A model generated the notes under the pieces. The model was given only the letters and a program-made list of their open reading frames with translations, had not been told where the DNA came from and searched no databases. A stretch of 64,000 bases of DNA from Vulcanimicrobiota bacterium (GTDB taxonomy: Bacteria; Vulcanimicrobiota; Vulcanimicrobiia; Vulcanimicrobiales; Vulcanimicrobiaceae), in NCBI GenBank assembly GCA_963782265.1, contig CAWAJD010000009.1:101-64100 (forward strand), written 5' to 3'. The position numbers and the translations under genes were made by a program. Below are positions 1 through 64,000 of the stretch, one piece after another; the stretch's first letter is position 1; every line of letters begins with the position of its first letter.

Positions 1-1104
1 CTGGCCGCCGTCCCAGCCGAAGCGTCCCGGCTTGCGGATAGATTTCGTCGCGCGCGATATTGACGGCCATTCCGAAACCCCAGCTGCGAATGCGCGCCGA
101 AAAAGATCTCGGAGCCAGCGCGCTGCTCGGCGTGAGCTGATCCGACGTCATCAACTCGACGATGGCCGCGAAATGATCTGCTCGCGGCCGAACCGGCCTT
201 TAGCGAGCATCATGCGGCTGAACGCAAAGTAGTCGTCGAGTGTCGAGACCAGTCCGCCGCCGCCGGATTCGGCCGGCGGTTCGGGGTGCCACGAACTGTG
301 CTTGACGCCGTCATAGACCGTCAACTCGTTCTTCGTCGGCGATCGAAGCGGTAACGACGTTGCCAAGCGATCGAGTTTCTCGGATGGAACGTGGAAGCCG
401 GTGTCGCTGCATGCCCAGCGGCTCGAAGATGCGTTCCCGCATGAACGTACCGAGCGAATGCCCGGAAACGCGCGCGATCAGCATGCCCAGAACGTCCGCG
501 CTGATGTTGTACAGCCATCGTTCGCCGGGCTGCGCGATCAGCGGCAGCGACGCCAGCCGATCGAGCCATACCTGTGCGCTCGGCTGGCGGCGGGCAGCGG
601 CGGACCGTCGCCGCCGATCTGATATTCGCGGATGAACCTCTGGATCGGATACGTGTCCGGCATCGCCATCACGCTGCCGAAGCCCATGCGAAACGTCAGC
701 AGATCGCGAACCGTAATCGCGCGCTGTGCCGGCACCGTGTCGTCGAGCTGCGAGGACGAGCGACTTTAGCACGCGGCGGTTGGCCAGCTCCGGCAGCCAC
801 GGCTCGATCGAGTCGTCGAGGCGAAGCTCGCATCCTCCACCAGAATCATCGCTGCAACGGCCGTCATGGGTTTCGCGATCGACGCGATGCGAAAGATCGT
901 ATCGCGCCGCATCGGCGCCGGCTCGCCGGCCGTCAGCGTGCCGAGCGTCTCCACATGAACGTCGTCGTCGCGAGCTGACCAGCGGCAACCAATCCGGGCA
1001 TTTCTTCTCGCTCGACGTATCCCGACGAGGACGCGATGCATTCGCTCGAGCCTCGACTTCGATAAGCCGCGCCCCGTCGAATCACGCATGCGATGTACGT
1101 TCAT
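1..1104 (-). pseudogene. Serine hydrolase of the beta-lactamase/transpeptidase-like family. The 3' end runs off the window start and the reading frame is broken several times.
   Basis: Pieces in three minus frames join into one protein. They include [24 protein letters not shown] (SxxK motif S-I-A-K), [64 protein letters not shown] and WGFGMAVNI...PGRFGWDGGQ at the window edge. Confidence 0.7.
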
Positions 1105-1179
1105 CGCCCAACCTTCACGCCGCAGATTGCAGACCCTTGGCTGCGTTAGCCGCGGACCGAATCCGGGTAGGGTGCAATC

Positions 1180-1389
1180 GTGGACCAGAGTGAAAGCGAG
1201 TATCCGTCCCGGCTCGCAGTGCGCGACGCAATTGCGGCCGCACACGCGGTCCAAGATCGCTCCTTCGCGGAGTGGCAGGCGGCCAGCCCGGATTCGGCCG
1301 AGCAAGAATCCGCGCGCGCGTCCTTCGTGACCGCCAATGACGAAGTGAACCGCCTGCTGGTGCTCTACAACGAGTATCGCGGGCGGTGA
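1180..1389 (+). CDS. Hypothetical small protein (69 aa, GTG start)
   Basis: The ORF exactly fills the gap between two minus-strand genes and has a non-Arg-rich, helical-looking composition. No family recognised. Confidence 0.4.
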   Translation: MDQSESEYPSRLAVRDAIAAAHAVQDRSFAEWQAASPDSAEQESARASFVTANDEVNRLLVLYNEYRGR

Positions 1390-1407
1390 CTTCGTGCCGG
1401 TCGTTCG

Positions 1408-1852
1408 CTAGACCGGCGTCGCCAGCGGAACCGGACGGCCTTCGTCGAGATCGAGGAGATCGAACCAGGTCACGATGTCGTCGCGATCCGGGGCGATGCT
1501 CGCGAGCGTCTGCTTGAAGTAAGCATCGCTGTCGGTACCCGGGTCCGGATGCCAGCGCCGGCGGCTCGCGTTGAAGGCGTCGATTTCGGCCGATGACTTC
1601 CCTTTCAAACCGTTCTCTTCGACCCACTTTGCAATCGCGGCGTCGGTTTGCAGCGCCCGCACTTTGGCGCCGAACTCCGCGGCGTTCGTACCGAGGAAAT
1701 TCAAAGAGCGGCTTGTCGTGCGGGCAGTCGTAGTGGTACTCGCCCAGGTGCCCCTCGTCGTTCGCCTTCGACTTGTCGATCGTTCGCTTCAGCGAGACTA
1801 ATCCGGCGAGCTTATCATTGGGACTGCGTGGGACCGTTTTCGTTAAATCCAT
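1408..1852 (-). pseudogene. DUF5069-family protein, paralog of 52630-53073, with one frame break near 1700
   Basis: The N-terminus MDLTKTVPRSPNDKLAGLVSLKRTIDKSKANDEGHLGEYHYDCPHDKPLFEF is in one frame. The C-terminus ...IAPDRDDIVTWFDLLDLDEGRPVP is in another. Both align by eye to the intact copy at 52630-53073. Confidence 0.65.
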
Positions 1853-1880
1853 TCCGAGGTTATGCCCCCGCAGCGCCCGA

Positions 1881-2627
1881 CTAAACGTCGACGATAAGCG
1901 CCGAGTGGTCGGTTAGCCGGTCCTCACGAAATCCGTGATTGTAATCGGCCGCCGTCGTCCGCGCGAGCGCGGCCGGCGACATGAAGGCCTTGTCGATTCG
2001 CCAGCCGCCGCGGCTAACGTATTCCGGATCCTTGCGAAACGGATACCAGCTGTACTCGAACGCGCCCGGATGGAAATAGGCCCAAGCTTCCGTCCAGACG
2101 GTTTCCAGCTCCGAATAAAGGTCGGCCGTGCTGAACTCATCGCGCAGGCGGCCGGAGCGGACGTTGATCTCGATGTCCGTTTCGTTGCGGCCGGAGTTGA
2201 AATCGCCGATGCAGAGCGCCGGTTCGCCGGTCTCGTTGTAGCGCTCGGCGGTTGCGATGAGGTACCGCAAGTGCGGCCGCTTTCGATCCTGGCCGGGCAG
2301 GTAGACGCCGAACAGATCCAAATCCTCAAACGCCGCCTTCAGCACGGCGTTGGGATACTCGTCATCGGCGAGGCCGAACGGATTCAGCGTTGCGGCGAAC
2401 GGGAGCGACGATGCGATGCAGACGCCGTTACCCCGATGGCCTTGCGTCGCGGCGATGTGATCGTAACCCGTCTGCAGCAGCGTTTCGCGCAGCAACACTC
2501 CTGCGGGGTTATCGCGATACTCCGACAACACCACGGTGTCGGCATCGCGAAACGCCAAGCGGCGGACGATCGCCGGAATCGTCGTCGCGTTTCCGCCCGC
2601 GCGAAGATTCACCGCCGCGATCCGCAT
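1881..2627 (-). CDS. Endonuclease/exonuclease/phosphatase (EEP) family protein
   Basis: 248-aa ORF MRIAAVNLRAGG...VVLSEY...GDFN...DHSALIVDV, the typical EEP layout. Confidence 0.7.
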   Translation of the reverse strand: MRIAAVNLRAGGNATTIPAIVRRLAFRDADTVVLSEYRDNPAGVLLRETLLQTGYDHIAATQGHRGNGVCIASSLPFAATLNPFGLADDEYPNAVLKAAFEDLDLFGVYLPGQDRKRPHLRYLIATAERYNETGEPALCIGDFNSGRNETDIEINVRSGRLRDEFSTADLYSELETVWTEAWAYFHPGAFEYSWYPFRKDPEYVSRGGWRIDKAFMSPAALARTTAADYNHGFREDRLTDHSALIVDV

Positions 2628-2635
2628 CGATGCCG

Positions 2636-3400
2636 TTATCCCGGTAGTTCCTTAAGCGAGCAATGCCGGAATATGGCCCGAATAGCGGGGGCGTAATTGC
2701 CTCCCAGCCGCCATACCGTGCCGAACCGCCGCATGGTTATGCCGCCGTTGGTGACGACGCAGGCGGGTACGACTGCGCGGGCGACGCGGTCGTCCTCGTC
2801 TCGAACGTAAATCCCGGAGATGCTTCCGAACGCCGCGCTGCCGGGTACGGCGACCGCCGTACCGAGCATGAGCCAGGGATGGTTCGGCCCTTCGTCGGGC
2901 AGAAACGTCGCACGCGGCACGCGATCGAGGATCCTACCATCGATCGCAAAAGTCACGTCCTTTTCGTCGCCGGTCAACGTCACGGCGTGCGGCCCCTCGG
3001 TAAGGTTCCCAAAGTAGCGCACTTGCGTTTGATCCTCGCCGGCGTGCGCGTACGCAAGAAAGCCTGCGAGCCGAAACTTGTTCTCCGGCGTTCGAATGAC
3101 GCCGCCTTGAATCAGCGCGCCCGGTTGAAAGAACGATATCTGCAAACTCGGACTGTCTTTTTGCGGTGGAACCCGCGGCAGATCGAGTACCGCCGTCGCC
3201 ATGAACCGTCTCTGGAAGCTGCGCCGGACGACGACGTTCGCGCCCGGGGAACTTGCGGCGAGCGACAGACTGCTAACGCCGAACCCGGTCGACGTGTATT
3301 TGAGCAGGACGAAGATGCCGGCGCACGCGAGGACGATGACGAGCACGCCCGAAATCGCGATCGTCATACCAAGGCGCGCGGCGCGGCCGGGTGAATGCAT
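2636..3400 (-). CDS. Membrane-anchored hypothetical protein
   Basis: ATG at 3400, then one N-terminal TM segment (MTIAISGVLVIVLACAGIFVLL), then a beta-rich domain. The upstream part of the 359-aa track ORF is antisense to the GNAT gene and was discounted. Confidence 0.5.
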   Translation of the reverse strand: MHSPGRAARLGMTIAISGVLVIVLACAGIFVLLKYTSTGFGVSSLSLAASSPGANVVVRRSFQRRFMATAVLDLPRVPPQKDSPSLQISFFQPGALIQGGVIRTPENKFRLAGFLAYAHAGEDQTQVRYFGNLTEGPHAVTLTGDEKDVTFAIDGRILDRVPRATFLPDEGPNHPWLMLGTAVAVPGSAAFGSISGIYVRDEDDRVARAVVPACVVTNGGITMRRFGTVWRLGGNYAPAIRAIFRHCSLKELPG

Positions 3401-3490
3401 CCGCCTACGTTCGCTACGCGATATCCATTTTGCCTCGCGGGAACGTCGGTGCGCAGGGAATCGATTTTGTGGGATGCAAGGGACGGAGCG

Positions 3491-3904
3491 ATGCACGTCC
3501 GACAAGCCAAGCCCGAAGAGCTCGTGTTGCTCGAGAAGATGCCGCATGCACTGCACTACACGCATCACCTCGCGTTCATCCGTCACGCGCTCGGCTCGAA
3601 AGAGTGCTTGATCGCCGAAATCGACGGCGCGATTGCGGGGTTCGTCGTGTGGGACCGCGGCTTCTACGCTCGTCCGTTCATGTGGATGCTCGGTGTCGAC
3701 CCGAACCACCAGCACTTAGGCGTCGCGACGGAACTGATCGCTCACGTTGAGGCACTCAACAAAGGCCACAACCTTTACACGTCGACCAACCAATCGAACG
3801 CGGTGATGCAAGGCATGCTCGGCAAACGCGGCTTCGAACCGGTCGGACGGCTCGAGAATCTCGACCCGGGCGATCCGGAAGTATTTTATTTCAAAAAGCT
3901 CTGA
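3491..3904 (+). CDS. GNAT family N-acetyltransferase
   Basis: MHVRQAKPEEL...IAGFVVW...LGVDPNHQHLGVATELIAHVE...RGFEPVG, an acetyl-CoA-binding-type Q/RxxGxG/A-like segment. Confidence 0.65.
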   Translation: MHVRQAKPEELVLLEKMPHALHYTHHLAFIRHALGSKECLIAEIDGAIAGFVVWDRGFYARPFMWMLGVDPNHQHLGVATELIAHVEALNKGHNLYTSTNQSNAVMQGMLGKRGFEPVGRLENLDPGDPEVFYFKKL

Positions 3905-4380
3905 CGCGGGTCGCTTGCGAGCATCGCATAGGGCACGAGATCGTGGAACGTGCCGTCGTCGTCGCAGTACCCCTGACGAAAGTATCCCTCGGCGGTAAAG
4001 CCGGCGCGTTCGTAGAGGCCGCGGGCTCGCTCGTTTGCCGCCACGACCTCGAGATAGATTCGGTTCGCCTTCAGATCGTCGAAAGCGCGCCAGATGACGT
4101 ATTGCATCGCAAATCGCCCGGCGCCTCTTCCGCTTTCGCCCATCGCGATCACCTGCAGTTCGACCATCCACGGCAGCGAAGTGCCGAGAATCAAGTTCCC
4201 GAACGGCTTGCCGTCGCGCTCGACGATGACGTTCTCCTTGCCTGGCCGATCGAGCGACGAAACGTAGTCCTCGATCGAGCGCGGTCCGTGCGTGTACGCG
4301 CGCACGTGCTCGCGAGCGAATAGTTCGAGCACGAACGCTGCATCGGCGGGCGTTGCCGCACGAACGGAATATTCGGTCAA
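3886..4380 (-). CDS. GNAT family N-acetyltransferase (TTG start overlapping the hemQ stop as TTGA)
   Basis: YSVRAATPADAAFV...LQVIAMGESGRGAGRFAMQYVI...YLEVVAANERARGLYERAGF. The only start upstream of the conserved N-terminus is TTG at 4380. Confidence 0.65.
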   Translation of the reverse strand: MTEYSVRAATPADAAFVLELFAREHVRAYTHGPRSIEDYVSSLDRPGKENVIVERDGKPFGNLILGTSLPWMVELQVIAMGESGRGAGRFAMQYVIWRAFDDLKANRIYLEVVAANERARGLYERAGFTAEGYFRQGYCDDDGTFHDLVPYAMLASDPRQSFLK

Positions 4381-5228
4381 GGCGCCGGGGCGTTGAGTTG
4401 TGGGATCGCGTCGCCGTCGAGGAACGCGGCGAGTTCGTCGGACGAGAACTGAATGCCGGACCAAAACGGCCCGAACTCCGCGTAGCGCGCGCTGGCTTCG
4501 TCGAAACGCATTTCGTAGATGAGCTTCTTGAAGACGAGCGGGTCGTCTGCGTAGAGATCGACGCCCCATTCGAAATCGTCGTAGCCGATCGAGCCGGAGA
4601 TCACTTGCGTCACGCGCCCGTGATAGGAGCGGCCGACCACGCCGTGTTCGCTCATCATTTTGGCGCGCGCGTCGAATCCCAGCATGTACCAATTCTGCAC
4701 TTCGCCGCGCCGTTTGCTCATCGGATAAAAACACGCGTACCGCCGCTGCGGAATCTTGGCCCAGAGGCGCGGCCCCACATAAGGACTCTCCGCCTGCTTG
4801 CGCATCAACTCGTCGAAGCCCGCGATCCATTCGGGGGACTGCGGTGCGAAACCGCGCTCGGTGAGTTCGGTATGGATCTTTCCGGTTGCGTCGTACAGGC
4901 CCAGCTCGAGTACGGAAACGTACGAGCCTTGCAGTGTCAGGTATTCCCGCAGTTCGAGCTTATCGACCAGCGTCTGCGCGTACGCGAGCCCGTCGAACGT
5001 GCGGGCGTAGTGCGTGAGCATCAAGTCGCCCTTGTTGCCGACGATCTGCGCGAGTCCGACATCGCCCTCCTCGCTCGACTTGAAGTGATCGACCAGATCG
5101 ACCGCGTGCTGCGTCCACTTGTTGCGCCGTTTCTCCGGCAGCGCATCCCACCGGCGCCGGTCCAATGAAAACATGCGGTGGAGAATCCACCAGCCCTCGA
5201 TCGATTCGGGAACGTTCGGGTCGCGCAT
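4377..5228 (-). CDS. hemQ: Chlorite dismutase family protein, probably coproheme decarboxylase (HemQ/ChdC)
   Basis: 283 aa with GWWILHRMFSLD..., CFYPMSKRRGEVQNWY and GSIGYDDFEWGVDLYADDP..FKKLIYEMRFDE, typical of the HemQ clade. Confidence 0.65.
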   Translation of the reverse strand: MRDPNVPESIEGWWILHRMFSLDRRRWDALPEKRRNKWTQHAVDLVDHFKSSEEGDVGLAQIVGNKGDLMLTHYARTFDGLAYAQTLVDKLELREYLTLQGSYVSVLELGLYDATGKIHTELTERGFAPQSPEWIAGFDELMRKQAESPYVGPRLWAKIPQRRYACFYPMSKRRGEVQNWYMLGFDARAKMMSEHGVVGRSYHGRVTQVISGSIGYDDFEWGVDLYADDPLVFKKLIYEMRFDEASARYAEFGPFWSGIQFSSDELAAFLDGDAIPQLNAPAP

Positions 5229-5252
5229 GATTCCTCGTTGACGGTCCTGGTG

Positions 5253-6224
5253 TTACCGGGTAACGGCTTTGACGCGTTTGATTTCGGCTTCGACTTCGGC
5301 GTCGAGCGTTTCGGGGCGTTCGCGGTACTTCGCCCACAGCGGCGGCGTGTGCGCGATGTCTTCGAGTACGCGGCAATAGACCGCGTTCACCGGGGTCGGA
5401 ACGCCGTACTTGTGGCCTGCGGCGGCGACGGCCCCGTTGAGCACGTCGACCTCGGTCTGCAGCTTCGCACCGCGCAGGTCCAGCAGCAGCGAGGGCGCTT
5501 TGGTGCCGCGCGCGCCGGCGATCCGTTTGGTCAGCAGCGTTCGCGCGAGCGGGCTCGGCAAGCTTGCGACGTTGAGCAGCGCGCGCACGGGATAGCGCGG
5601 CAAGTCGATCGGCGTGATCCCCATCTTTTTCATCACCGCCTGCACTTCGCGAACCATCCGGATCTCCAGAGTGAAGATGCGATCGAAATGGACGAGCCGG
5701 TTCGGCAAAACGTTGAGAATCGCGCAGCTCGCATTGGCAACGACGTTGAGGGCGAGCTTGCTCCACTTCAGGGCGCGCCAATCGTCGACCACCTTTACGT
5801 TGAGACCGGCACTCGCGAACGTTGCGACCAGCCAGTTGTACGCATTGCCGCCCATCGGCGCGAGCGCGAAACCGCCGGTATTCGCCGCGGACGCGTTGCC
5901 GTCGCGATCGCGATCTATGGGCACGGTCAACGCGGCCGCCACCACGTTGTCGGCACCAAACGCCGCGGCGAGCTTCTCTTCGTTGCCTACGCCGTTCTGC
6001 GGCGAAAGAAAGACGCACTTCTCCGGATGCGCGATCGCCGCGCGCAGCGTCGCGATCGCTCCGTCGGTGTCGTACGACTTGGTCGTAACGATCGCCACGT
6101 CGGCGTCGTACGGAACCACGTCGTCGAGTGCGCGCGGCGCGTACATCACCTCAACGCCGATTGAATCGAGCAACCCGCCGAGATACGTTCCGACCGCTCC
6201 TTTGCCGACGATGTAGACTCTCAT
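5253..6224 (-). CDS. panE: Ketopantoate reductase (ApbA/PanE) family oxidoreductase
   Basis: [19 protein letters not shown] Rossmann N-terminus, [17 protein letters not shown] and a C-terminal PanE-type domain. ATGA overlap with dut. Confidence 0.6.
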
Positions 6225-6709
6225 CTCGGCGCCTTCGCCAGGGACGCGACGCCGGTCGATCCGAAGCCGCCTTCGCCGCGCTCGGTTTGCGGCAGATCGG
6301 CGACCTCATCGAAGAGCGCCCGCGATACGGGCGCAACGATCAACTGTGCAATCCGGTCGCCGCGCCGAATCGTCACCGGTTCGGCACCAAGATTGGCCAA
6401 GAGCACTTGCACCGGACCGCGGTAGTCCGCGTCGATCGTGCCCGGCGAGTTCAGTACGGTCACGCCGTTGCGCAGCGCGAGGCCGCTGCGCGGCCGAATC
6501 TGCGCTTCGAAACCTGCCGGCAGTGCGATCGAGAATCCCGTGGGGACGAGCGCGCGCGCGCCGGGAAGCAGCGTCAGTTCCTCGCGAATGCCCGCACACA
6601 AGTCCGCGCCGGCCGCGTGCGCGCTCATGTAGGCGGGAGCCGGCAGGCCTTCGCCCTCCGGCAAACGTTGTAGCGCGACGCGAACGCCGTCGCTGGGCCG
6701 AGCGGTCAT
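6221..6709 (-). CDS. dut: dUTP diphosphatase
   Basis: AAGADLCA...[38 protein letters not shown]...GDRIAQLIV, the classic dUTPase motifs. An alternative TTG start lies at 6727. Confidence 0.85.
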
Positions 6710-6716
6710 CAACCGC

Positions 6717-7169
6717 TCATTTAGCAAAGAGGGCGGATAACTCTTCCCGGAAGCTCTCGAGATCGCGGAACGAGCGATAGACGCTCGCGAAGCGAATATA
6801 GGCGACGGGATCGAGCTTCTTGAGCGATTCCATCAGCTTCTCCCCGACCATCGTCGAGGGTACTTCGCTTTCGCCGCGCGCAAAGAGTTCGCGCTCGAGA
6901 TCGGCAGCAGTGCTTTCCATCTGACTTTCGGAGATCGGCCGCTTCTCGCACGCCTTGCGCAGTCCGCCTAAGATCTTCTCCCGATTGTACTGTTCGCGGC
7001 GACCATCTTTTTTTACGACGAACAGACGCGGGGATTCCATCCGCTCGTACGTCGTGAAGCGGTGCTTGCAGCGCGGGTCCAAACATTCGCGCCGCCGGCG
7101 AACGACGGTCTCATCGTCGCGTGAATCGACGACGCGTGTCTCGCTCTTGCGACAGGTCGGACAGAACAG
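6717..7169 (-). CDS. nrdR: Transcriptional repressor NrdR (apparent CTG start)
   Basis: Translation from 7169 gives [42 protein letters not shown] (zinc ribbon) followed by the ATP-cone ([20 protein letters not shown]...). AGGAG lies 8 nt upstream and an in-frame TAA sits at 7188-7190. Confidence 0.85.
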
Positions 7170-7190
7170 CGGCGATACTCCTAGCGGTTA

Positions 7191-7206
7191 CCCCAATATC
7201 TAGTGG
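7191..7206. promoter_or_regulatory. Candidate NrdR box upstream of nrdR
   Basis: CCCCAATATCTAGTGG matches about 12 of 16 positions of the published NrdR-box consensus acaCwAtATaTwGtgt. I found only one convincing box. Confidence 0.3.
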
Positions 7207-7241
7207 CCGCTCGATTATAGCCTACTATCCGTAGGGAACGC

Positions 7242-7266
7242 AAAAAGGACCGTCGGATGACGATCC
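7242..7266 (-). terminator. Intrinsic terminator after the DUF5679-like gene
   Basis: The minus strand reads GGATCGTC-ATCC-GACGGTCC, an 8-bp stem with one G-U pair, followed by TTTTT. Confidence 0.55.
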
Positions 7267-7292
7267 CTTCGCTGAACGAGAGAACGCGCTGG

Positions 7293-7442
7293 TTAGCTCG
7301 CGGCTCCGATCTTGAACATCTTGGTCCCGCACTCCGGGCACTTGCCCTCGGTTGCCGGCCGGCCATTCTTCATGGTGATTTGAACGGCGTCTTTAATCTG
7401 ACGCTTCGTTTTGCACTTCACGCAATACGCTTCTGCTGCCAC
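7293..7442 (-). CDS. Small zinc-ribbon protein (DUF5679-like)
   Basis: A GTG start is preceded by GGAGG. The product is (M)AAEAYCVKCKTKRQIKDAVQITMKNGRPATEGKCPECGTKMFKIGAAS, carrying CxxC...CxxC. Confidence 0.6.
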   Translation of the reverse strand: MAAEAYCVKCKTKRQIKDAVQITMKNGRPATEGKCPECGTKMFKIGAAS

Positions 7443-7566
7443 CTGGGGTACCTCCGTTTGGTGCCGGGCCCATTCCCTGGCTTGCCTGCGATTCCCCTTG
7501 AGGAGGGCCGCTAAGCACAAACAAGCACGAAAAGGATACCCCTTGTGCTTTGCCTCGATTTGCGTG

Positions 7567-8451
7567 ATGGAGGCGAGAATGAACGACCCGGTGTTCGAAT
7601 CGCGCGGCGCGATCGAGTCAGCCTGCGGTTCGCGCGGCGTCGAGCTTCCGGCGGCTGGTTTATGGCGCCGCGGAACGCTCGCGGGCCTCGCGAAACCGTG
7701 CGTTGCGATCGTCGGTACGCGTGCCGCAACGCCTTACGGCAGACGCCTTACCCGCGCTTTCGCCGAACGTCTCGGCGCGGCGGGCTGCTGTATCATTTCC
7801 GGGCTCGCACTCGGCATCGACTCCGAAGCGCACGAAGGCGCACTGCGTGTGAATGCGCCGACGATCGGCGTGCTCGGGAGCGGTCATCGCCAGTTTTTCC
7901 CACGGCGCAACGCCAGGCTAGCCGAGCGGATGGTTGCCGCGGGCGGCGCGGTGCTCTCGCCGTACGCTCCGGACGACATCGCCTACCCGAGCCAGTTCCT
8001 CGCACGCAACGGCGTCGTCGCCGCACTCTCCGACGCGGTGGTCGTGATTGAGGCACCGGCACGCAGCGGCGCGCTCAACACGGCCGGCTGGGCGGCGGGC
8101 CGCATTCCGGTCTTCGCCGTGCCGGGCGACGTCGACCGGGCTCACGTTCAGGGGTGCTTAGCGCTGATTCGGGACGGCGCTATTCTGGCCCGGCACGCCG
8201 GCGACGTCCTCGAAGCGCTGGGCCGCCAAGCTCCGCTCCCGCTGTCGCTCGCGGTGGCGAATACGGATCCGATCGCTGCCCGGCTCCTGGCAGCGCTCGA
8301 GGGCGGAGAGCGCGACCTCGACGGCCTCGTTGCCGACACCGGCATCCTTGCGCCGGCCGTGCTGGCGGCTCTCGGAATGCTCGAACTCGATGGTACCGTC
8401 GAGCGACGCGGCGCGACCTGTTATGCTATTGCGCGATGCAGTTGCGATTGA
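7567..8451 (+). CDS. dprA: DNA-processing protein DprA (Smf)
   Basis: VAIVGTRAATPYG...ISGLALGIDSEAHEGAL...TIGVLGSG...ARNGVVAALSDAVVVIEAPARSGALNTA...VFAVPG. Confidence 0.85.
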   Translation: MEARMNDPVFESRGAIESACGSRGVELPAAGLWRRGTLAGLAKPCVAIVGTRAATPYGRRLTRAFAERLGAAGCCIISGLALGIDSEAHEGALRVNAPTIGVLGSGHRQFFPRRNARLAERMVAAGGAVLSPYAPDDIAYPSQFLARNGVVAALSDAVVVIEAPARSGALNTAGWAAGRIPVFAVPGDVDRAHVQGCLALIRDGAILARHAGDVLEALGRQAPLPLSLAVANTDPIAARLLAALEGGERDLDGLVADTGILAPAVLAALGMLELDGTVERRGATCYAIARCSCD

Positions 8452-8897
8452 TCGCCGTCGACAAGTTGCGCTCGCCGCCGATTGCCGAATTGTGCGTCGA
8501 ACTGCGAAAACGGCTCGCACCCTACTATCCCTACGATGAGATCGAAGTGCGCCCCGGCAGCGGCAAAAACGCGCACGACGCGATGCGCGAGGAGTCCGAG
8601 CGAATTCGGCGGCACGTGCGTCCGGACGACCGCGTCTGGCTGCTCGAGCGGACCGGCACGCAGCTATCGAGCCAAGCACTGGCGCATCGGCTCGACGACG
8701 TCGCGCACGCGGGCGTTTCGCGGCTGACTTTTGTCGTGGCGGGCACGTACGGCGCCGACGAGGCGCTGCTCGAACGCGCGGAATTGCACTGGTCGCTCTC
8801 GGATTTGACGTTTTTGCACGAGTGGGCGCGTGCGATCGTGCTGGAACAACTCTATCGCGCGGCGAAGATTTTGCGGAATGAACCCTACCATCACTGA
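8436..8897 (+). CDS. rlmH: 23S rRNA (pseudouridine1915-N3)-methyltransferase RlmH
   Basis: 153 aa MQLRLIAVDKLR...TFVVAGTYGADEALLERAELHWSLSDLTFLHEWARAIVLEQLYRA, a SPOUT-type C-terminus. Confidence 0.8.
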   Translation: MQLRLIAVDKLRSPPIAELCVELRKRLAPYYPYDEIEVRPGSGKNAHDAMREESERIRRHVRPDDRVWLLERTGTQLSSQALAHRLDDVAHAGVSRLTFVVAGTYGADEALLERAELHWSLSDLTFLHEWARAIVLEQLYRAAKILRNEPYHH

Positions 8898-10570
8898 GAT
8901 TTCGGGGCCGCTGCCCGAGGACGCGCTGCGCGCGTTCGGTGCGGCCGTAGAACGCGCCGTGGCCGCGCGCTATCCCGGCGCTCCCGAAGTCGCGCCGGCG
9001 TTCGAAGCGCCGCGCCGTCCTGAGTTCGGCGATTTCGCAACGAACGTCGCGCTGCAGTTGGCCAAGGTGGCGAAGCGCTCGCCCCAGGACGTCGCCCTCG
9101 CGTTGATCGACGACGTGCGCGCCGCCGCCCCGCAGCTTGCGTCACTTTTTGCAAGCATCGACGCAATCGCCGGGTTCATCAACCTGCGCTTAGCGCCGCA
9201 AGTGTGGCAGAATTCGATCCGCGAAACGTTGACGCTCGGAGAACCGATTTCGGCAAATTGCCGAGCAACGGTAAACAAATTTCGCTCGAGTTCGGCAGCG
9301 CGAATCCCACCGGACCGCTGGTCGTCGTGCAAGGACGCACGCTCTCGATCGGCGACGCACTGGTTCGCGCGTTTCGCTATGCGCGGATACGACGTGTTCG
9401 TCGAATGGATCATCAACGACGCGGGCGCGCAGATGGATACCCTGGGGACGCTCGCTCTACGCCCGCTACCGGCAGACGTGGAACCCGAGTTTCCGTTTCC
9501 CGAGGACGGCTATCCCGGCGACTACCTCGTGCCGATCGCGCGGACGATCCGCGAGAACGACGGCGAGCAATGGCGACCGCGCCGGAGGGCGAGTGGCTCG
9601 CTTATTTCAAGAAGTTCCGCCGCGACGAGCTCGTCGCACAGCAAGAGCGACGGCGGAGCGTTTCCGCGTGACTACGATCTATGGCAGAGCGAAAAAGAGC
9701 TGCACGACACCGGCAAGATTCGCGAGGGCGTCGAGCGTTGGACCGAACTCGGCACGACCTATGAAAAGGACGGCGCGCTGTGGTTCCGCGCAACCGATTT
9801 CGACGACGACAAAGATCGCGTCGTTATCGCGCACCGACGGCCGCCCGACGTACTTCGCGCTCGACGTCACATACCACTATCAAAAACTGCAGCGCGCCGG
9901 CCGCGTGATCGACATTCTGGGGCCGGACCATCACGGCTATATCGGGCGGTTGCGCGGTCTCGCGAAGGCGCTCGGTTTCGATCCGAAATCGTTGGACGTG
10001 CTGATCTCCGGACAGGTATCCCTCTTGCGCGGCGGCGAGGCGATCAGCATGAGCAAGCGCGCGGGCGACATCGTCACGCTGGACAACATCCTCGACGAGG
10101 TCGGCAACGACGCGGCGCGGTTCTTCTTCGTTATGCTCTCGCCCGAATCACCGCTCTCTTTTGACCTCAAGCTCGCGGTCGAAAAGACCGCCGAGAACCC
10201 GGTGTACTACGTGCAATACGGCCACGCGCGGATCGCTTCGATCCTGCGCAGGGCCGGCGGCGACGACGTGGTCGCGGCCGAAACCGCGTCGCTCGAACCG
10301 CTGACGCACGCGACCGAACTCGCGCTCGCGCGCCGTCTCGCCGAGTTTCCTCGTGCCCTTCAGGCCGTGATCGATCACCTCGCACCGCATCGGCTCGCCC
10401 GCTACGCGCGCGACGTCGCTTCGGATTTCCACGCGTTCTACACCGAATGCAAGGTCCTCGAAAACGACAAGCCCACGCGCCTCGCACGCCTCGCTCTGTG
10501 TCTAGCCACGATGAATGTGTTGGCTCGCGCACTCGGGCTGCTGGGGGTCAGCGCTCCCGAGACGATGTAG
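8878..10570 (+). pseudogene. argS: Arginine--tRNA ligase, reading frame changes at least 5 times between about 9240 and 9840
   Basis: N-terminus PEFGDFATNVALQLAK is in frame 1 and ISLEFGSANPTGPLVVVQGRTLSIGDAL in frame 3. GYDVFVEWIINDAGAQMDTLG returns to frame 1. The C-terminus TDGRPTYFALDVTYHYQK...GPDHHGYIGRL...ISMSKRAGDIVTL...NPVYYVQYGHARI is in frame 2. Confidence 0.85.
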
Positions 10571-10665
10571 CCCGGCAGGCCCGCTTATTTTCGCGGGCTC
10601 GCGGGGTTTATCGGACATCCCCCTAATACGCATTTCGAACTCATGCGAGTTCGTCATCTCGACAA

Positions 10666-11961
10666 TTGGGGGTACTCGTGGCGGACCCCGTTCGGATAAG
10701 GCTCGGCGCGGTCGTTCCGACCAGAACCGACGCCGTTCCTCTTTGGCTTTCGGTCGCGCTCGCGTTGATGAGCCTGTCCATTCTCATCAACTACATCGAT
10801 CGCGGTAATCTCGCCACCGCCTCGACGCTCATCAAGAACGAGCTCCATCTCTCGCCGTCGCAACTCGGCTTCCTGCTGACGGCATTCTTCATTACGTACG
10901 CGCCGGCACAAGCCGCCGTCGGCTGGCTCGTCGATCGCTTCGACGCAGGTCGCGTGCTCGTAGCCGGCTTCGGGCTGTGGTCCGTCGCGACGTGTCTCAC
11001 CGGCTTCGCGCAAGGATTCGCCGGGCTCCTCGCGCTGCGCTTGCTGCTCGGTCTTGGCGAATCGGTGGCGTTTCCGGTGTATGCGAACATTCTTGCGACG
11101 TTTTTCCCCGAATCCAAGCGCGGTTTTACAAACGCCTGCATCACCGGCTCCATGACGCTCGGGCCGGCCTTCGGGATTTTCTTTGGCGGCATGCTCATCG
11201 CCGACTACGGGTGGCGTGCCTTTTTTATCGGCTTCGGTCTGCTGTCGCTGCTGTGGATCGTCCCCTGGCTGCTCTTCGCCCAGCCGCACGTTGGCGGCAG
11301 CGAACGGACCAAAAAAGACACCGGCCCAAACTTCGTTGCGCTCGCGAAACAGCGTTCTCTGTGGGGCGCCAGCCTCGGACATTTTTGCGGGAACTACGCA
11401 TGGTATTTTCTGTTGACGTGGATTCCTTACTACCTCGTCAACGAACGCCATTGGTCGCTCAAAGAAATGGCGACGATCGGTGGCATCGCCTATCTTTTCG
11501 CTGCGATTTCGAACGTGTTGTGCGGATGGCTAACCGACCGGTGGATTGCAGCTGGGGCTTCGCCGACGCTCGTGCGTAAGGGTTGCCTCGTCGGCGGATT
11601 GACGCTCGGCGCGATCTTCATGATGGGCTGCGTCGCCTCTAATGCCGTGAACTCGGTAATTTTCTTGATGCTCGCGGGTTTTGCGGCCGGTTTTGTAAGC
11701 CCCAACCTTTACGCCGTCGCCCAGACACTCGCGGGCGCAACCGCCGCGGGCCGATGGATCGGGTTACAGAACATGCTCGGAAACCTATCCGGAATAGTCG
11801 CGCCGGCGTTGACCGGCGTTATCGTCGAACGCACGGGAAACTTCCTGTTGCCTTTCACGATCGCCGCTGCGGTCTCGCTGCTGGGCGCACTCTCTTGGCT
11901 TATCATCGTCGGGCCAGTTCGGCCGATCGATTGGCCGGCCGAAGCGTTACGCTCGCCGTGA
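10666..11961 (+). CDS. MFS transporter
   Basis: 431 aa with about 12 hydrophobic segments and the motif GWLVDRFDAGRVL between TM2 and TM3. Confidence 0.75.
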   Translation: MGVLVADPVRIRLGAVVPTRTDAVPLWLSVALALMSLSILINYIDRGNLATASTLIKNELHLSPSQLGFLLTAFFITYAPAQAAVGWLVDRFDAGRVLVAGFGLWSVATCLTGFAQGFAGLLALRLLLGLGESVAFPVYANILATFFPESKRGFTNACITGSMTLGPAFGIFFGGMLIADYGWRAFFIGFGLLSLLWIVPWLLFAQPHVGGSERTKKDTGPNFVALAKQRSLWGASLGHFCGNYAWYFLLTWIPYYLVNERHWSLKEMATIGGIAYLFAAISNVLCGWLTDRWIAAGASPTLVRKGCLVGGLTLGAIFMMGCVASNAVNSVIFLMLAGFAAGFVSPNLYAVAQTLAGATAAGRWIGLQNMLGNLSGIVAPALTGVIVERTGNFLLPFTIAAAVSLLGALSWLIIVGPVRPIDWPAEALRSP

Positions 11962-13050
11962 CGGGGGCGGAATCTCCGGCGGCGTTGCCGCCGGCGTTTC
12001 GAACTGCGAGTGGAGCCAAGGGGCGACGAAGTAGCGCCACACGATCTTGATGAGTGCGGCCGCTGGGATGCCGAGAATCAAGCCGGGGATGCCGAACAGT
12101 TCGCCGCCGGCGAAGACCGCAAACATCGCGCCGATCGGCGAGACGCCGACGGATTCGCCCATGATTTTGGGCACCAGTACGTTGTCGCTGATGCGCGCCA
12201 TGCCGAACATGATAACTTGCACCGCGACGACCATGAACAACCCCTGTGGGACGCACAAGGGTATCGCAATGATTTCCGCGATCAGCATCCCGATGATCGG
12301 AATTGCATAGGCGACGCCCGCAACGATGCCGATGATCAGCGAGAACTTGAACCCGATGATGGCGCTCGCAATCGCGATGACGGCGCCGGTGATCGCGCTC
12401 ACGATGACTTGCCCGGAGATGTAGCTGCCGAAGACCTGCGTCACTTCGGCGGCAAGTTTGCGCGCCGTCTCGCGGCGCGCCGGCGGAAACATCGAGGCGA
12501 ATCCTTCCGCAACCTGCGAGTCGTAGAGGAGAAAGAAAAACGACAGGATGATCGCCGAGAACGCCATGAACAAACCCGTCATGGTATTCACCGCGATCGT
12601 GCCGATCGACGCGATCGCGCCGGTGACGACGTTACTGACTTGCGCGCTGCCGACGTGGCTGAGGTCCAGCGCGTTGGCCGGGATGTGAAGCTGCGGGAAA
12701 TGCTCCGCGAGCTCGGCTTCGATGCCGTTCAGCCACGATTCCGTTCCGGCTGCGTAGGCCGGCAGATTTGCCGCAAGCTGCTGAGTTTGGTCGATCGTCA
12801 GCGGGACGACGATCGTCAAACCGATAGCGATCAGCAGCAGCAAGCCCGCAAACACGATCGTGATCGCAAGCGGCTTGGGCATGTGCTTTTCCAGGCGCAC
12901 GGCGATCGGCTGTACGCCGAACGCGATGAATGCCGCGATCACGAAGATCGAAATCGTGCGCGGAATGTGCACGGCGATCCACCAGATCACGAGCGCCGCG
13001 GCGATGACGCCCGCGATCCAGCCGATCCGGCGCCACACGACCGGGCTCAT
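11947..13050 (-). CDS. AI-2E family transporter (PerM/UPF0118)
   Basis: 367-aa polytopic protein with a typical C-terminal ...VLVPKIMGESVGVSPIGAMFAVFAGGELFGIPGLILGIP. Confidence 0.7.
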   Translation of the reverse strand: MSPVVWRRIGWIAGVIAAALVIWWIAVHIPRTISIFVIAAFIAFGVQPIAVRLEKHMPKPLAITIVFAGLLLLIAIGLTIVVPLTIDQTQQLAANLPAYAAGTESWLNGIEAELAEHFPQLHIPANALDLSHVGSAQVSNVVTGAIASIGTIAVNTMTGLFMAFSAIILSFFFLLYDSQVAEGFASMFPPARRETARKLAAEVTQVFGSYISGQVIVSAITGAVIAIASAIIGFKFSLIIGIVAGVAYAIPIIGMLIAEIIAIPLCVPQGLFMVVAVQVIMFGMARISDNVLVPKIMGESVGVSPIGAMFAVFAGGELFGIPGLILGIPAAALIKIVWRYFVAPWLHSQFETPAATPPEIPPPSRRA

Positions 13051-13508
13051 AGGGCCTTGCTCATCAAACGCCGCTCCGTGAGATAGCCTCGTCGCTCGTA
13101 GAGCGCGCGGGCCGGTGCGTTATCTTCGGTGACCATTAGCGACATGTAGGGCAGGCCCCGCTGCCGAGCGGCATCTTCGGCCGCAGCGAGCAGCGCCGAG
13201 CCGATGCCGCGCTCGCGCAACAGCGGCTCGACGGCCATGTAGGCGATGAACCCTTGCGGCAGCGCGGTCACCTCGTCGGGGAGGTCGTCGAGAAACAGCG
13301 CGAAGCCGGCGCGTTCGCCGTCGTACTCCGCGATAAGCGTGATGTGCGATTGAAACGCGATCGACTCGTACAGGCGGTCGAGCGCGTGAAAGAGCTGCTT
13401 CTCGGGAGCCGGCCGAAACGCGGCCACGCTGTCGATGACGGTGCGCTTTCCAAGATCGGTAACGTACGGCCGGTCGGCTGGCGTGCCCGGTCGAACGGCC
13501 AGATTCAC
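13047..13508 (-). CDS. GNAT family N-acetyltransferase
   Basis: FIAYMAVEPLLRERGIGSALLAAAEDAARQRGLPYMSLMVTEDNAPARALYERRGY. GTGA overlap with pyrE. Confidence 0.7.
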   Translation of the reverse strand: MNLAVRPGTPADRPYVTDLGKRTVIDSVAAFRPAPEKQLFHALDRLYESIAFQSHITLIAEYDGERAGFALFLDDLPDEVTALPQGFIAYMAVEPLLRERGIGSALLAAAEDAARQRGLPYMSLMVTEDNAPARALYERRGYLTERRLMSKAL

Positions 13509-14077
13509 GACCGGCGCGAACCCGGATCGGTGATCGGCTCACCTGCGATACACTGCGGACATTCGGAGGGATCGTAGGAAACGATCGGCAGATCCAGCAG
13601 GGCGTGCGTCGGAACGCCAAAGTCGGCTTGACCGCGCATCACGATGATCGCGACGCCGGCAACTTGCGCGCCGTGCGCGCGAACCACGCCGATCACTTCC
13701 TTCACGGAGAGCCCGGTGGTCACGACGTCTTCAACGACCAGCGCGCGATCGTTCGGGCCGAGCGCAAAGCTGCGGCGCAGCACCGCCGTACCGGCCTCCT
13801 TCTCAACGAAGATCGCCTTGGTTCCGAGCTGCCGCGCGACTTCGTAGCCTAGCACGATGCCGCCGACGGCGGCGCTGACGACGACCGTCGGAGCCATCTC
13901 GCTAAATGCGTCCGCGATCGCCATAGCGACGGGTTCGACGAGTTCGGGGTCTTCGAGGATGCGGAACTTTTGAATGAACCGGTTGCTGTGGCGTCCCGAA
14001 CTCAGCTTGAAATGGCCCTCGAGCAGCGCGCCGCGTTCCCCAAGCAGCTTCGACAAGTCGATGGTCGCGTCGGTCAA
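13505..14077 (-). CDS. pyrE: Orotate phosphoribosyltransferase (TTG start, TTGA overlap with pyrF)
   Basis: FKLSSGRHSNRFIQ... and the PRPP loop ALVVEDVVTTGLS. Confidence 0.85.
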   Translation of the reverse strand: MTDATIDLSKLLGERGALLEGHFKLSSGRHSNRFIQKFRILEDPELVEPVAMAIADAFSEMAPTVVVSAAVGGIVLGYEVARQLGTKAIFVEKEAGTAVLRRSFALGPNDRALVVEDVVTTGLSVKEVIGVVRAHGAQVAGVAIIVMRGQADFGVPTHALLDLPIVSYDPSECPQCIAGEPITDPGSRRS

Positions 14078-14784
14078 GCGGGCACCCTCATGTCTTCCAA
14101 GATCGCCTTAGCGGCTTCGAACGGATCGGCAGCTTCGGTGATCGGCCGGCCGACGACGATGTAGTCCGCACCCGCGGCGACCGCTTCGGCGGGCGTCATC
14201 ACGCGCTTCTGATCGCCGTGTGCGCTGCCCGCCGGACGGATGCCGGGGGTCAGCGTGAGAAAGCCTTCGCCGAAGAAGTTTTTTAGATCGCGCGCTTCGT
14301 GCGCGCTGCAGACGACGCCGGTACAGCCGGCATCCCGCGCGAGCGCGGCCAGCCGCGTCGCGTTCTCGCCCGGACCACCCTGCAGCCCTAACTCGTTGAG
14401 TTCCTCGGGCGCGATGCTCGTGAGGATCGTCACCGCAAAGATATTCGGTGCTGCGATGCCGAGTTCGTCGGCGCGGTTGGCCGCCTCTTCGACCGCGGTC
14501 CGCATCATCTCGCCGCCGCCCAGCGCGTGCACGTTGATGATGTGCGCGTTGGGGCGCACCAGTTGGCGAATCGCGGCGCCGACGGTTCGGGGAATGTCGT
14601 GCAGCTTCGCATCGATGAACGTGCGCACGTCGCGCGCCTCGCAGTAGGAAAGGATGCGCTCGGGATACCCGCATAGCGCTTCGAGCCCGATCTTCGCGAT
14701 GATGTCGAGTTCGTAGAGCCGGTCGATCAGCTGCTCGGCCTCATCCGGACCGGGAACGTCTAGTGCGACTACGAGTTGTGCCAT
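14074..14784 (-). CDS. pyrF: Orotidine 5'-phosphate decarboxylase
   Basis: LVVALDV...IAKIGLE...IDAKLHDIPRTV...TPGIRP...QKRVMTPAEAVAAGADYIVVGRPI. Confidence 0.85.
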   Translation of the reverse strand: MAQLVVALDVPGPDEAEQLIDRLYELDIIAKIGLEALCGYPERILSYCEARDVRTFIDAKLHDIPRTVGAAIRQLVRPNAHIINVHALGGGEMMRTAVEEAANRADELGIAAPNIFAVTILTSIAPEELNELGLQGGPGENATRLAALARDAGCTGVVCSAHEARDLKNFFGEGFLTLTPGIRPAGSAHGDQKRVMTPAEAVAAGADYIVVGRPITEAADPFEAAKAILEDMRVPA

Positions 14785-14788
14785 GCGC

Positions 14789-15751
14789 TTACCCTTCGTC
14801 TCCTTCGTATTGATGTGCGTTGGCGAATCCTACGTTTGCCTTCCCTACTATTTCGCGCAGCGAAGAAAGGTTTCGCCCAGCGAGGTACGATTCGAGCCCA
14901 TCGACGATGCGCTCGGGGACGCGCGGGTCGGTGAAGTTCGCCGTTCCGATCGAGATCGCGCTCGCGCCGGCAAGGAAGAACTCGAGTGCGTCGGTGAGCG
15001 TTTCGATGCCGCCCTGCCCGACGATCGGAATGCGCACCGCGCACGCAACTTCGTAGACGGCGAGGACGGCAATCGGGCGAATGGCCGGTCCCGAAAGGCC
15101 GCCGGTAACGTTGCCTAGCCGCGGACGCCAGGCGTCGACGTCGATCGCCATGCCGCGCACGGTATTGATCACCGCAAGCGCGTCGGCGCCCGCCGCTTCG
15201 GCCTCGCGCGCGATGCCGGCGATGTCGGTGACGTTGGGCGAGAGCTTGACGATCAGCGTCTTATCGGTCGTCGCGCGCGCCGCGCTCACGACCTTAGCGG
15301 TCAACTCGGGATCGCACGCAAACGTTTCGCCTTCGCTGGCCACGTTGGGACAGGAGATGTTGATCTCGATTGCCGCGATCTCGTCGCGAGCCGCGAGCTT
15401 CTCGCAGACGTACGAATAGTCGTCGATCGAGAATCCGGCGACGCTGCCGATCACCGCACACGGCCGCATGGCGAACTTCGCGACCTCGCGCTCCAAGTAC
15501 CAATCGATCCCCGGATTCTGCAGTCCGATCGCGTTGAGCAATCCCGCCGGCGTATGTACGAGACGCGCCGTCGGATTGCCGATGCGCGGCAGGCGCGTGA
15601 CGCTCTTGAGCACCACGCCGCCCAGCTTGGATAAGTCGGCGAACGGCGAATACTCCTCGCCCGAGCCGTAGCATCCACTGCCCATTAGGGTGGGATACTT
15701 CAACTCGAGCTTGCCGAGTTTGACGCTGAGATCCGGCTTCACGTTCACCAT
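14789..15751 (-). CDS. pyrD: Dihydroorotate dehydrogenase B, catalytic subunit (class 1B)
   Basis: GLQNPGIDWYL...EINISCPNV...VKLSPNV...NTV...GGLSGPAIRPIAV...PIVGQGGI. It sits directly downstream of pyrK. An alternative start lies at 15769. Confidence 0.85.
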   Translation of the reverse strand: MVNVKPDLSVKLGKLELKYPTLMGSGCYGSGEEYSPFADLSKLGGVVLKSVTRLPRIGNPTARLVHTPAGLLNAIGLQNPGIDWYLEREVAKFAMRPCAVIGSVAGFSIDDYSYVCEKLAARDEIAAIEINISCPNVASEGETFACDPELTAKVVSAARATTDKTLIVKLSPNVTDIAGIAREAEAAGADALAVINTVRGMAIDVDAWRPRLGNVTGGLSGPAIRPIAVLAVYEVACAVRIPIVGQGGIETLTDALEFFLAGASAISIGTANFTDPRVPERIVDGLESYLAGRNLSSLREIVGKANVGFANAHQYEGDEG

Positions 15752-16593
15752 CGCAGCTCGTCCGCCCAAAAGACCGGTCCTTCTTTACAGATGCGCGCGT
15801 TGACGACGTCGCTTCCGCCGGCTTCCGCATCGGGAAACCCGGGAGCTTGCGCGCTCTCCCGAGCGAGTGGAACCACGCATCCCCAACATCCGCCGACGCC
15901 GCAAGCGAACGTTTCTTCTAAACTTAGCTGCGCTCGTACGCCGAGTTCGGCGGCGACGCGCGCCGCCGCGCGCAGCATCGGCGACGGACCGCAGGCCAGG
16001 ATCAGATCCGGGAGTTGACGCCCGGCGGTACGCGCGAGCAGATCGGTGATGAAGCCGTAGTGTCCCGCCGTGCCGTCGTCCGTCGAAAAGAGCACTTCGC
16101 AGCCGGCATCGCTGAAACGCTTCGCATCGACGAGCAGCTTGGCGCTGCGCGCGCCGTAGAACAGCCGCACCCGCGCGCCGGCGCGAACCAGCCACTGAGC
16201 CGGCAGCAGCACGGAGGCCAGACCGACGCCGCCGGCCACGATCGCCACGTCGCGCGCGCCGCTCGACAGGTCGAACCCGTTGCCAAGCGGCCCAAGCACG
16301 TCGAGGCGATCTCCCGGGCGCAACTCCGCGAGTTCGCGCGTGCGCTTACCGGTCACGAAAAAGAGGATACTCGCGCGTCTCCCTGCCGCTTCGTAGATAC
16401 CGAGCGCCGTGGCGCACGTCTGACCCGAAGGCGGGATCGCCATAAGGTACTGACCGGGGAGTGTGTCACGTGCGAGTTCGGCCGCATCGAACCCGAGGAC
16501 GACGACGCCGGGTGCAAGTTCGCGACGATCCGTGATCAGCGTCGCGTGCACGCGCCCAGGCGCTTTTACCGTCATAATTCCGATTTTCTCCAA
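15745..16593 (-). CDS. pyrK: Dihydroorotate dehydrogenase electron-transfer subunit
   Basis: FAD/NAD-binding ferredoxin-reductase-type fold plus a C-terminal CGVGGCWGCV 2Fe-2S cysteine cluster. Confidence 0.8.
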   Translation of the reverse strand: MEKIGIMTVKAPGRVHATLITDRRELAPGVVVLGFDAAELARDTLPGQYLMAIPPSGQTCATALGIYEAAGRRASILFFVTGKRTRELAELRPGDRLDVLGPLGNGFDLSSGARDVAIVAGGVGLASVLLPAQWLVRAGARVRLFYGARSAKLLVDAKRFSDAGCEVLFSTDDGTAGHYGFITDLLARTAGRQLPDLILACGPSPMLRAAARVAAELGVRAQLSLEETFACGVGGCWGCVVPLARESAQAPGFPDAEAGGSDVVNARICKEGPVFWADELRW

Positions 16594-16630
16594 ATCTTTA
16601 ACGAAACCCGGGCAAAGTGAGTGAACTTAC

Positions 16631-16659
16631 TTGCGATAAAAGCCGTTATAGGGTATAGA
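16631..16659 (+). promoter_or_regulatory. Candidate sigma-70 promoter for the small ORF at 16691
   Basis: TTGCGA, then a 17-nt spacer, then TATAGA, inside an AT-rich island about 30 nt upstream of AAGGAGGG. Confidence 0.4.
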
Positions 16660-16690
16660 CTCTTAGAAAATAAGAAAGGAGGGTCCGCAG

Positions 16691-16831
16691 ATGTCTGGTC
16701 TCATGGTTTTCAAGTCGCTCGCAGAAGCTTTGCGCGCTGGGTATCAGGTTTACGACCGTACTGCGGACGGATATCTGGTCAGGACGCGCACCACCGCAGG
16801 TTGGGCGATGGCTCTCGTCTCGTGTAGATAA
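16691..16831 (+). CDS. Small hypothetical protein (46 aa), absent from the ORF track because it is under 60 aa
   Basis: AAGGAGGG lies 7 nt before ATG. The product is MSGLMVFKSLAEALRAGYQVYDRTADGYLVRTRTTAGWAMALVSCR, and a perfect terminator hairpin follows. Confidence 0.5.
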   Translation: MSGLMVFKSLAEALRAGYQVYDRTADGYLVRTRTTAGWAMALVSCR

Positions 16832-16866
16832 CGTCTTCATTCCGCGATTTTTCAAACTTATCCAAA

Positions 16867-16900
16867 AGAGCCGCCGGTCATAACGACCGGCGGCTCTTTT
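16867..16900. terminator. Bidirectional intrinsic terminator
   Basis: AGAGCCGCCGGTC-ATAAC-GACCGGCGGCTCT is a perfect 13-bp stem, flanked by AAAA on the left and TTT on the right. It lies between convergent genes. Confidence 0.8.
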
Positions 16901-16916
16901 GCATCGCTGTAGCAGA

Positions 16917-17537
16917 CTAGCGGTAATCCGGCGGGCTCGCCGGCTTCTCGATCTCCGGGGTCGAGCCCGGGCGCCAGCCGTACGGGCCGGAGGGGGCCTG
17001 GGCTGCCGACGGCCCCGGCGGGGGCGGCGCGCTCATCCCAGGGCCCGGGATCGGGCCGAAACTCTGGGCGCCGGCGGCGGGGTCGCCGCCGATGCGGGCG
17101 CCGCTCATTACCGCGCTGATGACTTGAGCGATCCCGACGAAGAGCGGGATCAACCCACCGAGCAGCCACGGTCCGTAGTGCGGCGGTCCGTCACCGTGGT
17201 AACCGATGAACGAGAGTCCGATCAACAGGGCCAGGCCGATGAACGCCACCTGCACGCCGCGGCGCAGCTGGTGCTGGGCGTAGAAGTTGGGATCGTAGGC
17301 GTAGGGATTCATCGTGGGCATCGGGCCCGGAACCGGGCCTTGGCCGGGCATCGGCCCGGGCTGCCAGCCGTACTTCATCGCTCGTCGCATCGTACGCGGA
17401 TCGGGCGGCGGCGTGATACCGCGGCGCAGCATCTCCATCCGTTCTTGGTGCGCGAGCACGCGCCAGATGATGATGGCTGCAATCGGTCCTCCGAAGAGGA
17501 AGATGATTGCGATGGCTGGGACGACTGTGTCTTCCAT
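16917..17537 (-). CDS. Membrane protein with Pro/Gly-rich loops and tail
   Basis: 206 aa with three hydrophobic segments and low-complexity stretches PGPMPGQGPVPGPMP and GPGMSAPPPPGPSAAQAPSGP. Confidence 0.55.
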   Translation of the reverse strand: MEDTVVPAIAIIFLFGGPIAAIIIWRVLAHQERMEMLRRGITPPPDPRTMRRAMKYGWQPGPMPGQGPVPGPMPTMNPYAYDPNFYAQHQLRRGVQVAFIGLALLIGLSFIGYHGDGPPHYGPWLLGGLIPLFVGIAQVISAVMSGARIGGDPAAGAQSFGPIPGPGMSAPPPPGPSAAQAPSGPYGWRPGSTPEIEKPASPPDYR

Positions 17538-17542
17538 GGCGA

Positions 17543-18550
17543 TTAAATCGCTCCGTTCGTTGTCAGGTGGATCGATCCGTCTCCGCTGCTCACACGCATG
17601 GAACCCGAGCCTGATCCGAGTTTGATGGTCTGATTATGTGCGTCATCGTCGGACGACGTCGATTTGCCGTCGACGCTGATGGTGCCGTCGGCCGTCGTTA
17701 CGGTGACGGTAAGATCCGCGTTCGATGCTAATCCCAGTTCGACGCGTCCGTCGTTCGAGGAAACTTCATAGGTGCCGCCGGGCGCAAAACTGCCGCGAAC
17801 GTGAACCGATCCGTCGTCGGAGTGCAGCGTCGCTTGCGGCTGCGTGCCGGCTATCGTAAGGTTCGTGGCTTCGATGCGGCCGTCGCTGGAACGCGCCGTC
17901 AGCTGCTGCGCGGTAACGTCGCGCAGCGAGACGTGCCCGTCGGCGCTGGTCAGCGTGAGCGTATCGCCTTTAACGTTGGTGGCGTCGATGTAGCCGTCGG
18001 CACTGTGCGCGTCGACGACGCCCTGTACGTCGGTCAGCGCGATGTGGCCGTCCTGCGATTGCACGGAGACGCCCGCTCGCAAGCCGGCGATGGTCGCGCC
18101 GGAAGACTTCTGAATCTCGACGCGCGAATTCGCCGGCACGTCGACTTCGATCGCTTGTTCGGTCGAACCGAAGGTGATGTGCATCCAGCGATCGTTGTAG
18201 TCGGCGCGCTCCACCATCACCCCGTCGGCGGTGCGCGTCGCGTTGAGTTTTGGAATCGAACGATCGGACGAGAAGACCATGCCGTGAATGCTCGTCATAT
18301 CTTTGACGTGCACTTGCTCGTCCGTCGATACGTTGACGTAGACGCGCGATTCCGGATCGCTGATGACGACGTGCGGCGTTTGGCCGGCGTCGAACGTGGC
18401 AACCGTCTTAGCGGTGTAGTCGACGCTATGAGCGCCAAAGCCGGCCGCCGACAGGTGGCCCATACCGCCGATGCTCCAGATCGCCAAACCGACGATCAGC
18501 ACTTCGACGGCAACCAGCATGCCGATGAGCGCGACTTTTTTCGAGTTCAT
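17543..18550 (-). CDS. DUF4097-family beta-strand repeat protein with an N-terminal TM anchor
   Basis: Repeated S.DG.I/V units: SQDGHIAL, SADGYIDA, SADGHVSL, SSDGRIEA, SDDGSVHV, SNDGRVEL, TADGTISV, SGDGSIHL. Confidence 0.7.
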   Translation of the reverse strand: MNSKKVALIGMLVAVEVLIVGLAIWSIGGMGHLSAAGFGAHSVDYTAKTVATFDAGQTPHVVISDPESRVYVNVSTDEQVHVKDMTSIHGMVFSSDRSIPKLNATRTADGVMVERADYNDRWMHITFGSTEQAIEVDVPANSRVEIQKSSGATIAGLRAGVSVQSQDGHIALTDVQGVVDAHSADGYIDATNVKGDTLTLTSADGHVSLRDVTAQQLTARSSDGRIEATNLTIAGTQPQATLHSDDGSVHVRGSFAPGGTYEVSSNDGRVELGLASNADLTVTVTTADGTISVDGKSTSSDDDAHNQTIKLGSGSGSMRVSSGDGSIHLTTNGAI

Positions 18551-18630
18551 AGCGAGACCCGGAGCTCCGGACCCCAACCGTGAAAGGTGGTGTGGAGCGG
18601 CGGCCGCTGCGTGCCCGGGAGAGTCGATTT

Positions 18631-18639
18631 TGTGATAAT
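18631..18639 (+). promoter_or_regulatory. Possible extended -10 element (TGTGATAAT) upstream of the ECF sigma operon
   Basis: TGn+GATAAT lies about 115 nt upstream of the sigma start. I found no convincing -35. Confidence 0.25.
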
Positions 18640-18753
18640 TGCCATGACTGGGGTGAGCCTCCGTAAATGGTCCTGCCCTAGTTACGTCCGGCCGGGGGAC
18701 TTGTTTCGAAGCGCCCTCCGAAACAAAGCCTCACGCGGGCGCGTAGGTCTGGC

Positions 18754-19344
18754 GTGTCGGCTCTACTCGTGGAGGCACCCAGCATCGACCGGCTAGCCAA
18801 CGGCCTGGCCGACGGCGACCTCGTGGCCCTGACCCTCAGGGACAACCCGGACGCCTTCGCCACCCTCGTGGAACGGTACGACCGGGCGGTCTACCATTTG
18901 GCCTACCGGACCCTGCACGACGTCGAGGAAGCCCGCGACGTCGCACAGGAGGCATTCTTCAAGGCCTACCGGAGCCTGCGCACCTTCAAGCCGGGAGCGA
19001 AGTTCTCGACCTGGATTTTTGCCATCACCTATCACGCCTGCTGCGACCGTTTGAACCGCCGCAAGCGTTATTCGAACGAGGAACTGCCGGAACGGGCCGA
19101 CAGCACCCCGGGACCGGAAGCCCAAGCGATCGCCCTCGACGAAGCTCAGCGCTTGCGAGCGGCAATCGACCAGCTTCCGGAGAAGTACAGAACGGTCATC
19201 ACCCTCTACCATCTGCAGGGTAAGCAATACGAAGAGATCGCCCAAGTCCTCGATCTGCCGATGGGAACGGTAAAGACGCACTTGTTCCGGGCAAAAGAGC
19301 ATCTACGGAAGCTCTTGGCCGGAGCGGAGGTAACGGAATCATGA
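18754..19344 (+). CDS. ECF-type RNA polymerase sigma-70 factor
   Basis: Region 2 is YDRAVYHLAYRTLHDVEEARDVAQEAFFKAYRSL...FSTWIFAITYHAC. Region 4 is LPEKYRTVITLYHLQGKQYEEIAQVLDLPMGTVKTHLFRAKEHL. Confidence 0.85.
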   Translation: MSALLVEAPSIDRLANGLADGDLVALTLRDNPDAFATLVERYDRAVYHLAYRTLHDVEEARDVAQEAFFKAYRSLRTFKPGAKFSTWIFAITYHACCDRLNRRKRYSNEELPERADSTPGPEAQAIALDEAQRLRAAIDQLPEKYRTVITLYHLQGKQYEEIAQVLDLPMGTVKTHLFRAKEHLRKLLAGAEVTES

Positions 19345-19724
19345 AATACGACAGCGACGACGCACTCGACCGGGCCCTGTTCGCGCTCCCCCTGGAGGAG
19401 CCGCCGGAGGGCATGCGTGCCTCGATCCTGACCGCAACCGTCTACCGTCCCGTCCCGGCTTTCGCGGCGTGGGAGATCGCCGCCATCGGCGCGGTCGCCG
19501 CGCTCGGCCTCTGGTTCGCCATCCTCATCGGACTCGGCGGCGGAACGCTCTTCGTGCACACCCTCGATACCATCGGCCAGAGTTTCACCCACGCGTTCTC
19601 CAACATCGGCAACCTGGCGTGGACCGGCGCCGGTATCGCGACCGCCGTGTGGCTGACACTTTTCATGGGATCCCAACCGTACGCGCTCGCCGGACAGAGG
19701 TCTCAACGGAGGGGTAGCCGGTAA
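19341..19724 (+). CDS. Putative membrane anti-sigma factor
   Basis: ATGA overlap with the sigma gene. 127 aa with a short cytoplasmic N-terminus followed by 2-3 TM segments. Confidence 0.5.
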   Translation: MKYDSDDALDRALFALPLEEPPEGMRASILTATVYRPVPAFAAWEIAAIGAVAALGLWFAILIGLGGGTLFVHTLDTIGQSFTHAFSNIGNLAWTGAGIATAVWLTLFMGSQPYALAGQRSQRRGSR

Positions 19725-19732
19725 TCTCCATC

Positions 19733-20413
19733 ATGGAGAAACCGGCTAAGACCCACCGCATCCTCATCGTCGAAGACGACACCGCCATCAACCGCGTCCT
19801 GCAACTCGAACTCGAGCATGAAGGCTTCGAGGTCGACGTCGCGCGCGACGGACTCGCCGGGCTGGAAAAGGCGCTCAAAGAACCCGATCTCGTGATCTTG
19901 GATCTGATGCTGCCGCGCATGGATGGGCTCGAAGTCTGCAAGCGCATTCGCTCCAAGAGCAACGTGCCGATCATCATGCTCACGGCCAAGGATCGCGTGC
20001 CGGATCGCGTTGCCGGGCTCGACTTGGGTGCGGACGACTACATCACCAAACCGTTCTCCACCGAGGAACTGCTCGCTCGCGTGCGCGCGCGCCTTCGCGA
20101 GCGCTCGCCGCAATCCAACGTGATCGAGTATCGTGACGTCGTGATGGACCGCGATCGTCACGAAGTGCACCGCAGCGGAAAACCGGTGAATTTAACCGCC
20201 AAAGAGTACGCACTGCTCGAGTATCTGCTGCTGCATCGAAACAAGGTGCACACGCGCGACGAGCTCTTCAACGGCGTGTGGGGCAGCGATTTCTTGGGCG
20301 ATTCGAACCTGATCGACGTCTACGTGCGGTATTTACGCGGCAAGATCGACGACGGCTTCGACGAGAAGCTGATCACGACCGTGCGCGGCGTCGGCTACAC
20401 AATCAAAGATTAG
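19733..20413 (+). CDS. OmpR-family response regulator
   Basis: Receiver domain (ILIVEDD...DLVILDLMLPRMDG...MLTAKD) plus a winged-helix domain (LTAKEYALLEYLL...VRYLRGKID...TVRGVGY). Confidence 0.9.
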   Translation: MEKPAKTHRILIVEDDTAINRVLQLELEHEGFEVDVARDGLAGLEKALKEPDLVILDLMLPRMDGLEVCKRIRSKSNVPIIMLTAKDRVPDRVAGLDLGADDYITKPFSTEELLARVRARLRERSPQSNVIEYRDVVMDRDRHEVHRSGKPVNLTAKEYALLEYLLLHRNKVHTRDELFNGVWGSDFLGDSNLIDVYVRYLRGKIDDGFDEKLITTVRGVGYTIKD

Positions 20414-20459
20414 AGGCAGTCGCCTGACCCTCAAGTGGCGGATCGCACTCGTCTACGCG

Positions 20460-21848
20460 GTGCTGCTCGTCGCAGCGCTCGTAGTGACGAGCGCCATCAT
20501 CGCGTGGCGTTTTCAATCGATCCTCTACGATTCGGCGAAGGCCAACGTCAATGCGACGATGAGCGACATCGTGGTCGCCTCGCAGCACTCGAATCCTTAT
20601 ACGTTTTCCGATTCGACCGGCGGCGCGCTGCAGTTCTTCTTCAACAGCACGAACCTCGCACAGTGGGAATCCCCGAGCACCTTCATCCAAGTCGATTCGT
20701 CGAGCGGGTATCCGCTCGCAAAGACCGATAACCTCGGCGGCAACACGATCCCGCCGAACACCGACCTGAATGAGAAGGCCGACACGGCGTTCCGCAACGT
20801 GAGCATCGCCGGCACGCCGTATTTGGTGGAGGACCGCTTCATCAGCGAAGGCAACAGCGCCGGCGTCGTGCACGTCGCACAGCCGCTCGACGCACTCTAT
20901 CAGGTGTTCGCGCAGGCACGGCGCGTCATTCTCTTCACGCTCGCGGCGGCGGCGATTGCCGTCATCTTGCTGTCGATTTTACTTGCGGCGCAAGCGACCA
21001 CGCCGATCAACGACCTGTCGAATGCGATGCGCGAAATCGGGTTCGACCGCCTGAGCCTGCGCCTGAAGCGGCCGCCGCGCAATGACGAGATCGGCCGGCT
21101 CGCCGAGAGCTTCAACGATCTGCTCGCACGTCTCGAGGAGGCGTTCGCACGCGAGCGCCGCTTTATCTCCGACGCATCGCACGAGCTAAAAACACCCCTC
21201 ACGTCGATCAACGCCAACGCGCAGATGCTGCTGCGCTGGGGAGATCAAGAGCCGGTAATCCGTCACGAAAGCCTGGAGACGATCGCCGCAGAGAGTGCGT
21301 CGCTGGCTGCGATGGTCAACGGCATGCTGACGCTGGCCAAGGCCGATCGTGGCGACGACGTCCCAAAAGAACCCGTCTCGCTGGCGCAGCTCGCCAGCGA
21401 AGCCGTTCGCGGTTCGGCGCAGCGGGCCTCAGAAAAACATCTGGCGCTCACGTTCGAACACGAAGCAGTGCCGGTCGTTTTTGGCGATCCGAGCCTGCTG
21501 CGTCAGCTCGTCGGCAACTTGGTCGACAACGCCATCAAGTTCACCGAAAAGGGTTCGGTCGACGTACGCGTCGGACAGGACCGCACCTCGGCCTGGGTCG
21601 AGGTCAGCGATAGCGGCCCCGGGATCCCCGAAGAAGAGCTGCTCCACGTCTTCGATCGCTTTTACCGCACCGACCAAGCCCGCTCGCGCAGCGAGGGGGT
21701 TCCGGGCACGGGCTTGGGCCTAGCCATCGTACGCTCGATCGCCCGGGTTCACGAGGGCGAGGTCACCGCCGGGCGCTCGCAAGCAGGCGGGGCCCTGTTC
21801 CGCGTCGTTTTACCCCGCATGAATCTTCCGCTCACCGATATCTCATGA
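20460..21848 (+). CDS. Sensor histidine kinase (TM-sensor-HAMP-HisKA-HATPase)
   Basis: HAMP is PINDLSNAMREI...IGRLAESFNDLLARLEEAF and the H-box is FISDASHELKTPLTSI. The ATP-binding boxes are NLVDNAIKFT, DSGPGIP and GTGLGLAIV. The N-terminus may extend to CTG 20424 (LTLKWRIALVYAVLLV). Confidence 0.85.
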   Translation: MLLVAALVVTSAIIAWRFQSILYDSAKANVNATMSDIVVASQHSNPYTFSDSTGGALQFFFNSTNLAQWESPSTFIQVDSSSGYPLAKTDNLGGNTIPPNTDLNEKADTAFRNVSIAGTPYLVEDRFISEGNSAGVVHVAQPLDALYQVFAQARRVILFTLAAAAIAVILLSILLAAQATTPINDLSNAMREIGFDRLSLRLKRPPRNDEIGRLAESFNDLLARLEEAFARERRFISDASHELKTPLTSINANAQMLLRWGDQEPVIRHESLETIAAESASLAAMVNGMLTLAKADRGDDVPKEPVSLAQLASEAVRGSAQRASEKHLALTFEHEAVPVVFGDPSLLRQLVGNLVDNAIKFTEKGSVDVRVGQDRTSAWVEVSDSGPGIPEEELLHVFDRFYRTDQARSRSEGVPGTGLGLAIVRSIARVHEGEVTAGRSQAGGALFRVVLPRMNLPLTDIS

Positions 21849-23077
21849 TGCGGTCGTGGGCACCCGGCTACAATGAATGGGTGATCGGAATTTGGGGGCG
21901 AGGGGCGGCATCGGCGCTCTTCGTCTCGCTGTGTTTTCTCTTCCTCGCGGCCCCCGCGCGCGCCGACGAGTCGTACTCGGTCGGCCCGTCGCCGATCGTA
22001 CGCGTGATGATGAGCACCGGCCGGGTGACGATCGCGACGTCGGACAATCCGCAGGTCACCGTTTCGAGTTCCGGCACGGTCGACGTGCGGCACCTCGGAC
22101 CGAACGATCCGGGCACGCAGCTTCCGCCCGACATCCCGATCCCGGCACAGACCCTCCAGAGCGAACAGGGCCTCATCGCGCTGGTGCGCGAGAACTTCGT
22201 ACTGCCGCATCTGCCCGCCGGACCGCACGACGCGATCGTCGTTCGCGGACAGGGCGACACCACGATTACGATTCCGCGCTCGACCGCGCTGGTATTCGCG
22301 CACGTGCGAGCCGGCCGCATCACGATTGCGAACTATAACGGCGTTTTCATCGCGCACTCGCGGACCGGCGATATCTCCTTACAGCACGTCGGCGGAACGG
22401 GATTCGCGCAGTCGCTGGCCGGCCAGGTCAGCGCCGACGACTCGTCGTTCGCACGCCTGCGCGCGCGCACCGGTACCGGCAACATGCTGTTCCGCAACTG
22501 CGTCGCGCATCAAATCGAGGCGAGCAGCACCTACGGTTCGATCGTCTACGACAACGGGCAGTTCGAGCCGGGCTTGGCTCGTTTCGAATCGCAGGACGGC
22601 GACGTAGCGGTCGGCGTGCAGAATCAGGGCAACGGCGTTCAGATCGGCGCTCACTCCGGCAGCGGTCACATCGTTTCGAACTATAGCGACGGGACGCCCG
22701 TCACCGGCAGCGACGGAAACACCGAAGCCATGGTACGCGGCGGCGGCCCGGTCGTCACCACCTCATCGCAGAACGGCTCCGTGTATCTCTACAACGGGTC
22801 GATGGCGGCGCACCCCGCCGTGCAGCAGAATCTCGAATCCTCGATGGGTGGTATGGCGCCTGCCGCCGCGCAACAGCGCCCGGCGATCGGCGCGCCGCGC
22901 CTGCAGCGTCCGACGGCATATCCCGCCGCACCCGTCCGCGCCGCCCCGGTCCGTTATCCGGTGCAGTCGTATCCGCGCCAGCCGTATCCCCGCCAGCCGT
23001 ATCCGCGCCAGGTCGAGCCGCGCAAAATGCGTCCGTATCCGCAACCGACGCCTCCGCACCAGCACCCGCCCTACTAG
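21845..23077 (+). CDS. Secreted DUF4097-like beta-repeat protein with a Pro-rich C-terminal tail
   Basis: ATGA overlap with the kinase gene. A signal-like segment FVSLCFLFLAAPARA is followed by repeated G.I.I/V strand units and the tail YPRQPYPRQPYPRQVEPRKMRPYPQPTPP. Confidence 0.55.
   Translation: MMRSWAPGYNEWVIGIWGRGAASALFVSLCFLFLAAPARADESYSVGPSPIVRVMMSTGRVTIATSDNPQVTVSSSGTVDVRHLGPNDPGTQLPPDIPIPAQTLQSEQGLIALVRENFVLPHLPAGPHDAIVVRGQGDTTITIPRSTALVFAHVRAGRITIANYNGVFIAHSRTGDISLQHVGGTGFAQSLAGQVSADDSSFARLRARTGTGNMLFRNCVAHQIEASSTYGSIVYDNGQFEPGLARFESQDGDVAVGVQNQGNGVQIGAHSGSGHIVSNYSDGTPVTGSDGNTEAMVRGGGPVVTTSSQNGSVYLYNGSMAAHPAVQQNLESSMGGMAPAAAQQRPAIGAPRLQRPTAYPAAPVRAAPVRYPVQSYPRQPYPRQPYPRQVEPRKMRPYPQPTPPHQHPPY
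22970..23011 (+). repeat. 15-nt tandem repeat (about 2.8 copies) encoding YPRQP units
   Basis: tatccgcgccagccg / tatccccgccagccg / tatccgcgccag. Confidence 0.8.
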
Positions 23078-24855
23078 CGAGCGTTCACCGCGGACGCGAT
23101 AATATAACGCGGAATGAGCTCTTCGTAGAACGCGCGCCACGTTGGGAAGTTGCTATAGTTTCCCGCGGTAAATTCGACGGTCATATCGAGGTCCGGAAGC
23201 ACGACGATCAGTTGTCCGCCATTGCCCTGCGCCATGTACTCTTCGTACGAACGGTTTCCGACGTGCGCCGTGAAGAGATGCCAGCCGTACCCGTACCCGT
23301 GGCCGCTTGCGTAGTTCGACGCCGCGAACGCCGAATGTCTTTGCGTCGAGAGCCGTACCCAGCCCGCGCTCACGACGCGCCGCCCGTTCCACGTACCGTG
23401 CGAGAGATAGAGCTGGCCGAGTTTGAGCGCGTCGCGCGGCCGCAAGTATGCGCCGCCGCCCATGTACGCGTCGCCGTTAGGCGAAAGGTTCAAATGATAC
23501 GTCGCAATGTCCAATGGTTGCGCAAACGCCCGTTGAAAGAAATCGACGAGTGAGGTTCCGGTCGCACTGCGAATGACCGCGCCGACGAGGTTGATCCCCA
23601 CCGTGCAGTAGACCGCCGCTCCCGAGCCCGGCTCGCCGGCCATCGGCAGGTCGAGCGCGTACTTGTAGTAGTCGAGCTGCTGCGATTGTGCGTACATGCG
23701 ATCTTCGTTTCCCGGAGATGCGTCGTCGTTGTCGTTGCACGCTAGCCCGGACTGCATGCTCAGCAGATCGCCGACGGTGATTCGCGATTTCCGCGGATCG
23801 GGATTCGCGACGCTTGCGTAGTGGAACAAGGGCAACGCCGGAGAGCTCATGGAGAACGCCGCTCCCTTATCGATGGCGATGCCGGCGAGCACCGAGGTAA
23901 TGCTCTTGGAGGCGGAGCGCAGATCGTGTGTGCGATCGGCTTCAAACCCGTAGAAGTACTCTTCCAGTGCGAGCTTGCCGTGGCGTGCGATCAAGAGGCC
24001 TTGAACGTAGGGAGCGTTGTACCAATCCGTCTTCGCGGTAAGGATGCCGTCGACGAGCGCACGCAGTGGTGCCGCGTTCAAGCCGGCCGCATCGAGCGAC
24101 GCGGTACGCCATCCGTCATTCTCTGCAACGGGCTGCCGGTAGACGTACGAGGTCACGTCCGGAGTGCGCGGATAAAAACCAACGGCGGTGTCGCGCGTGC
24201 GGCGCGTGAAGACGAGCGGGCCGTAGTCGGGAAACGGGAGCGTCAACGAATCCGACCGGGCGTCGTAGCTCGCGACGATCGTGTCGGATGCATCGTCTGC
24301 GTTTGCGAACGTTACGCCCGATCCGGAAATTGCGACGGTGAACGGGCGACCCACTCCGATGTTGAGCTCGGGATTCCGCAAGAACGCGCGCAGGCGGCCG
24401 GCGCGCTGCACGATCGAGAGATAGAGCGAGATGCGATCTTCCAGCGGCGAGACGATGCCGCGCCACACGTTGGGCGCGATCGCCCGCAGTCGTACGGGCG
24501 TCGCGTAGCGGCTGCCGGTGGTGCGCGTTTCCGGCTGAGTCCACATTCCACTTACGCTGCCGTCACTGCCGACGCGCCCGCGGAAGTCGCCTTGTTCCGC
24601 CGGCAACCTAAAGACGAGCGCGGCACCCGAACGACGCACCGGCACCGCAAACCCGGAGATGCTCGCCACGTACGGCTCGGCACGAAGGTCCAACGTTAGC
24701 ATCCCGCGCGCTAGCGGCCCGAAGGTTCGCTCGCTGCCCCACAATCCGGCAAGCCCCGGCTCCGACAGTGTCGCGGCCGGCGAAGGCGACGCCGTTTGCG
24801 CCGAGGCCGGAAGCGCCATCAATAGCGACGCGAGGACGGCGACGAGTAGACGCAA
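23074..24855 (-). CDS. Secreted serine hydrolase (beta-lactamase/PBP-like domain) with a large N-terminal domain
   Basis: Signal peptide MRLLVAVLASLLMALPASAQT. The SxxK motif is in LRSASKSITSVLAGIAIDKG, and the later YGYGWH is typical of class-C-like hydrolases. Confidence 0.7.
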   Translation of the reverse strand: MRLLVAVLASLLMALPASAQTASPSPAATLSEPGLAGLWGSERTFGPLARGMLTLDLRAEPYVASISGFAVPVRRSGAALVFRLPAEQGDFRGRVGSDGSVSGMWTQPETRTTGSRYATPVRLRAIAPNVWRGIVSPLEDRISLYLSIVQRAGRLRAFLRNPELNIGVGRPFTVAISGSGVTFANADDASDTIVASYDARSDSLTLPFPDYGPLVFTRRTRDTAVGFYPRTPDVTSYVYRQPVAENDGWRTASLDAAGLNAAPLRALVDGILTAKTDWYNAPYVQGLLIARHGKLALEEYFYGFEADRTHDLRSASKSITSVLAGIAIDKGAAFSMSSPALPLFHYASVANPDPRKSRITVGDLLSMQSGLACNDNDDASPGNEDRMYAQSQQLDYYKYALDLPMAGEPGSGAAVYCTVGINLVGAVIRSATGTSLVDFFQRAFAQPLDIATYHLNLSPNGDAYMGGGAYLRPRDALKLGQLYLSHGTWNGRRVVSAGWVRLSTQRHSAFAASNYASGHGYGYGWHLFTAHVGNRSYEEYMAQGNGGQLIVVLPDLDMTVEFTAGNYSNFPTWRAFYEELIPRYIIASAVNAR

Positions 24856-24869
24856 CGCAGCCTCCCGGA

Positions 24870-25334
24870 TTACAGCAAGAACTTTCGCATGACGGCCACG
24901 TCCAGTTTGAATGTGTGCTGCGGTAGAACCGCTTCTTCTTTATAGCCGCACGCTTCGAGAAATTGCTGTGCGGCGCTGCCGTGCGGAACGAGCGCCGTCA
25001 TCTTATGGCAGTTGTAGTAGTTCGCGACATCGGCGGCAGCGTCGAGCAATCGGCGCCCGATTGCGGCGCGGCGCCGCCCGGGCAGCACGACGACGCGCTC
25101 GACGTGCGCGAGCGACGCTGCGATCCGGATCGTCGCGGCGCCGACCGGTTCGCCGTCTTCGGTGGCGCAAAAATCGTACGACTGCTCGTGCCAGATGACC
25201 GAAAAATCGTAGAGCGTTTTGAGTGCTTCGCGTTCGTTGGTTTTGAAAAATGCGTCGACCGATCCCGGAGCGGCTCGGCCGATCTCAACCGGCAACTGCC
25301 GCGACCTCGGTGTCGAGATCGAGATCGAGCCCAT
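24870..25334 (-). CDS. GNAT family N-acetyltransferase
   Basis: VVVLPGRRRAAIGRRLLDAAADVANYYNCHKMTALV...FLEACGY. The start is uncertain because the ORF overlaps the MBL gene end by 50 nt. Confidence 0.6.
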   Translation of the reverse strand: MGSISISTPRSRQLPVEIGRAAPGSVDAFFKTNEREALKTLYDFSVIWHEQSYDFCATEDGEPVGAATIRIAASLAHVERVVVLPGRRRAAIGRRLLDAAADVANYYNCHKMTALVPHGSAAQQFLEACGYKEEAVLPQHTFKLDVAVMRKFLL

Positions 25335-26079
25335 CGTACGCCGCTACCGCCCGCAGGCCGAGTTCGTCTTCGACCTCTTGTGCGAGCCGTTTTGGATCGG
25401 CTTCCAGCATCTTCGTACCGAAGTGCTGGAAGACCGCGACTTTGGGACGAACGCCTTCGACGATCCGGCGCGCGTCATCCCACTTCAAATGGTCGACGCT
25501 CATCTCGTCGCGATAGCGCAGCACGTTTATCACTAGGACGTCGGGCGCGTAGCTCGCATAGTCGGCGATCAAGCCTTCGAAAAAACGCCCGCACGGCAAG
25601 TAGGCAACGCGCAGGCCCGCGTGGGCGAAGTGCAGCCCGTAGGTTTGCGAGGCGTGGACGTGCGCGATCGACGTTCGCAGTTCGACGTCGCCGATGCGGT
25701 AGGGCCCCGAGCTTGGTTCCAGCCGTTCGACATGCGCCGGAAACCTTTGCGCGTACGGCAATACGACGGGCTCGCCGTCAAACGCGTCGGCCGGCGCGAA
25801 CACGGTGCCGCGCGGCCGGAAGCCGCCGGCCGTCATCGCCTCGATCAGCACGTTGACGTCGCCGGAGTGGTCGAGATGCTTGTGCGACAGGACGATCGCG
25901 TCGAGTTCCCGCGGGTTGCACGGCGGGACGTGCGAGAGGGCCCGAACCAAAGCGCCGGGTCCGGGATCGACGTGAATGCGGGTCTCGCCGAAACGCATCC
26001 ACATTCCGCCGGAGGCGCGCAGTTGGCGTGCGACGACGAAGCGGGCGCCGCCGCTGCCGAGAAAAAGGATGGAGTTCAG
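25285..26079 (-). CDS. MBL-fold metallo-hydrolase (apparent CTG start, CTGA overlap with padR)
   Basis: (L)NSILFLGSGGARFVVARQ...HVDPGPG...AIVLSHKHLDHSGD, the HxHxDH motif. Confidence 0.7.
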   Translation of the reverse strand: MNSILFLGSGGARFVVARQLRASGGMWMRFGETRIHVDPGPGALVRALSHVPPCNPRELDAIVLSHKHLDHSGDVNVLIEAMTAGGFRPRGTVFAPADAFDGEPVVLPYAQRFPAHVERLEPSSGPYRIGDVELRTSIAHVHASQTYGLHFAHAGLRVAYLPCGRFFEGLIADYASYAPDVLVINVLRYRDEMSVDHLKWDDARRIVEGVRPKVAVFQHFGTKMLEADPKRLAQEVEDELGLRAVAAYDGLDLDLDTEVAAVAG

Positions 26080-26489
26080 GCGCCGCGCTGCCTCACCGAT
26101 GCGGTCTCACCCCGGGCGTCGTACAGGGCGAAGAACGTCTCGAGGTTGGCCCGATACTGGTTGAGCACTTCACTCCACAGCCGCAGTGCCGCATCTCCGG
26201 CATCCGTCAGCGCGTAAAAACGACGCGCCGGCCCCTGTTCCTTCGGGTCCCACCACGACGAGATGTACCCGTCGCGCTCGAGCTGGCGCAGCGCCCGGTA
26301 GACGGTTCCCGCGTCGGTCGTCAGGTCGAACTTTTCGTTGAGTTCCTTGGTGATCTCGTAGCCGTGCAGGTTGTGTTCCGCGAGCATCACGAGGAGCCAC
26401 GCCATTAAGTAGTTCTTGGGCGTGCCTTTAGGGGGCAGTCCGCTATCGCGGGCGCCGAGCGACAACACGCGCTCGTGGGAGGCTCTCAC
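26076..26489 (-). CDS. PadR family transcriptional regulator
   Basis: LMAWLLVMLAEHNLHGYEITKELNEKFDLTTDAGTVYRALRQLERDGYISSWW, a winged-helix PadR signature. Confidence 0.8.
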   Translation of the reverse strand: MRASHERVLSLGARDSGLPPKGTPKNYLMAWLLVMLAEHNLHGYEITKELNEKFDLTTDAGTVYRALRQLERDGYISSWWDPKEQGPARRFYALTDAGDAALRLWSEVLNQYRANLETFFALYDARGETASVRQRGA

Positions 26490-26643
26490 CCGAAGGCTTC
26501 CCGCGGATTACAAACCATCAGTATTTTATCAATTCCCAGGACTCAAGCCGAACAAACCGAGGGTTCCGAAGCGCGATTCATTCACGTTTATGGAAAGTAG
26601 ACCTGCGAGAGAAGTCGGCAGGCAAGCCATCCCTAACCAATAT

Positions 26644-26659
26644 ATTAGGCACGCCTAAT
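26644..26659. promoter_or_regulatory. Perfect 16-bp palindrome in the AT-rich region upstream of padR
   Basis: ATTAGGC-AC-GCCTAAT with 7-bp arms, about 155 nt upstream of the padR start. Confidence 0.3.
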
Positions 26660-26673
26660 TCATGGGTCGGGGA

Positions 26674-27054
26674 CTATGCTGGCCCCTCACATTCATATTT
26701 TCGGCCCCCTGTCATCCTGAGCGTAGGCACGAAGTGCCGTAGTGAAGGACCGCTACCCAGGACGCACCCGATCCGCGCCCCTGGCAAAACGAGAAACCGC
26801 CCCCAATCGTCGCCGACGAGGGCGATCTTCTTGCGGCGAGACCAGCCCTTCAGCTGTTTCTCCCAATCGATCGCCTGCCGAACGTCGTTAAACACCCAAG
26901 CCTTCGCGAGCGCCACCGGCCGCCGCAAATGCGTATAGCAGTCTGGGTCCCACCCGTTGTTGTGCTGAGCAACGCGGCGATCCGCATCCCGAGTCACCCC
27001 GACGTAGAACGAGAGATCCGCGCAGAGCAGCATGTAGACGTAATAGGTCTTCAT
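26674..27054 (-). CDS. GIY-YIG nuclease family protein (URI domain, COG2827-like)
   Basis: MKTYYVYMLLCADLSFYVGVTRDADRRVAQHNNG...AIDWEKQLKGWSRRKKIALV. The C-terminal tail ...SLRHFVPTLRMTGG is read-through into the repeat. Confidence 0.75.
   Translation of the reverse strand: MKTYYVYMLLCADLSFYVGVTRDADRRVAQHNNGWDPDCYTHLRRPVALAKAWVFNDVRQAIDWEKQLKGWSRRKKIALVGDDWGRFLVLPGARIGCVLGSGPSLRHFVPTLRMTGGRKYECEGPA
26710..26760 (+). repeat. Repeat copy 1 (left inverted repeat of the GIY-YIG unit)
   Basis: tgtcatcctgagcgtaggcacgaagtgccgtagtgaaggaccgctacccag. Confidence 0.8.
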
Positions 27055-27091
27055 GCTGCGCTTCTGCTGCGGGTTGTGTGGCTGGCTAGAT

Positions 27092-27143
27092 CTGGGTAGC
27101 GGTCCTTCGACTACGGCGCTGCGCACCTACGCTCAGGATGACA
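27092..27143 (-). repeat. Repeat copy 2 (right inverted repeat of the GIY-YIG unit)
   Basis: The reverse complement is tgtcatcctgagcgtaggtgcgcagcgccgtagtcgaaggaccgctacccag. About 46 of 52 aligned positions are identical to copy 1 by hand alignment. Confidence 0.8.
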
Positions 27144-27147
27144 AAGC

Positions 27148-28375
27148 TCACCCCAGAACGGGTAGTATCGGGAACGAGCCGGAGAGGATGGGGACCGACG
27201 GGCGGTTGAGCCAGCGTTCGAGGACGGTGGCGTAGACGTTGCGGAAATCGATCGTGTATTTGACGTTGCCGAACGCTTCTTGGCCGATGACGGGGTTATC
27301 GCCGTAGATGCCGCCTTTGACGCCGCCGCCGATCAGGAAGAGCGGTGAGGCTTCGCCGTGGTCGGTGCCTCGGCTGCCGTTCTCGGCGGCACGCGCGGCC
27401 GAACTCGCTGAAGGTCATCGTGAGCACGCGTTTGTCGTTGCCGTGCGCGGCGAGATCCTCGTAGAACGCCGCGATTGCATCGGAGAATTGCTCGACGAGT
27501 TTGTCGTGCGTGGCCTTCTGGCTGACGTGCGTATCGAACGATCCGTGCTCGACGTAGATCACCTTCGTGCCCAGGTTGCTGCCGACGATCTGCGCTGCGA
27601 GTGCGAGCGAACGGCCCAGCGGCGTGGCCGGATAGGCGGCTTGCGTCTTGTAGCCGGAAATCAGCTTCGGCAGTTCTTCCGAGCCGCGCTGCGCGTGATC
27701 TTCGATCTCCATGACGCGCGCGAGATACGGCGACTTGAACGGGACGGTACGGTCGTGGACCAGCGTGGAGAACGCGTTGCGCGTGCCGTTGTTGCCGTTG
27801 ATGGTCAGGCCGTACGTACCGATGCTCGCGATCGCCGGAACGTCGACGTTCTGCGCCGAGAGCGCCTCCGGAACGAGTTGCGAAAGCGCGACGCCGTTGA
27901 ACAAGTTGTTGGCCGGCAGATTCGCCTCATCGAGATAGCGTCCGATCCAACCGCTGTGCAAGTAGCGATCCGGCGCCGCCGTCTGCCAGATTTCCGTCGA
28001 GCGGAAATGCGAGAGGTCGGGGTTGGGATACCCCACGCCTTGAACGATCGCGACGTCGCCTTTATCGTACAGCGCCTTGAACGACTTCATCGCCGGGTTG
28101 AACCCGAGCTGATCGTCGATCGTCAAAACGCTATTGGGAGGCACGGCGAGATTCGGACGCATCTGATAGTACCGCTGGTTGGCGTGGGGAACGACGGTAT
28201 TCAATCCGTCGTTGCCGCCCTGCAGGTTCACGAGAATCAGCACGCGATCGCCGCCGCCCGGCAATCCCGCGAGCGGCGCTTGCGCCAGCGCTTTGGCAAA
28301 GAGATGCTCGGTATTCGCGACGACCGCAAGTCCGGAGACGCTACCGAGTAAGAAGTTGACACGTTTCATCGACAT
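27148..28375 (-). pseudogene. DUF1501 domain protein, one frame break near 27395
   Basis: The N-terminus ends in ...GGNDGLNTVVPHANQRYYQMRPNLAV...GVGYPNPDLSHFRSTEIW...TMTFSEFGR. In another frame it continues ENGSRGTDHGEASPLFLIGGGVKGGIYGDNP...FPILPVLG, with the stop at 27148. Confidence 0.75.
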
Positions 28376-28381
28376 GATTGT

Positions 28382-29860
28382 TTAACTCAGCTGGAAGGCC
28401 GGTGCGGCCATGGCGAGGTAGGCGGCTCCGCTCACGCGTTCGCCATAGTTTTCGGGGCCGAACGAAGCGAGCGCGGCGCTACCCGCGCCACTAAGCAGTG
28501 CGTCGAGTTTCGCGATCGCGGCCGGCGAAGCGTCGCCTTGCAGAATCGTCTCGATCAGCGTCTGCGCGACGGCCTTTGCCTTCATCGGCATCGTGCCCAG
28601 CCAGGAGGAAGCCGTAAGGCTTTGCGAGTTCACGGATGCCTCGAGGAAATTCTGGCGAGCGATCATCATATCGCTGGTGAGCCAATTCGCGCCGCCGGGC
28701 CAGCCGGCGACGTTGGGCGGGTAGAACAGCATCTGCCCCATTTGCTTCAGTTGACGCAAGATCGTAACGTCGAACTGCGGCAGCCCGAGCGCCTTGTAGG
28801 TACCGACGACGAACTCGACTGGTGATTTCACGAGCGCGCGATACGCTCGATCCGAGTAGAACACGTCGCTGCGAAAGATTGCCGACATCACCGGCGCCAG
28901 CTCGAAGTCGTGCTTGCGCAACAAAGCGGCGACGGCGTCGATCAGTTCCGGTTCGGGATCGTTATACACGAAGTTGCTCAGGAGGCTGCCCGCAAAGAAC
29001 CGGGCGCACTGCGGCTGCGCGAAGATGATGTTAACGATATCGTCGCCGTTGAGGTTGCCGGTCTGCCCGAGGAAGGTCTTCACGCCGTCGTCGTGGAGCC
29101 GCGGATTGAAGCTTGCCAGGCCGGTGAAGCGCGAGTACTGCCAGCCGGTCCAGGCACGCGCCGATTCGCGTACGTCGCTCTCCGAGTAGTGGTCGACTCC
29201 GAGCGTATAGAGTTCCATCAGCTCGCGTGCGAAGTTCTCGTTTGGATGCGACGCGACGTTGGCGGCGTTGTCCAAATAGATCAGCATCGCCGGATCCTGC
29301 GAAACGGCGCGCGTAAGTTCGCGAAGATTCCCGAGAGCGTAATTACGGAAGAGTTGATTCTGCTGATAGGTGAGCGTCGGCGCCACGCCCTTTGCCACGG
29401 ACGCCGTCGTAAAGTGACCGTGGAAGTAGAACGCCATCTTTTCTTGGAGCGGCGCGGGCGTAGCGAGCATGCGATTCAGCCACCACACCTGCATCGACAG
29501 AATCGAAACTTGCGTCTCATCGCGCTGGCTCTGAACGAGGCTGACCTTCGTCGCCTTGTCGAGATTCTGGAACTCTCGCGGCGTGTAACGGCCAAAGATG
29601 GTTACCGGATCGAACACGTTGGACGGCGCCGGCAGCGAAGCGGTGGATGGGAAGCGCACGAGCGATTCGACCGCGGCATCGACCGACATACCGGCATAAC
29701 GTTTGATTTCCGCCGCGGATGCGCCGAAGCCGGCGCGGCGCAGAAGATGCGCGGCGCTGCGCTCGTCGAGCGTTCCGTTATAGCGTGCGAGCGGTGCCGC
29801 AGCAAGACTGCCTTGGGGGCGAAAAATGCCGCCTACGTCTACTTGTGTTTGTGCTGACAT
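28382..29860 (-). CDS. DUF1800 domain protein
   Basis: HPNENFARELMELYTLGVDHYSESDVRESARAWTGW, and the usual pairing with DUF1501. Confidence 0.75.
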   Translation of the reverse strand: MSAQTQVDVGGIFRPQGSLAAAPLARYNGTLDERSAAHLLRRAGFGASAAEIKRYAGMSVDAAVESLVRFPSTASLPAPSNVFDPVTIFGRYTPREFQNLDKATKVSLVQSQRDETQVSILSMQVWWLNRMLATPAPLQEKMAFYFHGHFTTASVAKGVAPTLTYQQNQLFRNYALGNLRELTRAVSQDPAMLIYLDNAANVASHPNENFARELMELYTLGVDHYSESDVRESARAWTGWQYSRFTGLASFNPRLHDDGVKTFLGQTGNLNGDDIVNIIFAQPQCARFFAGSLLSNFVYNDPEPELIDAVAALLRKHDFELAPVMSAIFRSDVFYSDRAYRALVKSPVEFVVGTYKALGLPQFDVTILRQLKQMGQMLFYPPNVAGWPGGANWLTSDMMIARQNFLEASVNSQSLTASSWLGTMPMKAKAVAQTLIETILQGDASPAAIAKLDALLSGAGSAALASFGPENYGERVSGAAYLAMAAPAFQLS

Positions 29861-29992
29861 GGTGTAGTGAGAGTATAACGCGTCGTGCGGCCGGGACGCT
29901 CCCGTCCGGGCCGACTTCTAACCGCCCCCTCATGGCCGCTCGGGGGCGGCCAAGCCTGGGAGCCCGGCGGCAGAGCGCCGAAGGCGCGGGCG

Positions 29993-31577
29993 ATGGCATT
30001 ATTGGAGTCCCGTCTCGAGCGGCATTCGCCGGCCTTCGAGCGCAACGCCGCGCGAATGGAAGGCTTAGTCGCCGGGCTACGCGAGCGTCTCGCGATTGCC
30101 CACGCCGGCGGGGGACCCGAGGCGACCGCCAAACATCGCAAGCGCAATAAGCTGACCGCGCGCGAACGGATCGAACGATTGATCGATCCCGGTTCCGATT
30201 TTCTCGAACTTGCGGCGCTTGCGGCAAACGGCATGTACGGCGACGATTCTCCCAGCGCCGGCATCGTCACGGGGATCGGCATCGTCGAAGGGCAGCTCTG
30301 CACGATCGTCGCCAACGACGCAACCGTCAAGGGCGGCACGTACTACCCGATGACGGTCAAGAAACATCTTCGCGCGCAAGAGATTGCCCAGCAGAACCAT
30401 CTGCCGTGCATTTATTTGGTCGACTCGGGCGGCGCGTTCTTGCCGCTGCAAGCCGACGTGTTCCCCGATCGCGAACACTTCGGCCGCATCTTCTACAATC
30501 AGGCGCGCATGTCGGGCAAGCGCATTCCGCAGATCGCGTCGGTGATGGGATCGTGCACGGCCGGCGGCGCCTACGTTCCCGCGATGAGCGACGAGACCGT
30601 AATCGTGAAAGGTAACGGCACGATTTTTCTGGGCGGACCGCCGCTGGTCAAAGCGGCAACCGGTGAGGAAGTAACCGCCGAGGAACTCGGCGGGGCGGAC
30701 GTGCACACGCGGATCTCGGGCGTCGCCGACCACTTCGCCGAACGACGATCCGCACGCGCTCGCGATGGTGCGCGAAATCGTTCGTAACCTGCACCTGGAA
30801 CACCCGGTTCAATGGGACCGCTCCGAGGCGCAGCCGCCGAAGTACGACCCGCGCGAGATCTACGGCATCATTCCTTCGGACAGCCGCATCGGCTACGACG
30901 TGCGGGAGGTAATCGCGCGGCTCGTCGACGGCTCCGAGTTCCACGAGTTCAAGGCGCGCTACGGCACGACGTTAGTCTGCGGCTTCGCGCATATCGAAGG
31001 TCATCCGGTCGGCATTCTCGCGAACAACGGCATCCTGTTCAGCGAAAGCGCGCTCAAGGGCGCCCACTTCATCGAACTCTGTACGCAGCGCGGAACGCCG
31101 CTGGTATTCTTGCAAAACATTACCGGGTTCATGGTCGGTAAGGAATACGAAAACGGCGGCATCGCTAAAGACGGCGCCAAGCTGGTGATGGCGGTTGCGT
31201 GCGCGGAAGTTCCGAAGTTCACGGTGGTGATCGGCGGAAGCTTCGGCGCCGGCAACTATGGTATGTGCGGCCGCGCATACTCGCCGCGACAGCTCTGGAT
31301 GTGGCCCAACGCGCGCATCAGCGTGATGGGCGGTCCGCAAGCGGCGAGCGTGCTCTCGACGGTTAAGGGCGAGATGACGCCTGAACAGAAGGCCGAGTTC
31401 GAAGCGCCGATTCTCGAGAAGTACGAGCGCGAAGGCAATCCGTACTATTCCACCGCGCGCCTGTGGGACGACGGCATCATCGATCCGCTCGATACCCGCC
31501 GCGTCTTAGCGATCGGCCTCGACGCCGCCGCGCACGCACCCCAGCCGCAAACGCGATTCGGCATCTTTAGGATGTAG
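29993..31577 (+). pseudogene. mccB: Methylcrotonyl-CoA carboxylase carboxyltransferase (beta) subunit, one frame break at about 30741
   Basis: [18 protein letters not shown]...[29 protein letters not shown]...[13 protein letters not shown]...[17 protein letters not shown].. then, after the shift, [13 protein letters not shown]...[19 protein letters not shown]. Confidence 0.85.
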
Positions 31578-31643
31578 CCCCAAACCAAGGGATGGGACCC
31601 TTGCCAGGGAGGACCGATCCGAGGCCGCACTAACGCGTTTATC

Positions 31644-32741
31644 GTGGGTCGGCGATTTAGAGCAGCGATGCTGCCAATAATAATTGCGTGTGCCGGATGC
31701 GGCGGAAGCGTTCCGTCTGCGCCAGTCGTTCACGCGCAGAATGCCTCGAACGCGATTCTCGCCAACGCGCACTCGAAAATACATTTGTACGTCGCGGACT
31801 TCAGCGCCGACGCGATCGACACGTTCGATTTACCGATTATCTCCAACGAGCCGCCGTCGGCCCCGCCGCTCGCTACCAAGCCGGCGGGAGCACATCCAAT
31901 CGCTCTTTCCGTCGACGCGAGCGGCGACGTTTTTTACGCGGCAAACGAATCGGCTTTTCTCAATATCTATATCGGCGAGTGTTCGAACGGCAAGTGTAGG
32001 AAAATCCTCACCAGGGGGTTCCGCGGTTTAAACACCGCGGCTACCGGTATTGCGGTAGACGCGACGGGGTCGTCAGGCTATATCGTCTACGGCACGAACC
32101 CGGGACCGTCTCAATCCGAAGGGGTCATCGAACGATTCAAACGTTCCGGACACACGTGGTCGTTCGGCAGGACGCTTATTGAAGAATCGCAACCGTCCGA
32201 AATCTCGTTGCCCGGTTTCCCGTTCGGGACGCCGTTCACCGGCGGCTCGCTCAACCACAAAGGCGACCTCGCCGTGGCGATGCCTTTCGGCCTTACGGCA
32301 TATTCGCAGCCGCCGGGCCTGGCGGTCTTCGCGCGCGGTTCGGCCAAGCCGTCGTTCTACCCGTACGGCGGCGGTCAAGTCGCGCCCGTCGCGACCGCGT
32401 GGGAGTACGGTTCATCGACGATCTTCTATGGTCTCTACGTGCCGGCCACTTACACTCAGATCGACGGCTACATTAGCTGTACCGTGGGAGCCAGTTGCGC
32501 GCCGCCCAACACCGGCATCCCCGTGATGACGCAAGCTTCGGGAATCGCCGTGGACGCGCAACGTGAGGTCTACATGAGCACCCTCGGCACGCTCGGCTCT
32601 CCTCCGAATCCTTTTCCGCCGGTCCTCGGATCCCAGATTATCTTTGCGGTTCCATTTGCTACCGGCTCGCAAGAAGCCATTCGAAACAACCGAAGGGGTA
32701 AGCCGTTCAAAGCACCTTGGGGCTTGGCACTAGGACCTTAG
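31644..32741 (+). CDS. Hypothetical lipoprotein, beta-rich (possibly propeller-like)
   Basis: Lipobox-like IIACAGCGG. No family recognised. Confidence 0.5.
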   Translation: MGRRFRAAMLPIIIACAGCGGSVPSAPVVHAQNASNAILANAHSKIHLYVADFSADAIDTFDLPIISNEPPSAPPLATKPAGAHPIALSVDASGDVFYAANESAFLNIYIGECSNGKCRKILTRGFRGLNTAATGIAVDATGSSGYIVYGTNPGPSQSEGVIERFKRSGHTWSFGRTLIEESQPSEISLPGFPFGTPFTGGSLNHKGDLAVAMPFGLTAYSQPPGLAVFARGSAKPSFYPYGGGQVAPVATAWEYGSSTIFYGLYVPATYTQIDGYISCTVGASCAPPNTGIPVMTQASGIAVDAQREVYMSTLGTLGSPPNPFPPVLGSQIIFAVPFATGSQEAIRNNRRGKPFKAPWGLALGP

Positions 32742-32746
32742 CCGGC

Positions 32747-33209
32747 CTACGAAGCGTCGCGCGTGCATGCGAGCGTATCGCCGACGACGTAGGTTCCGTT
32801 TTTCAGGATTTTCCACTCGACGGCAAATGCGTTCGAATCCTTTTTCGTATAGACGAACTGCTGCGGCGGGAGGACGGCAGCATCCGTCGCCCACGTCAGG
32901 ACGTCGCCGGACCATCCGGCCGACGTAAACCCGCGGGCGCCGCCGTATGCATCGTACAGCGATGCAACGTACGTGCCGGTCGAATTCTTGAAAACCCCAC
33001 ACTTCGATCGAATGATAGAAGCCCAGTGCCGGCGTGTCGTCGTGATGCACCACGATCGCCGCGCCTTGGAGATCGGATTCGAAGCGGATCGTCGCCGAGA
33101 TCGGCTTGCCGTTCGAAAACGCTCCGCCGCACGTCCATCTTCCGGAGAAGTACGTCGCAACCGGCGCCATTGCAACGGGAACCGGTGGCGGCGTTGCCTG
33201 GACGGGCAT
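32747..33209 (-). pseudogene. Hypothetical protein, one frame break near 32990
   Basis: MPVQATPPP...YFSGRWTCGGAFSNGKPISATIRFESDLQGAAIVVHHDDTPALGFYHSIEVWGF is in one frame. KNSTGTYVASLYDAYGGARGFTSAGWSGDVLTW...EWKILKNGTYV is in another. Confidence 0.5.
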
Positions 33210-33214
33210 TTTGT

Positions 33215-36200
33215 CTACGCGCTTTCGGCGGCGCGAACGATGTCCTCGACGGAGGAGCCGGCGCCGCGATGCGCCTCGGCCGAGAACGCTTCGTCGCCGA
33301 GATTCTTGCGGACGGCTTCGAGCAGATCGCGCAGCATCGCCGCTTCGCGCGCTTGACGTGCGACGCCCGGACCGAACGAAACGTCGGCAAACCCGATCAA
33401 GCGGGCCGCCAGCCGATCGTTGCCGGTGCGGTGGTAAAGCTGCGCCATGTATTCGAGCGCGCCCGCCAGCCCAACCCGATCGCCAAGATCCCGCAGCACG
33501 CCGATACCGCGGCGCAGAGCATTGCGTGCCTCGTCGTACCGGCCGCAGGCCAGCAGATAGTAACCGTGATTGGCCCACTGGCGGCCGCCGCTCCAACTCT
33601 CTTCGCCGCGGTCGAAGAGTTCGACGGCTCGTCGGCTCCGGCGCGCGGCTAACTCCGCGTCGCCTAGCAGGAACGCGATGCCGGCCGAGTTGCCGATGAC
33701 GCGGCCGCATCGGTCGGCGTCGCCGCGCGCTTCCAGCAGCGCCGCGGCGCGTTCGAAACACAGCAGCGCTTCCGCCAGCCGTGAATCGTCCAGCAGCTGC
33801 GCGTAGAACACGCCGAGATTGTTGAGCAACTCCGCAGCGCGCAGCGTGCTGCCCAAGTCGAGCATCGTCTCGATGAAGCGCAGCATCTCAGCTTCGAGCG
33901 AAGGATCCAGGTCGCTGACCGTTTCGAGCTCGGTGGCGACGGTGCAGCGCAGCGCGTCGCCGACGTGGATGTCGTCGCCGAGGGCGCGATACAGATCCAG
34001 CGATCGACGCGCCGCCTCGTGCGCGCGCGTCCGATCCGAGCGGCGAACGAGCGCGGCGAGCGCCAAACACATCGGCGCTTCGACCGATGGGCGCAGCGTT
34101 GTTGCCAGAATCGCCGCGATCCGCCGCACCAGATCGGATGCCTGAACGGCGCCGTGCTCCCACAGCCAGTAGTGCAGTGCCCGACAGATCGTGCCGACGC
34201 TGTCGACGTCGCCCGCGTCGATGGCCAGCGAAAGCGCGGCCCGGAAATTCTGGCCGTCCAGCGAGACGAGGCTGCGCCAATGCGTCACCGGGGTCGCTTC
34301 GAGCGTGCCTTCGAAAACGCAGCGCAAGCGTCGTAAAGAAGCGAACGTGCGCGTACGCAGCTGCGTCGAACTCGCCCGACGCGACGAGCAGTCCCTGTGC
34401 GTAGATGCGCGTGATCTCGAGCATGCGGTAGCGCGGTCCCGATGGCGACGACTCTTCGGAGACGAGCGACTTCGAAACGAGATCGGCAAGCGCTTCGCCG
34501 ACGACGGCCTCGTTGAGCTGTTCTTCGTCACCGCAGACGTGCATCGCGGCTTCGAGCGTGCAGCCGCCCGTGAACACCGCAAGCCGCCGGAACAGTTTGC
34601 GCCCGCTCTCGTCGAGCAGGCGATGGCTCCAATCGAGCAGCGCTTCGAGCGTTTGCTGCCGGCTCGGGCCGCCGCGACTGGACATGCCGAGCACCTGCAG
34701 CCGGTCGTCTAGGCGACGCAGCAGTTCTTCCGGCGACATGCTGCGCAGCTGGGGCGCGGCCAGCTCGATGGCCAGGGGAATCGAATCGAGCTGCTGCACG
34801 ATCGCGGCGATAATCGCGCGCCGTTCGTCGCCGAGCCAGATGCCGCCGGCGCGCGCGCGCTCGGTGAAGAGTTCGACTGCGTCTTCGAGCGCGAGCGAGC
34901 CGAGGCGGTGGGTCGTGCCGCCCTTCACGCGCAGCGGCTCGCGCGAGGTGGCGATAACCCGCACTTTTGGCGCCGACGCCGCCAACAAGCGCGCCAGCTC
35001 GGCAGCTTGCGGGATGACGTGTTCGCAGTTGTCCATCACGATCAGCAGACGCTTGTCGCCCAGCGCTGAAACCAAACTCTCGGCGTCGCGCGCGAGCGGC
35101 GCGACGGTTCGCAGCACTTCGCAAGCAAACGGCATGAAGTCGGCTGGATCGTCGAGCATCGCGAGATCCAAGAACCACGTGCCGTCGACGAAGAAGCCGG
35201 CTAGGCGGCGCGCGATCTCAATCGCGATGCGCGTCTTGCCGACACCGCCGGCGCCGGTGATCGTGACGACCGGCGTGCGCTCGAGCGCGTTGCTCAACCG
35301 CGTTACCTCTTCGTGGTGGCCGACGAACCGCGTCGCGCGCGAGGGGATGTTGCCGAGCAGCGAGCGCACGTCGCCGTTTTCCGGCGCGAGCGTGTGCGCG
35401 CCGACGACGCGATTTCGTCCGTCGGCCTTCGCGGCGTACAATGCGGCGTCCGCCGATCCGACGAGCTCGCCGGAGTCGCTCGTATCCTTGGGAACGCAAT
35501 GCGCAACGCCGGCGCTGATCGAGACGCGCCCGATCGACGTACCGCCGTGCGCGATCGCCAGCCGTTCGATCGTGCCGCGCATCGATTCGGCCACGATCAA
35601 GCCGCCTTCCAACCCGGTCTCCGGAAGGAGCGCCACGAACTCTTCACCGCCGTAGCGTCCGAAGAAATCCCCGGGCCGGCGCAAACATGCCGACGCAGCC
35701 GCCGCGATCGAACGCAGACACTGATCGCCGGCGCGATGTCCGTACGAGTCGTTGTAGAGCTTGAATTGATCGATGTCGATCATCACGAGGGTGAGCGAAC
35801 TGCCGTTACGCCGCGCGCGCGACCACTCGCGCGAGAGCGCCAGATCGAACGCGCGGCGATTCGATACCGTCGTGAGTGCGTCGGTGAGCGCGAGCCGCTC
35901 GAGCTGCTCCGTGCGCACGCGGCTCTGCTCGTCGTGCAGGCGCGCGCCGAGATAGACCGCGCAGGTTTCGAGCAGCGATACGTCGTCCGCATCGAGCGGC
36001 CGCGGCGCGCTAACCGAGAGATCGCCGAGTATGAGTCCGGAAAACGCCACCGGCACGCGCGTCGACGGTACGTTCGGGAGCGGCTCGCCGTATTCGTACG
36101 TCCGCGGCTCGCCGCTTTCGACGGTATAACCGATGCGTACGCCGGCCTCGAACGTCTCGGCCAGCAGCGCGCAGAGCTCGTGCAGCACTTCCGTCAAAGC

Positions 36201-36266
36201 CTGCTCGCCCGAAAGCAGCATTGCAATTCGGCGAAGGAGTTCGCGTGCGGCGCGCAGGCGATCCAT
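33215..36266 (-). pseudogene. Multidomain signalling protein: GAF-like N-terminus, GGDEF diguanylate cyclase, STAND/NB-ARC-type P-loop NTPase and TPR-like C-terminus. It is split by one indel in an A4/T4 run at 34314-34317.
   Basis: The I-site RPGD lies 5 residues before the active-site GGEEF. Walker A is TGAGGVGKT and Walker B is LLIVMDNCEH. The C-terminal 450 aa are helical repeats in the neighbouring frame, and removing one T restores ...TLALRFEGTLEATP.... Confidence 0.75.
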
Positions 36267-36267
36267 A

Positions 36268-36981
36268 CTACGGCGGGGGCAGCTTCCCCGGAAAAAGTTC
36301 GTACCGGTTCGGCGTTTCGACCCACTTGCCGTTGACGTATTGCAGCGTCGCGGTGGCCTTCACGATGGTCGGGCAGCACATCGCCGCGTTCGGGCCGTAG
36401 TACGGTCCCGCGAGCGTCAAGCTGCGGCCGGCCTTCGAATTCACCGGCGACGCAGTCAGCTCGCAACCGTTCCGCACAGAAACGGCGGGCACGACTTTGC
36501 CCGTCGTGTTGGTGGTGAATACGGCAACGACGGCGCCGCCGCAATCCGCCGCCATTTCGTGCGACTCTACGACGAGATTGTCTTTGCCTTCCATCATCAA
36601 CGCGATCGGCGGGTCGATTTTTCCGGTTTGGATCGGAAACCACATCGGCGCGCCGTTGGCTTTCGTCACGGTCGAGAAGGGGCCGCCGTCGCGCGGGGAC
36701 TGGTACTGCAGCTTGTACGTCGTTCCATCGATCGCATAGACCGATAAGTACCACTGATAGAAGACGTCGTGACCCGACGAACCGACGCGCTTTTTGCTTA
36801 AGACGGCGCGCCACTGACTGTGCATTGCGTCACCGGCGAGATATAAGAGCTGATTCTGCTGGATCGTCCCCGGTGCCGCGACGTCGAACGTATAGTGCGG
36901 CGGCTCCTCCGCGAGCGCGCGAGCGCTCAACGCCGCCGCAGCAAGCATAGCGGTAGCCAGCGCTAGGCGCAGGTAGTGCAT
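36268..36981 (-). CDS. Secreted hypothetical protein; its stop lies one nucleotide (36267) upstream of the GGDEF-STAND start codon
   Basis: GGAGG lies 5 nt before ATG 36981. Signal peptide MHYLRLALATAMLAAAALSARALA. No family recognised. Confidence 0.55.
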   Translation of the reverse strand: MHYLRLALATAMLAAAALSARALAEEPPHYTFDVAAPGTIQQNQLLYLAGDAMHSQWRAVLSKKRVGSSGHDVFYQWYLSVYAIDGTTYKLQYQSPRDGGPFSTVTKANGAPMWFPIQTGKIDPPIALMMEGKDNLVVESHEMAADCGGAVVAVFTTNTTGKVVPAVSVRNGCELTASPVNSKAGRSLTLAGPYYGPNAAMCCPTIVKATATLQYVNGKWVETPNRYELFPGKLPPP

Positions 36982-37048
36982 TGGTTCCTCCATAGGCGGG
37001 ATCCCAGCCACGGTTACTTGCTATTCGACGAGGACGCCCCCTGCAGGC

Positions 37049-38083
37049 CTACGTCTTCATCCCGGCGGTTGGGGCTTGGGTCGGGAGCAGGGCATTGCCG
37101 AGGGCCGGCGGCGCCGACCGCACGACGCCGTGCAGCATGTCGGACCAGGCCAGCGTGAGGATCGGCAGCAGGCTGATCAGCCGGTGAATGCCGTTCGGCA
37201 GCGAGTAAAAGGAGACGGGGACGCCTTGGCTGCTCAAGTAGGAGGCGGTGATCGTCGGGTACTGCGTCGGAATGCTCTCGTCTTTGATCCCGGTGAGCAC
37301 GTAGAACGGCGTGTTCGGCATATAGGCGAGCAGGCGCGGCGCATCGCTGCCGAGCAGCGCGCCGGAAATGCACATCACCGCGCTCCAGGTGTTGGGCCGG
37401 TCCGGGGCGACTTCGAAGACCGAAAAACCGCCCATCGAATAGCCCATGAGATAGCGCTTGCGCGGATCGACGGTAAACGCTTTTTCCGCCGCATCGAGCG
37501 CGTCGTAGACGTCGTCTTTCGTTCCGCGGAAATCGTAGTAGCCGCGTCCGTACGGCGCGACCAGAATCGTGCCGTTTGCTTCCGCAAGCTCGCGCACGTA
37601 ACGCGGCGCGAGCAGCTGCGACTCCGACTGTGGATTTCCGTGCAGAAAGACGATCAGTGGTGCGGCTTTTCCCGGGACGTACGACGCGGGCACGTATACC
37701 GCGACGGGCTGCATAGAGCCGTCCTTGGAGGAGCGAACGAACGTTTCGCCTAGACCGCGAATCGACGCCATCGGCGTAATCGTACCGGTAAGCAGTTGAT
37801 TGGCTAGGCTAAGATCGAGCGTGGCAACGCCGTAAGTCGTGATCTGCCAGGTTGCCTGGTCGTATCCGGTCGGAGCGGGCTCGCTCGTCAACATGTCCTG
37901 ATCGTCGAGCAGACGCTGGTAGTAATCCATCGTCGTGTCGCGGCTCGTGATTTTGGCGATTTGGACGAGGTTCGCGTAATACGACGTCGCGGCATCGTGC
38001 AGCGCCGCGACGAGGCCGGTGGGTCCCGAAACGCCGAGTAGGAGGAACGATAAGAGCGCGGTTGCCGCGAACCGGGCGAGCAT
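37049..38083 (-). CDS. Secreted alpha/beta hydrolase (esterase/peptidase S9-like)
   Basis: PLIVFLHGNPQSE..., nucleophile elbow GYSMGG and a later ...TGIKDESIP. The start could be as far upstream as 38125. Confidence 0.65.
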   Translation of the reverse strand: MLARFAATALLSFLLLGVSGPTGLVAALHDAATSYYANLVQIAKITSRDTTMDYYQRLLDDQDMLTSEPAPTGYDQATWQITTYGVATLDLSLANQLLTGTITPMASIRGLGETFVRSSKDGSMQPVAVYVPASYVPGKAAPLIVFLHGNPQSESQLLAPRYVRELAEANGTILVAPYGRGYYDFRGTKDDVYDALDAAEKAFTVDPRKRYLMGYSMGGFSVFEVAPDRPNTWSAVMCISGALLGSDAPRLLAYMPNTPFYVLTGIKDESIPTQYPTITASYLSSQGVPVSFYSLPNGIHRLISLLPILTLAWSDMLHGVVRSAPPALGNALLPTQAPTAGMKT

Positions 38084-38152
38084 CGTACCGGCTATTGTAC
38101 CGTGTGGACGCACCGCAAGCATCAAGTCAATTCAAAGCGCGCGTTGGAATTT

Positions 38153-38638
38153 CTAGTAGACCAGATGGACGGATTCGGGGATCGTGTGGTCGCTAATCTC
38201 AAAGAGTGTGACCGGCGTGCCCTTGTAGTTGGTTTTTACGAGGTGCCCGACGAACGCAACGTCGACGCCGGCGATTCGAAAGCGCGCTTGCTGCTTGCCG
38301 TCACACGGCTGCTGGACCGGATCCTCTTTGACGATCGCGGACGAGCGATTCGCGAGGTAGCCGATTTCAAAGACGCACGCGCCCGGCGTCGGTGCCGGGC
38401 GATCGTACATCAGCACGCTGCGCACGCCTGGGACGGTGTCGCCCTGCGCGAATCGAACTGCGGACGTCATTTTCAGGACCGGAGTGACCGGCCCGACGAT
38501 GGTGGTGAGGGTTCCGTCCGGGTCGCCGGACGCCGTTGCGCCGGCGAAGTCCTGGGCGGTGTGATGGTCCGGCGTTCCGCAGGCCGCGAGGGCGACGGCC
38601 GCAGCGATCGTCAGTAAAGTCAGCCGAGCGTTTTGCAC
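38153..38638 (-). CDS. Hypothetical lipoprotein
   Basis: MQNARLTLLTIAAAVALAACG, a lipobox. Confidence 0.5.
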   Translation of the reverse strand: MQNARLTLLTIAAAVALAACGTPDHHTAQDFAGATASGDPDGTLTTIVGPVTPVLKMTSAVRFAQGDTVPGVRSVLMYDRPAPTPGACVFEIGYLANRSSAIVKEDPVQQPCDGKQQARFRIAGVDVAFVGHLVKTNYKGTPVTLFEISDHTIPESVHLVY

Positions 38639-38664
38639 CCGGCAAGTTTAGCACGAAGCGCGCG

Positions 38665-39405
38665 TTAGATCCCAGCGTACCACTCGTAGCCCTGGTCTTC
38701 CCAGTAGCCTCCGCCTCCGCCGTAAATGTTCGCGTAGCTGCCGACCAGTTCGATCCGCCCGACCCATTTCGCGCTCTTGTAACCGAGCTGCGTCGGCACG
38801 CGCAGCCGCACCGGCGCGCCGTGCGCTGCATCCAGCGGCGCGTCGTTGAGGCGCAATGCCAACAGTGCCTGCGGGTGGTTGGCTTGATGAAGGTCCAGGC
38901 TTTCGTAGTAGAGGTGGCCTTGGCCGTCGTTGTCCAAGCAGTGAAACACGACGTACTTCGCATCGGTGCGCGGACTCACGGCGGCCAGCACGTCGGACAA
39001 ACGCACGCCGCTCCACTTGCCGATCGCACTCCAGCCTTCGACGCAATCGTGCCGCGTGATCTGCGTCTGCTCGCCCATATGCTGCAGCTCCGCAAGCGCG
39101 AACGCGCGGCTCCGCTCGACCGCACCGTCGACGACGAGTTTATAGGAACGAAACCCGTCGGTCATCATGCGCACGTACGATTGATCCGTCGGCGGCGAGA
39201 AGCCGTTCACGCGAAAGTTCGCGTCGACGTCGCGATCGTTATACAGGCGCGCCAAACCGCGCGTTCCGATGACCGCATGATCCAAGCCTTCGGCCGATTC
39301 GAGCATACGCCGGAAACCCTGGTTGTTATTCAACGCGGTGCCGATCGGCGAACAACCCGCCAGCGCGGCCGAGATCGACGATGCGAGAAAGAGTTTGCGC
39401 TTCAC
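38665..39405 (-). CDS. Molybdopterin-dependent oxidoreductase, MsrP/YedY-like catalytic subunit
   Basis: ITRHDCVEGWSAIGKWSGVRLSDVL...NDAPL..AHGAPVRLRVPTQLGYKSAKWV. GTGA overlap with the cytochrome b gene. Confidence 0.75.
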   Translation of the reverse strand: MKRKLFLASSISAALAGCSPIGTALNNNQGFRRMLESAEGLDHAVIGTRGLARLYNDRDVDANFRVNGFSPPTDQSYVRMMTDGFRSYKLVVDGAVERSRAFALAELQHMGEQTQITRHDCVEGWSAIGKWSGVRLSDVLAAVSPRTDAKYVVFHCLDNDGQGHLYYESLDLHQANHPQALLALRLNDAPLDAAHGAPVRLRVPTQLGYKSAKWVGRIELVGSYANIYGGGGGYWEDQGYEWYAGI

Positions 39406-40217
39406 GATTCGTGCGAGTCCAGACGGTAGCGGCCGGTAATCATCGAGTTCATTTGATTCATGAAGCCTTGGGTCGCAACTTGGAAGACGTGAACCAGCAT
39501 AAAGGCGATCAACGCGAACATCCCGGCGAAATGCCACAACCGCGCGAACTGCCGACCGCCGAGCAGCCACGTGAGCGGATTGGCAATCGCGTCGATGCCC
39601 GGCGACAACGCTAGACCCGTCAGCACGACGAACGGCGCGAGCACGAAGCCGACGCTCGTGTACGCGGCTTTTTGCAGGGGGTTGTAGATGCCGTGCGGCG
39701 GCGGCTCCTTGCGCAGCTTTAAATAATAAGCCTGCATCGGCCAGAGCTTTGGGATATCGCTCGGCATCAGCAGCATGTCGCGCAAGCTTCCCTTTATTGC
39801 GGTGGAGACGATCCACGCGAGCCAGCACGCCGCCGCAAACCAAGCGAAGAATAGGTGCCAGCGACGGCCGTCGGCGAGGTCTTGGAAGGCCGGTATCGTG
39901 ATCCAGCCGGGGAAGGCGCGCGCGGTCTTGCCGCCCGTCCCGTCGTCGGTCCAACCGAGCCAGCCCGTGGTGTTGAAGTCGTGCCCCAAGATCGTCGTGA
40001 CGCCGGCTCCGTCCTCCGGGGAACCGATGGCCAGCACGCGCCGCGCCGGATTGCTCTTATCGGAGGCGTCGAGCATCGGGGAGGCATTGAAGATCTGCAG
40101 CCCGCTCGAGACCAGAATGCCGAACGCGATCACCCAAAACCAATGGCTTGCCCGCGTGACGAAGCTATAGCGGTTGATGACCTTTGGGGCGGCGGTAGGC
40201 GTGGGCATCTTCCTCAC
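39402..40217 (-). CDS. Cytochrome b561/b-type membrane subunit (MsrQ/PhsC-like)
   Basis: RYSFVTRASHWFWVIAFGILVSSGLQIF, several TM helices with conserved His, and partnership with the Mo enzyme. Confidence 0.65.
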   Translation of the reverse strand: MRKMPTPTAAPKVINRYSFVTRASHWFWVIAFGILVSSGLQIFNASPMLDASDKSNPARRVLAIGSPEDGAGVTTILGHDFNTTGWLGWTDDGTGGKTARAFPGWITIPAFQDLADGRRWHLFFAWFAAACWLAWIVSTAIKGSLRDMLLMPSDIPKLWPMQAYYLKLRKEPPPHGIYNPLQKAAYTSVGFVLAPFVVLTGLALSPGIDAIANPLTWLLGGRQFARLWHFAGMFALIAFMLVHVFQVATQGFMNQMNSMITGRYRLDSHES

Positions 40218-40263
40218 TATACGCCATCAAGGCGAGTTTGGATGACAGCGAGAAGCGCCGGGC

Positions 40264-41046
40264 ATGCCCGATTCGACCGTGACTCTTGCCATGGACGGCG
40301 GCGTTGCCCGCGTAACGCTGGCGCGCCCCGACGTTCGCAACGCCTTCAATACCGACGTCATTCGCGAACTCCACGCCATTTTCACCCGTCTTTCCGGCGA
40401 TACGGCCGTCCGCGCCGTCGTCCTAGCGGGCGAAGGAAAGGTCTTTTGCGGCGGCGCCGACGTCAACTGGATGCGCGCATCGCTCGAGCTGACGTTCGAT
40501 GAGAACGTCGCCGACTCCGAACGCATGAGCGACATGTATCGCGCGATCGATCGCTGCAGCAAGCCCGTGATCGCGCGGATCCACGGCGCGGCGCTCGGCG
40601 GCGGCGCGGGCCTTGCAGCCGTCTGCGATATCGCGATTGCAAGCGACGACGCGCTCTTTGGGTTCACCGAGACCAAACTCGGTATCATCCCAGCGGTGAT
40701 CTCGCCGTTCGTGCTGGCGAAGATCGGCGTATCGTACGCACGCGCGCTCTTCCTTACCGGCGAGCGGTTCGGGGCCGAGCGTGCGCGCACGATCGGTTTG
40801 ATCCACGAGGTCGTGGCCGTTACGGAACTCGATGCTGCGGTGGATCGCGTGCTCGCCGAACTGCGCACCGCCGGTCCGTCTGCGGTCGCCGCCGTCAAGC
40901 AGCTGATCCCCGTCGTCACCGCGGCGAGCTACGACGAGTCGAAGACGCTAACGGCGCAAGCGATCGCCAAACAGCGCGTTACGCCGGAAGGCCAAGAGGG
41001 CCTGCGCGCGTTTCTCGAGCGTCGCCCCGCCGGATTCGCGCAATGA
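40264..41046 (+). CDS. liuC: Enoyl-CoA hydratase/isomerase family, likely methylglutaconyl-CoA hydratase
   Basis: VVLAGEGKVFCGGADV...ARIHGAALGGGAGLAAVCDIAIAS..FGFTETKLGIIPA. Overlaps the mccA start. Confidence 0.7.
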   Translation: MPDSTVTLAMDGGVARVTLARPDVRNAFNTDVIRELHAIFTRLSGDTAVRAVVLAGEGKVFCGGADVNWMRASLELTFDENVADSERMSDMYRAIDRCSKPVIARIHGAALGGGAGLAAVCDIAIASDDALFGFTETKLGIIPAVISPFVLAKIGVSYARALFLTGERFGAERARTIGLIHEVVAVTELDAAVDRVLAELRTAGPSAVAAVKQLIPVVTAASYDESKTLTAQAIAKQRVTPEGQEGLRAFLERRPAGFAQ

Positions 41047-42980
41047 TCCGCCGGCTGCTGATCGCCAATCGCGGCGAGATCGCGGTCCGCGTCGCGCGCG
41101 CGGCGCGCGAAATGTCCATCGTTCCACTCGGCATTTATTCGCAGGCCGACGAGAACGCCTATCACCTGCGGTTTATGGACGACGCGCGCTGCGTCGGCCC
41201 CGCGCCTGCATCGGAATCGTATCTCAACATCGGTAACGTCATCGCGGCGGCGGTGAGCATGAATGCCGACGCCGTGCACCCGGGTTATGGCTTTCTCTCC
41301 GAACGCGCCGCATTCGCGCGCGCCGTGCGCGACGCGGGGCTGATCTTCGTCGGGCCGTCACCGGAAGCCATGGCCGCGATGGGCAGCAAGATCGATGCGA
41401 AAAGGCGCGTGCGCGAATTCGACGTTCCGACGGTGCCCGGCTACGACGGCGACGATCAGAGCCTGCCCACGCTGCGCGTGGAGGCCGAACGCATCGGATT
41501 TCCGCTGCTGATCAAAGCCAGCGCCGGCGGCGGCGGCCGCGGCATGCGCGTCGTGGAATCGCTCGGGCAGTTCGACGAATCGCTCGACGCCGCAAAACGC
41601 GAAGCGCTCGCTGCCTTCGGCGACGATGCCGTGCTGCTGGAGCGTTACTTGCGCGATCCGCGCCACATCGAGTTCCAGGTGCTGGCCGACGCGCACGGCA
41701 ACACGCTGCATCTCGGCGAGCGCGAATGTTCGATCCAGCGCCGCCACCAAAAAATCGTGGAGGAGGCACCCTCGGTCGCGCTCTCGCCCGAACTGCGAGC
41801 GACGATGGGCGCCGCCGCCGTGCGCGCCGCACGATCCGTCGACTACGTGAACGCCGGAACGTGCGAGTTCATGCTCGATACGGACGGCAGCTTCTTCTTC
41901 CTGGAGATGAACACGCGGCTGCAAGTCGAGCATCCCGTTACCGAACTCGTCTACGGCATCGATTTGGTGCAATGGCAGCTGCGCGTTGCCAACGGCGATG
42001 CGTTGACGTTCTCGCAAGACGACGTGCGGCCGCGCGGCTGGGCGATCGAGACGCGCATCTACGCCGAGGATCCGTCCAATCACATGCTGCCCTCGACCGG
42101 CACGATCGTGCGCTGGTCCCCGCCGGAAGGTCCCGGCGTTCGCGTGGATGCGGGCGTAACGACGGGAAGCGAGGTGAGCGTCTACTACGATCCGATGCTC
42201 GCGAAACTGATCGTCTTCGGCAGCGATCGCTTACACGCCGTCGCGCGCCTCACCACCGCGCTCGAATCGTTTCGGATCGACGGCGTGCGCGCCAACGTGC
42301 CGCTGCTGCTCTGGATCGCGCGCAACGACGCGTTTCGAGCCGGCGACACCACCACCAGCTTCCTCACCAAGTATCTGGACGAATCGATCTTCACGCGCGG
42401 CACGTTGCCGCGCGAAGCCGGACTGTTGTGCGCCGCCGCACTGCTGCTCGACGGAATCGCACCGTGGCGCATCGCGCACGTCGGCGTGCCGATCCGCTTG
42501 CAGCACGACGCAAAGACGATCGAGTATCGCGCCGACGCGACGTCTGCGCGGGGCAAATGGCACCTCACCGGCGACGCGGCCGGCCTGCTGCACGCTCGTC
42601 GCGCCGGCGGCGCGATCGCCGTCGATTTCGAGGGCGCGCAATTTACCGGCGACGTCACGTGTGTCGACGGCACGTTCTCGGTGCATTACGACGGCGCAAA
42701 CTACGATCTGCGCTTCGCCGATCCGCCGAGCTCCGACGCTGCGGTCGCGATCGGCGGCGCGGGCAGCGACGGGCGCGTCACCGCACCGATGCCCGGCAAG
42801 ATCGTGAAAATCGCCGTACGCGAAGGCGACGACGTTGCCGAACGCGCGCTGCTGATCGTGCTCGAAGCAATGAAGATGGAACATCGCATCGAATCGACCA
42901 ACGCCGCCAGCGTCAAGTCCATCTTGGTCAGGGAAGGCGACATCGTTCCGAGCGGCGCGCCGCTGATCGAACTCGGCTAG
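41043..42980 (+). CDS. mccA: Methylcrotonyl-CoA carboxylase alpha subunit (biotin carboxylase plus BCCP domain)
   Basis: LLIANRGEIAVRVARAA, the ATP-grasp KASAGGGGRGMRVV, EMNTRLQVEHPVTE, and the biotinylation motif LEAMKMEH. Confidence 0.85.
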   Translation: MIRRLLIANRGEIAVRVARAAREMSIVPLGIYSQADENAYHLRFMDDARCVGPAPASESYLNIGNVIAAAVSMNADAVHPGYGFLSERAAFARAVRDAGLIFVGPSPEAMAAMGSKIDAKRRVREFDVPTVPGYDGDDQSLPTLRVEAERIGFPLLIKASAGGGGRGMRVVESLGQFDESLDAAKREALAAFGDDAVLLERYLRDPRHIEFQVLADAHGNTLHLGERECSIQRRHQKIVEEAPSVALSPELRATMGAAAVRAARSVDYVNAGTCEFMLDTDGSFFFLEMNTRLQVEHPVTELVYGIDLVQWQLRVANGDALTFSQDDVRPRGWAIETRIYAEDPSNHMLPSTGTIVRWSPPEGPGVRVDAGVTTGSEVSVYYDPMLAKLIVFGSDRLHAVARLTTALESFRIDGVRANVPLLLWIARNDAFRAGDTTTSFLTKYLDESIFTRGTLPREAGLLCAAALLLDGIAPWRIAHVGVPIRLQHDAKTIEYRADATSARGKWHLTGDAAGLLHARRAGGAIAVDFEGAQFTGDVTCVDGTFSVHYDGANYDLRFADPPSSDAAVAIGGAGSDGRVTAPMPGKIVKIAVREGDDVAERALLIVLEAMKMEHRIESTNAASVKSILVREGDIVPSGAPLIELG

Positions 42981-43076
42981 CGACGAGCGGCCCGCTCAAT
43001 CGCCTCGGAAGGCAGGTGAGCGAGCAACCGCACGGCGTACACCCGTATACGCGCCAGCACTTTAAGGAGACGTCGT

Positions 43077-43553
43077 ATGCATCGTTTGGTTTTCTCGGTT
43101 CTCGCTGCTTGCCTGATGACGACGACGAGTGCCGTCGCCGCACCTCCAGATGCCGAGATGCAGCTTCCGCCACAGCCGGCGGTCCGCCCGGCCGGGATTC
43201 CAGAGGGCGCCGTTATGGTGAGCCCCTGCATTGCAACGATGGGTGAACACTGGGTCAATCTCAAGGATGCGCCGCTCGGCCCCATCTACGGCGTTTGGAA
43301 CGGCAAACCGGTCTTCACGGAGATCATGGTTTCGGTGAAGCAGTTGCAAGACGGCTTCAGTTACGCAAACATCCACGCGCTGCCCGGCTATACGATCGAT
43401 CACATCGACTTTAGGTTCGAACCGAACGGTCACGGCGGCTTCCCCGTGCCGCACTACGACCTGCACGCCTACTACGTTTCGCCCGCGGTTCAAGCGACGA
43501 TCTGCCCCGACGGCATACCCGATCCGTCGATGAAGGCGATGAATCGGCCCTAG
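43077..43553 (+). CDS. Secreted hypothetical protein
   Basis: AAGGAGA lies before ATG. Signal peptide MHRLVFSVLAACLMTTTSAVA. Confidence 0.5.
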   Translation: MHRLVFSVLAACLMTTTSAVAAPPDAEMQLPPQPAVRPAGIPEGAVMVSPCIATMGEHWVNLKDAPLGPIYGVWNGKPVFTEIMVSVKQLQDGFSYANIHALPGYTIDHIDFRFEPNGHGGFPVPHYDLHAYYVSPAVQATICPDGIPDPSMKAMNRP

Positions 43554-44119
43554 TGCTTGACGACCGACGAGCACGTCCCGTGCACGTCGTCGCTTGCATC
43601 GACTTCCACTCCGGAGAATCCGCCGGCTGCCGCGTTGCAGTTAACGACTTCGTGACAGCCGTCCCAGGCACTAATGGAGTTTGCTCCCGAGCCCGTCGTA
43701 ACGATCACGCGCGCCGGAGAACACGGCGCGCCGGTATGCTGGCCACCGCCGCCCTGATACGCGCTCCACGTGCCGCCGTGCAGCATTTTGAACTGCACCG
43801 AACCGACGGCGTCCGCCGGACATTGTATTGCAGTCGGCGTCATTGCGTTACCCTGTTTTACCGTGCAGGCACTCGCCGTCGCGGGAATTCCGACCATGCC
43901 TTGGCTCACGTTGATCGTATAGCATGGTTTCCCGCTATCGCATTGTTCGACGTACGAGAAGTGCACGTTCGCCGCTTCGGTATTGACCGTGACGATTAAC
44001 CCGTCGGCGTCGTTGTCGACGCGAACGCCGGTCGTATCCGCCGGCGCGCTGCGGCTCAGTACGACGAAAGCTCCGGCAAGCGCCAATAAGGCAACGGCGA
44101 AGACCCGAATCCGATGCAT
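43550..44119 (-). CDS. Secreted Cys-rich hypothetical protein
   Basis: GGAGGG lies before ATG 44119. It has a signal peptide and about 10 Cys in the mature part. Confidence 0.5.
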   Translation of the reverse strand: MHRIRVFAVALLALAGAFVVLSRSAPADTTGVRVDNDADGLIVTVNTEAANVHFSYVEQCDSGKPCYTINVSQGMVGIPATASACTVKQGNAMTPTAIQCPADAVGSVQFKMLHGGTWSAYQGGGGQHTGAPCSPARVIVTTGSGANSISAWDGCHEVVNCNAAAGGFSGVEVDASDDVHGTCSSVVKH

Positions 44120-44223
44120 CGCACCCTCCTCTAGAACGGCCCATGTCACCCACCCTTCGCTCCGCATCGGGCTGCCCCTCGGAAGGTTGCAGCGGACGGA
44201 GTCGAAGGACGGTCTTAAGACAT

Positions 44224-45147
44224 ATGAGCATTCCCAAAGAAGTCACACTGTTCGAGATGGGCCCGCGCGACGGGCTCCAAAACGAATCCGCGCTCGTCCC
44301 GGCCGACGCCAAGGTCGCCTTTATCGACCTGCTGAGCGAGACGGGGTTGCGCTGGATCGAAGCGACCTCGTTCGTGAGCCCGAAGGCGATCCCGCAGCTG
44401 GCCGATGCTGCCGACGTCTTCACGCGGATCCGTAAGGCGCCGGGCGTGCGCTATCCCGTGTTGACCCCCAACCTCAAGGGTTACGAGCGTGCCAAGGCGG
44501 TGGAGGCCGATGCGATCGCCGTGTTCACCGCGGCTTCGGAACACTTCACGAAACGCAACATCAATATGACGATCGACGAATCGCTGGAAACGTTCCGCGA
44601 GGTCGTGCGCGCCGCCAAAGCCGACGGCATGTGGGTGCGCGGTTACGTTTCGACCGCGTTCGGTTCGCCCTTCGGCGACGAAGTGACGCCGCAGATGGTC
44701 GTCGACGTCAGCGTGAAGCTCATGGAGATGGGCTGCGATTCGCTCTCGATCGGCGACACCATCGGCGTTGGCGTACCGAGCCAAGTCGACGAACTCGTGC
44801 CGCTCCTGGTCAAGAAGGTTCCGTTGGAGCAGATCGCTTTTCATTTCCACGACACGCGCGGCACGGCGCTCGCCAACGTCTACGCCGCGCTGCAAAACGG
44901 CATTGCGAACTTCGATTCATCCTCCGGCGGTCTGGGCGGCTGCCCGTACGCACCGGGCGCCACCGGCAACGTCGGGACCGAAGACGTGCTCTACTTACTG
45001 CACAACATGAAGATCGAGACCGGCGTCGATCTCGCAAAAATCCGCGCCGCTTCGCGCTTTATCGCAACCGTTCTGGATCACTCGCTCACCAGCAAGGCCT
45101 ATCAAGCCATGGAAGCCTCGGACCTGCGCATCGTGACGGCGATCTAA
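44224..45147 (+). CDS. hmgL: Hydroxymethylglutaryl-CoA lyase
   Basis: VTLFEMGPRDGLQNE...IEATSFVSPKAIPQ...SIGDTIGVG...IAFHFHDTRGTALANV...FDSSSGGLGGCPYAPGATGNV. Confidence 0.85.
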   Translation: MSIPKEVTLFEMGPRDGLQNESALVPADAKVAFIDLLSETGLRWIEATSFVSPKAIPQLADAADVFTRIRKAPGVRYPVLTPNLKGYERAKAVEADAIAVFTAASEHFTKRNINMTIDESLETFREVVRAAKADGMWVRGYVSTAFGSPFGDEVTPQMVVDVSVKLMEMGCDSLSIGDTIGVGVPSQVDELVPLLVKKVPLEQIAFHFHDTRGTALANVYAALQNGIANFDSSSGGLGGCPYAPGATGNVGTEDVLYLLHNMKIETGVDLAKIRAASRFIATVLDHSLTSKAYQAMEASDLRIVTAI

Positions 45148-45148
45148 C

Positions 45149-46003
45149 GTGTCGACGCCGCGGAAACCCTCTGCAGCCGAAGCGACGGTCGCACGTTACA
45201 TCACCGAGCTAAAGAAGCTGCGTGCCGAGCGCGACCGGCTCATCGAACTTCCGATGTCGGACAAGACGCGCGGGCCCGCACTTCGAAAACTCTACGAAGA
45301 GCGCGGGCGGCTTCTGGCGCCGCTCGGGCCGCTCTTTCACGAATTGATTGAAGGCGGCGCGATCGACGTACAGTACGAACGCGATCCCTCGAAGACGGAC
45401 GACGCGTATTTGCTCTTCGACGTACACGATCACGAAGTCGACAAGCAAAACGGCTCCGTCACCTTGTTGAGCTACGGCGTCGGCGAATCGAGCGATCCGC
45501 CGCCGGCGCTGGAAACCGAGGATGGGGAGAACATCCAGCGCGTGCTCGAGAATGAAGGCGAAGTCTTCCGCGTACCGGTCACGTCGCATTTGATCGTTGC
45601 CGACCGGGTCGATCACGAAGATCACACGCATAAGAGCGTTCGGCAAGTCGCGCTGCTGGCCGACGACTTCTATTCTTCCGATCAAGGCAACGCCGAGGTG
45701 ATCGGCGTGCAGCCGAGCACGCGGCGCGTCGACGCCGTCTTCGGCATCATCGCCGACGACTTAGCGCCGAGCGACGTATCGATCATGTCGCTCGACGCAC
45801 TGCTGCAGCGCGAGCAAATCATTCTGCTCGGGTACGAGTACGACGGCGAGCGCCGTCAATGGCTGCCCGAGTTGGACATCCTGCGCGACGTCATGTCGCA
45901 CGATCGCGAACCCGGCGTCGTGATCGACGGAAAGTTCCGCCGGCTCCCCCGATTGGATCTATCCCCATCGAGCGGCGAGGACGAATCGACCCCACCCGCT
46001 TAG
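45149..46003 (+). CDS. Acidic hypothetical protein (284 aa, GTG start 1 nt after the hmgL stop)
   Basis: Long ORF with coding-like composition. No family recognised. Confidence 0.5.
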   Translation: MSTPRKPSAAEATVARYITELKKLRAERDRLIELPMSDKTRGPALRKLYEERGRLLAPLGPLFHELIEGGAIDVQYERDPSKTDDAYLLFDVHDHEVDKQNGSVTLLSYGVGESSDPPPALETEDGENIQRVLENEGEVFRVPVTSHLIVADRVDHEDHTHKSVRQVALLADDFYSSDQGNAEVIGVQPSTRRVDAVFGIIADDLAPSDVSIMSLDALLQREQIILLGYEYDGERRQWLPELDILRDVMSHDREPGVVIDGKFRRLPRLDLSPSSGEDESTPPA

Positions 46004-46045
46004 GAACGTTTCCGCCGCCGCAGCAAAGGGAATCATGTTGCCGTA

Positions 46046-46519
46046 ATGCCGATTCAATTCAGCGACACGGAGTGGAAGACGAAGAGCGTGGGCGGCTCCA
46101 CGCTCGCCGCGGTCGCGCAAGCCATTTCGCAAATGGAGGAGGCGGCGAAAACGGAGTGGTTCCCCGCTTACACTGCCAACGCGCCGGACGACGTGCTCGC
46201 CAATGTCGCGGTGACGGTACGGACGAAGGTGACGATGCCGCAATGGAGCGGCTATGCAAACGCATCGCAACCCGAACGGGACGAATGGGATCGCTTCTAC
46301 GCCGCGCTTCGCGCGCACGAGCAAGGACATCTCGATCTCGTCACGTCGCAACTCTCCGGTATCGACGAACGTCTCGCCGGGCACTCCACGAGCGACGCCT
46401 CGGCCGCCTGGACGAACGCACTCGTCGAGTTAAACGCCGCAAGCGACGACTACGACACCTCGACCGATCACGGCCGAAGTCAAGGCACGGTCATCGACAC
46501 CAGCCACGCGTCACCCTGA
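46046..46519 (+). CDS. DUF922-like putative Zn-dependent protease
   Basis: HEQGH motif in ...FYAALRAHEQGHLDLV.., size about 157 aa. Confidence 0.55.
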   Translation: MPIQFSDTEWKTKSVGGSTLAAVAQAISQMEEAAKTEWFPAYTANAPDDVLANVAVTVRTKVTMPQWSGYANASQPERDEWDRFYAALRAHEQGHLDLVTSQLSGIDERLAGHSTSDASAAWTNALVELNAASDDYDTSTDHGRSQGTVIDTSHASP

Positions 46520-46602
46520 GCGTCGTCGAAGGGCCGCTTCGGTTTATTTTGGGTGGCGGTCCTTCGACTACGCTCACTACGTTCGCTACGCTCAGGATGA
46601 CA
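46518..46602. repeat. Repeat copy 3 plus a partial opposing copy, forming a long hairpin directly after the DUF922 stop
   Basis: gagcgtcgtcgaagggccgc (46518-46537) pairs with gcggtccttcgactacgctc (46556-46575) at 18 of 20 positions. The right-hand part continues to ...ctacgctcaggatgaca, as in copy 2. Confidence 0.7.
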
Positions 46603-46629
46603 AGGGGGGGCGAGTGCTGTATTTACCGG

Positions 46630-47772
46630 ATGATCGTACGCGCTGGGATTCTTACGACGGGACGCTCGAGCCCCGAAGCGGAACGTTAATTCGAAATTGC
46701 CGACGGCAAGATTTTGCAGATCGTGGCGAGCCAGGGCGAGTACGATCTCGCCGCGGCCTGTGTGACGCCGGGGCTGGTGAACGCGCACGCGCATTTGGAG
46801 ATGAGCGGCGAGCCCGACACGATGGCGGCCATCTTTAACTCGACGCCGGGGCAGCGGTTGCTGCGGGCGGTTGAGAACGCGCGTAAATCGGTGAAGGCGG
46901 GCGTGACCACGATCCGCGACGTCGGCAGCTCGAACGCCATCGCGGCCGACGTGCGCGACGCGATGGATGCCGGTCGTATCCCGGGCCCGCGTATGCAGCC
47001 TCCGGCGCTGTGTTGTGCATGACGGGCGGTCACGGCTGGCCGGTCGGCCGCGCGATCGACTCGCCGTGGGAAGCGCGCAAGGGCGTGCGCGAGCAGCTCT
47101 GGGCCGGCGCCGACTGCATCAAACTCATCGCGACCGGCGGCGTGCTGACCAAAGGCGCGGTGCCCGGCAACGCGCAGCCAGCCCCGAAGAACTCACCGCG
47201 GCCGTGGATCAATTCCACGGCACGGCATGCGCGTCGCGTCGCACGCCATCGGCGCCGCTCGGCATCAAGAACGCACTGCGGGCCGGTGTCGACTCGATCG
47301 AACACGGCCACATGCTGGACGACGAGGCGATCGCGCTTTTTAAGGAACGCGGCACGTATCTCGTGCCGACCCTACCTCGCCGACCTGCATCTTGGCGCAT
47401 TTCGAAGGCGGCGGACAGCCCGAGTTCGTCTTGCGCAAAGCCAAGACGGTCAACGAAGCGATGCTCGTCAATATCCGCAATGCCTACAAACAAGGCGTGC
47501 GCATCGCCGGCGGCTCCGATGCCGGAACGCCGTTTAACTACCACGATGCCTACGCGTACGAAGTCGAGCTGATGAGCACGCTGCTCGGTATGACTCCGCA
47601 GCAAGCGCTGCACGCTGCCACCGCCGTCGCTGCGGAACTCACCGGACTCCACCGCGGTATCGTCGCGATCGGCGAATACGCCGACCTGATGCTGCTCGAT
47701 CGCGACGCCGGGTCGGACGTCAGAGCCTTACGCAACCCGAAGGTCGTGCTCAAAGGCGGCCAGGTGGTCTAA
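46630..47772 (+). pseudogene. Amidohydrolase-family metal-dependent hydrolase, with an in-frame TAA at 46687-46689 and at least 3 frame breaks
   Basis: MIVRAGILT...PEAER*FEIADGKILQIV...TPGLVNAHAHLEM...TTIRDVG, then [19 protein letters not shown], then GVDSIEHGH, then [11 protein letters not shown]...ADLMLLD, spread over different frames. Confidence 0.75.
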
Positions 47773-47781
47773 CCCGCCTTT

Positions 47782-48371
47782 TTAATACAGGAATGGCACG
47801 AACCGTTTCGTGCGTTTCATGTAGTGGAGATAGGGATCGCCGATCACGGCGGCAAGCGCCCGTTCCTCAACGTTGACGCGATAGAAGAAAGCGACGACAA
47901 CGATCGCTAATAGCGTAGCAAGACTTATCCAGTTTCCAAGCGCCGCCCCGACGCCAAAGAAGATGACAAGAGCGGCGGTGTATGAAGGATGGCGAACGTA
48001 CCGATACGCTCCCCGCTCGATAACGGCGTGATCGGGGTTAACGATCACGGATCCCGTAAAGCTCGATCCGAGCATACGCCTGCAATGGCGGCGAAACAAA
48101 CTGCCGACGATCAGAGCGAAAACGCCCACCCAAAAACATAACGTCGGGTACGGCAGTCGCCAAAGGGTACGGTGAATGCTATCGCAAATGCGATGCCCAT
48201 TCCGAAAATTGCAGCGAGCATGAGTACCAGCTTCGAATAAGCATCTTGCGAGGTTCGCCACCCTTCATTACGTCTCACAACAATTCGAGAGTCCGGCAGG
48301 AGAGCCAAAACGAATGTTGTCCAAAAAATGAGAGCGTACGGCCAGGTAAGCACAAGTAAGCGCACGTTCAC
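47782..48371 (-). pseudogene. Isoprenylcysteine carboxyl methyltransferase (ICMT/PEMT) family membrane protein, one frame break near 48130
   Basis: ERGAYRYVRHPSYTAALVIFFG is in the 3' frame. The N-terminal TM segments MNVRLLVLTWPYALIFWTTFVLALL are in another frame. Confidence 0.65.
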
Positions 48372-48374
48372 CGC

Positions 48375-49580
48375 TCAATCGTTGCTGAATACGGCTCCAT
48401 GCGGAATTGCGCTTCCATTCCAGCCGTCGGGCCATGCGCGCGTAAAGTCGATCGATTGCGGGCTGAGTTCGAGCTGACCCGTTTCGCGGTCGATCGTGGC
48501 GAACAACGCGCGCGTTCGTAGGGCGCCTGGGCCGGTGATCACGATCCTGTCCCCTCCGGGCTCTATCGCGAGCCAGTGCGGATCCTCGTCGGGCTTCAGA
48601 AGAATGCGGCCGACTTCGCGCGGGTGGGACGGATCGTGCATATCGAGGCTTACGATGGCGTGGCCGCTCTGCATCGTTTCCACAAGATAGTTTCCCGACG
48701 ACGATCGGCACTTCGCACACACGATAGCCGAAGTCATAGACGTGCTTCACCGTCGGGTCGCCGGCAAGATCTTGCAGCAGGTAAAGCCCGCAGTGGAATG
48801 TCGGAACGGCGACCGTCTCGCCGTCGGCGAGCACGCGGGGCTCCGATGAGTCGGCCGCGTCGTCGGCAAACCAATCTGAAGCTTGAGGCAGCACGATCGT
48901 CTTGAGCAGCTTGAGATCCGACAATCTCCAAACTTGCACCACACGGCTCTGCTGCGCTCCCATCATATCGGCGCTTCCCGTGACCACGCGGTTCAACTTC
49001 TCGACGACGGTTAAGCTGTACGGCCGAATGTTGCGATCGACGTGCGGATCCGCCGCCGAGCTCGTCTTGACGATGTGCCCGTGGGCGTCGATTTCCACGA
49101 GGCCGCCCGGAGCGTGATTGAAGCCTCCGGCATATTGAAACGTCGCAAGCGTGTTTCCCGTCGACAGATAGACGAACGAATGGGGGTACATGTAGTTCCC
49201 CGCGTTGCCAATTGCGAGATCAGACGCGGCGACTGCGGGTCGCGAACGTCGAACATGTAGGTGCGATTCGCGAGCCAGTCGTTGGCGAAGAGCACGCCGT
49301 TCGGCTGCAGCGCATAGCTCGTGTGATGCGCCATCTTGGCCCCACTTCCGACGGGAAGCATCGCCACGAGCTTCCCGAACGCCGGCGCATCGGGTGCGAC
49401 GTCGAACACGGCAAGAAAATCTTTTCCCAATCTTGCCGACGCCGGAGTTGCGGCATCGGGATGTCGAGCTTCCATCGCCCAGACGAAGAGGTAACGGCTA
49501 GGGGGAGAAGCCGGTGCGGCTCCAGCAGCAGAATAGCGCCGAGAACCAGCCAACGAAACGCCGACGGCATGCTCATTCAT
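48375..49580 (-). pseudogene. Selenium-binding protein (SBP56)/methanethiol-oxidase-like protein, 2-3 frame breaks
   Basis: RYLFVWAMEA...DFLAVFDVAPDAPAFGKLVAMLPVG..AHHTSY, then YPHSFVYLSTGN...GGLVEID, then HAIVSLDMHDPSHPREV...PHWLAIEPGGDRIVITG, in three frames. Confidence 0.6.
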
Positions 49581-50009
49581 GCTACTATCGCGCCCGGGCG
49601 GACGCGACCTCTAGTGGATCCATCCCCCAAACATGGCTGCGGTCCGCTGACGATCCACGTCGTCCCGCCCTTGGCGACGACCATCACGACGCTGCCCGTC
49701 TTTCGATCGCCGACTAAGAAAACGGCGCCCTCCTGAAGGTCCCTCACGAAAACGGTGTTCGGGGCTTTCGTTTTGTACCACGCCGAGACGTCGGCGACGG
49801 AATCGGCGTCCTATACGAACGTCCGTCCGGCGAAGGCGAGCTCGGCATAAATGGCGAGTCGCTGCCGTTGCTCCGGGATAAACGGGAATGTCGCCGGCAG
49901 CCGGGCTGCCTGCCGCCGACGAACTCGAGGATGACGCGTTCGAGCCCCCGGCGATCGCGAGCACCGCGAACGTTGCTAGAAATGCGATCCTTAGAACTTG
50001 TCGTTTCAT
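49577..50009 (-). pseudogene. Small secreted protein with one frame break and an in-frame TAG (49811-49813)
   Basis: MKRQVLRIAFLATFAVLAIAGG...IPVYPGATAAT, then RLAIYAELAFAGRTFV*DADSVADVSAWYKTKAPNTVFV...VVAKGGTTWIVSG. The 3' end is uncertain. Confidence 0.4.
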
Positions 50010-50068
50010 ACGTCGCCGTTCGGCAGCGCGAGGACATGTCATGTCGGCGCAGCGAACCTCGCCGCATC

Positions 50069-51469
50069 ATGAGAGCTTTCCCGGCCATTGCAATCGCCGC
50101 GGCGCTCGCGCTGCCGGCCATTCCGGTTCCGCTCCTCGCCGCGTCCGCCGCTCCGGCGGTTGCCGGCAGTCCGATTCAGCACGTGATCGTCGTCATCCAA
50201 GAAAATCGTTCGATGGACAACTTGTTCGCATCGTCGGTTCTTGCAAACGGCGGGCCCTATCCCGGCGCCAACGTTTCGCAGACGACGACCGTCGACGGCA
50301 AGCCCGTCAGCCTTCAGCCGGTCGGATTTCAGAACCCCGGCGACCCAGGCCACAGTCACGCGGAACTTCTCGCCGAATGGAACGACGGTAAGATGGATGG
50401 GTTCGCCGACGATCCAACGTCTGCGTACGGCGGGTTTCCGAAACCGGCGCCCGGCTTTCCGATCGCGTACGTTCCCGCCGAAGAAACGACGCTGTACCAC
50501 TTACTGGCGCAGCGCTACGCGATGGCCGATGAGAACTTCGCACCGCGTCTCGTCCCGACGTTCCCGAGCCACGTATTTCTAATTACGGCCCAGAGTCAGT
50601 TTTCGGGAAATCCGAACGACCCGACAAACTGGGGCTGCGATTCGAAACTGGGCACGACGGCGCCGATTTTTCAGAGCGGCGAGAGCCAAAGTCTCCCGGC
50701 ATCTTTCCCTGCGTCGACAATCAGACGATCGGCGACCTGCTCGACCGCGCAGGCGTGACCTGGAAATACTACACCGGAGCGATCGGCAATCTCGCCGACG
50801 CGCAAATCAACGTTTACGATGCGATCAAGCACATCCGGTACGGGCTCGACTGGAACCGCAACATTTCGACGCCGAACTCGACGATCTTAAGCGATATCCA
50901 GAACTGCCAGCTTCCGCAAGTATCGTACGTCACCCCGACGTGGCTGATGTCCGATCACGCGGGCAGCATGACGGGCGGCGGCCCAGGCTGGGTCGGTTCG
51001 ATCTATCTGGCAATCACGCAAAGCGCGCTCGCGAAGTCGCCCGGCTGCCGCTATTACGCCGACACGGCCATCATTTTGGTTTGGGACGATAGCGGCGGGT
51101 GGTACGATCACGTCCCGCCGCCGAAGGGGCCGGACGGCACGAGCTGGGGCTTCCGCATTCCGATCCTTGCGATCTCGCCGTGGGCGCGCTCGAAATTACG
51201 ATCCCGCCAATCCGCACGCGATTCCATATGTGTCGCATACCGTTCGCGAATCGACGGCGATCGTTCGGTTCATCGAGAAGAACTGGGCGCTGGGCGATCT
51301 CGGGCAACGCGATGCGAGCGGCGACGACCTGAGCGACATGTTCGACTACACCCGAGCCGCCCCGATTCCGGCGATCACGAAGTTGTCGATGCAGCGAATG
51401 ATTCGCGGCACCGGCCTCAATCTCGCGGCTGCGCTGCGCGACACGCACGCGGTCGACGACGACCAGTAG
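50069..51469 (+). pseudogene. Phosphoesterase family protein (phospholipase C/acid phosphatase AcpA-like), 2 frame breaks at about 50700 and 51190
   Basis: A signal peptide is followed by IQHVIVVIQENRSMDNLF. Later come GVTWKYY...VSYVTP...ILVWDDSGGWYDHVPPP...GFRIPILAISPWA and VSHTVRESTAIVRFIEKNW. Confidence 0.7.
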
Positions 51470-51470
51470 C

Positions 51471-52628
51471 GTGCGCGAAGGCGGCGATCTCACCGGGCTG
51501 CGCGTAGCGGTCCTCGCGCCGATATCTTGGCCCGTGCCGCCGCCGGGGTACGGGCCATGGGAGCAAGTCGCGTTCGATATCGCCGACGGCATGCACCGCC
51601 GCGGATTGGACGTCACGCTCTTCGCCTCCGGAAACTCGCGCTTCGACGGGCAGCTCGTTTCGGTCGTCCCGGTCGGCGATAAACGAGGATCCGGCCCTCA
51701 ACGGCGACGTCTACGCCGCATTGCACATCGGCGAGCTCTTCCGCCGCGCGCACGACTTCGACTTGATCCACAACAACTTCGATTGGAAGCCGATGACGTA
51801 CGCGCTTGGCTCCGACCGTCGCCGCCGATGCTCACGACGATCCACGGTTCTCTTCCCGCAGATCCTGGCGGCGTACTATGCCTGTGCCGGCCGCACGTTC
51901 TTCTGCTCGATTTCCGATTCCGATCGCGACCCCGGACTCGACTATCTCGCGACGGCGTACAACGGCATCGATCCAAACCTGTTTACGTTCAACGATCGCG
52001 CCGGCGATTATCTCGTGTTTCTCGGCCGTTTTCATCCCGAGAAAGGGCGCGCACCTCGCGATCGAGATCGCCAGACGCGCGGGCGTACGCCTGAAGATGG
52101 CGGCGATCCCGCAAGATGCAGAATATTTCCGCGAGTCGGTCGAACCGCACATCGACGGCGACCGCGTGCAATTTCTCGGCGAGGTGCGGCGCGAAGCGCG
52201 CAACGAACTGCTGAGCAGCGCGCTCGCGCTTGGTGCACATGACGACGCGGCCGGAGCGCTTCGGCTTGACGATGATCGAAGCGATGGCGTGCGGCACGCC
52301 CGTGCTCGGGGCGCGTATGGGATCGATTCCCGAAATCGTCGTCGACGGTACGACGGGCTTTTTATGCGACACCGTCGACGATGCGGTGGCGAATGTTCCA
52401 CGGCTAGCGGCGCTGGATCGGCGCGCGTGCCGTGCGCGCGTCGAGGCCGAGTTTACCGTGGAACGCATGATCGACCGCTACCTCGGAGCATACGAACTTG
52501 CCGTCGCACGCGGCTTACCCGGACCGCCAAGGGCCGAGCAAGTACGCATGCGGCGACACGACTGGTGGGATCGGCCGATGGGCTACACCGATATCCCGCC
52601 GAAACCCAAGAGTCTAGAGTTCTCGTAA
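51471..52628 (+). pseudogene. Glycosyltransferase family 4, at least 3 frame breaks
   Basis: LRVAVLAPISWPVPPPGYGPWEQV..., DYLVFLGRFHPEKG and ERFGLTMIEAMACGTPVLGARMGSIPEIVVDGTTGFL, spread over three frames. Confidence 0.7.
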
Positions 52629-52629
52629 C

Positions 52630-53073
52630 TTACGCGTGAATCGGCTCGCGCTTCGGCACGGTGCGGCCTTCGTCCAGGTCGAGGAGGTCCGGCCAGGATC
52701 TCACGTCCGTGCGATCCGGCGCGATCTTCTTGCGCAGTTCGTTAAAATGCGTGAGCGATTCCCCGGTCGGCACGGTTGCGAGCCAGGTCCGGTTAAAGGC
52801 CTCGATCGATCTCGCGTCCTTCTTGGCGACGTACACGTTTGCGTACGCTTCGATCTCCGCATCGTCTTTTGCATCCTTCACCGTATTGAAGAATGCCTTC
52901 GAGTCCATGCCAAGGTATTCGAAGAGCCCTCGGTCCATGGGACAATCATATTTGTATTCGCCTATGCGACCGTGAGCGACGGCTTTTGCCTTATCGGTGG
53001 TCCGGGCGAGCTGCACGATACCGAGCATCTTTTCTTTGACGCTCCGCGGCGCTGTTTGTGTTAGGTCCAACAT
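52630..53073 (-). CDS. DUF5069-family protein (intact copy)
   Basis: MLDLTQTAPRSVKEKMLGIVQLARTTDKAKA...IGEYKYDCPMDRGLFEYLG...WPDLLDLDEGR. Confidence 0.65.
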   Translation of the reverse strand: MLDLTQTAPRSVKEKMLGIVQLARTTDKAKAVAHGRIGEYKYDCPMDRGLFEYLGMDSKAFFNTVKDAKDDAEIEAYANVYVAKKDARSIEAFNRTWLATVPTGESLTHFNELRKKIAPDRTDVRSWPDLLDLDEGRTVPKREPIHA

Positions 53074-53180
53074 AAATGGTCAACTTTCAATCGAGCTGTA
53101 ATGTTTCTCCACACGATACCTACCCTCGCCCTATCCAGCCTACACGGACAAATGTCTCAATGCGGCGAAAAGATATTCCC

Positions 53181-53591
53181 ATGAAGGCTGGAGAGCGCGA
53201 CTACTCGCACCGGTCGCTCTACGACAAGCTTGGCGTGCAAGCTGAGTCGCGTGTCGCTCTCGTCGGCAAGCACGACGAGGCGTTTCTTCACGGCCTTGGA
53301 ATGGCGCTGGCGAAGAGCGCCTCCACGCAGTTGTGTGCCGGCTACGACATCATCTTCCTACGAGTCGATGCGACGCGCGATCTCGCGAAGATCGCCATCG
53401 CTGCCGATCACCTCGTCCCGAACGGGAGATTGTGGATCTTTCATCCCAAGGGAAAAGATGCGTCGCCAAGCGATAGCGAGGTGCGTGCCGCCGGCATCGG
53501 CGCCGGATTGGTGGATAACAAGATCAGCGGCTACACGGCGTCGCATGCGGCGACGCAGTACGTTATACCGGTATCGCGGCGCTCTCGATGA
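53181..53591 (+). CDS. DUF3052-like protein
   Basis: SLYDKLGVQAESRVALVG...YDIIFLRV...LVPNGRLWIFHPKGK...GLVDNKISGY. An alternative start lies at 53160. Confidence 0.55.
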   Translation: MKAGERDYSHRSLYDKLGVQAESRVALVGKHDEAFLHGLGMALAKSASTQLCAGYDIIFLRVDATRDLAKIAIAADHLVPNGRLWIFHPKGKDASPSDSEVRAAGIGAGLVDNKISGYTASHAATQYVIPVSRRSR

Positions 53592-53905
53592 CCGACGCTA
53601 AGGCCGTTGCGGCAAAGCTCGATCAAATCGAGGCCGAAATGCGCCGCATCGGCATATGGAGCGAGAAAGCACCGAGCCCGGAGCAATTCCAGTCGCAGCG
53701 GGCCTTTTTGACCGATACGATGGCCTTCGAGCAGTGGCTGCAGTTCGTGTTCCTACCGCACGCGCGCGAGGCGGTGATCGGAGAGTTTCCGTTTCCCACG
53801 TCGAGTTCCGTCGGAACTCGCGCCGTCAAAGAGTTCGACGGCAGCGCCGAGTCACAACGCCTCGGAACGCTCCTGTCGGAATTCGACGGCTTGATTCACG
53901 GATAG
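53588..53905 (+). CDS. YqcC-family protein (DUF446)
   Basis: KLDQIEAEMRRIGIWSEKAPSPEQFQSQRAFLTDTMAFEQWLQFVFLP. Confidence 0.6.
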   Translation: MTDAKAVAAKLDQIEAEMRRIGIWSEKAPSPEQFQSQRAFLTDTMAFEQWLQFVFLPHAREAVIGEFPFPTSSSVGTRAVKEFDGSAESQRLGTLLSEFDGLIHG

Positions 53906-53910
53906 CTCGA

Positions 53911-55065
53911 CTAGGGGCCGCCGAACTTCGGCATATCCGGCATCCAGCGCAGCCGCTCGCGTGCGCGCTTGGCACGTTCCACCGACTGCTCCTCGACCGG
54001 TTCGTCGACGAGCATCGTGAAGTGCCCCATCTTGCGCCGCGCGACCGCGTGTTTTTTGCCGTAGAGGTGCAGCACGATCGACGGATCCGCGAGCAGCGTG
54101 GGGATGCCGGCTAAATAATCGCCCGTCCCATCGCCCAAGATATTCACCATCACCGCACCGGAGAACAGCCGCGGCTGCGCCAGCGGCAGATCGCAAATCG
54201 CTCGGACGTGCTGTTCGTACTGCGAGCACTGCGTGACGTCGATGGTGTAGTGGCCGCTGTTGTGCGGACGCGGTGCGATCTCGTTGACGAGCAGTTCCTC
54301 ATCGTGCGTGAGAAAAAACTCGACGGCATAGGTACCGACGATCTTGAGCTTGTGTCCGATCGTGGCCGCCATCTGCTGCGCGCGCGCGGTATGCTTCTTG
54401 TCGATTCGCGCCGGCGCGACGGTCGTCACCAGAATCCCGTGATCGTGGACGTTCTCAGCTACGGGGTACGCTACGACGTTGTCCTTCGCATCGCGCGTCG
54501 CGATTACGCTGAGCTCGCGCGAGAACGGCACGAACTTTTCGAAGATCAACTTCGCGCCCTTTGCCGCGGCAAAGGCCGACTTCGCCTCATCCAGCGAATT
54601 CGCGCGCCACTGCCCTTTGCCGTCGTAGCCGCCGCGCACGGTTTTTAGCACGGCCGGAAAGCCGACCATCATCGCCGCGCGCGAGAGATCGTCCATGCGA
54701 TCGATCTCATCGAAGTCGGCGGTCGGGACGCCGCACTCGCGCACGAAGCGTTTTTCGAGCAAACGATCCTGCGTGATACGTAAGACGTCGCTCGAAGGCG
54801 TGACGCGATATCCGAGCTTCTCCAGATGCTCGACCGACTCGACCGCAATGTTTTCGAACTCAAACGTGACGACGTCGCTGCGCCGCCCGAGTTCGGCAAC
54901 CGCATCCTTATTGTCGTAGCTCGCAACGATCTGTTCGTCGGCAACTTGCCCGCACGGCGAATGCTCCTGCGGGTCGAGCACGATCACGTGATAGCCCATC
55001 CGCTTCGCGTCTACCGCGAACATGCGGCCCAGCTGACCGCCGCCGATTACGCCGATGGTGTGCAT
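53911..55065 (-). CDS. purK: N5-carboxyaminoimidazole ribonucleotide synthase
   Basis: IGVIGGGQLGRM..., an ATP-grasp with FPAVLKTVRGGYDGKGQ, and NEIAPRPHNSGH. Confidence 0.85.
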   Translation of the reverse strand: MHTIGVIGGGQLGRMFAVDAKRMGYHVIVLDPQEHSPCGQVADEQIVASYDNKDAVAELGRRSDVVTFEFENIAVESVEHLEKLGYRVTPSSDVLRITQDRLLEKRFVRECGVPTADFDEIDRMDDLSRAAMMVGFPAVLKTVRGGYDGKGQWRANSLDEAKSAFAAAKGAKLIFEKFVPFSRELSVIATRDAKDNVVAYPVAENVHDHGILVTTVAPARIDKKHTARAQQMAATIGHKLKIVGTYAVEFFLTHDEELLVNEIAPRPHNSGHYTIDVTQCSQYEQHVRAICDLPLAQPRLFSGAVMVNILGDGTGDYLAGIPTLLADPSIVLHLYGKKHAVARRKMGHFTMLVDEPVEEQSVERAKRARERLRWMPDMPKFGGP

Positions 55066-55533
55066 TTATTCGGGACTGCTGGCGGCGGCTGCGTCGTGCA
55101 TCTTTGCGATATAGGCATCCAGCCGTTTTGCGACGCCCGCGTCGTGCAGCGCTAAAATGCGCGCGGCAAACAGCGCCGCGTTAACCGCACCCCCGATGGC
55201 CATGGTGGCCACCGGAACGCCGGGCGGCATCTGCGCGATCGACAGGATCGAATCGACGCCGCTCAAGGCCTTGGACTGCACGGGCACGCCGATCACGGGG
55301 ACGGTCGTCTTGGAAGCGGTCATCCCCGGCAGATGCGCGGCCCCGCCGGCACCCGCGATGATCACCTGCACCCCGCGCGCCTTCGCCGAGGCGGCGTATT
55401 CGAACATCTCATCCGGCATGCGATGCGCCGAAACCACGCGCATCTCCCATTCGATCCCCAAATCGACCAGCGTATCGCGCGCGGGCGACATCGTCTCCCA
55501 GTCGGATTTGCTGCCCATAATGATTCCAACCAT
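55066..55533 (-). CDS. purE: N5-CAIR mutase
   Basis: [14 protein letters not shown]...[16 protein letters not shown]...[14 protein letters not shown]. Confidence 0.85.
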
Positions 55534-55613
55534 CAAAAAACGCCTTCGCGCCAAATCCCCGCTTGTCATGCCAACAGCGGGAGCGGACGCCGCACTTCAC
55601 GAACCTCCGGGCC

Positions 55614-56784
55614 ATGGCCCGCTTCCTACTCGGCATCAACTACTGGCCGCGCAGCAGCGCAATGTATGCCTGGCAACGCTTCGACCTGGGCGAGATTCGC
55701 GAGGACATGGCGCGCATCAAGAGCCTGGGACTCGACGTCGTGCGCTTCTTTCTACTCTGGGAGCAGTTCCAACCCCACCCCGACGTGATGGACGAGAAAA
55801 CGCTGCAGCACTTCGAATCGGTGATGGCGGCGATCCACGACGCCGGCCTGCAGTCGATGCCGACGCTCTTCTGCGGACACATGAGCGGCGTCAACTGGCT
55901 GCCTGCGTGGACGCTCGACATGCAGACACCGCACGGCCGCTTTCGCACGATCTCGGGCGGCAGCACCTCACCGTTCGGCATCGGCGACTTTTACGCCGAT
56001 CCGCATCTGCTGCGCGCGCAGACGCTCTTTGCCCATCGCGTCGCCGAACGCGTGCGGGATCATCCCGCGCTCTACGCCTGGGATCTCGGCAACGAATTCT
56101 CCAACCTGCGCGAACCCGCATCGCCGCAAGACGCCGCGGCGTGGAGCGTGCGGCTGACCGAAACGCTGATCGAGCACTCCAACGTCGGCGCGACCGGCGG
56201 GTTGCACGGCGAAGATCTCGAACGCGATCGCCACATCCGTCCGTCCAGCATCGCGAGACCGTGGAGCTTCGCGACCATGCACGGCTACCCGGTGTACAGC
56301 GCGTTCGCGCGCGATCGCATGGATCCCAACGTCGTGCCGTTCTTGATGCAAGTCACGCAGTCGTGCAGCGGCAAGCGCGTGCTCTTCTCCGAACTCGGCA
56401 ATCCGGAATGCGCGCCGGGCGGCGAACGCGCCGGCGGGTTCGCGTGTCTCGACGAGGACGAAATGGCGCGGTATGCGCTTGCCGCGATCGACCGCTTGCA
56501 GAAACGCGGCGCGCTCGGCGCGCTTCTGGTGGTGCTGGGCGGATTACGACTTGGCACTCGCCGGCCTACCGCCGTTCGATCGGGCCGCGCACGAGCTGCG
56601 TTTCGGCATCGTGCGCGCGGACGGGAGCTTCAAACCCGTCGCCGAAGCGTTGCTGCGTCTCGCAAGCGAAGCGCGTACGGTCGCAGAACCGCAACGGGCG
56701 ATCGTAAAGGAAGCCGACTACTACGCCGCGCTGCCGCGCGGCATCTTCGACGAATATCGGAAGTACTGTGCTCTCTACCACTAA
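55614..56784 (+). pseudogene. Glycoside hydrolase, GH5-like TIM barrel, one frame break near 56520
   Basis: GINYWP...MARIKSLGLDVVRFFLLWEQFQP...WDLGNEFSN (NE acid/base motif)...LFSELGNP, then in another frame GAFWWCWADYD...RFGIVRADGSFKP. Confidence 0.55.
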
Positions 56785-57859
56785 GACTCATGCGATCGTC
56801 GTTACGGGCGCCAGTTCCGGCATCGGCCGCGCGCTGGCGCTGGCCGCCGCGCGCGACCGCTTTCGGGTGCTGCTCGTCGCGCGACGTGCCGGCCGCCTTG
56901 AAGAAATCGCGGCCGAGATTCGCGCGAACGGCGGAACGTGCTCGACGCTCGCCGCCGACGTGACCGCTCGCGATGCCCCGCAGCGGATCGTCGCCGCGGC
57001 GATGCAGGCGTTCGGACGAATCGACGTGTTGGTGAACAACGCCGGCGCGGGCGCACTCGGGTATCTGCTCGAGATCGACGACGCCGCAATCGACGCGCAA
57101 TGGCAGCTCCACGTTGCCGCGCCGCTGCGCATCGCTCGCGCCGCACTTCCTCAACTGCGCGAGGCGCACGGACAACTCGTCTTCGTCGGCTCCGGCCTGG
57201 CCCGCGTTCCGATTCCGAACTACGGCGCCTACGCCGCCGCCAAAGCCGCGATCCGCGCCGTCGCAACGCAGCTGCGGCGCGAACTCAAACGCGACGGGAT
57301 CGCCGTCACCTACGTCGACCCAGGCCTCGTCGCAACCGAGTTCCACACCGTGATGGGCACCGAACGCGCAAACGACATCCCGGCCGCCGATCCCGCCAAA
57401 GTCGCCCAAGCCATCATGCGCGGCATCGCCCGCCGCTCCGCCACCGTCTCCGGCGTCCCATGGCAATCTCTCGGCACCGTCATCGGCGAATGGTCCAGCA
57501 CCCTAGCCGACCCCACCCTCATCAAAATGGCCCCCACTGTCATCCTGCGCGTAGCGACCGCAGGGAGCGTAGTCGAAGGACCGCCGCCCGAGCCTCCCAG
57601 CGAAAGGTCGACCTTCGAAGCGGCGCTCGAACCCGTCGCGCGGCGCATGGAACGCGTGAAGCTCACGCCGGAGTTCGTCCGCCAAACCCTCGTTCCGGAT
57701 GCGGACATCGAGTTAAACGAGGTGGCAATGCGTTGGGCGGGAATGCCGAATAAGAACGAGCGGGCGGCGATGCGCGAGGTCTTGGATGCGCTAGCAGCCG
57801 CCGGTTACTTACACCCAACGGGAGATGAAACGTGGAAGGTCCTTCGCGCCGCAGACTAA
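56768..57859 (+). CDS. SDR-family oxidoreductase with a C-terminal extension of about 90 aa. The linker is encoded by repeat copy 4.
   Basis: VVTGASSGIGRA...NNAG...YAAAKAA, then ...APTVILRVATAGSVVEGPPPEPP..., then an unrelated helical domain. Confidence 0.7.
   Translation: MLSTTKTHAIVVTGASSGIGRALALAAARDRFRVLLVARRAGRLEEIAAEIRANGGTCSTLAADVTARDAPQRIVAAAMQAFGRIDVLVNNAGAGALGYLLEIDDAAIDAQWQLHVAAPLRIARAALPQLREAHGQLVFVGSGLARVPIPNYGAYAAAKAAIRAVATQLRRELKRDGIAVTYVDPGLVATEFHTVMGTERANDIPAADPAKVAQAIMRGIARRSATVSGVPWQSLGTVIGEWSSTLADPTLIKMAPTVILRVATAGSVVEGPPPEPPSERSTFEAALEPVARRMERVKLTPEFVRQTLVPDADIELNEVAMRWAGMPNKNERAAMREVLDALAAAGYLHPTGDETWKVLRAAD
57538..57584 (+). repeat. Repeat copy 4, in frame inside the SDR ORF
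   Basis: tgtcatcctgcgcgtagcgaccgcagggagcgtagtcgaaggaccgc shares both ends with copies 1-3. Confidence 0.75.
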
Positions 57860-58698
57860 GCGGCATCCTCGCAACGTGCGCGGCCGTTGCCTCGATCGCC
57901 GCCGTCGCACAAGCTGCGAAAGAGCCGGAGCAGGCCGGCGTCTTCGCGCTCTTTGGCGGCCACCAATCGACCACAGCCGAGTATCGCAGCGATCCCGCCA
58001 ACGGCGGCGGCATCCGCACGCGCGTGCGGCTCTACGAAATGGGCAGCAAAGCGCCGGTCGTCGCGTTCGGTATCTCCAGTGGGCGCTCGATGCAGATGAT
58101 GGTGATCCGGGATGACTTCGCGACCTTTCAACACGTCAATCCGTCGGTCGACGCAACCACCGGAACCTTCCACGAAACGCTGACCAATCTCGACCCGGCG
58201 CATCGCTACTATATGTACGGCGACACGATCCCCGAGAAGGGTACCGAGCAAGTCTTCCGCTTCAACGTACAAGCGGAGCACATCCCCGCGGTGCCGCCCG
58301 CATCCACGCTCGCGGCATCCTCGAAGTCGTTCGCAATCGGCGACTATAACATTCAAGTCGGCGACACGACGATTGCTGCAAACCAGCCTTCGAAACTGCT
58401 GATCGGCGTGCACGAACACGGCAAGATGGCGTGGGATCTCGAGCCCTATATGGGCGGCCCGGGCTACGCGACGATGATCAACACATCGACGCTCGAGTAC
58501 ATCCACCTGAGCTTGTTCCAGCGTGGAAGCTCCAACGAGCAAGCGATCCACGAAGCGGTCAGCGGCACGCCGCAGACGAGCCCATACATCAATGCCGAGC
58601 TCCCCGCACTTCCGAGCGGCACGTACAAACTCTGGGTGCAAGTTCGTGGCCGCGGTGATAAGGTGATGACCGCGCCGTTCACCATCGTCGCGCAGTAG
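57832..58698 (+). CDS. Secreted beta-rich protein with two similar halves (possible Ig-like/metal-binding fold)
   Basis: Signal-like LSGILATCAAVASIAAVAQA. The C-terminus PSGTYKLWVQVRGRGDKVMTAPFTIV resembles the C-terminus of the next ORF. Confidence 0.5.
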   Translation: MEGPSRRRLSGILATCAAVASIAAVAQAAKEPEQAGVFALFGGHQSTTAEYRSDPANGGGIRTRVRLYEMGSKAPVVAFGISSGRSMQMMVIRDDFATFQHVNPSVDATTGTFHETLTNLDPAHRYYMYGDTIPEKGTEQVFRFNVQAEHIPAVPPASTLAASSKSFAIGDYNIQVGDTTIAANQPSKLLIGVHEHGKMAWDLEPYMGGPGYATMINTSTLEYIHLSLFQRGSSNEQAIHEAVSGTPQTSPYINAELPALPSGTYKLWVQVRGRGDKVMTAPFTIVAQ

Positions 58699-58699
58699 C

Positions 58700-59167
58700 A
58701 TGAACCGCTGGGCCAAGAGCGTTTTCCTTATGGGTGCGCTCTTGGCTTGCGTTTCTCACGCGGCAGTTGCCGCCGATCCGCCGAAGACGCAGGTGCAAAA
58801 CGCCGGTCCATACGTGATCACGCTCAACCAATCGAGCATCGATCTCAAGACCGTCGGCGCCGTCACGCTCACGGTACGTAAAGGCGGCAAGCTCGCCACC
58901 GATCTCAAACCCTATGGCGGTTCGTGCGGTCTCGCCGACTTGACCAACACGCAAACCGGACAGACGTATTACACGACGGTCAATCCGGCCGGCACGTCCG
59001 TTTCGACACGAACCGCAACGGATGCGTCGCCGCCGGCGAACTGCGGCGGGGACCTCGAAGTGTCCCCGTCGGCGCAGACTCCGGCCGGCACGTACGCGAT
59101 GAACATTCAACTCGGCGCCCCGGCCGGTCAGATCTACACCACGTCGTTTACGCTCGTAATCCTGTAG
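58700..59167 (+). CDS. Secreted beta-rich protein, single-domain paralog of the previous ORF
   Basis: Signal peptide VFLMGALLACVSHAAVA. C-terminus PAGTYAMNIQLGAPAGQIYTTSFTLV. Confidence 0.5.
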   Translation: MNRWAKSVFLMGALLACVSHAAVAADPPKTQVQNAGPYVITLNQSSIDLKTVGAVTLTVRKGGKLATDLKPYGGSCGLADLTNTQTGQTYYTTVNPAGTSVSTRTATDASPPANCGGDLEVSPSAQTPAGTYAMNIQLGAPAGQIYTTSFTLVIL

Positions 59168-59177
59168 AGCGAAGCCG

Positions 59178-60320
59178 CTACTTCACCGTCGTTACCGGAG
59201 TCGTCCACCAAATCATGTAACGCCATCCGGGGATACTGTTTTGGGCGAAGTAGTTCTCGACGTAGACGTGTAGATACTTAGCGACCTGATAGTTGAAGTC
59301 GATGTTTCCCGTTTGGATTTGATTGCCGAGTCCGTCGTTGGTGAACTCTTTGCGGATCGAGAGCAGCCCCTTGTCCATGATCGGCTGGTAGAGCTCGAGC
59401 GTCGTCGCGGTGCTGGCGGCCTGTCCAAGAGGCATCAGCGATCCATTCGGGAGCGTGTTGTAGCCCGGATTTCCGTCGTGCGCCATTTGGTAGATCACCA
59501 GTATTCCGGGAACGCCTTTGCTCGGATCCCGCTGCACGTACGGTGCGAACGACCAGTACTGATCGGTTCCGCCTTCGGCTAAGGGAGAGGAGCCGCGCGC
59601 CCCGTACACGCCGGCTTCAACGGGTTGCGACTGGTTGGCGTACGCGGCCTTGTACTGGAAGGCTTTATCCGTGTCGTTACCCCAATCGCTCGCCCCGGTC
59701 CATCCCTCGCTGCTGCCCAAGTAGCCGGCCTCGATATCGATGTTGTTCTTGACGTAGTTGAACTTGGTTCCCCAACGATTTGCATCCAACTCGTACGCGT
59801 GTTCTCCGACGACGATTTCCGGCGTGGCGAATCCCGCGAGATCCATCCATTGGCTATACGGTGACGGTCCCGGCGCTTCGAGCAGGCCAACGAAGAGATG
59901 GCCGTCGCGGTGAAGCAGGTTATTGTACGCAACCCAGAACGTGTCCAGATCGCCGGCCTGATTGCCTTGGTAAATCCATTGCTGGAAATGATACGTCACG
60001 TCGTCGCCAATGTAGCCGGTGAGATGAATTTCTACATTCCCGAACTGGGGTCTCGAGCTAGCCAAACTGTCGTAGGTGACCGCTTCGCCGAACCATAGCG
60101 GGAAAGCGCGGCGCAGCACCTTCGGATCGAGTGCGCCGTACCCGGTGCGTTGAACGTAGCGTCCGTACGCGTTGAGCGCCGGCACCTGCGTATGGCAGAC
60201 GCTGCATTTTACGCCGTACGCCTGAGCGAATACCGGCATCGTCTCCGCGCGCTGCGACATCCCCATGGCAAATGCGATCACCACTGCAATCGCAATGAAG
60301 ACCGGAAGCGCGCCTCTCAT
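59178..60320 (-). CDS. Single-CXXCH protein with a predicted beta-barrel body: candidate fused cytochrome-porin
   Basis: N-terminal hydrophobic segment, then YGVKCSVCHTQVPALNAYGRYVQRTGY. The remaining 330 aa or so have no Cys and many alternating strands rich in Y/G/N/D. Confidence 0.5.
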   Translation of the reverse strand: MRGALPVFIAIAVVIAFAMGMSQRAETMPVFAQAYGVKCSVCHTQVPALNAYGRYVQRTGYGALDPKVLRRAFPLWFGEAVTYDSLASSRPQFGNVEIHLTGYIGDDVTYHFQQWIYQGNQAGDLDTFWVAYNNLLHRDGHLFVGLLEAPGPSPYSQWMDLAGFATPEIVVGEHAYELDANRWGTKFNYVKNNIDIEAGYLGSSEGWTGASDWGNDTDKAFQYKAAYANQSQPVEAGVYGARGSSPLAEGGTDQYWSFAPYVQRDPSKGVPGILVIYQMAHDGNPGYNTLPNGSLMPLGQAASTATTLELYQPIMDKGLLSIRKEFTNDGLGNQIQTGNIDFNYQVAKYLHVYVENYFAQNSIPGWRYMIWWTTPVTTVK

Positions 60321-60580
60321 GGCAGCACCATAACGACTGAGAACGCCCCTGCGGCGGCTGCGATCACTAGTGGTCGTATACGGTCGCGCATGGTACGTGG
60401 TTCTCCCAAAAACGAAGCGTGCGCTCAGGCTAGGGCCGCGGCGGGAATCGGCGGAGAAGCGCCCTTCTCAGCTTCTTCTCAATTCGGCCGTTGACTCCCC
60501 GCGCCCCCTTCTCCGGATATTCTTGCCGAATGCCTACGCTTGAGCCCAAGACGCAACCGACGAATTTGGAGGATCTCACG

Positions 60581-60868
60581 ATGACACAACGTTCCAACGG
60601 CATCACGCGTAAAGGCGCGCTCGTGCAACTGCTCGTTCTTCCCGCCCTAGCCGGCGGATTGTTCGTCGGAAGTACCGTTGCCGCTCGGGCCGACAGCCGC
60701 GTCGATCTGAAGTACCAATCGACGCCGAAGGACGGTCAGAAGTGCTCGGACTGCATGCTGTTCGTCCCGGGGAAGACCGCGAAAGATGACGGAACGTGCA
60801 AGGTGATCACCGGCGCAATCAGCCCCAACGGCTGGTGCACAGCGTTCGCGAAGCGCTCTACTACTTAA
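60581..60868 (+). CDS. High-potential iron-sulfur protein (HiPIP)
   Basis: GGAGG lies before ATG, followed by a signal segment. The Cys spacing CSDC-x14-C-x12-C with GWC is as in HiPIPs. Confidence 0.7.
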   Translation: MTQRSNGITRKGALVQLLVLPALAGGLFVGSTVAARADSRVDLKYQSTPKDGQKCSDCMLFVPGKTAKDDGTCKVITGAISPNGWCTAFAKRSTT

Positions 60869-61886
60869 GAGCCGTCACCTGTTGCTCGGTCACGGGACCG
60901 GCGCTATTGCCCCAGGCTGAACGGACGTAGGTCACGACGGCGGCGATGTCCGCGGACGTGAGCTGACCGCTCCAGGAGGGCATCAGGTGGCGACCCTGTT
61001 CGATCGTCGTAATCATGGCGCTGGGATCGGACGCCAGCACGATCTTGTCTCCCGCAAGGGCGGGGATCGTGCGGGTGCCCTGACCGCTCGCCTGATGGCA
61101 TCTCGCGCAGTTTTGCGTGAAAATCGACGCACCGACGGTGGCAAGCACGCCCGGTCCGGCAGCGGCGACCTGTTGCTCGGTTACCCCCGACGCGCCATTG
61201 CCCCAGGCGGAGCGAACGTAGGTAGCGACGGCGGCGATGTCGGCGTTCGAAAGCTGGCCACTCCACGTCGGCATCTTGCCGTTATAGGTTTTGCCGTTTA
61301 CCGTAAGCGGACCGCTGCGGCCGTTGACGATGATTGCGATCATTGCTTTGGGGTCACTCGCGGTCACGACCGGATTGCCTTTCAGCGGCGGTTTTCCCGT
61401 GGTTCCAATGCCGGTCGCGCCGTGACATGTCGCGCACTTCGTTGCGAAGATCTGCGCACCGCTGAGCCCGCTCGGTGCGCTTGCCGCCGCAACTTGATCC
61501 TCGGAAATGATCGGCGCGTTGTTGCCCCACGCCGAGCGGATGTAGCTCAGCACCGACGCGATCTGCGCGTGGGAGAGTTGACCCTTCCACGCCGGCATCA
61601 CGCCCCCGTAGGTTCTTCCACCGACCTGGATCGGGCCGCTGCGGCCGTTGAGCAGCGTATTGATCAGCGCAGCGGTGTCGGCGCCGGTAACGTCCGCGTT
61701 CCCGGCCAGCGGTGGAAACGGGCCGCCGCCAACGCCGGTGGCCTGATGGCACGCCGAGCAGTTGGCTAAGTAGATCGCTTTCCCATCGGGCTGAGCCCCG
61801 GCGATACCCCGATTCGTCGAAAAAATTGCAGAAACGGCGACGAATGCAACGACCAGCAGCAGCGGGAGCGTGGAAGAACGTTTCAT
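60861..61886 (-). CDS. Triheme c-type cytochrome (three class-I cytochrome c domains)
   Basis: A signal peptide is followed by three repeats of about 100 aa. The heme motifs are CSACH, CATCH and CARCH, each with a downstream MP.W (Met ligand) and an IA.V..Y(I/V)RSAWGN motif. Confidence 0.8.
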   Translation of the reverse strand: MKRSSTLPLLLVVAFVAVSAIFSTNRGIAGAQPDGKAIYLANCSACHQATGVGGGPFPPLAGNADVTGADTAALINTLLNGRSGPIQVGGRTYGGVMPAWKGQLSHAQIASVLSYIRSAWGNNAPIISEDQVAAASAPSGLSGAQIFATKCATCHGATGIGTTGKPPLKGNPVVTASDPKAMIAIIVNGRSGPLTVNGKTYNGKMPTWSGQLSNADIAAVATYVRSAWGNGASGVTEQQVAAAGPGVLATVGASIFTQNCARCHQASGQGTRTIPALAGDKIVLASDPSAMITTIEQGRHLMPSWSGQLTSADIAAVVTYVRSAWGNSAGPVTEQQVTALK

Positions 61887-62000
61887 TAAACAGGCCCTCG
61901 ATTGGGCGATACCCTGTTGCGCTGCGTGCCCCCTCCTTCCGTCAGGCCCGTCACCGGTCGGGACGGGTTTAACGGCATCCGAGCGAGGAAAGGTGGAAGC

Positions 62001-62944
62001 GTGGAAGTACGCATTCCCGCCGGCGAGAACGCGGCGACCGTCGAAGCGAACGGCCGCCGAATCGCATTGACTAACCTGAACAAGGTCTATTTCCCGCAAC
62101 TCGGGTTGACGAAGGGCGATCTGCTGCGCTACTACGCTACGATCGCTCCGACGCTCGTGCCCCACGTTGACGAGAAGGCGATCGTGATGAAGCGCTATCC
62201 AACGGCGTAACCGGAGAATACTTCTACATGAAGCGTGCGCCGACGCCGCGCCCCGATTGGGTGCGCACCTGCCCAATCGAGCACGGTTCGGGAAGCGTTA
62301 TCGACTTCGCGCTTGTCGACGACGTGGCATCGCTGCTGTGGCTGATCAACCTCGGCTGCATCGATCTGAATCCATGGTACGCACCGTGCAGCGCTCCCGA
62401 CCGGCCGGAGTACTTGCACTTCGATCTCGATCCGACGCGGGACACGCCGTTTGAAGCGGTCCGCGAGGCCGCTCTCGTCGTCGGCGACGTTCTCCGCGGT
62501 CTCGGCATGACGCCGTTCGTCAAGACCTCCGGCGCCGAAGGAATGCATGTGTACGTCGCCATCCGCAGCGGCCCGTCACAGCGCGAGGTTTGGGAAGTCT
62601 CCAAGGACATCGGCCATGCGATGGCGCGCGCGCATCCGGACTTACTCACCGTCGTGTACCGCGTTGCCGACCGGCCTCCGCGCCGCGTCCTGGTCGACTA
62701 CAACCAAAATGCGTTTGGAAAGACGCTCGCATCCGTCTACTCAGTGCGGCCAAACGAAGCCGCAACCGTTTCGATGCCGGTAACCTGGGACGAAGTACGC
62801 GACGGCTGCGAACCGGGGGACTTCACGCTCCTCAACGTTCCGCAACGCCTGGCCCAGTTTGGCGATCTGTGGAAGCCCTTACTCTTGAAGCGCGGCCGTT
62901 TCGATCTCGCTGCATATCCCCGGCCCGCGCATGCCCGCGTTTGA
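62001..62944 (+). pseudogene. NHEJ polymerase/primase (LigD polymerase domain), one frame break at about 62201
   Basis: RIALTNLNKVYFPQLGLTKGDLLRYYATIAP..., then after the shift YPNGVTGEYFYMKRAP...DLNPW...HFDLDP...FVKTSGAEGMHVY...VLVDYNQNAFGKTLASVYSVRP. Confidence 0.75.
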
Positions 62945-64000
62945 ACGCCTGCCGTTGCGGCCGCCCATCGAGCCGATGGAAGCGCGCACCGCCGCATCGT
63001 TACCCGTCGGCGACGAATGGAACTACGAGCCGAAATGGGACGGGTTCCGATGCATCGCCTTTCGCGATGGAACGGACGTAGAACTCGAATCGAAATCCGG
63101 CCAATCGCTGACGCGATACTTTCCCGAAATCGTAGCGGCGCTGGCTGCCGCACCAACGACTCGTTTCGTCGTCGACGGCGAACTCTTGATCGACGGCGAT
63201 AGCGGCTTCGATTTCGACGCGTTACTGCAGCGCATCCATCCGGCTCCAAGCCGTGTCGCGCGACTCGCTGCAGAAACGCCGGCCACGTACGCGCTCTTCG
63301 ATCTGCTCGTCGGAGACGGTGAAGATCGCACGGCATCGACGCTTCGCGAACGCCGGCGCCGCCTCGAACGCTTCGTCGCCAAACAGTCGTTCCCGTCGTC
63401 GGTCGTCCTCTCGCCCTCAACGCTCGATGTCGAACTCGCGCGCCGATGGCTGGCCGGCGACGTCGCCCGTCTCGACGGCGTGATCGCGAAGCGCGACGTC
63501 GCGTACGATTTCGGCGGCCGCAACGCGGTGGTGAAAGTCAAGCGACGCTATACGGCCGACTGCGTGATCGGCGGCTTTCGCCTATCGCCCGACGGCTCGA
63601 TTGCGTCGCTCCTGCTGGGCCTTTACGAGGACGGTGTGCTGCACCACGTTGGCTTCGTCGGCAGCATGGACGCTAAGCAGCGGGCGCGGGCCGGTGCGCT
63701 TTTACAGACGATCGTCGAGCCGCCCGGGTTCACCGGGAACGCTCCGGGGGGCGCGAGCCGGTGGCGAAAAGGCGAGGCGAGCGAATGGTTTCCGGTGCGT
63801 CCGATCGTCGTCGCCGAAGTTGCCTTCGATCACGTCACCGGCCGTCGATTCCGGCATGGCGCAAAGCTCCTGCGATGGCGGCCCGACAAGGATCCGGCCA
63901 CGTGTACGATGGAGCAGCTGCTCAGCCGTCTTAACGCGCTTTATCGGTCGCGTCGATCGTTCCACGCGTCGACGTCGCGGAACTTTCTTGCACGCGACTG
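62931..64000 (+). CDS. ATP-dependent DNA ligase (LigD/LigC-type), 3' end beyond the window
   Basis: My own translation gives motif I as YEPKWDGFR, then ...VVDGELL..., LFDLL, VIAKR, VKVKRR and motif VI LRWRPDKDP. I found no stop before 64000. The ORF is not in the supplied track because it is open-ended. Confidence 0.8.
   Translation, partial: MPAFERLPLRPPIEPMEARTAASLPVGDEWNYEPKWDGFRCIAFRDGTDVELESKSGQSLTRYFPEIVAALAAAPTTRFVVDGELLIDGDSGFDFDALLQRIHPAPSRVARLAAETPATYALFDLLVGDGEDRTASTLRERRRRLERFVAKQSFPSSVVLSPSTLDVELARRWLAGDVARLDGVIAKRDVAYDFGGRNAVVKVKRRYTADCVIGGFRLSPDGSIASLLLGLYEDGVLHHVGFVGSMDAKQRARAGALLQTIVEPPGFTGNAPGGASRWRKGEASEWFPVRPIVVAEVAFDHVTGRRFRHGAKLLRWRPDKDPATCTMEQLLSRLNALYRSRRSFHASTSRNFLARD

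Follow-up and report, generated by a model that had tools for sequence, protein, structure and literature searches.

Does the gene on the minus strand at 59178..60320 of the window (the whole stretch of 64,000 nucleotides analysed here) encode a porin-cytochrome able to carry electrons across the outer membrane, and if so, from which donor and to which recipient? The initial annotation had described a 380-aa ORF for a fused monohaem cytochrome-porin at this position. The ORF was borne out: it begins with ATG, its composition is coding-like (GC3 0.73 vs GC2 0.43) and its product has 653 homologues, almost all of them from Eremiobacterota.

N-terminus and composition of the protein

The protein begins with MRGALPVFIAIAVVIAFAMG. 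Inspection of the sequence revealed a positively charged n-region, followed by a 17-residue hydrophobic core (mean Kyte-Doolittle hydropathy of 2.6 across residues 4-20) and a small-residue -3/-1 site, A-E-T|M28. In an alignment of 45 homologues, A-x-A|M was found at -3/-1 in >90% of the sequences and positions A25 and A27 are nearly invariant. The hydrophobic core and the conserved A-x-A point to a Sec-type signal peptide at codons 1-27 (60240..60320, minus strand), probably cleaved after A-E-T27, in agreement with the export-like N-terminus noted earlier. An N-terminal signal peptide is part of the definition of Cyc2 proteins by Keffer et al. (2021), as is a length of at least 365 aa; with 380 aa the protein lies at the short end of this range. 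Past residue 49 it contains 10.9% Gly, 7.6% Tyr, 6.3% Asn and 5.4% Asp and no Cys. This remainder had been called rich in Gly, Tyr, Asn and Asp and free of cysteine, which holds for the enrichment of Gly, Tyr and Asn and for the cysteines, while the level of Asp is ordinary.

A conserved haem-binding peptide

Codons 28-72 (60105..60239, minus strand) encode a short haem-binding peptide, MPVFAQAYGVKCSVCHTQVPALNAYGRYVQRTGY..., the best-conserved stretch in the family. The haem c attachment motif C39-S-V-C42-H43 (60192..60206, minus strand) was read directly in the sequence. As previously stated it is the only CXXCH of the protein, and the two cysteines within it are the only ones present. By the window's own amino-acid frequencies 7.6e-4 CXXCH motifs are expected by chance in 380 aa, and the motif occurs in only two of the ~60 predicted genes of the window, this one and that of the neighbouring trihaem cytochrome. 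Keffer et al. (2021) likewise describe a single N-terminal CXXCH for Cyc2, followed four residues on by PXL, which is found here as H43-T-Q-V-P47-A-L49.

Both CXXCH and the downstream P-x-L, including P47 and L49, are the same in all 45 homologues of the alignment, and the complete set of invariant positions in this part of the family alignment comprises C39, C42, H43, P47, L49, N50, G53, R54, Y55, Q57, R58, G60 and Y61. Homology to a family that does not conserve CXXCH had been named as an observation that would refute the cytochrome-porin reading; on the contrary, the motif is invariant in distant relatives and in all full-length members as well.

The published Cyc2 signature reads AxPxFAR[Q/K][T/Y]...CXXCH...PxL (Keffer et al., 2021, PMC8406198). 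Upstream of CXXCH the protein has T-M-P-V-F-A-Q-A-Y, with A-M-P-P-F-A-Q-A-Y as the family consensus. The spacing of the signature and its P, F, A and Y are retained, but Q stands in place of R and A in place of [Q/K], and the strict PXFAR[Q/K][T/Y] filter does not recognise the protein. None of its 120 closest relatives passes this filter; among the matches of a profile search with the canonical motif, 102 of 118 pass the strict pattern. At the level of profiles, the haem part nevertheless aligns with the Cyc2 signature region (hhalign E 5e-24).

A predicted 16-stranded barrel

A 16-stranded beta-barrel (porin) domain is predicted for codons 75-375 (59196..60098, minus strand) by AlphaFold2 (AF2), with support from Foldseek and barrel-only hhalign. 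Between residues 75 and 375, AF2 and DSSP gave 16 strands (mean pLDDT 78, pTM 0.76), which are amphipathic, 8-14 residues long and even in number. A closed barrel is thus predicted, as the initial annotation had anticipated, and all eight beta-strand-like stretches listed there fall inside predicted strands. The best PDB matches in Foldseek are the 16-strand porins OmpT, Omp32, PorB and OmpF (E 2e-10, TM 0.5-0.6), and both AF2/DSSP and Foldseek agree with the 16-stranded porin domain that Keffer et al. (2021) ascribe to Cyc2. A sequence search of the PDB with the protein and both profiles found no solved relative. For residues 21-49 the pLDDT is below 50, so that the position of the haem peptide in the model is not confident; this is expected, because the haem was not modelled.

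Relationship to Cyc2

Searches with standard family models, which had been proposed as a check, gave no match to either a Cyc2-type or a porin model: Pfam returned no hit at E up to 1 and the NCBIfam scan nothing useful. Neither database holds a curated Cyc2 model, the NCBIfam scan of canonical-motif relatives likewise gave nothing useful, and members of the family are annotated everywhere as 'hypothetical protein'. It was instead the family-profile search that reached Cyc2-signature proteins. This profile found 1154 proteins among 1.8 billion representatives, and its distant matches carry AIPAFARKY..C..CH...P.LN.FG. Against a reference set of Cyc2-signature proteins defined by the motif only, hmmsearch with the family profile gave E 1e-8 to 1e-15. 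Alignment of the whole protein to this motif-defined set by hhalign reached a probability of 99.7% (E 8e-27, 346 columns), and the barrel on its own still 96.4% (E 1.2e-9). The identity to Cyc2-signature proteins is ~18%, which fits kinship with Cyc2, since recognised Cyc2 clusters share 16-30% identity with one another.

These alignments make homology to the Cyc2 kind, beyond a mere analogy of layout, demonstrable at the profile level, and the single CXXCH, the predicted barrel and the hhalign probability of 99.7% support the original assignment as a fused monohaem cytochrome-porin of this kind. Judged by its sequence, the protein belongs to a divergent clade of the Cyc2 family that is found almost only in Eremiobacterota, as is indicated by the P-x-FAQAY signature, the lack of a C-terminal aromatic residue and the near-restriction to this phylum. 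A second large homologue search, performed with the canonical-motif profile, matched only metagenome proteins, and tblastn found no Cyc2 relative on plasmids. Cyc2-like genes together with predicted iron oxidation are already on record for Eremiobacterota, in MAGs recovered from mine tailings and acid mine drainage.

Redox partners at the locus and in relatives

Two neighbours named in the initial annotation are real. The HiPIP gene (60581..60868, plus strand) is divergent from the porin-cytochrome gene and encodes 95 aa from its ATG, the reading frame being open from 60491; its product has a Tat-like signal (T-R-K) and matches PF01355 (1.3e-9). The region between the two divergent genes (60321..60580) presumably contains their promoters; a simple scan of it found no sigma-70 consensus. 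The trihaem class-I cytochrome c gene (60861..61886, minus strand) encodes 341 aa with an N-terminal signal or anchor, three Cytochrome_CBB3/Cytochrom_C domains and the motifs CSACH, CATCH and CARCH. The HiPIP was the sole NCBIfam match to the Iro iron-oxidase model NF041615, and with 54 bits against an equivalog cut-off of 100 bits it was rejected as an Iro equivalog. Two secreted proteins encoded downstream (57832-59167) were also rejected as parts of the system, as they are neighbours of the gene in no other locus. Within the 64-kb window we found no cupredoxin remnant, no oxidase gene and no cytochrome c maturation genes.

The loci of relatives were compared by ORF, Pfam and phmmer analysis. 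A periplasmic redox carrier is encoded adjacent to the gene or fused with it in 77 of 81 loci, and none was present in the remaining four (4/81). Most often this is a cupredoxin with a CuA motif, whose gene lies immediately upstream on the same strand (49/81 loci); in six of the 81 the cupredoxin is fused to the C-terminus of the porin-cytochrome. A c-type cytochrome homologous to the trihaem neighbour adjoins the gene in 18/81 loci, and a HiPIP is a neighbour in 3/81. The module of HiPIP and trihaem cytochrome seen in the window also adjoins a homologue in L002/L010 and L048. Where a cupredoxin or a cytochrome c is fused at the C-terminus, Pfam confirmed the fusion; with the porin topology of Keffer et al. 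(2021), the fused partner would lie at the barrel's periplasmic end. The cupredoxin of the relatives, among them OY969808.1, is homologous to the CuA domain of ba3 oxidases with all ligands present (H...CxxxCxxxHxxM), and a ba3-like haem-copper oxidase is encoded 1-5 kb from the gene in 14 of 80 loci. Gene order varies among loci. In the closest relative the cupredoxin occupies the chromosomal slot that holds HiPIP and trihaem cytochrome c in the window. The electron path to HiPIP and cytochrome c that had been suggested is therefore backed by comparative context, as a redox protein is adjacent or fused in 77/81 loci, with a CuA cupredoxin as the usual partner elsewhere.

Proposed electron path

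We propose that the Sec signal peptide is removed and that the ~45-residue N-terminal peptide receives one covalent haem c in the periplasm, while the remaining ~300 residues would fold as a 16-stranded outer-membrane barrel. Both termini would be periplasmic, and the haem peptide would occupy or adjoin the barrel's periplasmic mouth. A small dissolved donor, most likely Fe2+, would enter the pore from outside and reduce the haem, which would pass the electron to the high-potential periplasmic carrier encoded next door, here the trihaem cytochrome c, the HiPIP or both; for most relatives, the recipient would be the secreted or C-terminally fused CuA cupredoxin. From there the electron could reach a terminal oxidase or, in phototrophic relatives, conceivably the reaction centre. 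That the protein is a conduit of the Cyc2 kind for electrons across the outer membrane appears very likely to us. We also consider it probable that it is an outer-membrane protein of the Cyc2 superfamily that draws electrons from outside, with Fe(II) as the most likely substrate; naming Fe(II) as the physiological substrate is, taken by itself, a tentative assignment.

Alternative readings

The alternative that survives best, which we nevertheless regard as unlikely, retains the same trans-outer-membrane haem conduit but not lithotrophic Fe(II) oxidation. The protein would then serve other soluble redox species, with Mn2+, Cu+, reduced humics or quinones and reduced sulfur species as candidates, or electrons would flow outward, for example in Fe(III) reduction at low pH or electron disposal. 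The Cyc2-like clade is near-universal in the phylum (its gene is present in most Eremiobacterota species genomes scanned), it is found in Eremiobacterota from Antarctic desert as well as from peat and soil, and two copies are present in several genomes. The only isolate of the Eremiobacterota is described as an aerobic photoheterotroph for which iron oxidation is not reported, and Cyc2 homologues occur in many organisms that do not oxidise iron. Because of the phylum-wide family, the photoheterotroph isolate and the homologues in non-oxidisers, the substrate of the Cyc2-like protein may differ from Fe(II). The variant signature, together with the invariant H99, H111, H141 and H174, suggests a modified site, and outward flow would suit the high-potential carriers, which are thermodynamically compatible with Fe(III) reduction at acid pH. 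However, all biochemically tested members of the wider Cyc2 family oxidise Fe(II), and Eremiobacterota bloom in Fe-rich acid tailings. Uptake of electrons into an aerobic chain is in keeping with the adjacency of an O2-reducing oxidase in 14 loci and of HiPIP, CuA and class-I cytochromes.

It is very improbable that the protein is an ordinary diffusion or substrate-specific porin in which the CXXCH peptide has a structural role or is a vestige and transfers no electrons. General porins are indeed its best structural matches, and some of the Cyc2-signature relatives have a score with PF07396, the phosphate porin model of Pfam, but no porin Pfam model matches the protein itself. Moreover, an ordinary porin would hardly be expected to have the haem peptide as its most conserved part, with CXXCH invariant in full-length members, or redox proteins linked or fused in 77/81 loci. 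OmpF, OmpT, Omp32, PorB and OprO/OprP share the 16-strand barrel fold with the protein; the likeness is one of fold only, with no sequence-family match, and these general and phosphate porins, unlike our protein, have neither a haem peptide nor a redox gene context.

Equally improbable is a periplasmic or inner-membrane-anchored beta-rich cytochrome with the N-terminal hydrophobic segment as an uncleaved anchor: the C-terminus (...WWTTPVTTVK) lacks the terminal aromatic beta-signal residue typical of proteobacterial outer-membrane proteins, but the even count of 16 amphipathic predicted strands of 8-14 residues, the porin-like TM-scores, the conserved A-x-A directly before a conserved mature N-terminus and the diderm nature of the phylum all argue against it. 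According to the literature the Eremiobacterota are diderm and have an outer membrane, as the initial annotation had presupposed; no BamA gene was found within the 64-kb window.

Comparison with known systems

As a conduit of the Cyc2 kind, the protein is best compared with Cyc2 of Acidithiobacillus ferrooxidans and Mariprofundus ferrooxydans PV-1 (clusters 1-3; Keffer et al., 2021, PMC8406198), with which it shares the signal peptide, the short monohaem peptide and the 16-strand barrel. In both, CXXCH is followed by P-x-L 4 residues on and preceded with identical spacing by A-x-P-x-F-A-x-x-Y, periplasmic high-potential carriers are encoded nearby, and the profile-profile homology to Cyc2-signature proteins covers the haem domain as well as the barrel domain. 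The protein differs from Cyc2 in having FAQAY in place of FAR[Q/K][T/Y], and hence fails the published filter. It is also shorter (Cyc2 proteins mostly have 400 aa or more) and ends without the terminal aromatic residue of Cyc2. Unlike Cyc2, its clade possesses the four invariant histidines listed above, which are specific to it, and has a binuclear CuA cupredoxin, sometimes fused, as its usual partner. The host phylum, Eremiobacterota, is also different, and any Fe(II) oxidation by our protein is putative.

Cyt572 of Leptospirillum, a monohaem cytochrome of the outer membrane assigned to Cyc2 cluster 2, belongs by its description to the same superfamily; it differs in its extreme-acidophile source and its unusual haem spectrum. 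Cyt572 passes electrons to a periplasmic cytochrome. The same logic, in which an outer-membrane cytochrome-porin is encoded with a cupredoxin and/or HiPIP and c-type cytochromes, is followed by the rus operon of A. ferrooxidans (Cyc2 -> rusticyanin -> Cyc1 -> aa3) and by the Iro HiPIP of A. ferrivorans. Rusticyanin is a type-1 cupredoxin, whereas that of the relatives is of the CuA type, and the window's HiPIP falls short of the Iro cut-off. As in MtoAB, PioAB and MtrAB, electrons would cross the outer membrane through a barrel; those systems pair a barrel of 26 strands with a separate decahaem cytochrome, in contrast to the 16 predicted strands and one haem site on a single polypeptide here.

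Implications

Eremiobacterota may carry a Cyc2 branch of their own, hard-wired to a CuA cupredoxin that is either secreted or fused, with this partner swapped for HiPIP and trihaem cytochrome c in some lineages, including that of the window, and with a ba3-like oxidase nearby in some genomes; the module as a whole could possibly be a working electron-uptake device, a view we hold with considerable reserve. If it were a working Fe(II) oxidase or electron-uptake device, the abundant Eremiobacterota of peat, soil, tailings and Antarctic sites would be cryptic iron oxidisers, and phototrophic members would be potential photoferrotrophs. The binuclear CuA protein would then be a soluble periplasmic electron shuttle, a role that to our knowledge has not been described for CuA centres. 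Cyc2 is the main genetic marker for inferring microbial iron oxidation in metagenomes, and this clade fails the published filter and lacks a Pfam or NCBIfam model although it is widespread in Eremiobacterota. Were it active, the iron cycle would gain a widespread phylum that often dominates in soil and peat, and the step from outer membrane to periplasm would be seen to have a new wiring, via a CuA cupredoxin that some species have in fused form. Direct and testable predictions as to which carrier receives the electron follow from the natural fusions and from the exchange of partner in the window.

Architecture and conservation of the porin-cytochrome

The Cyc2-like cytochrome-porin gene (59178-60320, minus strand) is an ATG-started open reading frame of 380 aa, and its codon-position composition is typical of a real gene (GC3 0.73 vs GC2 0.43). 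The protein starts with MRGALPVFIAIAVVIAFAMG..., and the export-like N-terminus proposed in the initial annotation was borne out by a hydrophobic core with a mean Kyte-Doolittle value of 2.6. As also proposed there, exactly one CXXCH motif is present (C39-S-V-C42-H43, nt 60192-60206, minus strand), which holds both of the protein's only two cysteines. The chance expectation of such a motif in 380 residues is 7.6e-4, using amino-acid frequencies from the about 60 predicted window genes, among which only the target and the adjacent trihaem cytochrome carry a CXXCH. Past residue 49 the sequence is indeed free of Cys and contains 10.9% Gly, 7.6% Tyr, 6.3% Asn and 5.4% Asp. In a 45-member alignment C39, C42, H43, P47, L49 and most of the next 15 residues are invariant, and an A-x-A site made up of A25 and A27 immediately precedes a conserved mature N-terminus (M-P-P-F-A-Q-A-Y).

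An AlphaFold2 model based on this alignment (mean pLDDT 78, pTM 0.76) placed 16 predicted beta strands within residues 75-375, and all eight stretches previously read by eye as strand-like fall within them. Confidence was low for residues 21-49, which is to be expected when a haem peptide is predicted in the absence of its haem. The best Foldseek matches in the PDB were the 16-stranded porins OmpT, Omp32, PorB and OmpF (E 2e-10, TM 0.5-0.6).

No Pfam or NCBIfam family matched the target, and no sequence relative was found in the PDB. A search of 5.8 billion proteins returned 653 homologues; the best 120 are at least 52% identical, and all named ones belong to Candidatus Eremiobacterota (Baltobacteraceae, Vulcanimicrobiaceae, Tumulicola, Tyrphobacter, Meridianibacter). 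Scanning one genome per GTDB species gave 156 relatives, the best 80 of which comprise 70 titled as Eremiobacterota/Vulcanimicrobiota lineages, eight with uninformative titles ('bacterium', 'uncultured bacterium') and two labelled Acidobacteriota. In the latter (L008 and L078; Candidatus Acidiferrales, Acidoferrum) an otherwise Eremiobacterota-restricted gene lies in MAGs, which points to mis-binning or horizontal transfer. The top relative is 86% identical and lies on the 4.54-Mb chromosome OY969808.1; as DNA synteny with this genome is 80-85%, the window derives from a close Eremiobacterota relative.

Relation to Cyc2

Cyc2 has been defined by a signal peptide, one CXXCH, a 16-strand porin and a minimum length of 365 aa, with the motifs AXPXFAR[Q/K][T/Y] upstream of CXXCH and P-x-L four residues downstream (Keffer et al., PMC8406198). 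All of these features except the strict signature were found or predicted in the target, which carries P-V-F-A-Q-A-Y at the same spacing instead of PXFAR[Q/K][T/Y]. The latter occurs in none of the 120 closest relatives, so the published tree-building filter would have excluded the clade; FAQAY is present in 97 of them. Differing further from the distant homologues with the canonical motif, the target ends in ...WWTTPVTTVK rather than ...SF, and four histidines (H99, H111, H141, H174) are invariant in its clade only.

A profile search with the target family retrieved 1154 proteins from 1.84 billion representatives, and distant full-length matches (E 1e-8 to 1e-15) bear the exact Cyc2 signature, e.g. 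AIPAFARKYKLTCNTCHTVFPQLNRFG. Eleven of these, chosen by motif, were aligned as the Cyc2 reference for hhalign. The whole target family matched them with a probability of 99.7% (E 8e-27, 346 columns), the haem part alone with E 5e-24 and the barrel part alone with a probability of 96.4% (E 1.2e-9). Identity was about 18%, inside the 16-30% between accepted Cyc2 clusters. The published motif definition and profile homology to this motif-defined reference set support assignment of the predicted protein to the Cyc2 family. Rather than representing a new kind of system, it diverges from a known one as an unannotated variant whose partner wiring is unusual and informative.

In a further, more remote clade of the superfamily, represented by P0158, P0172, P0181 and P0187 from outside the window, the signature is I-P-V/L/I-F-A-N-G/A-Q-G, and some members carry one or two additional C-terminal cytochrome c domains.

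Redox partners of the porin-cytochrome

Redox partners were surveyed in 80 other species loci and the window, and were absent from only four loci. A small secreted cupredoxin is encoded directly upstream on the same strand in 49 loci, often with a 4-nt overlap, just downstream in four, and is fused to the C-terminus of the porin-cytochrome in six (L027, L031, L032, L035, L036, L041). Pfam confirmed that cupredoxin and cytochrome c domains are fused to the C-terminus in members of the target clade and of more distant ones. Since porin termini are periplasmic, these natural fusions put the partner on the barrel's periplasmic end. All adjacent cupredoxins but one show the CuA ligand pattern C-x3-C-x3-H-x2-M. 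This stand-alone CuA-type protein (H...CxxxCxxxHxxM), the usual operon partner in L005-L084 (e.g. L005 6546-7001), is homologous to the soluble CuA domain in subunit II of ba3 oxidase (E 3e-11); a CuA protein serving as a soluble shuttle would be out of the ordinary. A c-type cytochrome adjoins the porin-cytochrome gene in 18 loci (divergent in 16), and a HiPIP lies nearby in three.

Partner type tracks subclade. Within the target's cluster of 40 proteins, 38 have a cupredoxin, and the target is the only member with cytochrome and HiPIP and without cupredoxin. Both had been noted in the initial annotation and were recovered here: the divergently adjacent HiPIP gene (60581-60868, Pfam 1.3e-9), whose sole NCBIfam match is the Iro model (54 bits vs a 100-bit cut-off), and, convergent with the HiPIP gene, a gene for a trihaem class-I cytochrome c (60861-61886). 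By synteny, the slot between LigD and the porin-cytochrome gene holds a cupredoxin in the closest relative, whereas it holds HiPIP and trihaem cytochrome in the window, which is a partner-cassette swap.

A haem-copper oxidase of ba3-like type, comprising a small subunit II (COX2 with PF09125) and subunit I (COX1), lies 1-5 kb away in 14 of the 80 loci, e.g. L026 1718-3831 and L029 97-2415 (both minus strand) and likewise in 12 others; none was found within the 64-kb window.

Proposed mechanism

Conservation, the 16-strand model, profile homology and redox-gene linkage support the initial annotation's interpretation as a fused cytochrome-porin, and the Cyc2 model is the best-supported mechanism. 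The protein would be secreted and receive haem on its short N-terminal peptide; its barrel would insert into the outer membrane, the haem lying at the periplasmic mouth. A dissolved donor, most likely Fe2+, would pass into the pore and reduce the haem, and the electron would continue to HiPIP or trihaem cytochrome c, or in relatives to the CuA cupredoxin, and from there to an oxidase. A Cyc2-like gene was reported via BLAST in an acid mine drainage Eremiobacterota MAG (PMC8357290), and iron oxidation was predicted for Baltobacteraceae MAGs dominant in Cu/Ni tailings (PMC13594681). We found no paper describing this signature variant or a linkage or fusion to a CuA cupredoxin.

The main rival keeps the conduit and assumes another substrate or electron direction; the variant signature and the clade-specific histidines would fit it, and Fe(II) oxidation by every biochemically tested member of the wider family speaks against it. 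A plain porin, consistent with the Foldseek matches, is unlikely given the invariant haem motif. Location outside the outer membrane is likewise unlikely: genes for LPS synthesis and BamA occur in Eremiobacterota genomes (PMC6664022), and an outer membrane is visible in thin sections of the sole isolate (PMC9758169).

Other genes in the window

Side by side on the plus strand, 57832-58698 and 58700-59167 encode secreted proteins of 288 and 155 aa, which are weakly paralogous to one another (E 1e-7) and matched no Pfam or NCBIfam family. Their counterparts adjoin the porin-cytochrome gene in none of the 80 other loci and lie 9.2 kb farther off in the closest relative. About 19 kb from the target (39402-40217, minus strand) lies a gene for a membrane protein of the cytochrome b561 family (Ni_hydr_CYTB). 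Further minus-strand genes encode a 792-aa GGDEF diguanylate cyclase with NB-ARC (STAND NTPase) (33888-36266) and an adjacent DUF1501/DUF1800 pair of unknown function (27296-29860). The LigD primase-polymerase gene is split into two reading frames on the plus strand (61902-62210 and 62228-62944, covering positions 1-32 and 42-254 of Pfam PF21686) and is intact in the closest relative (314 aa), the window copy being a frameshift pseudogene or else affected by an error in sequencing.
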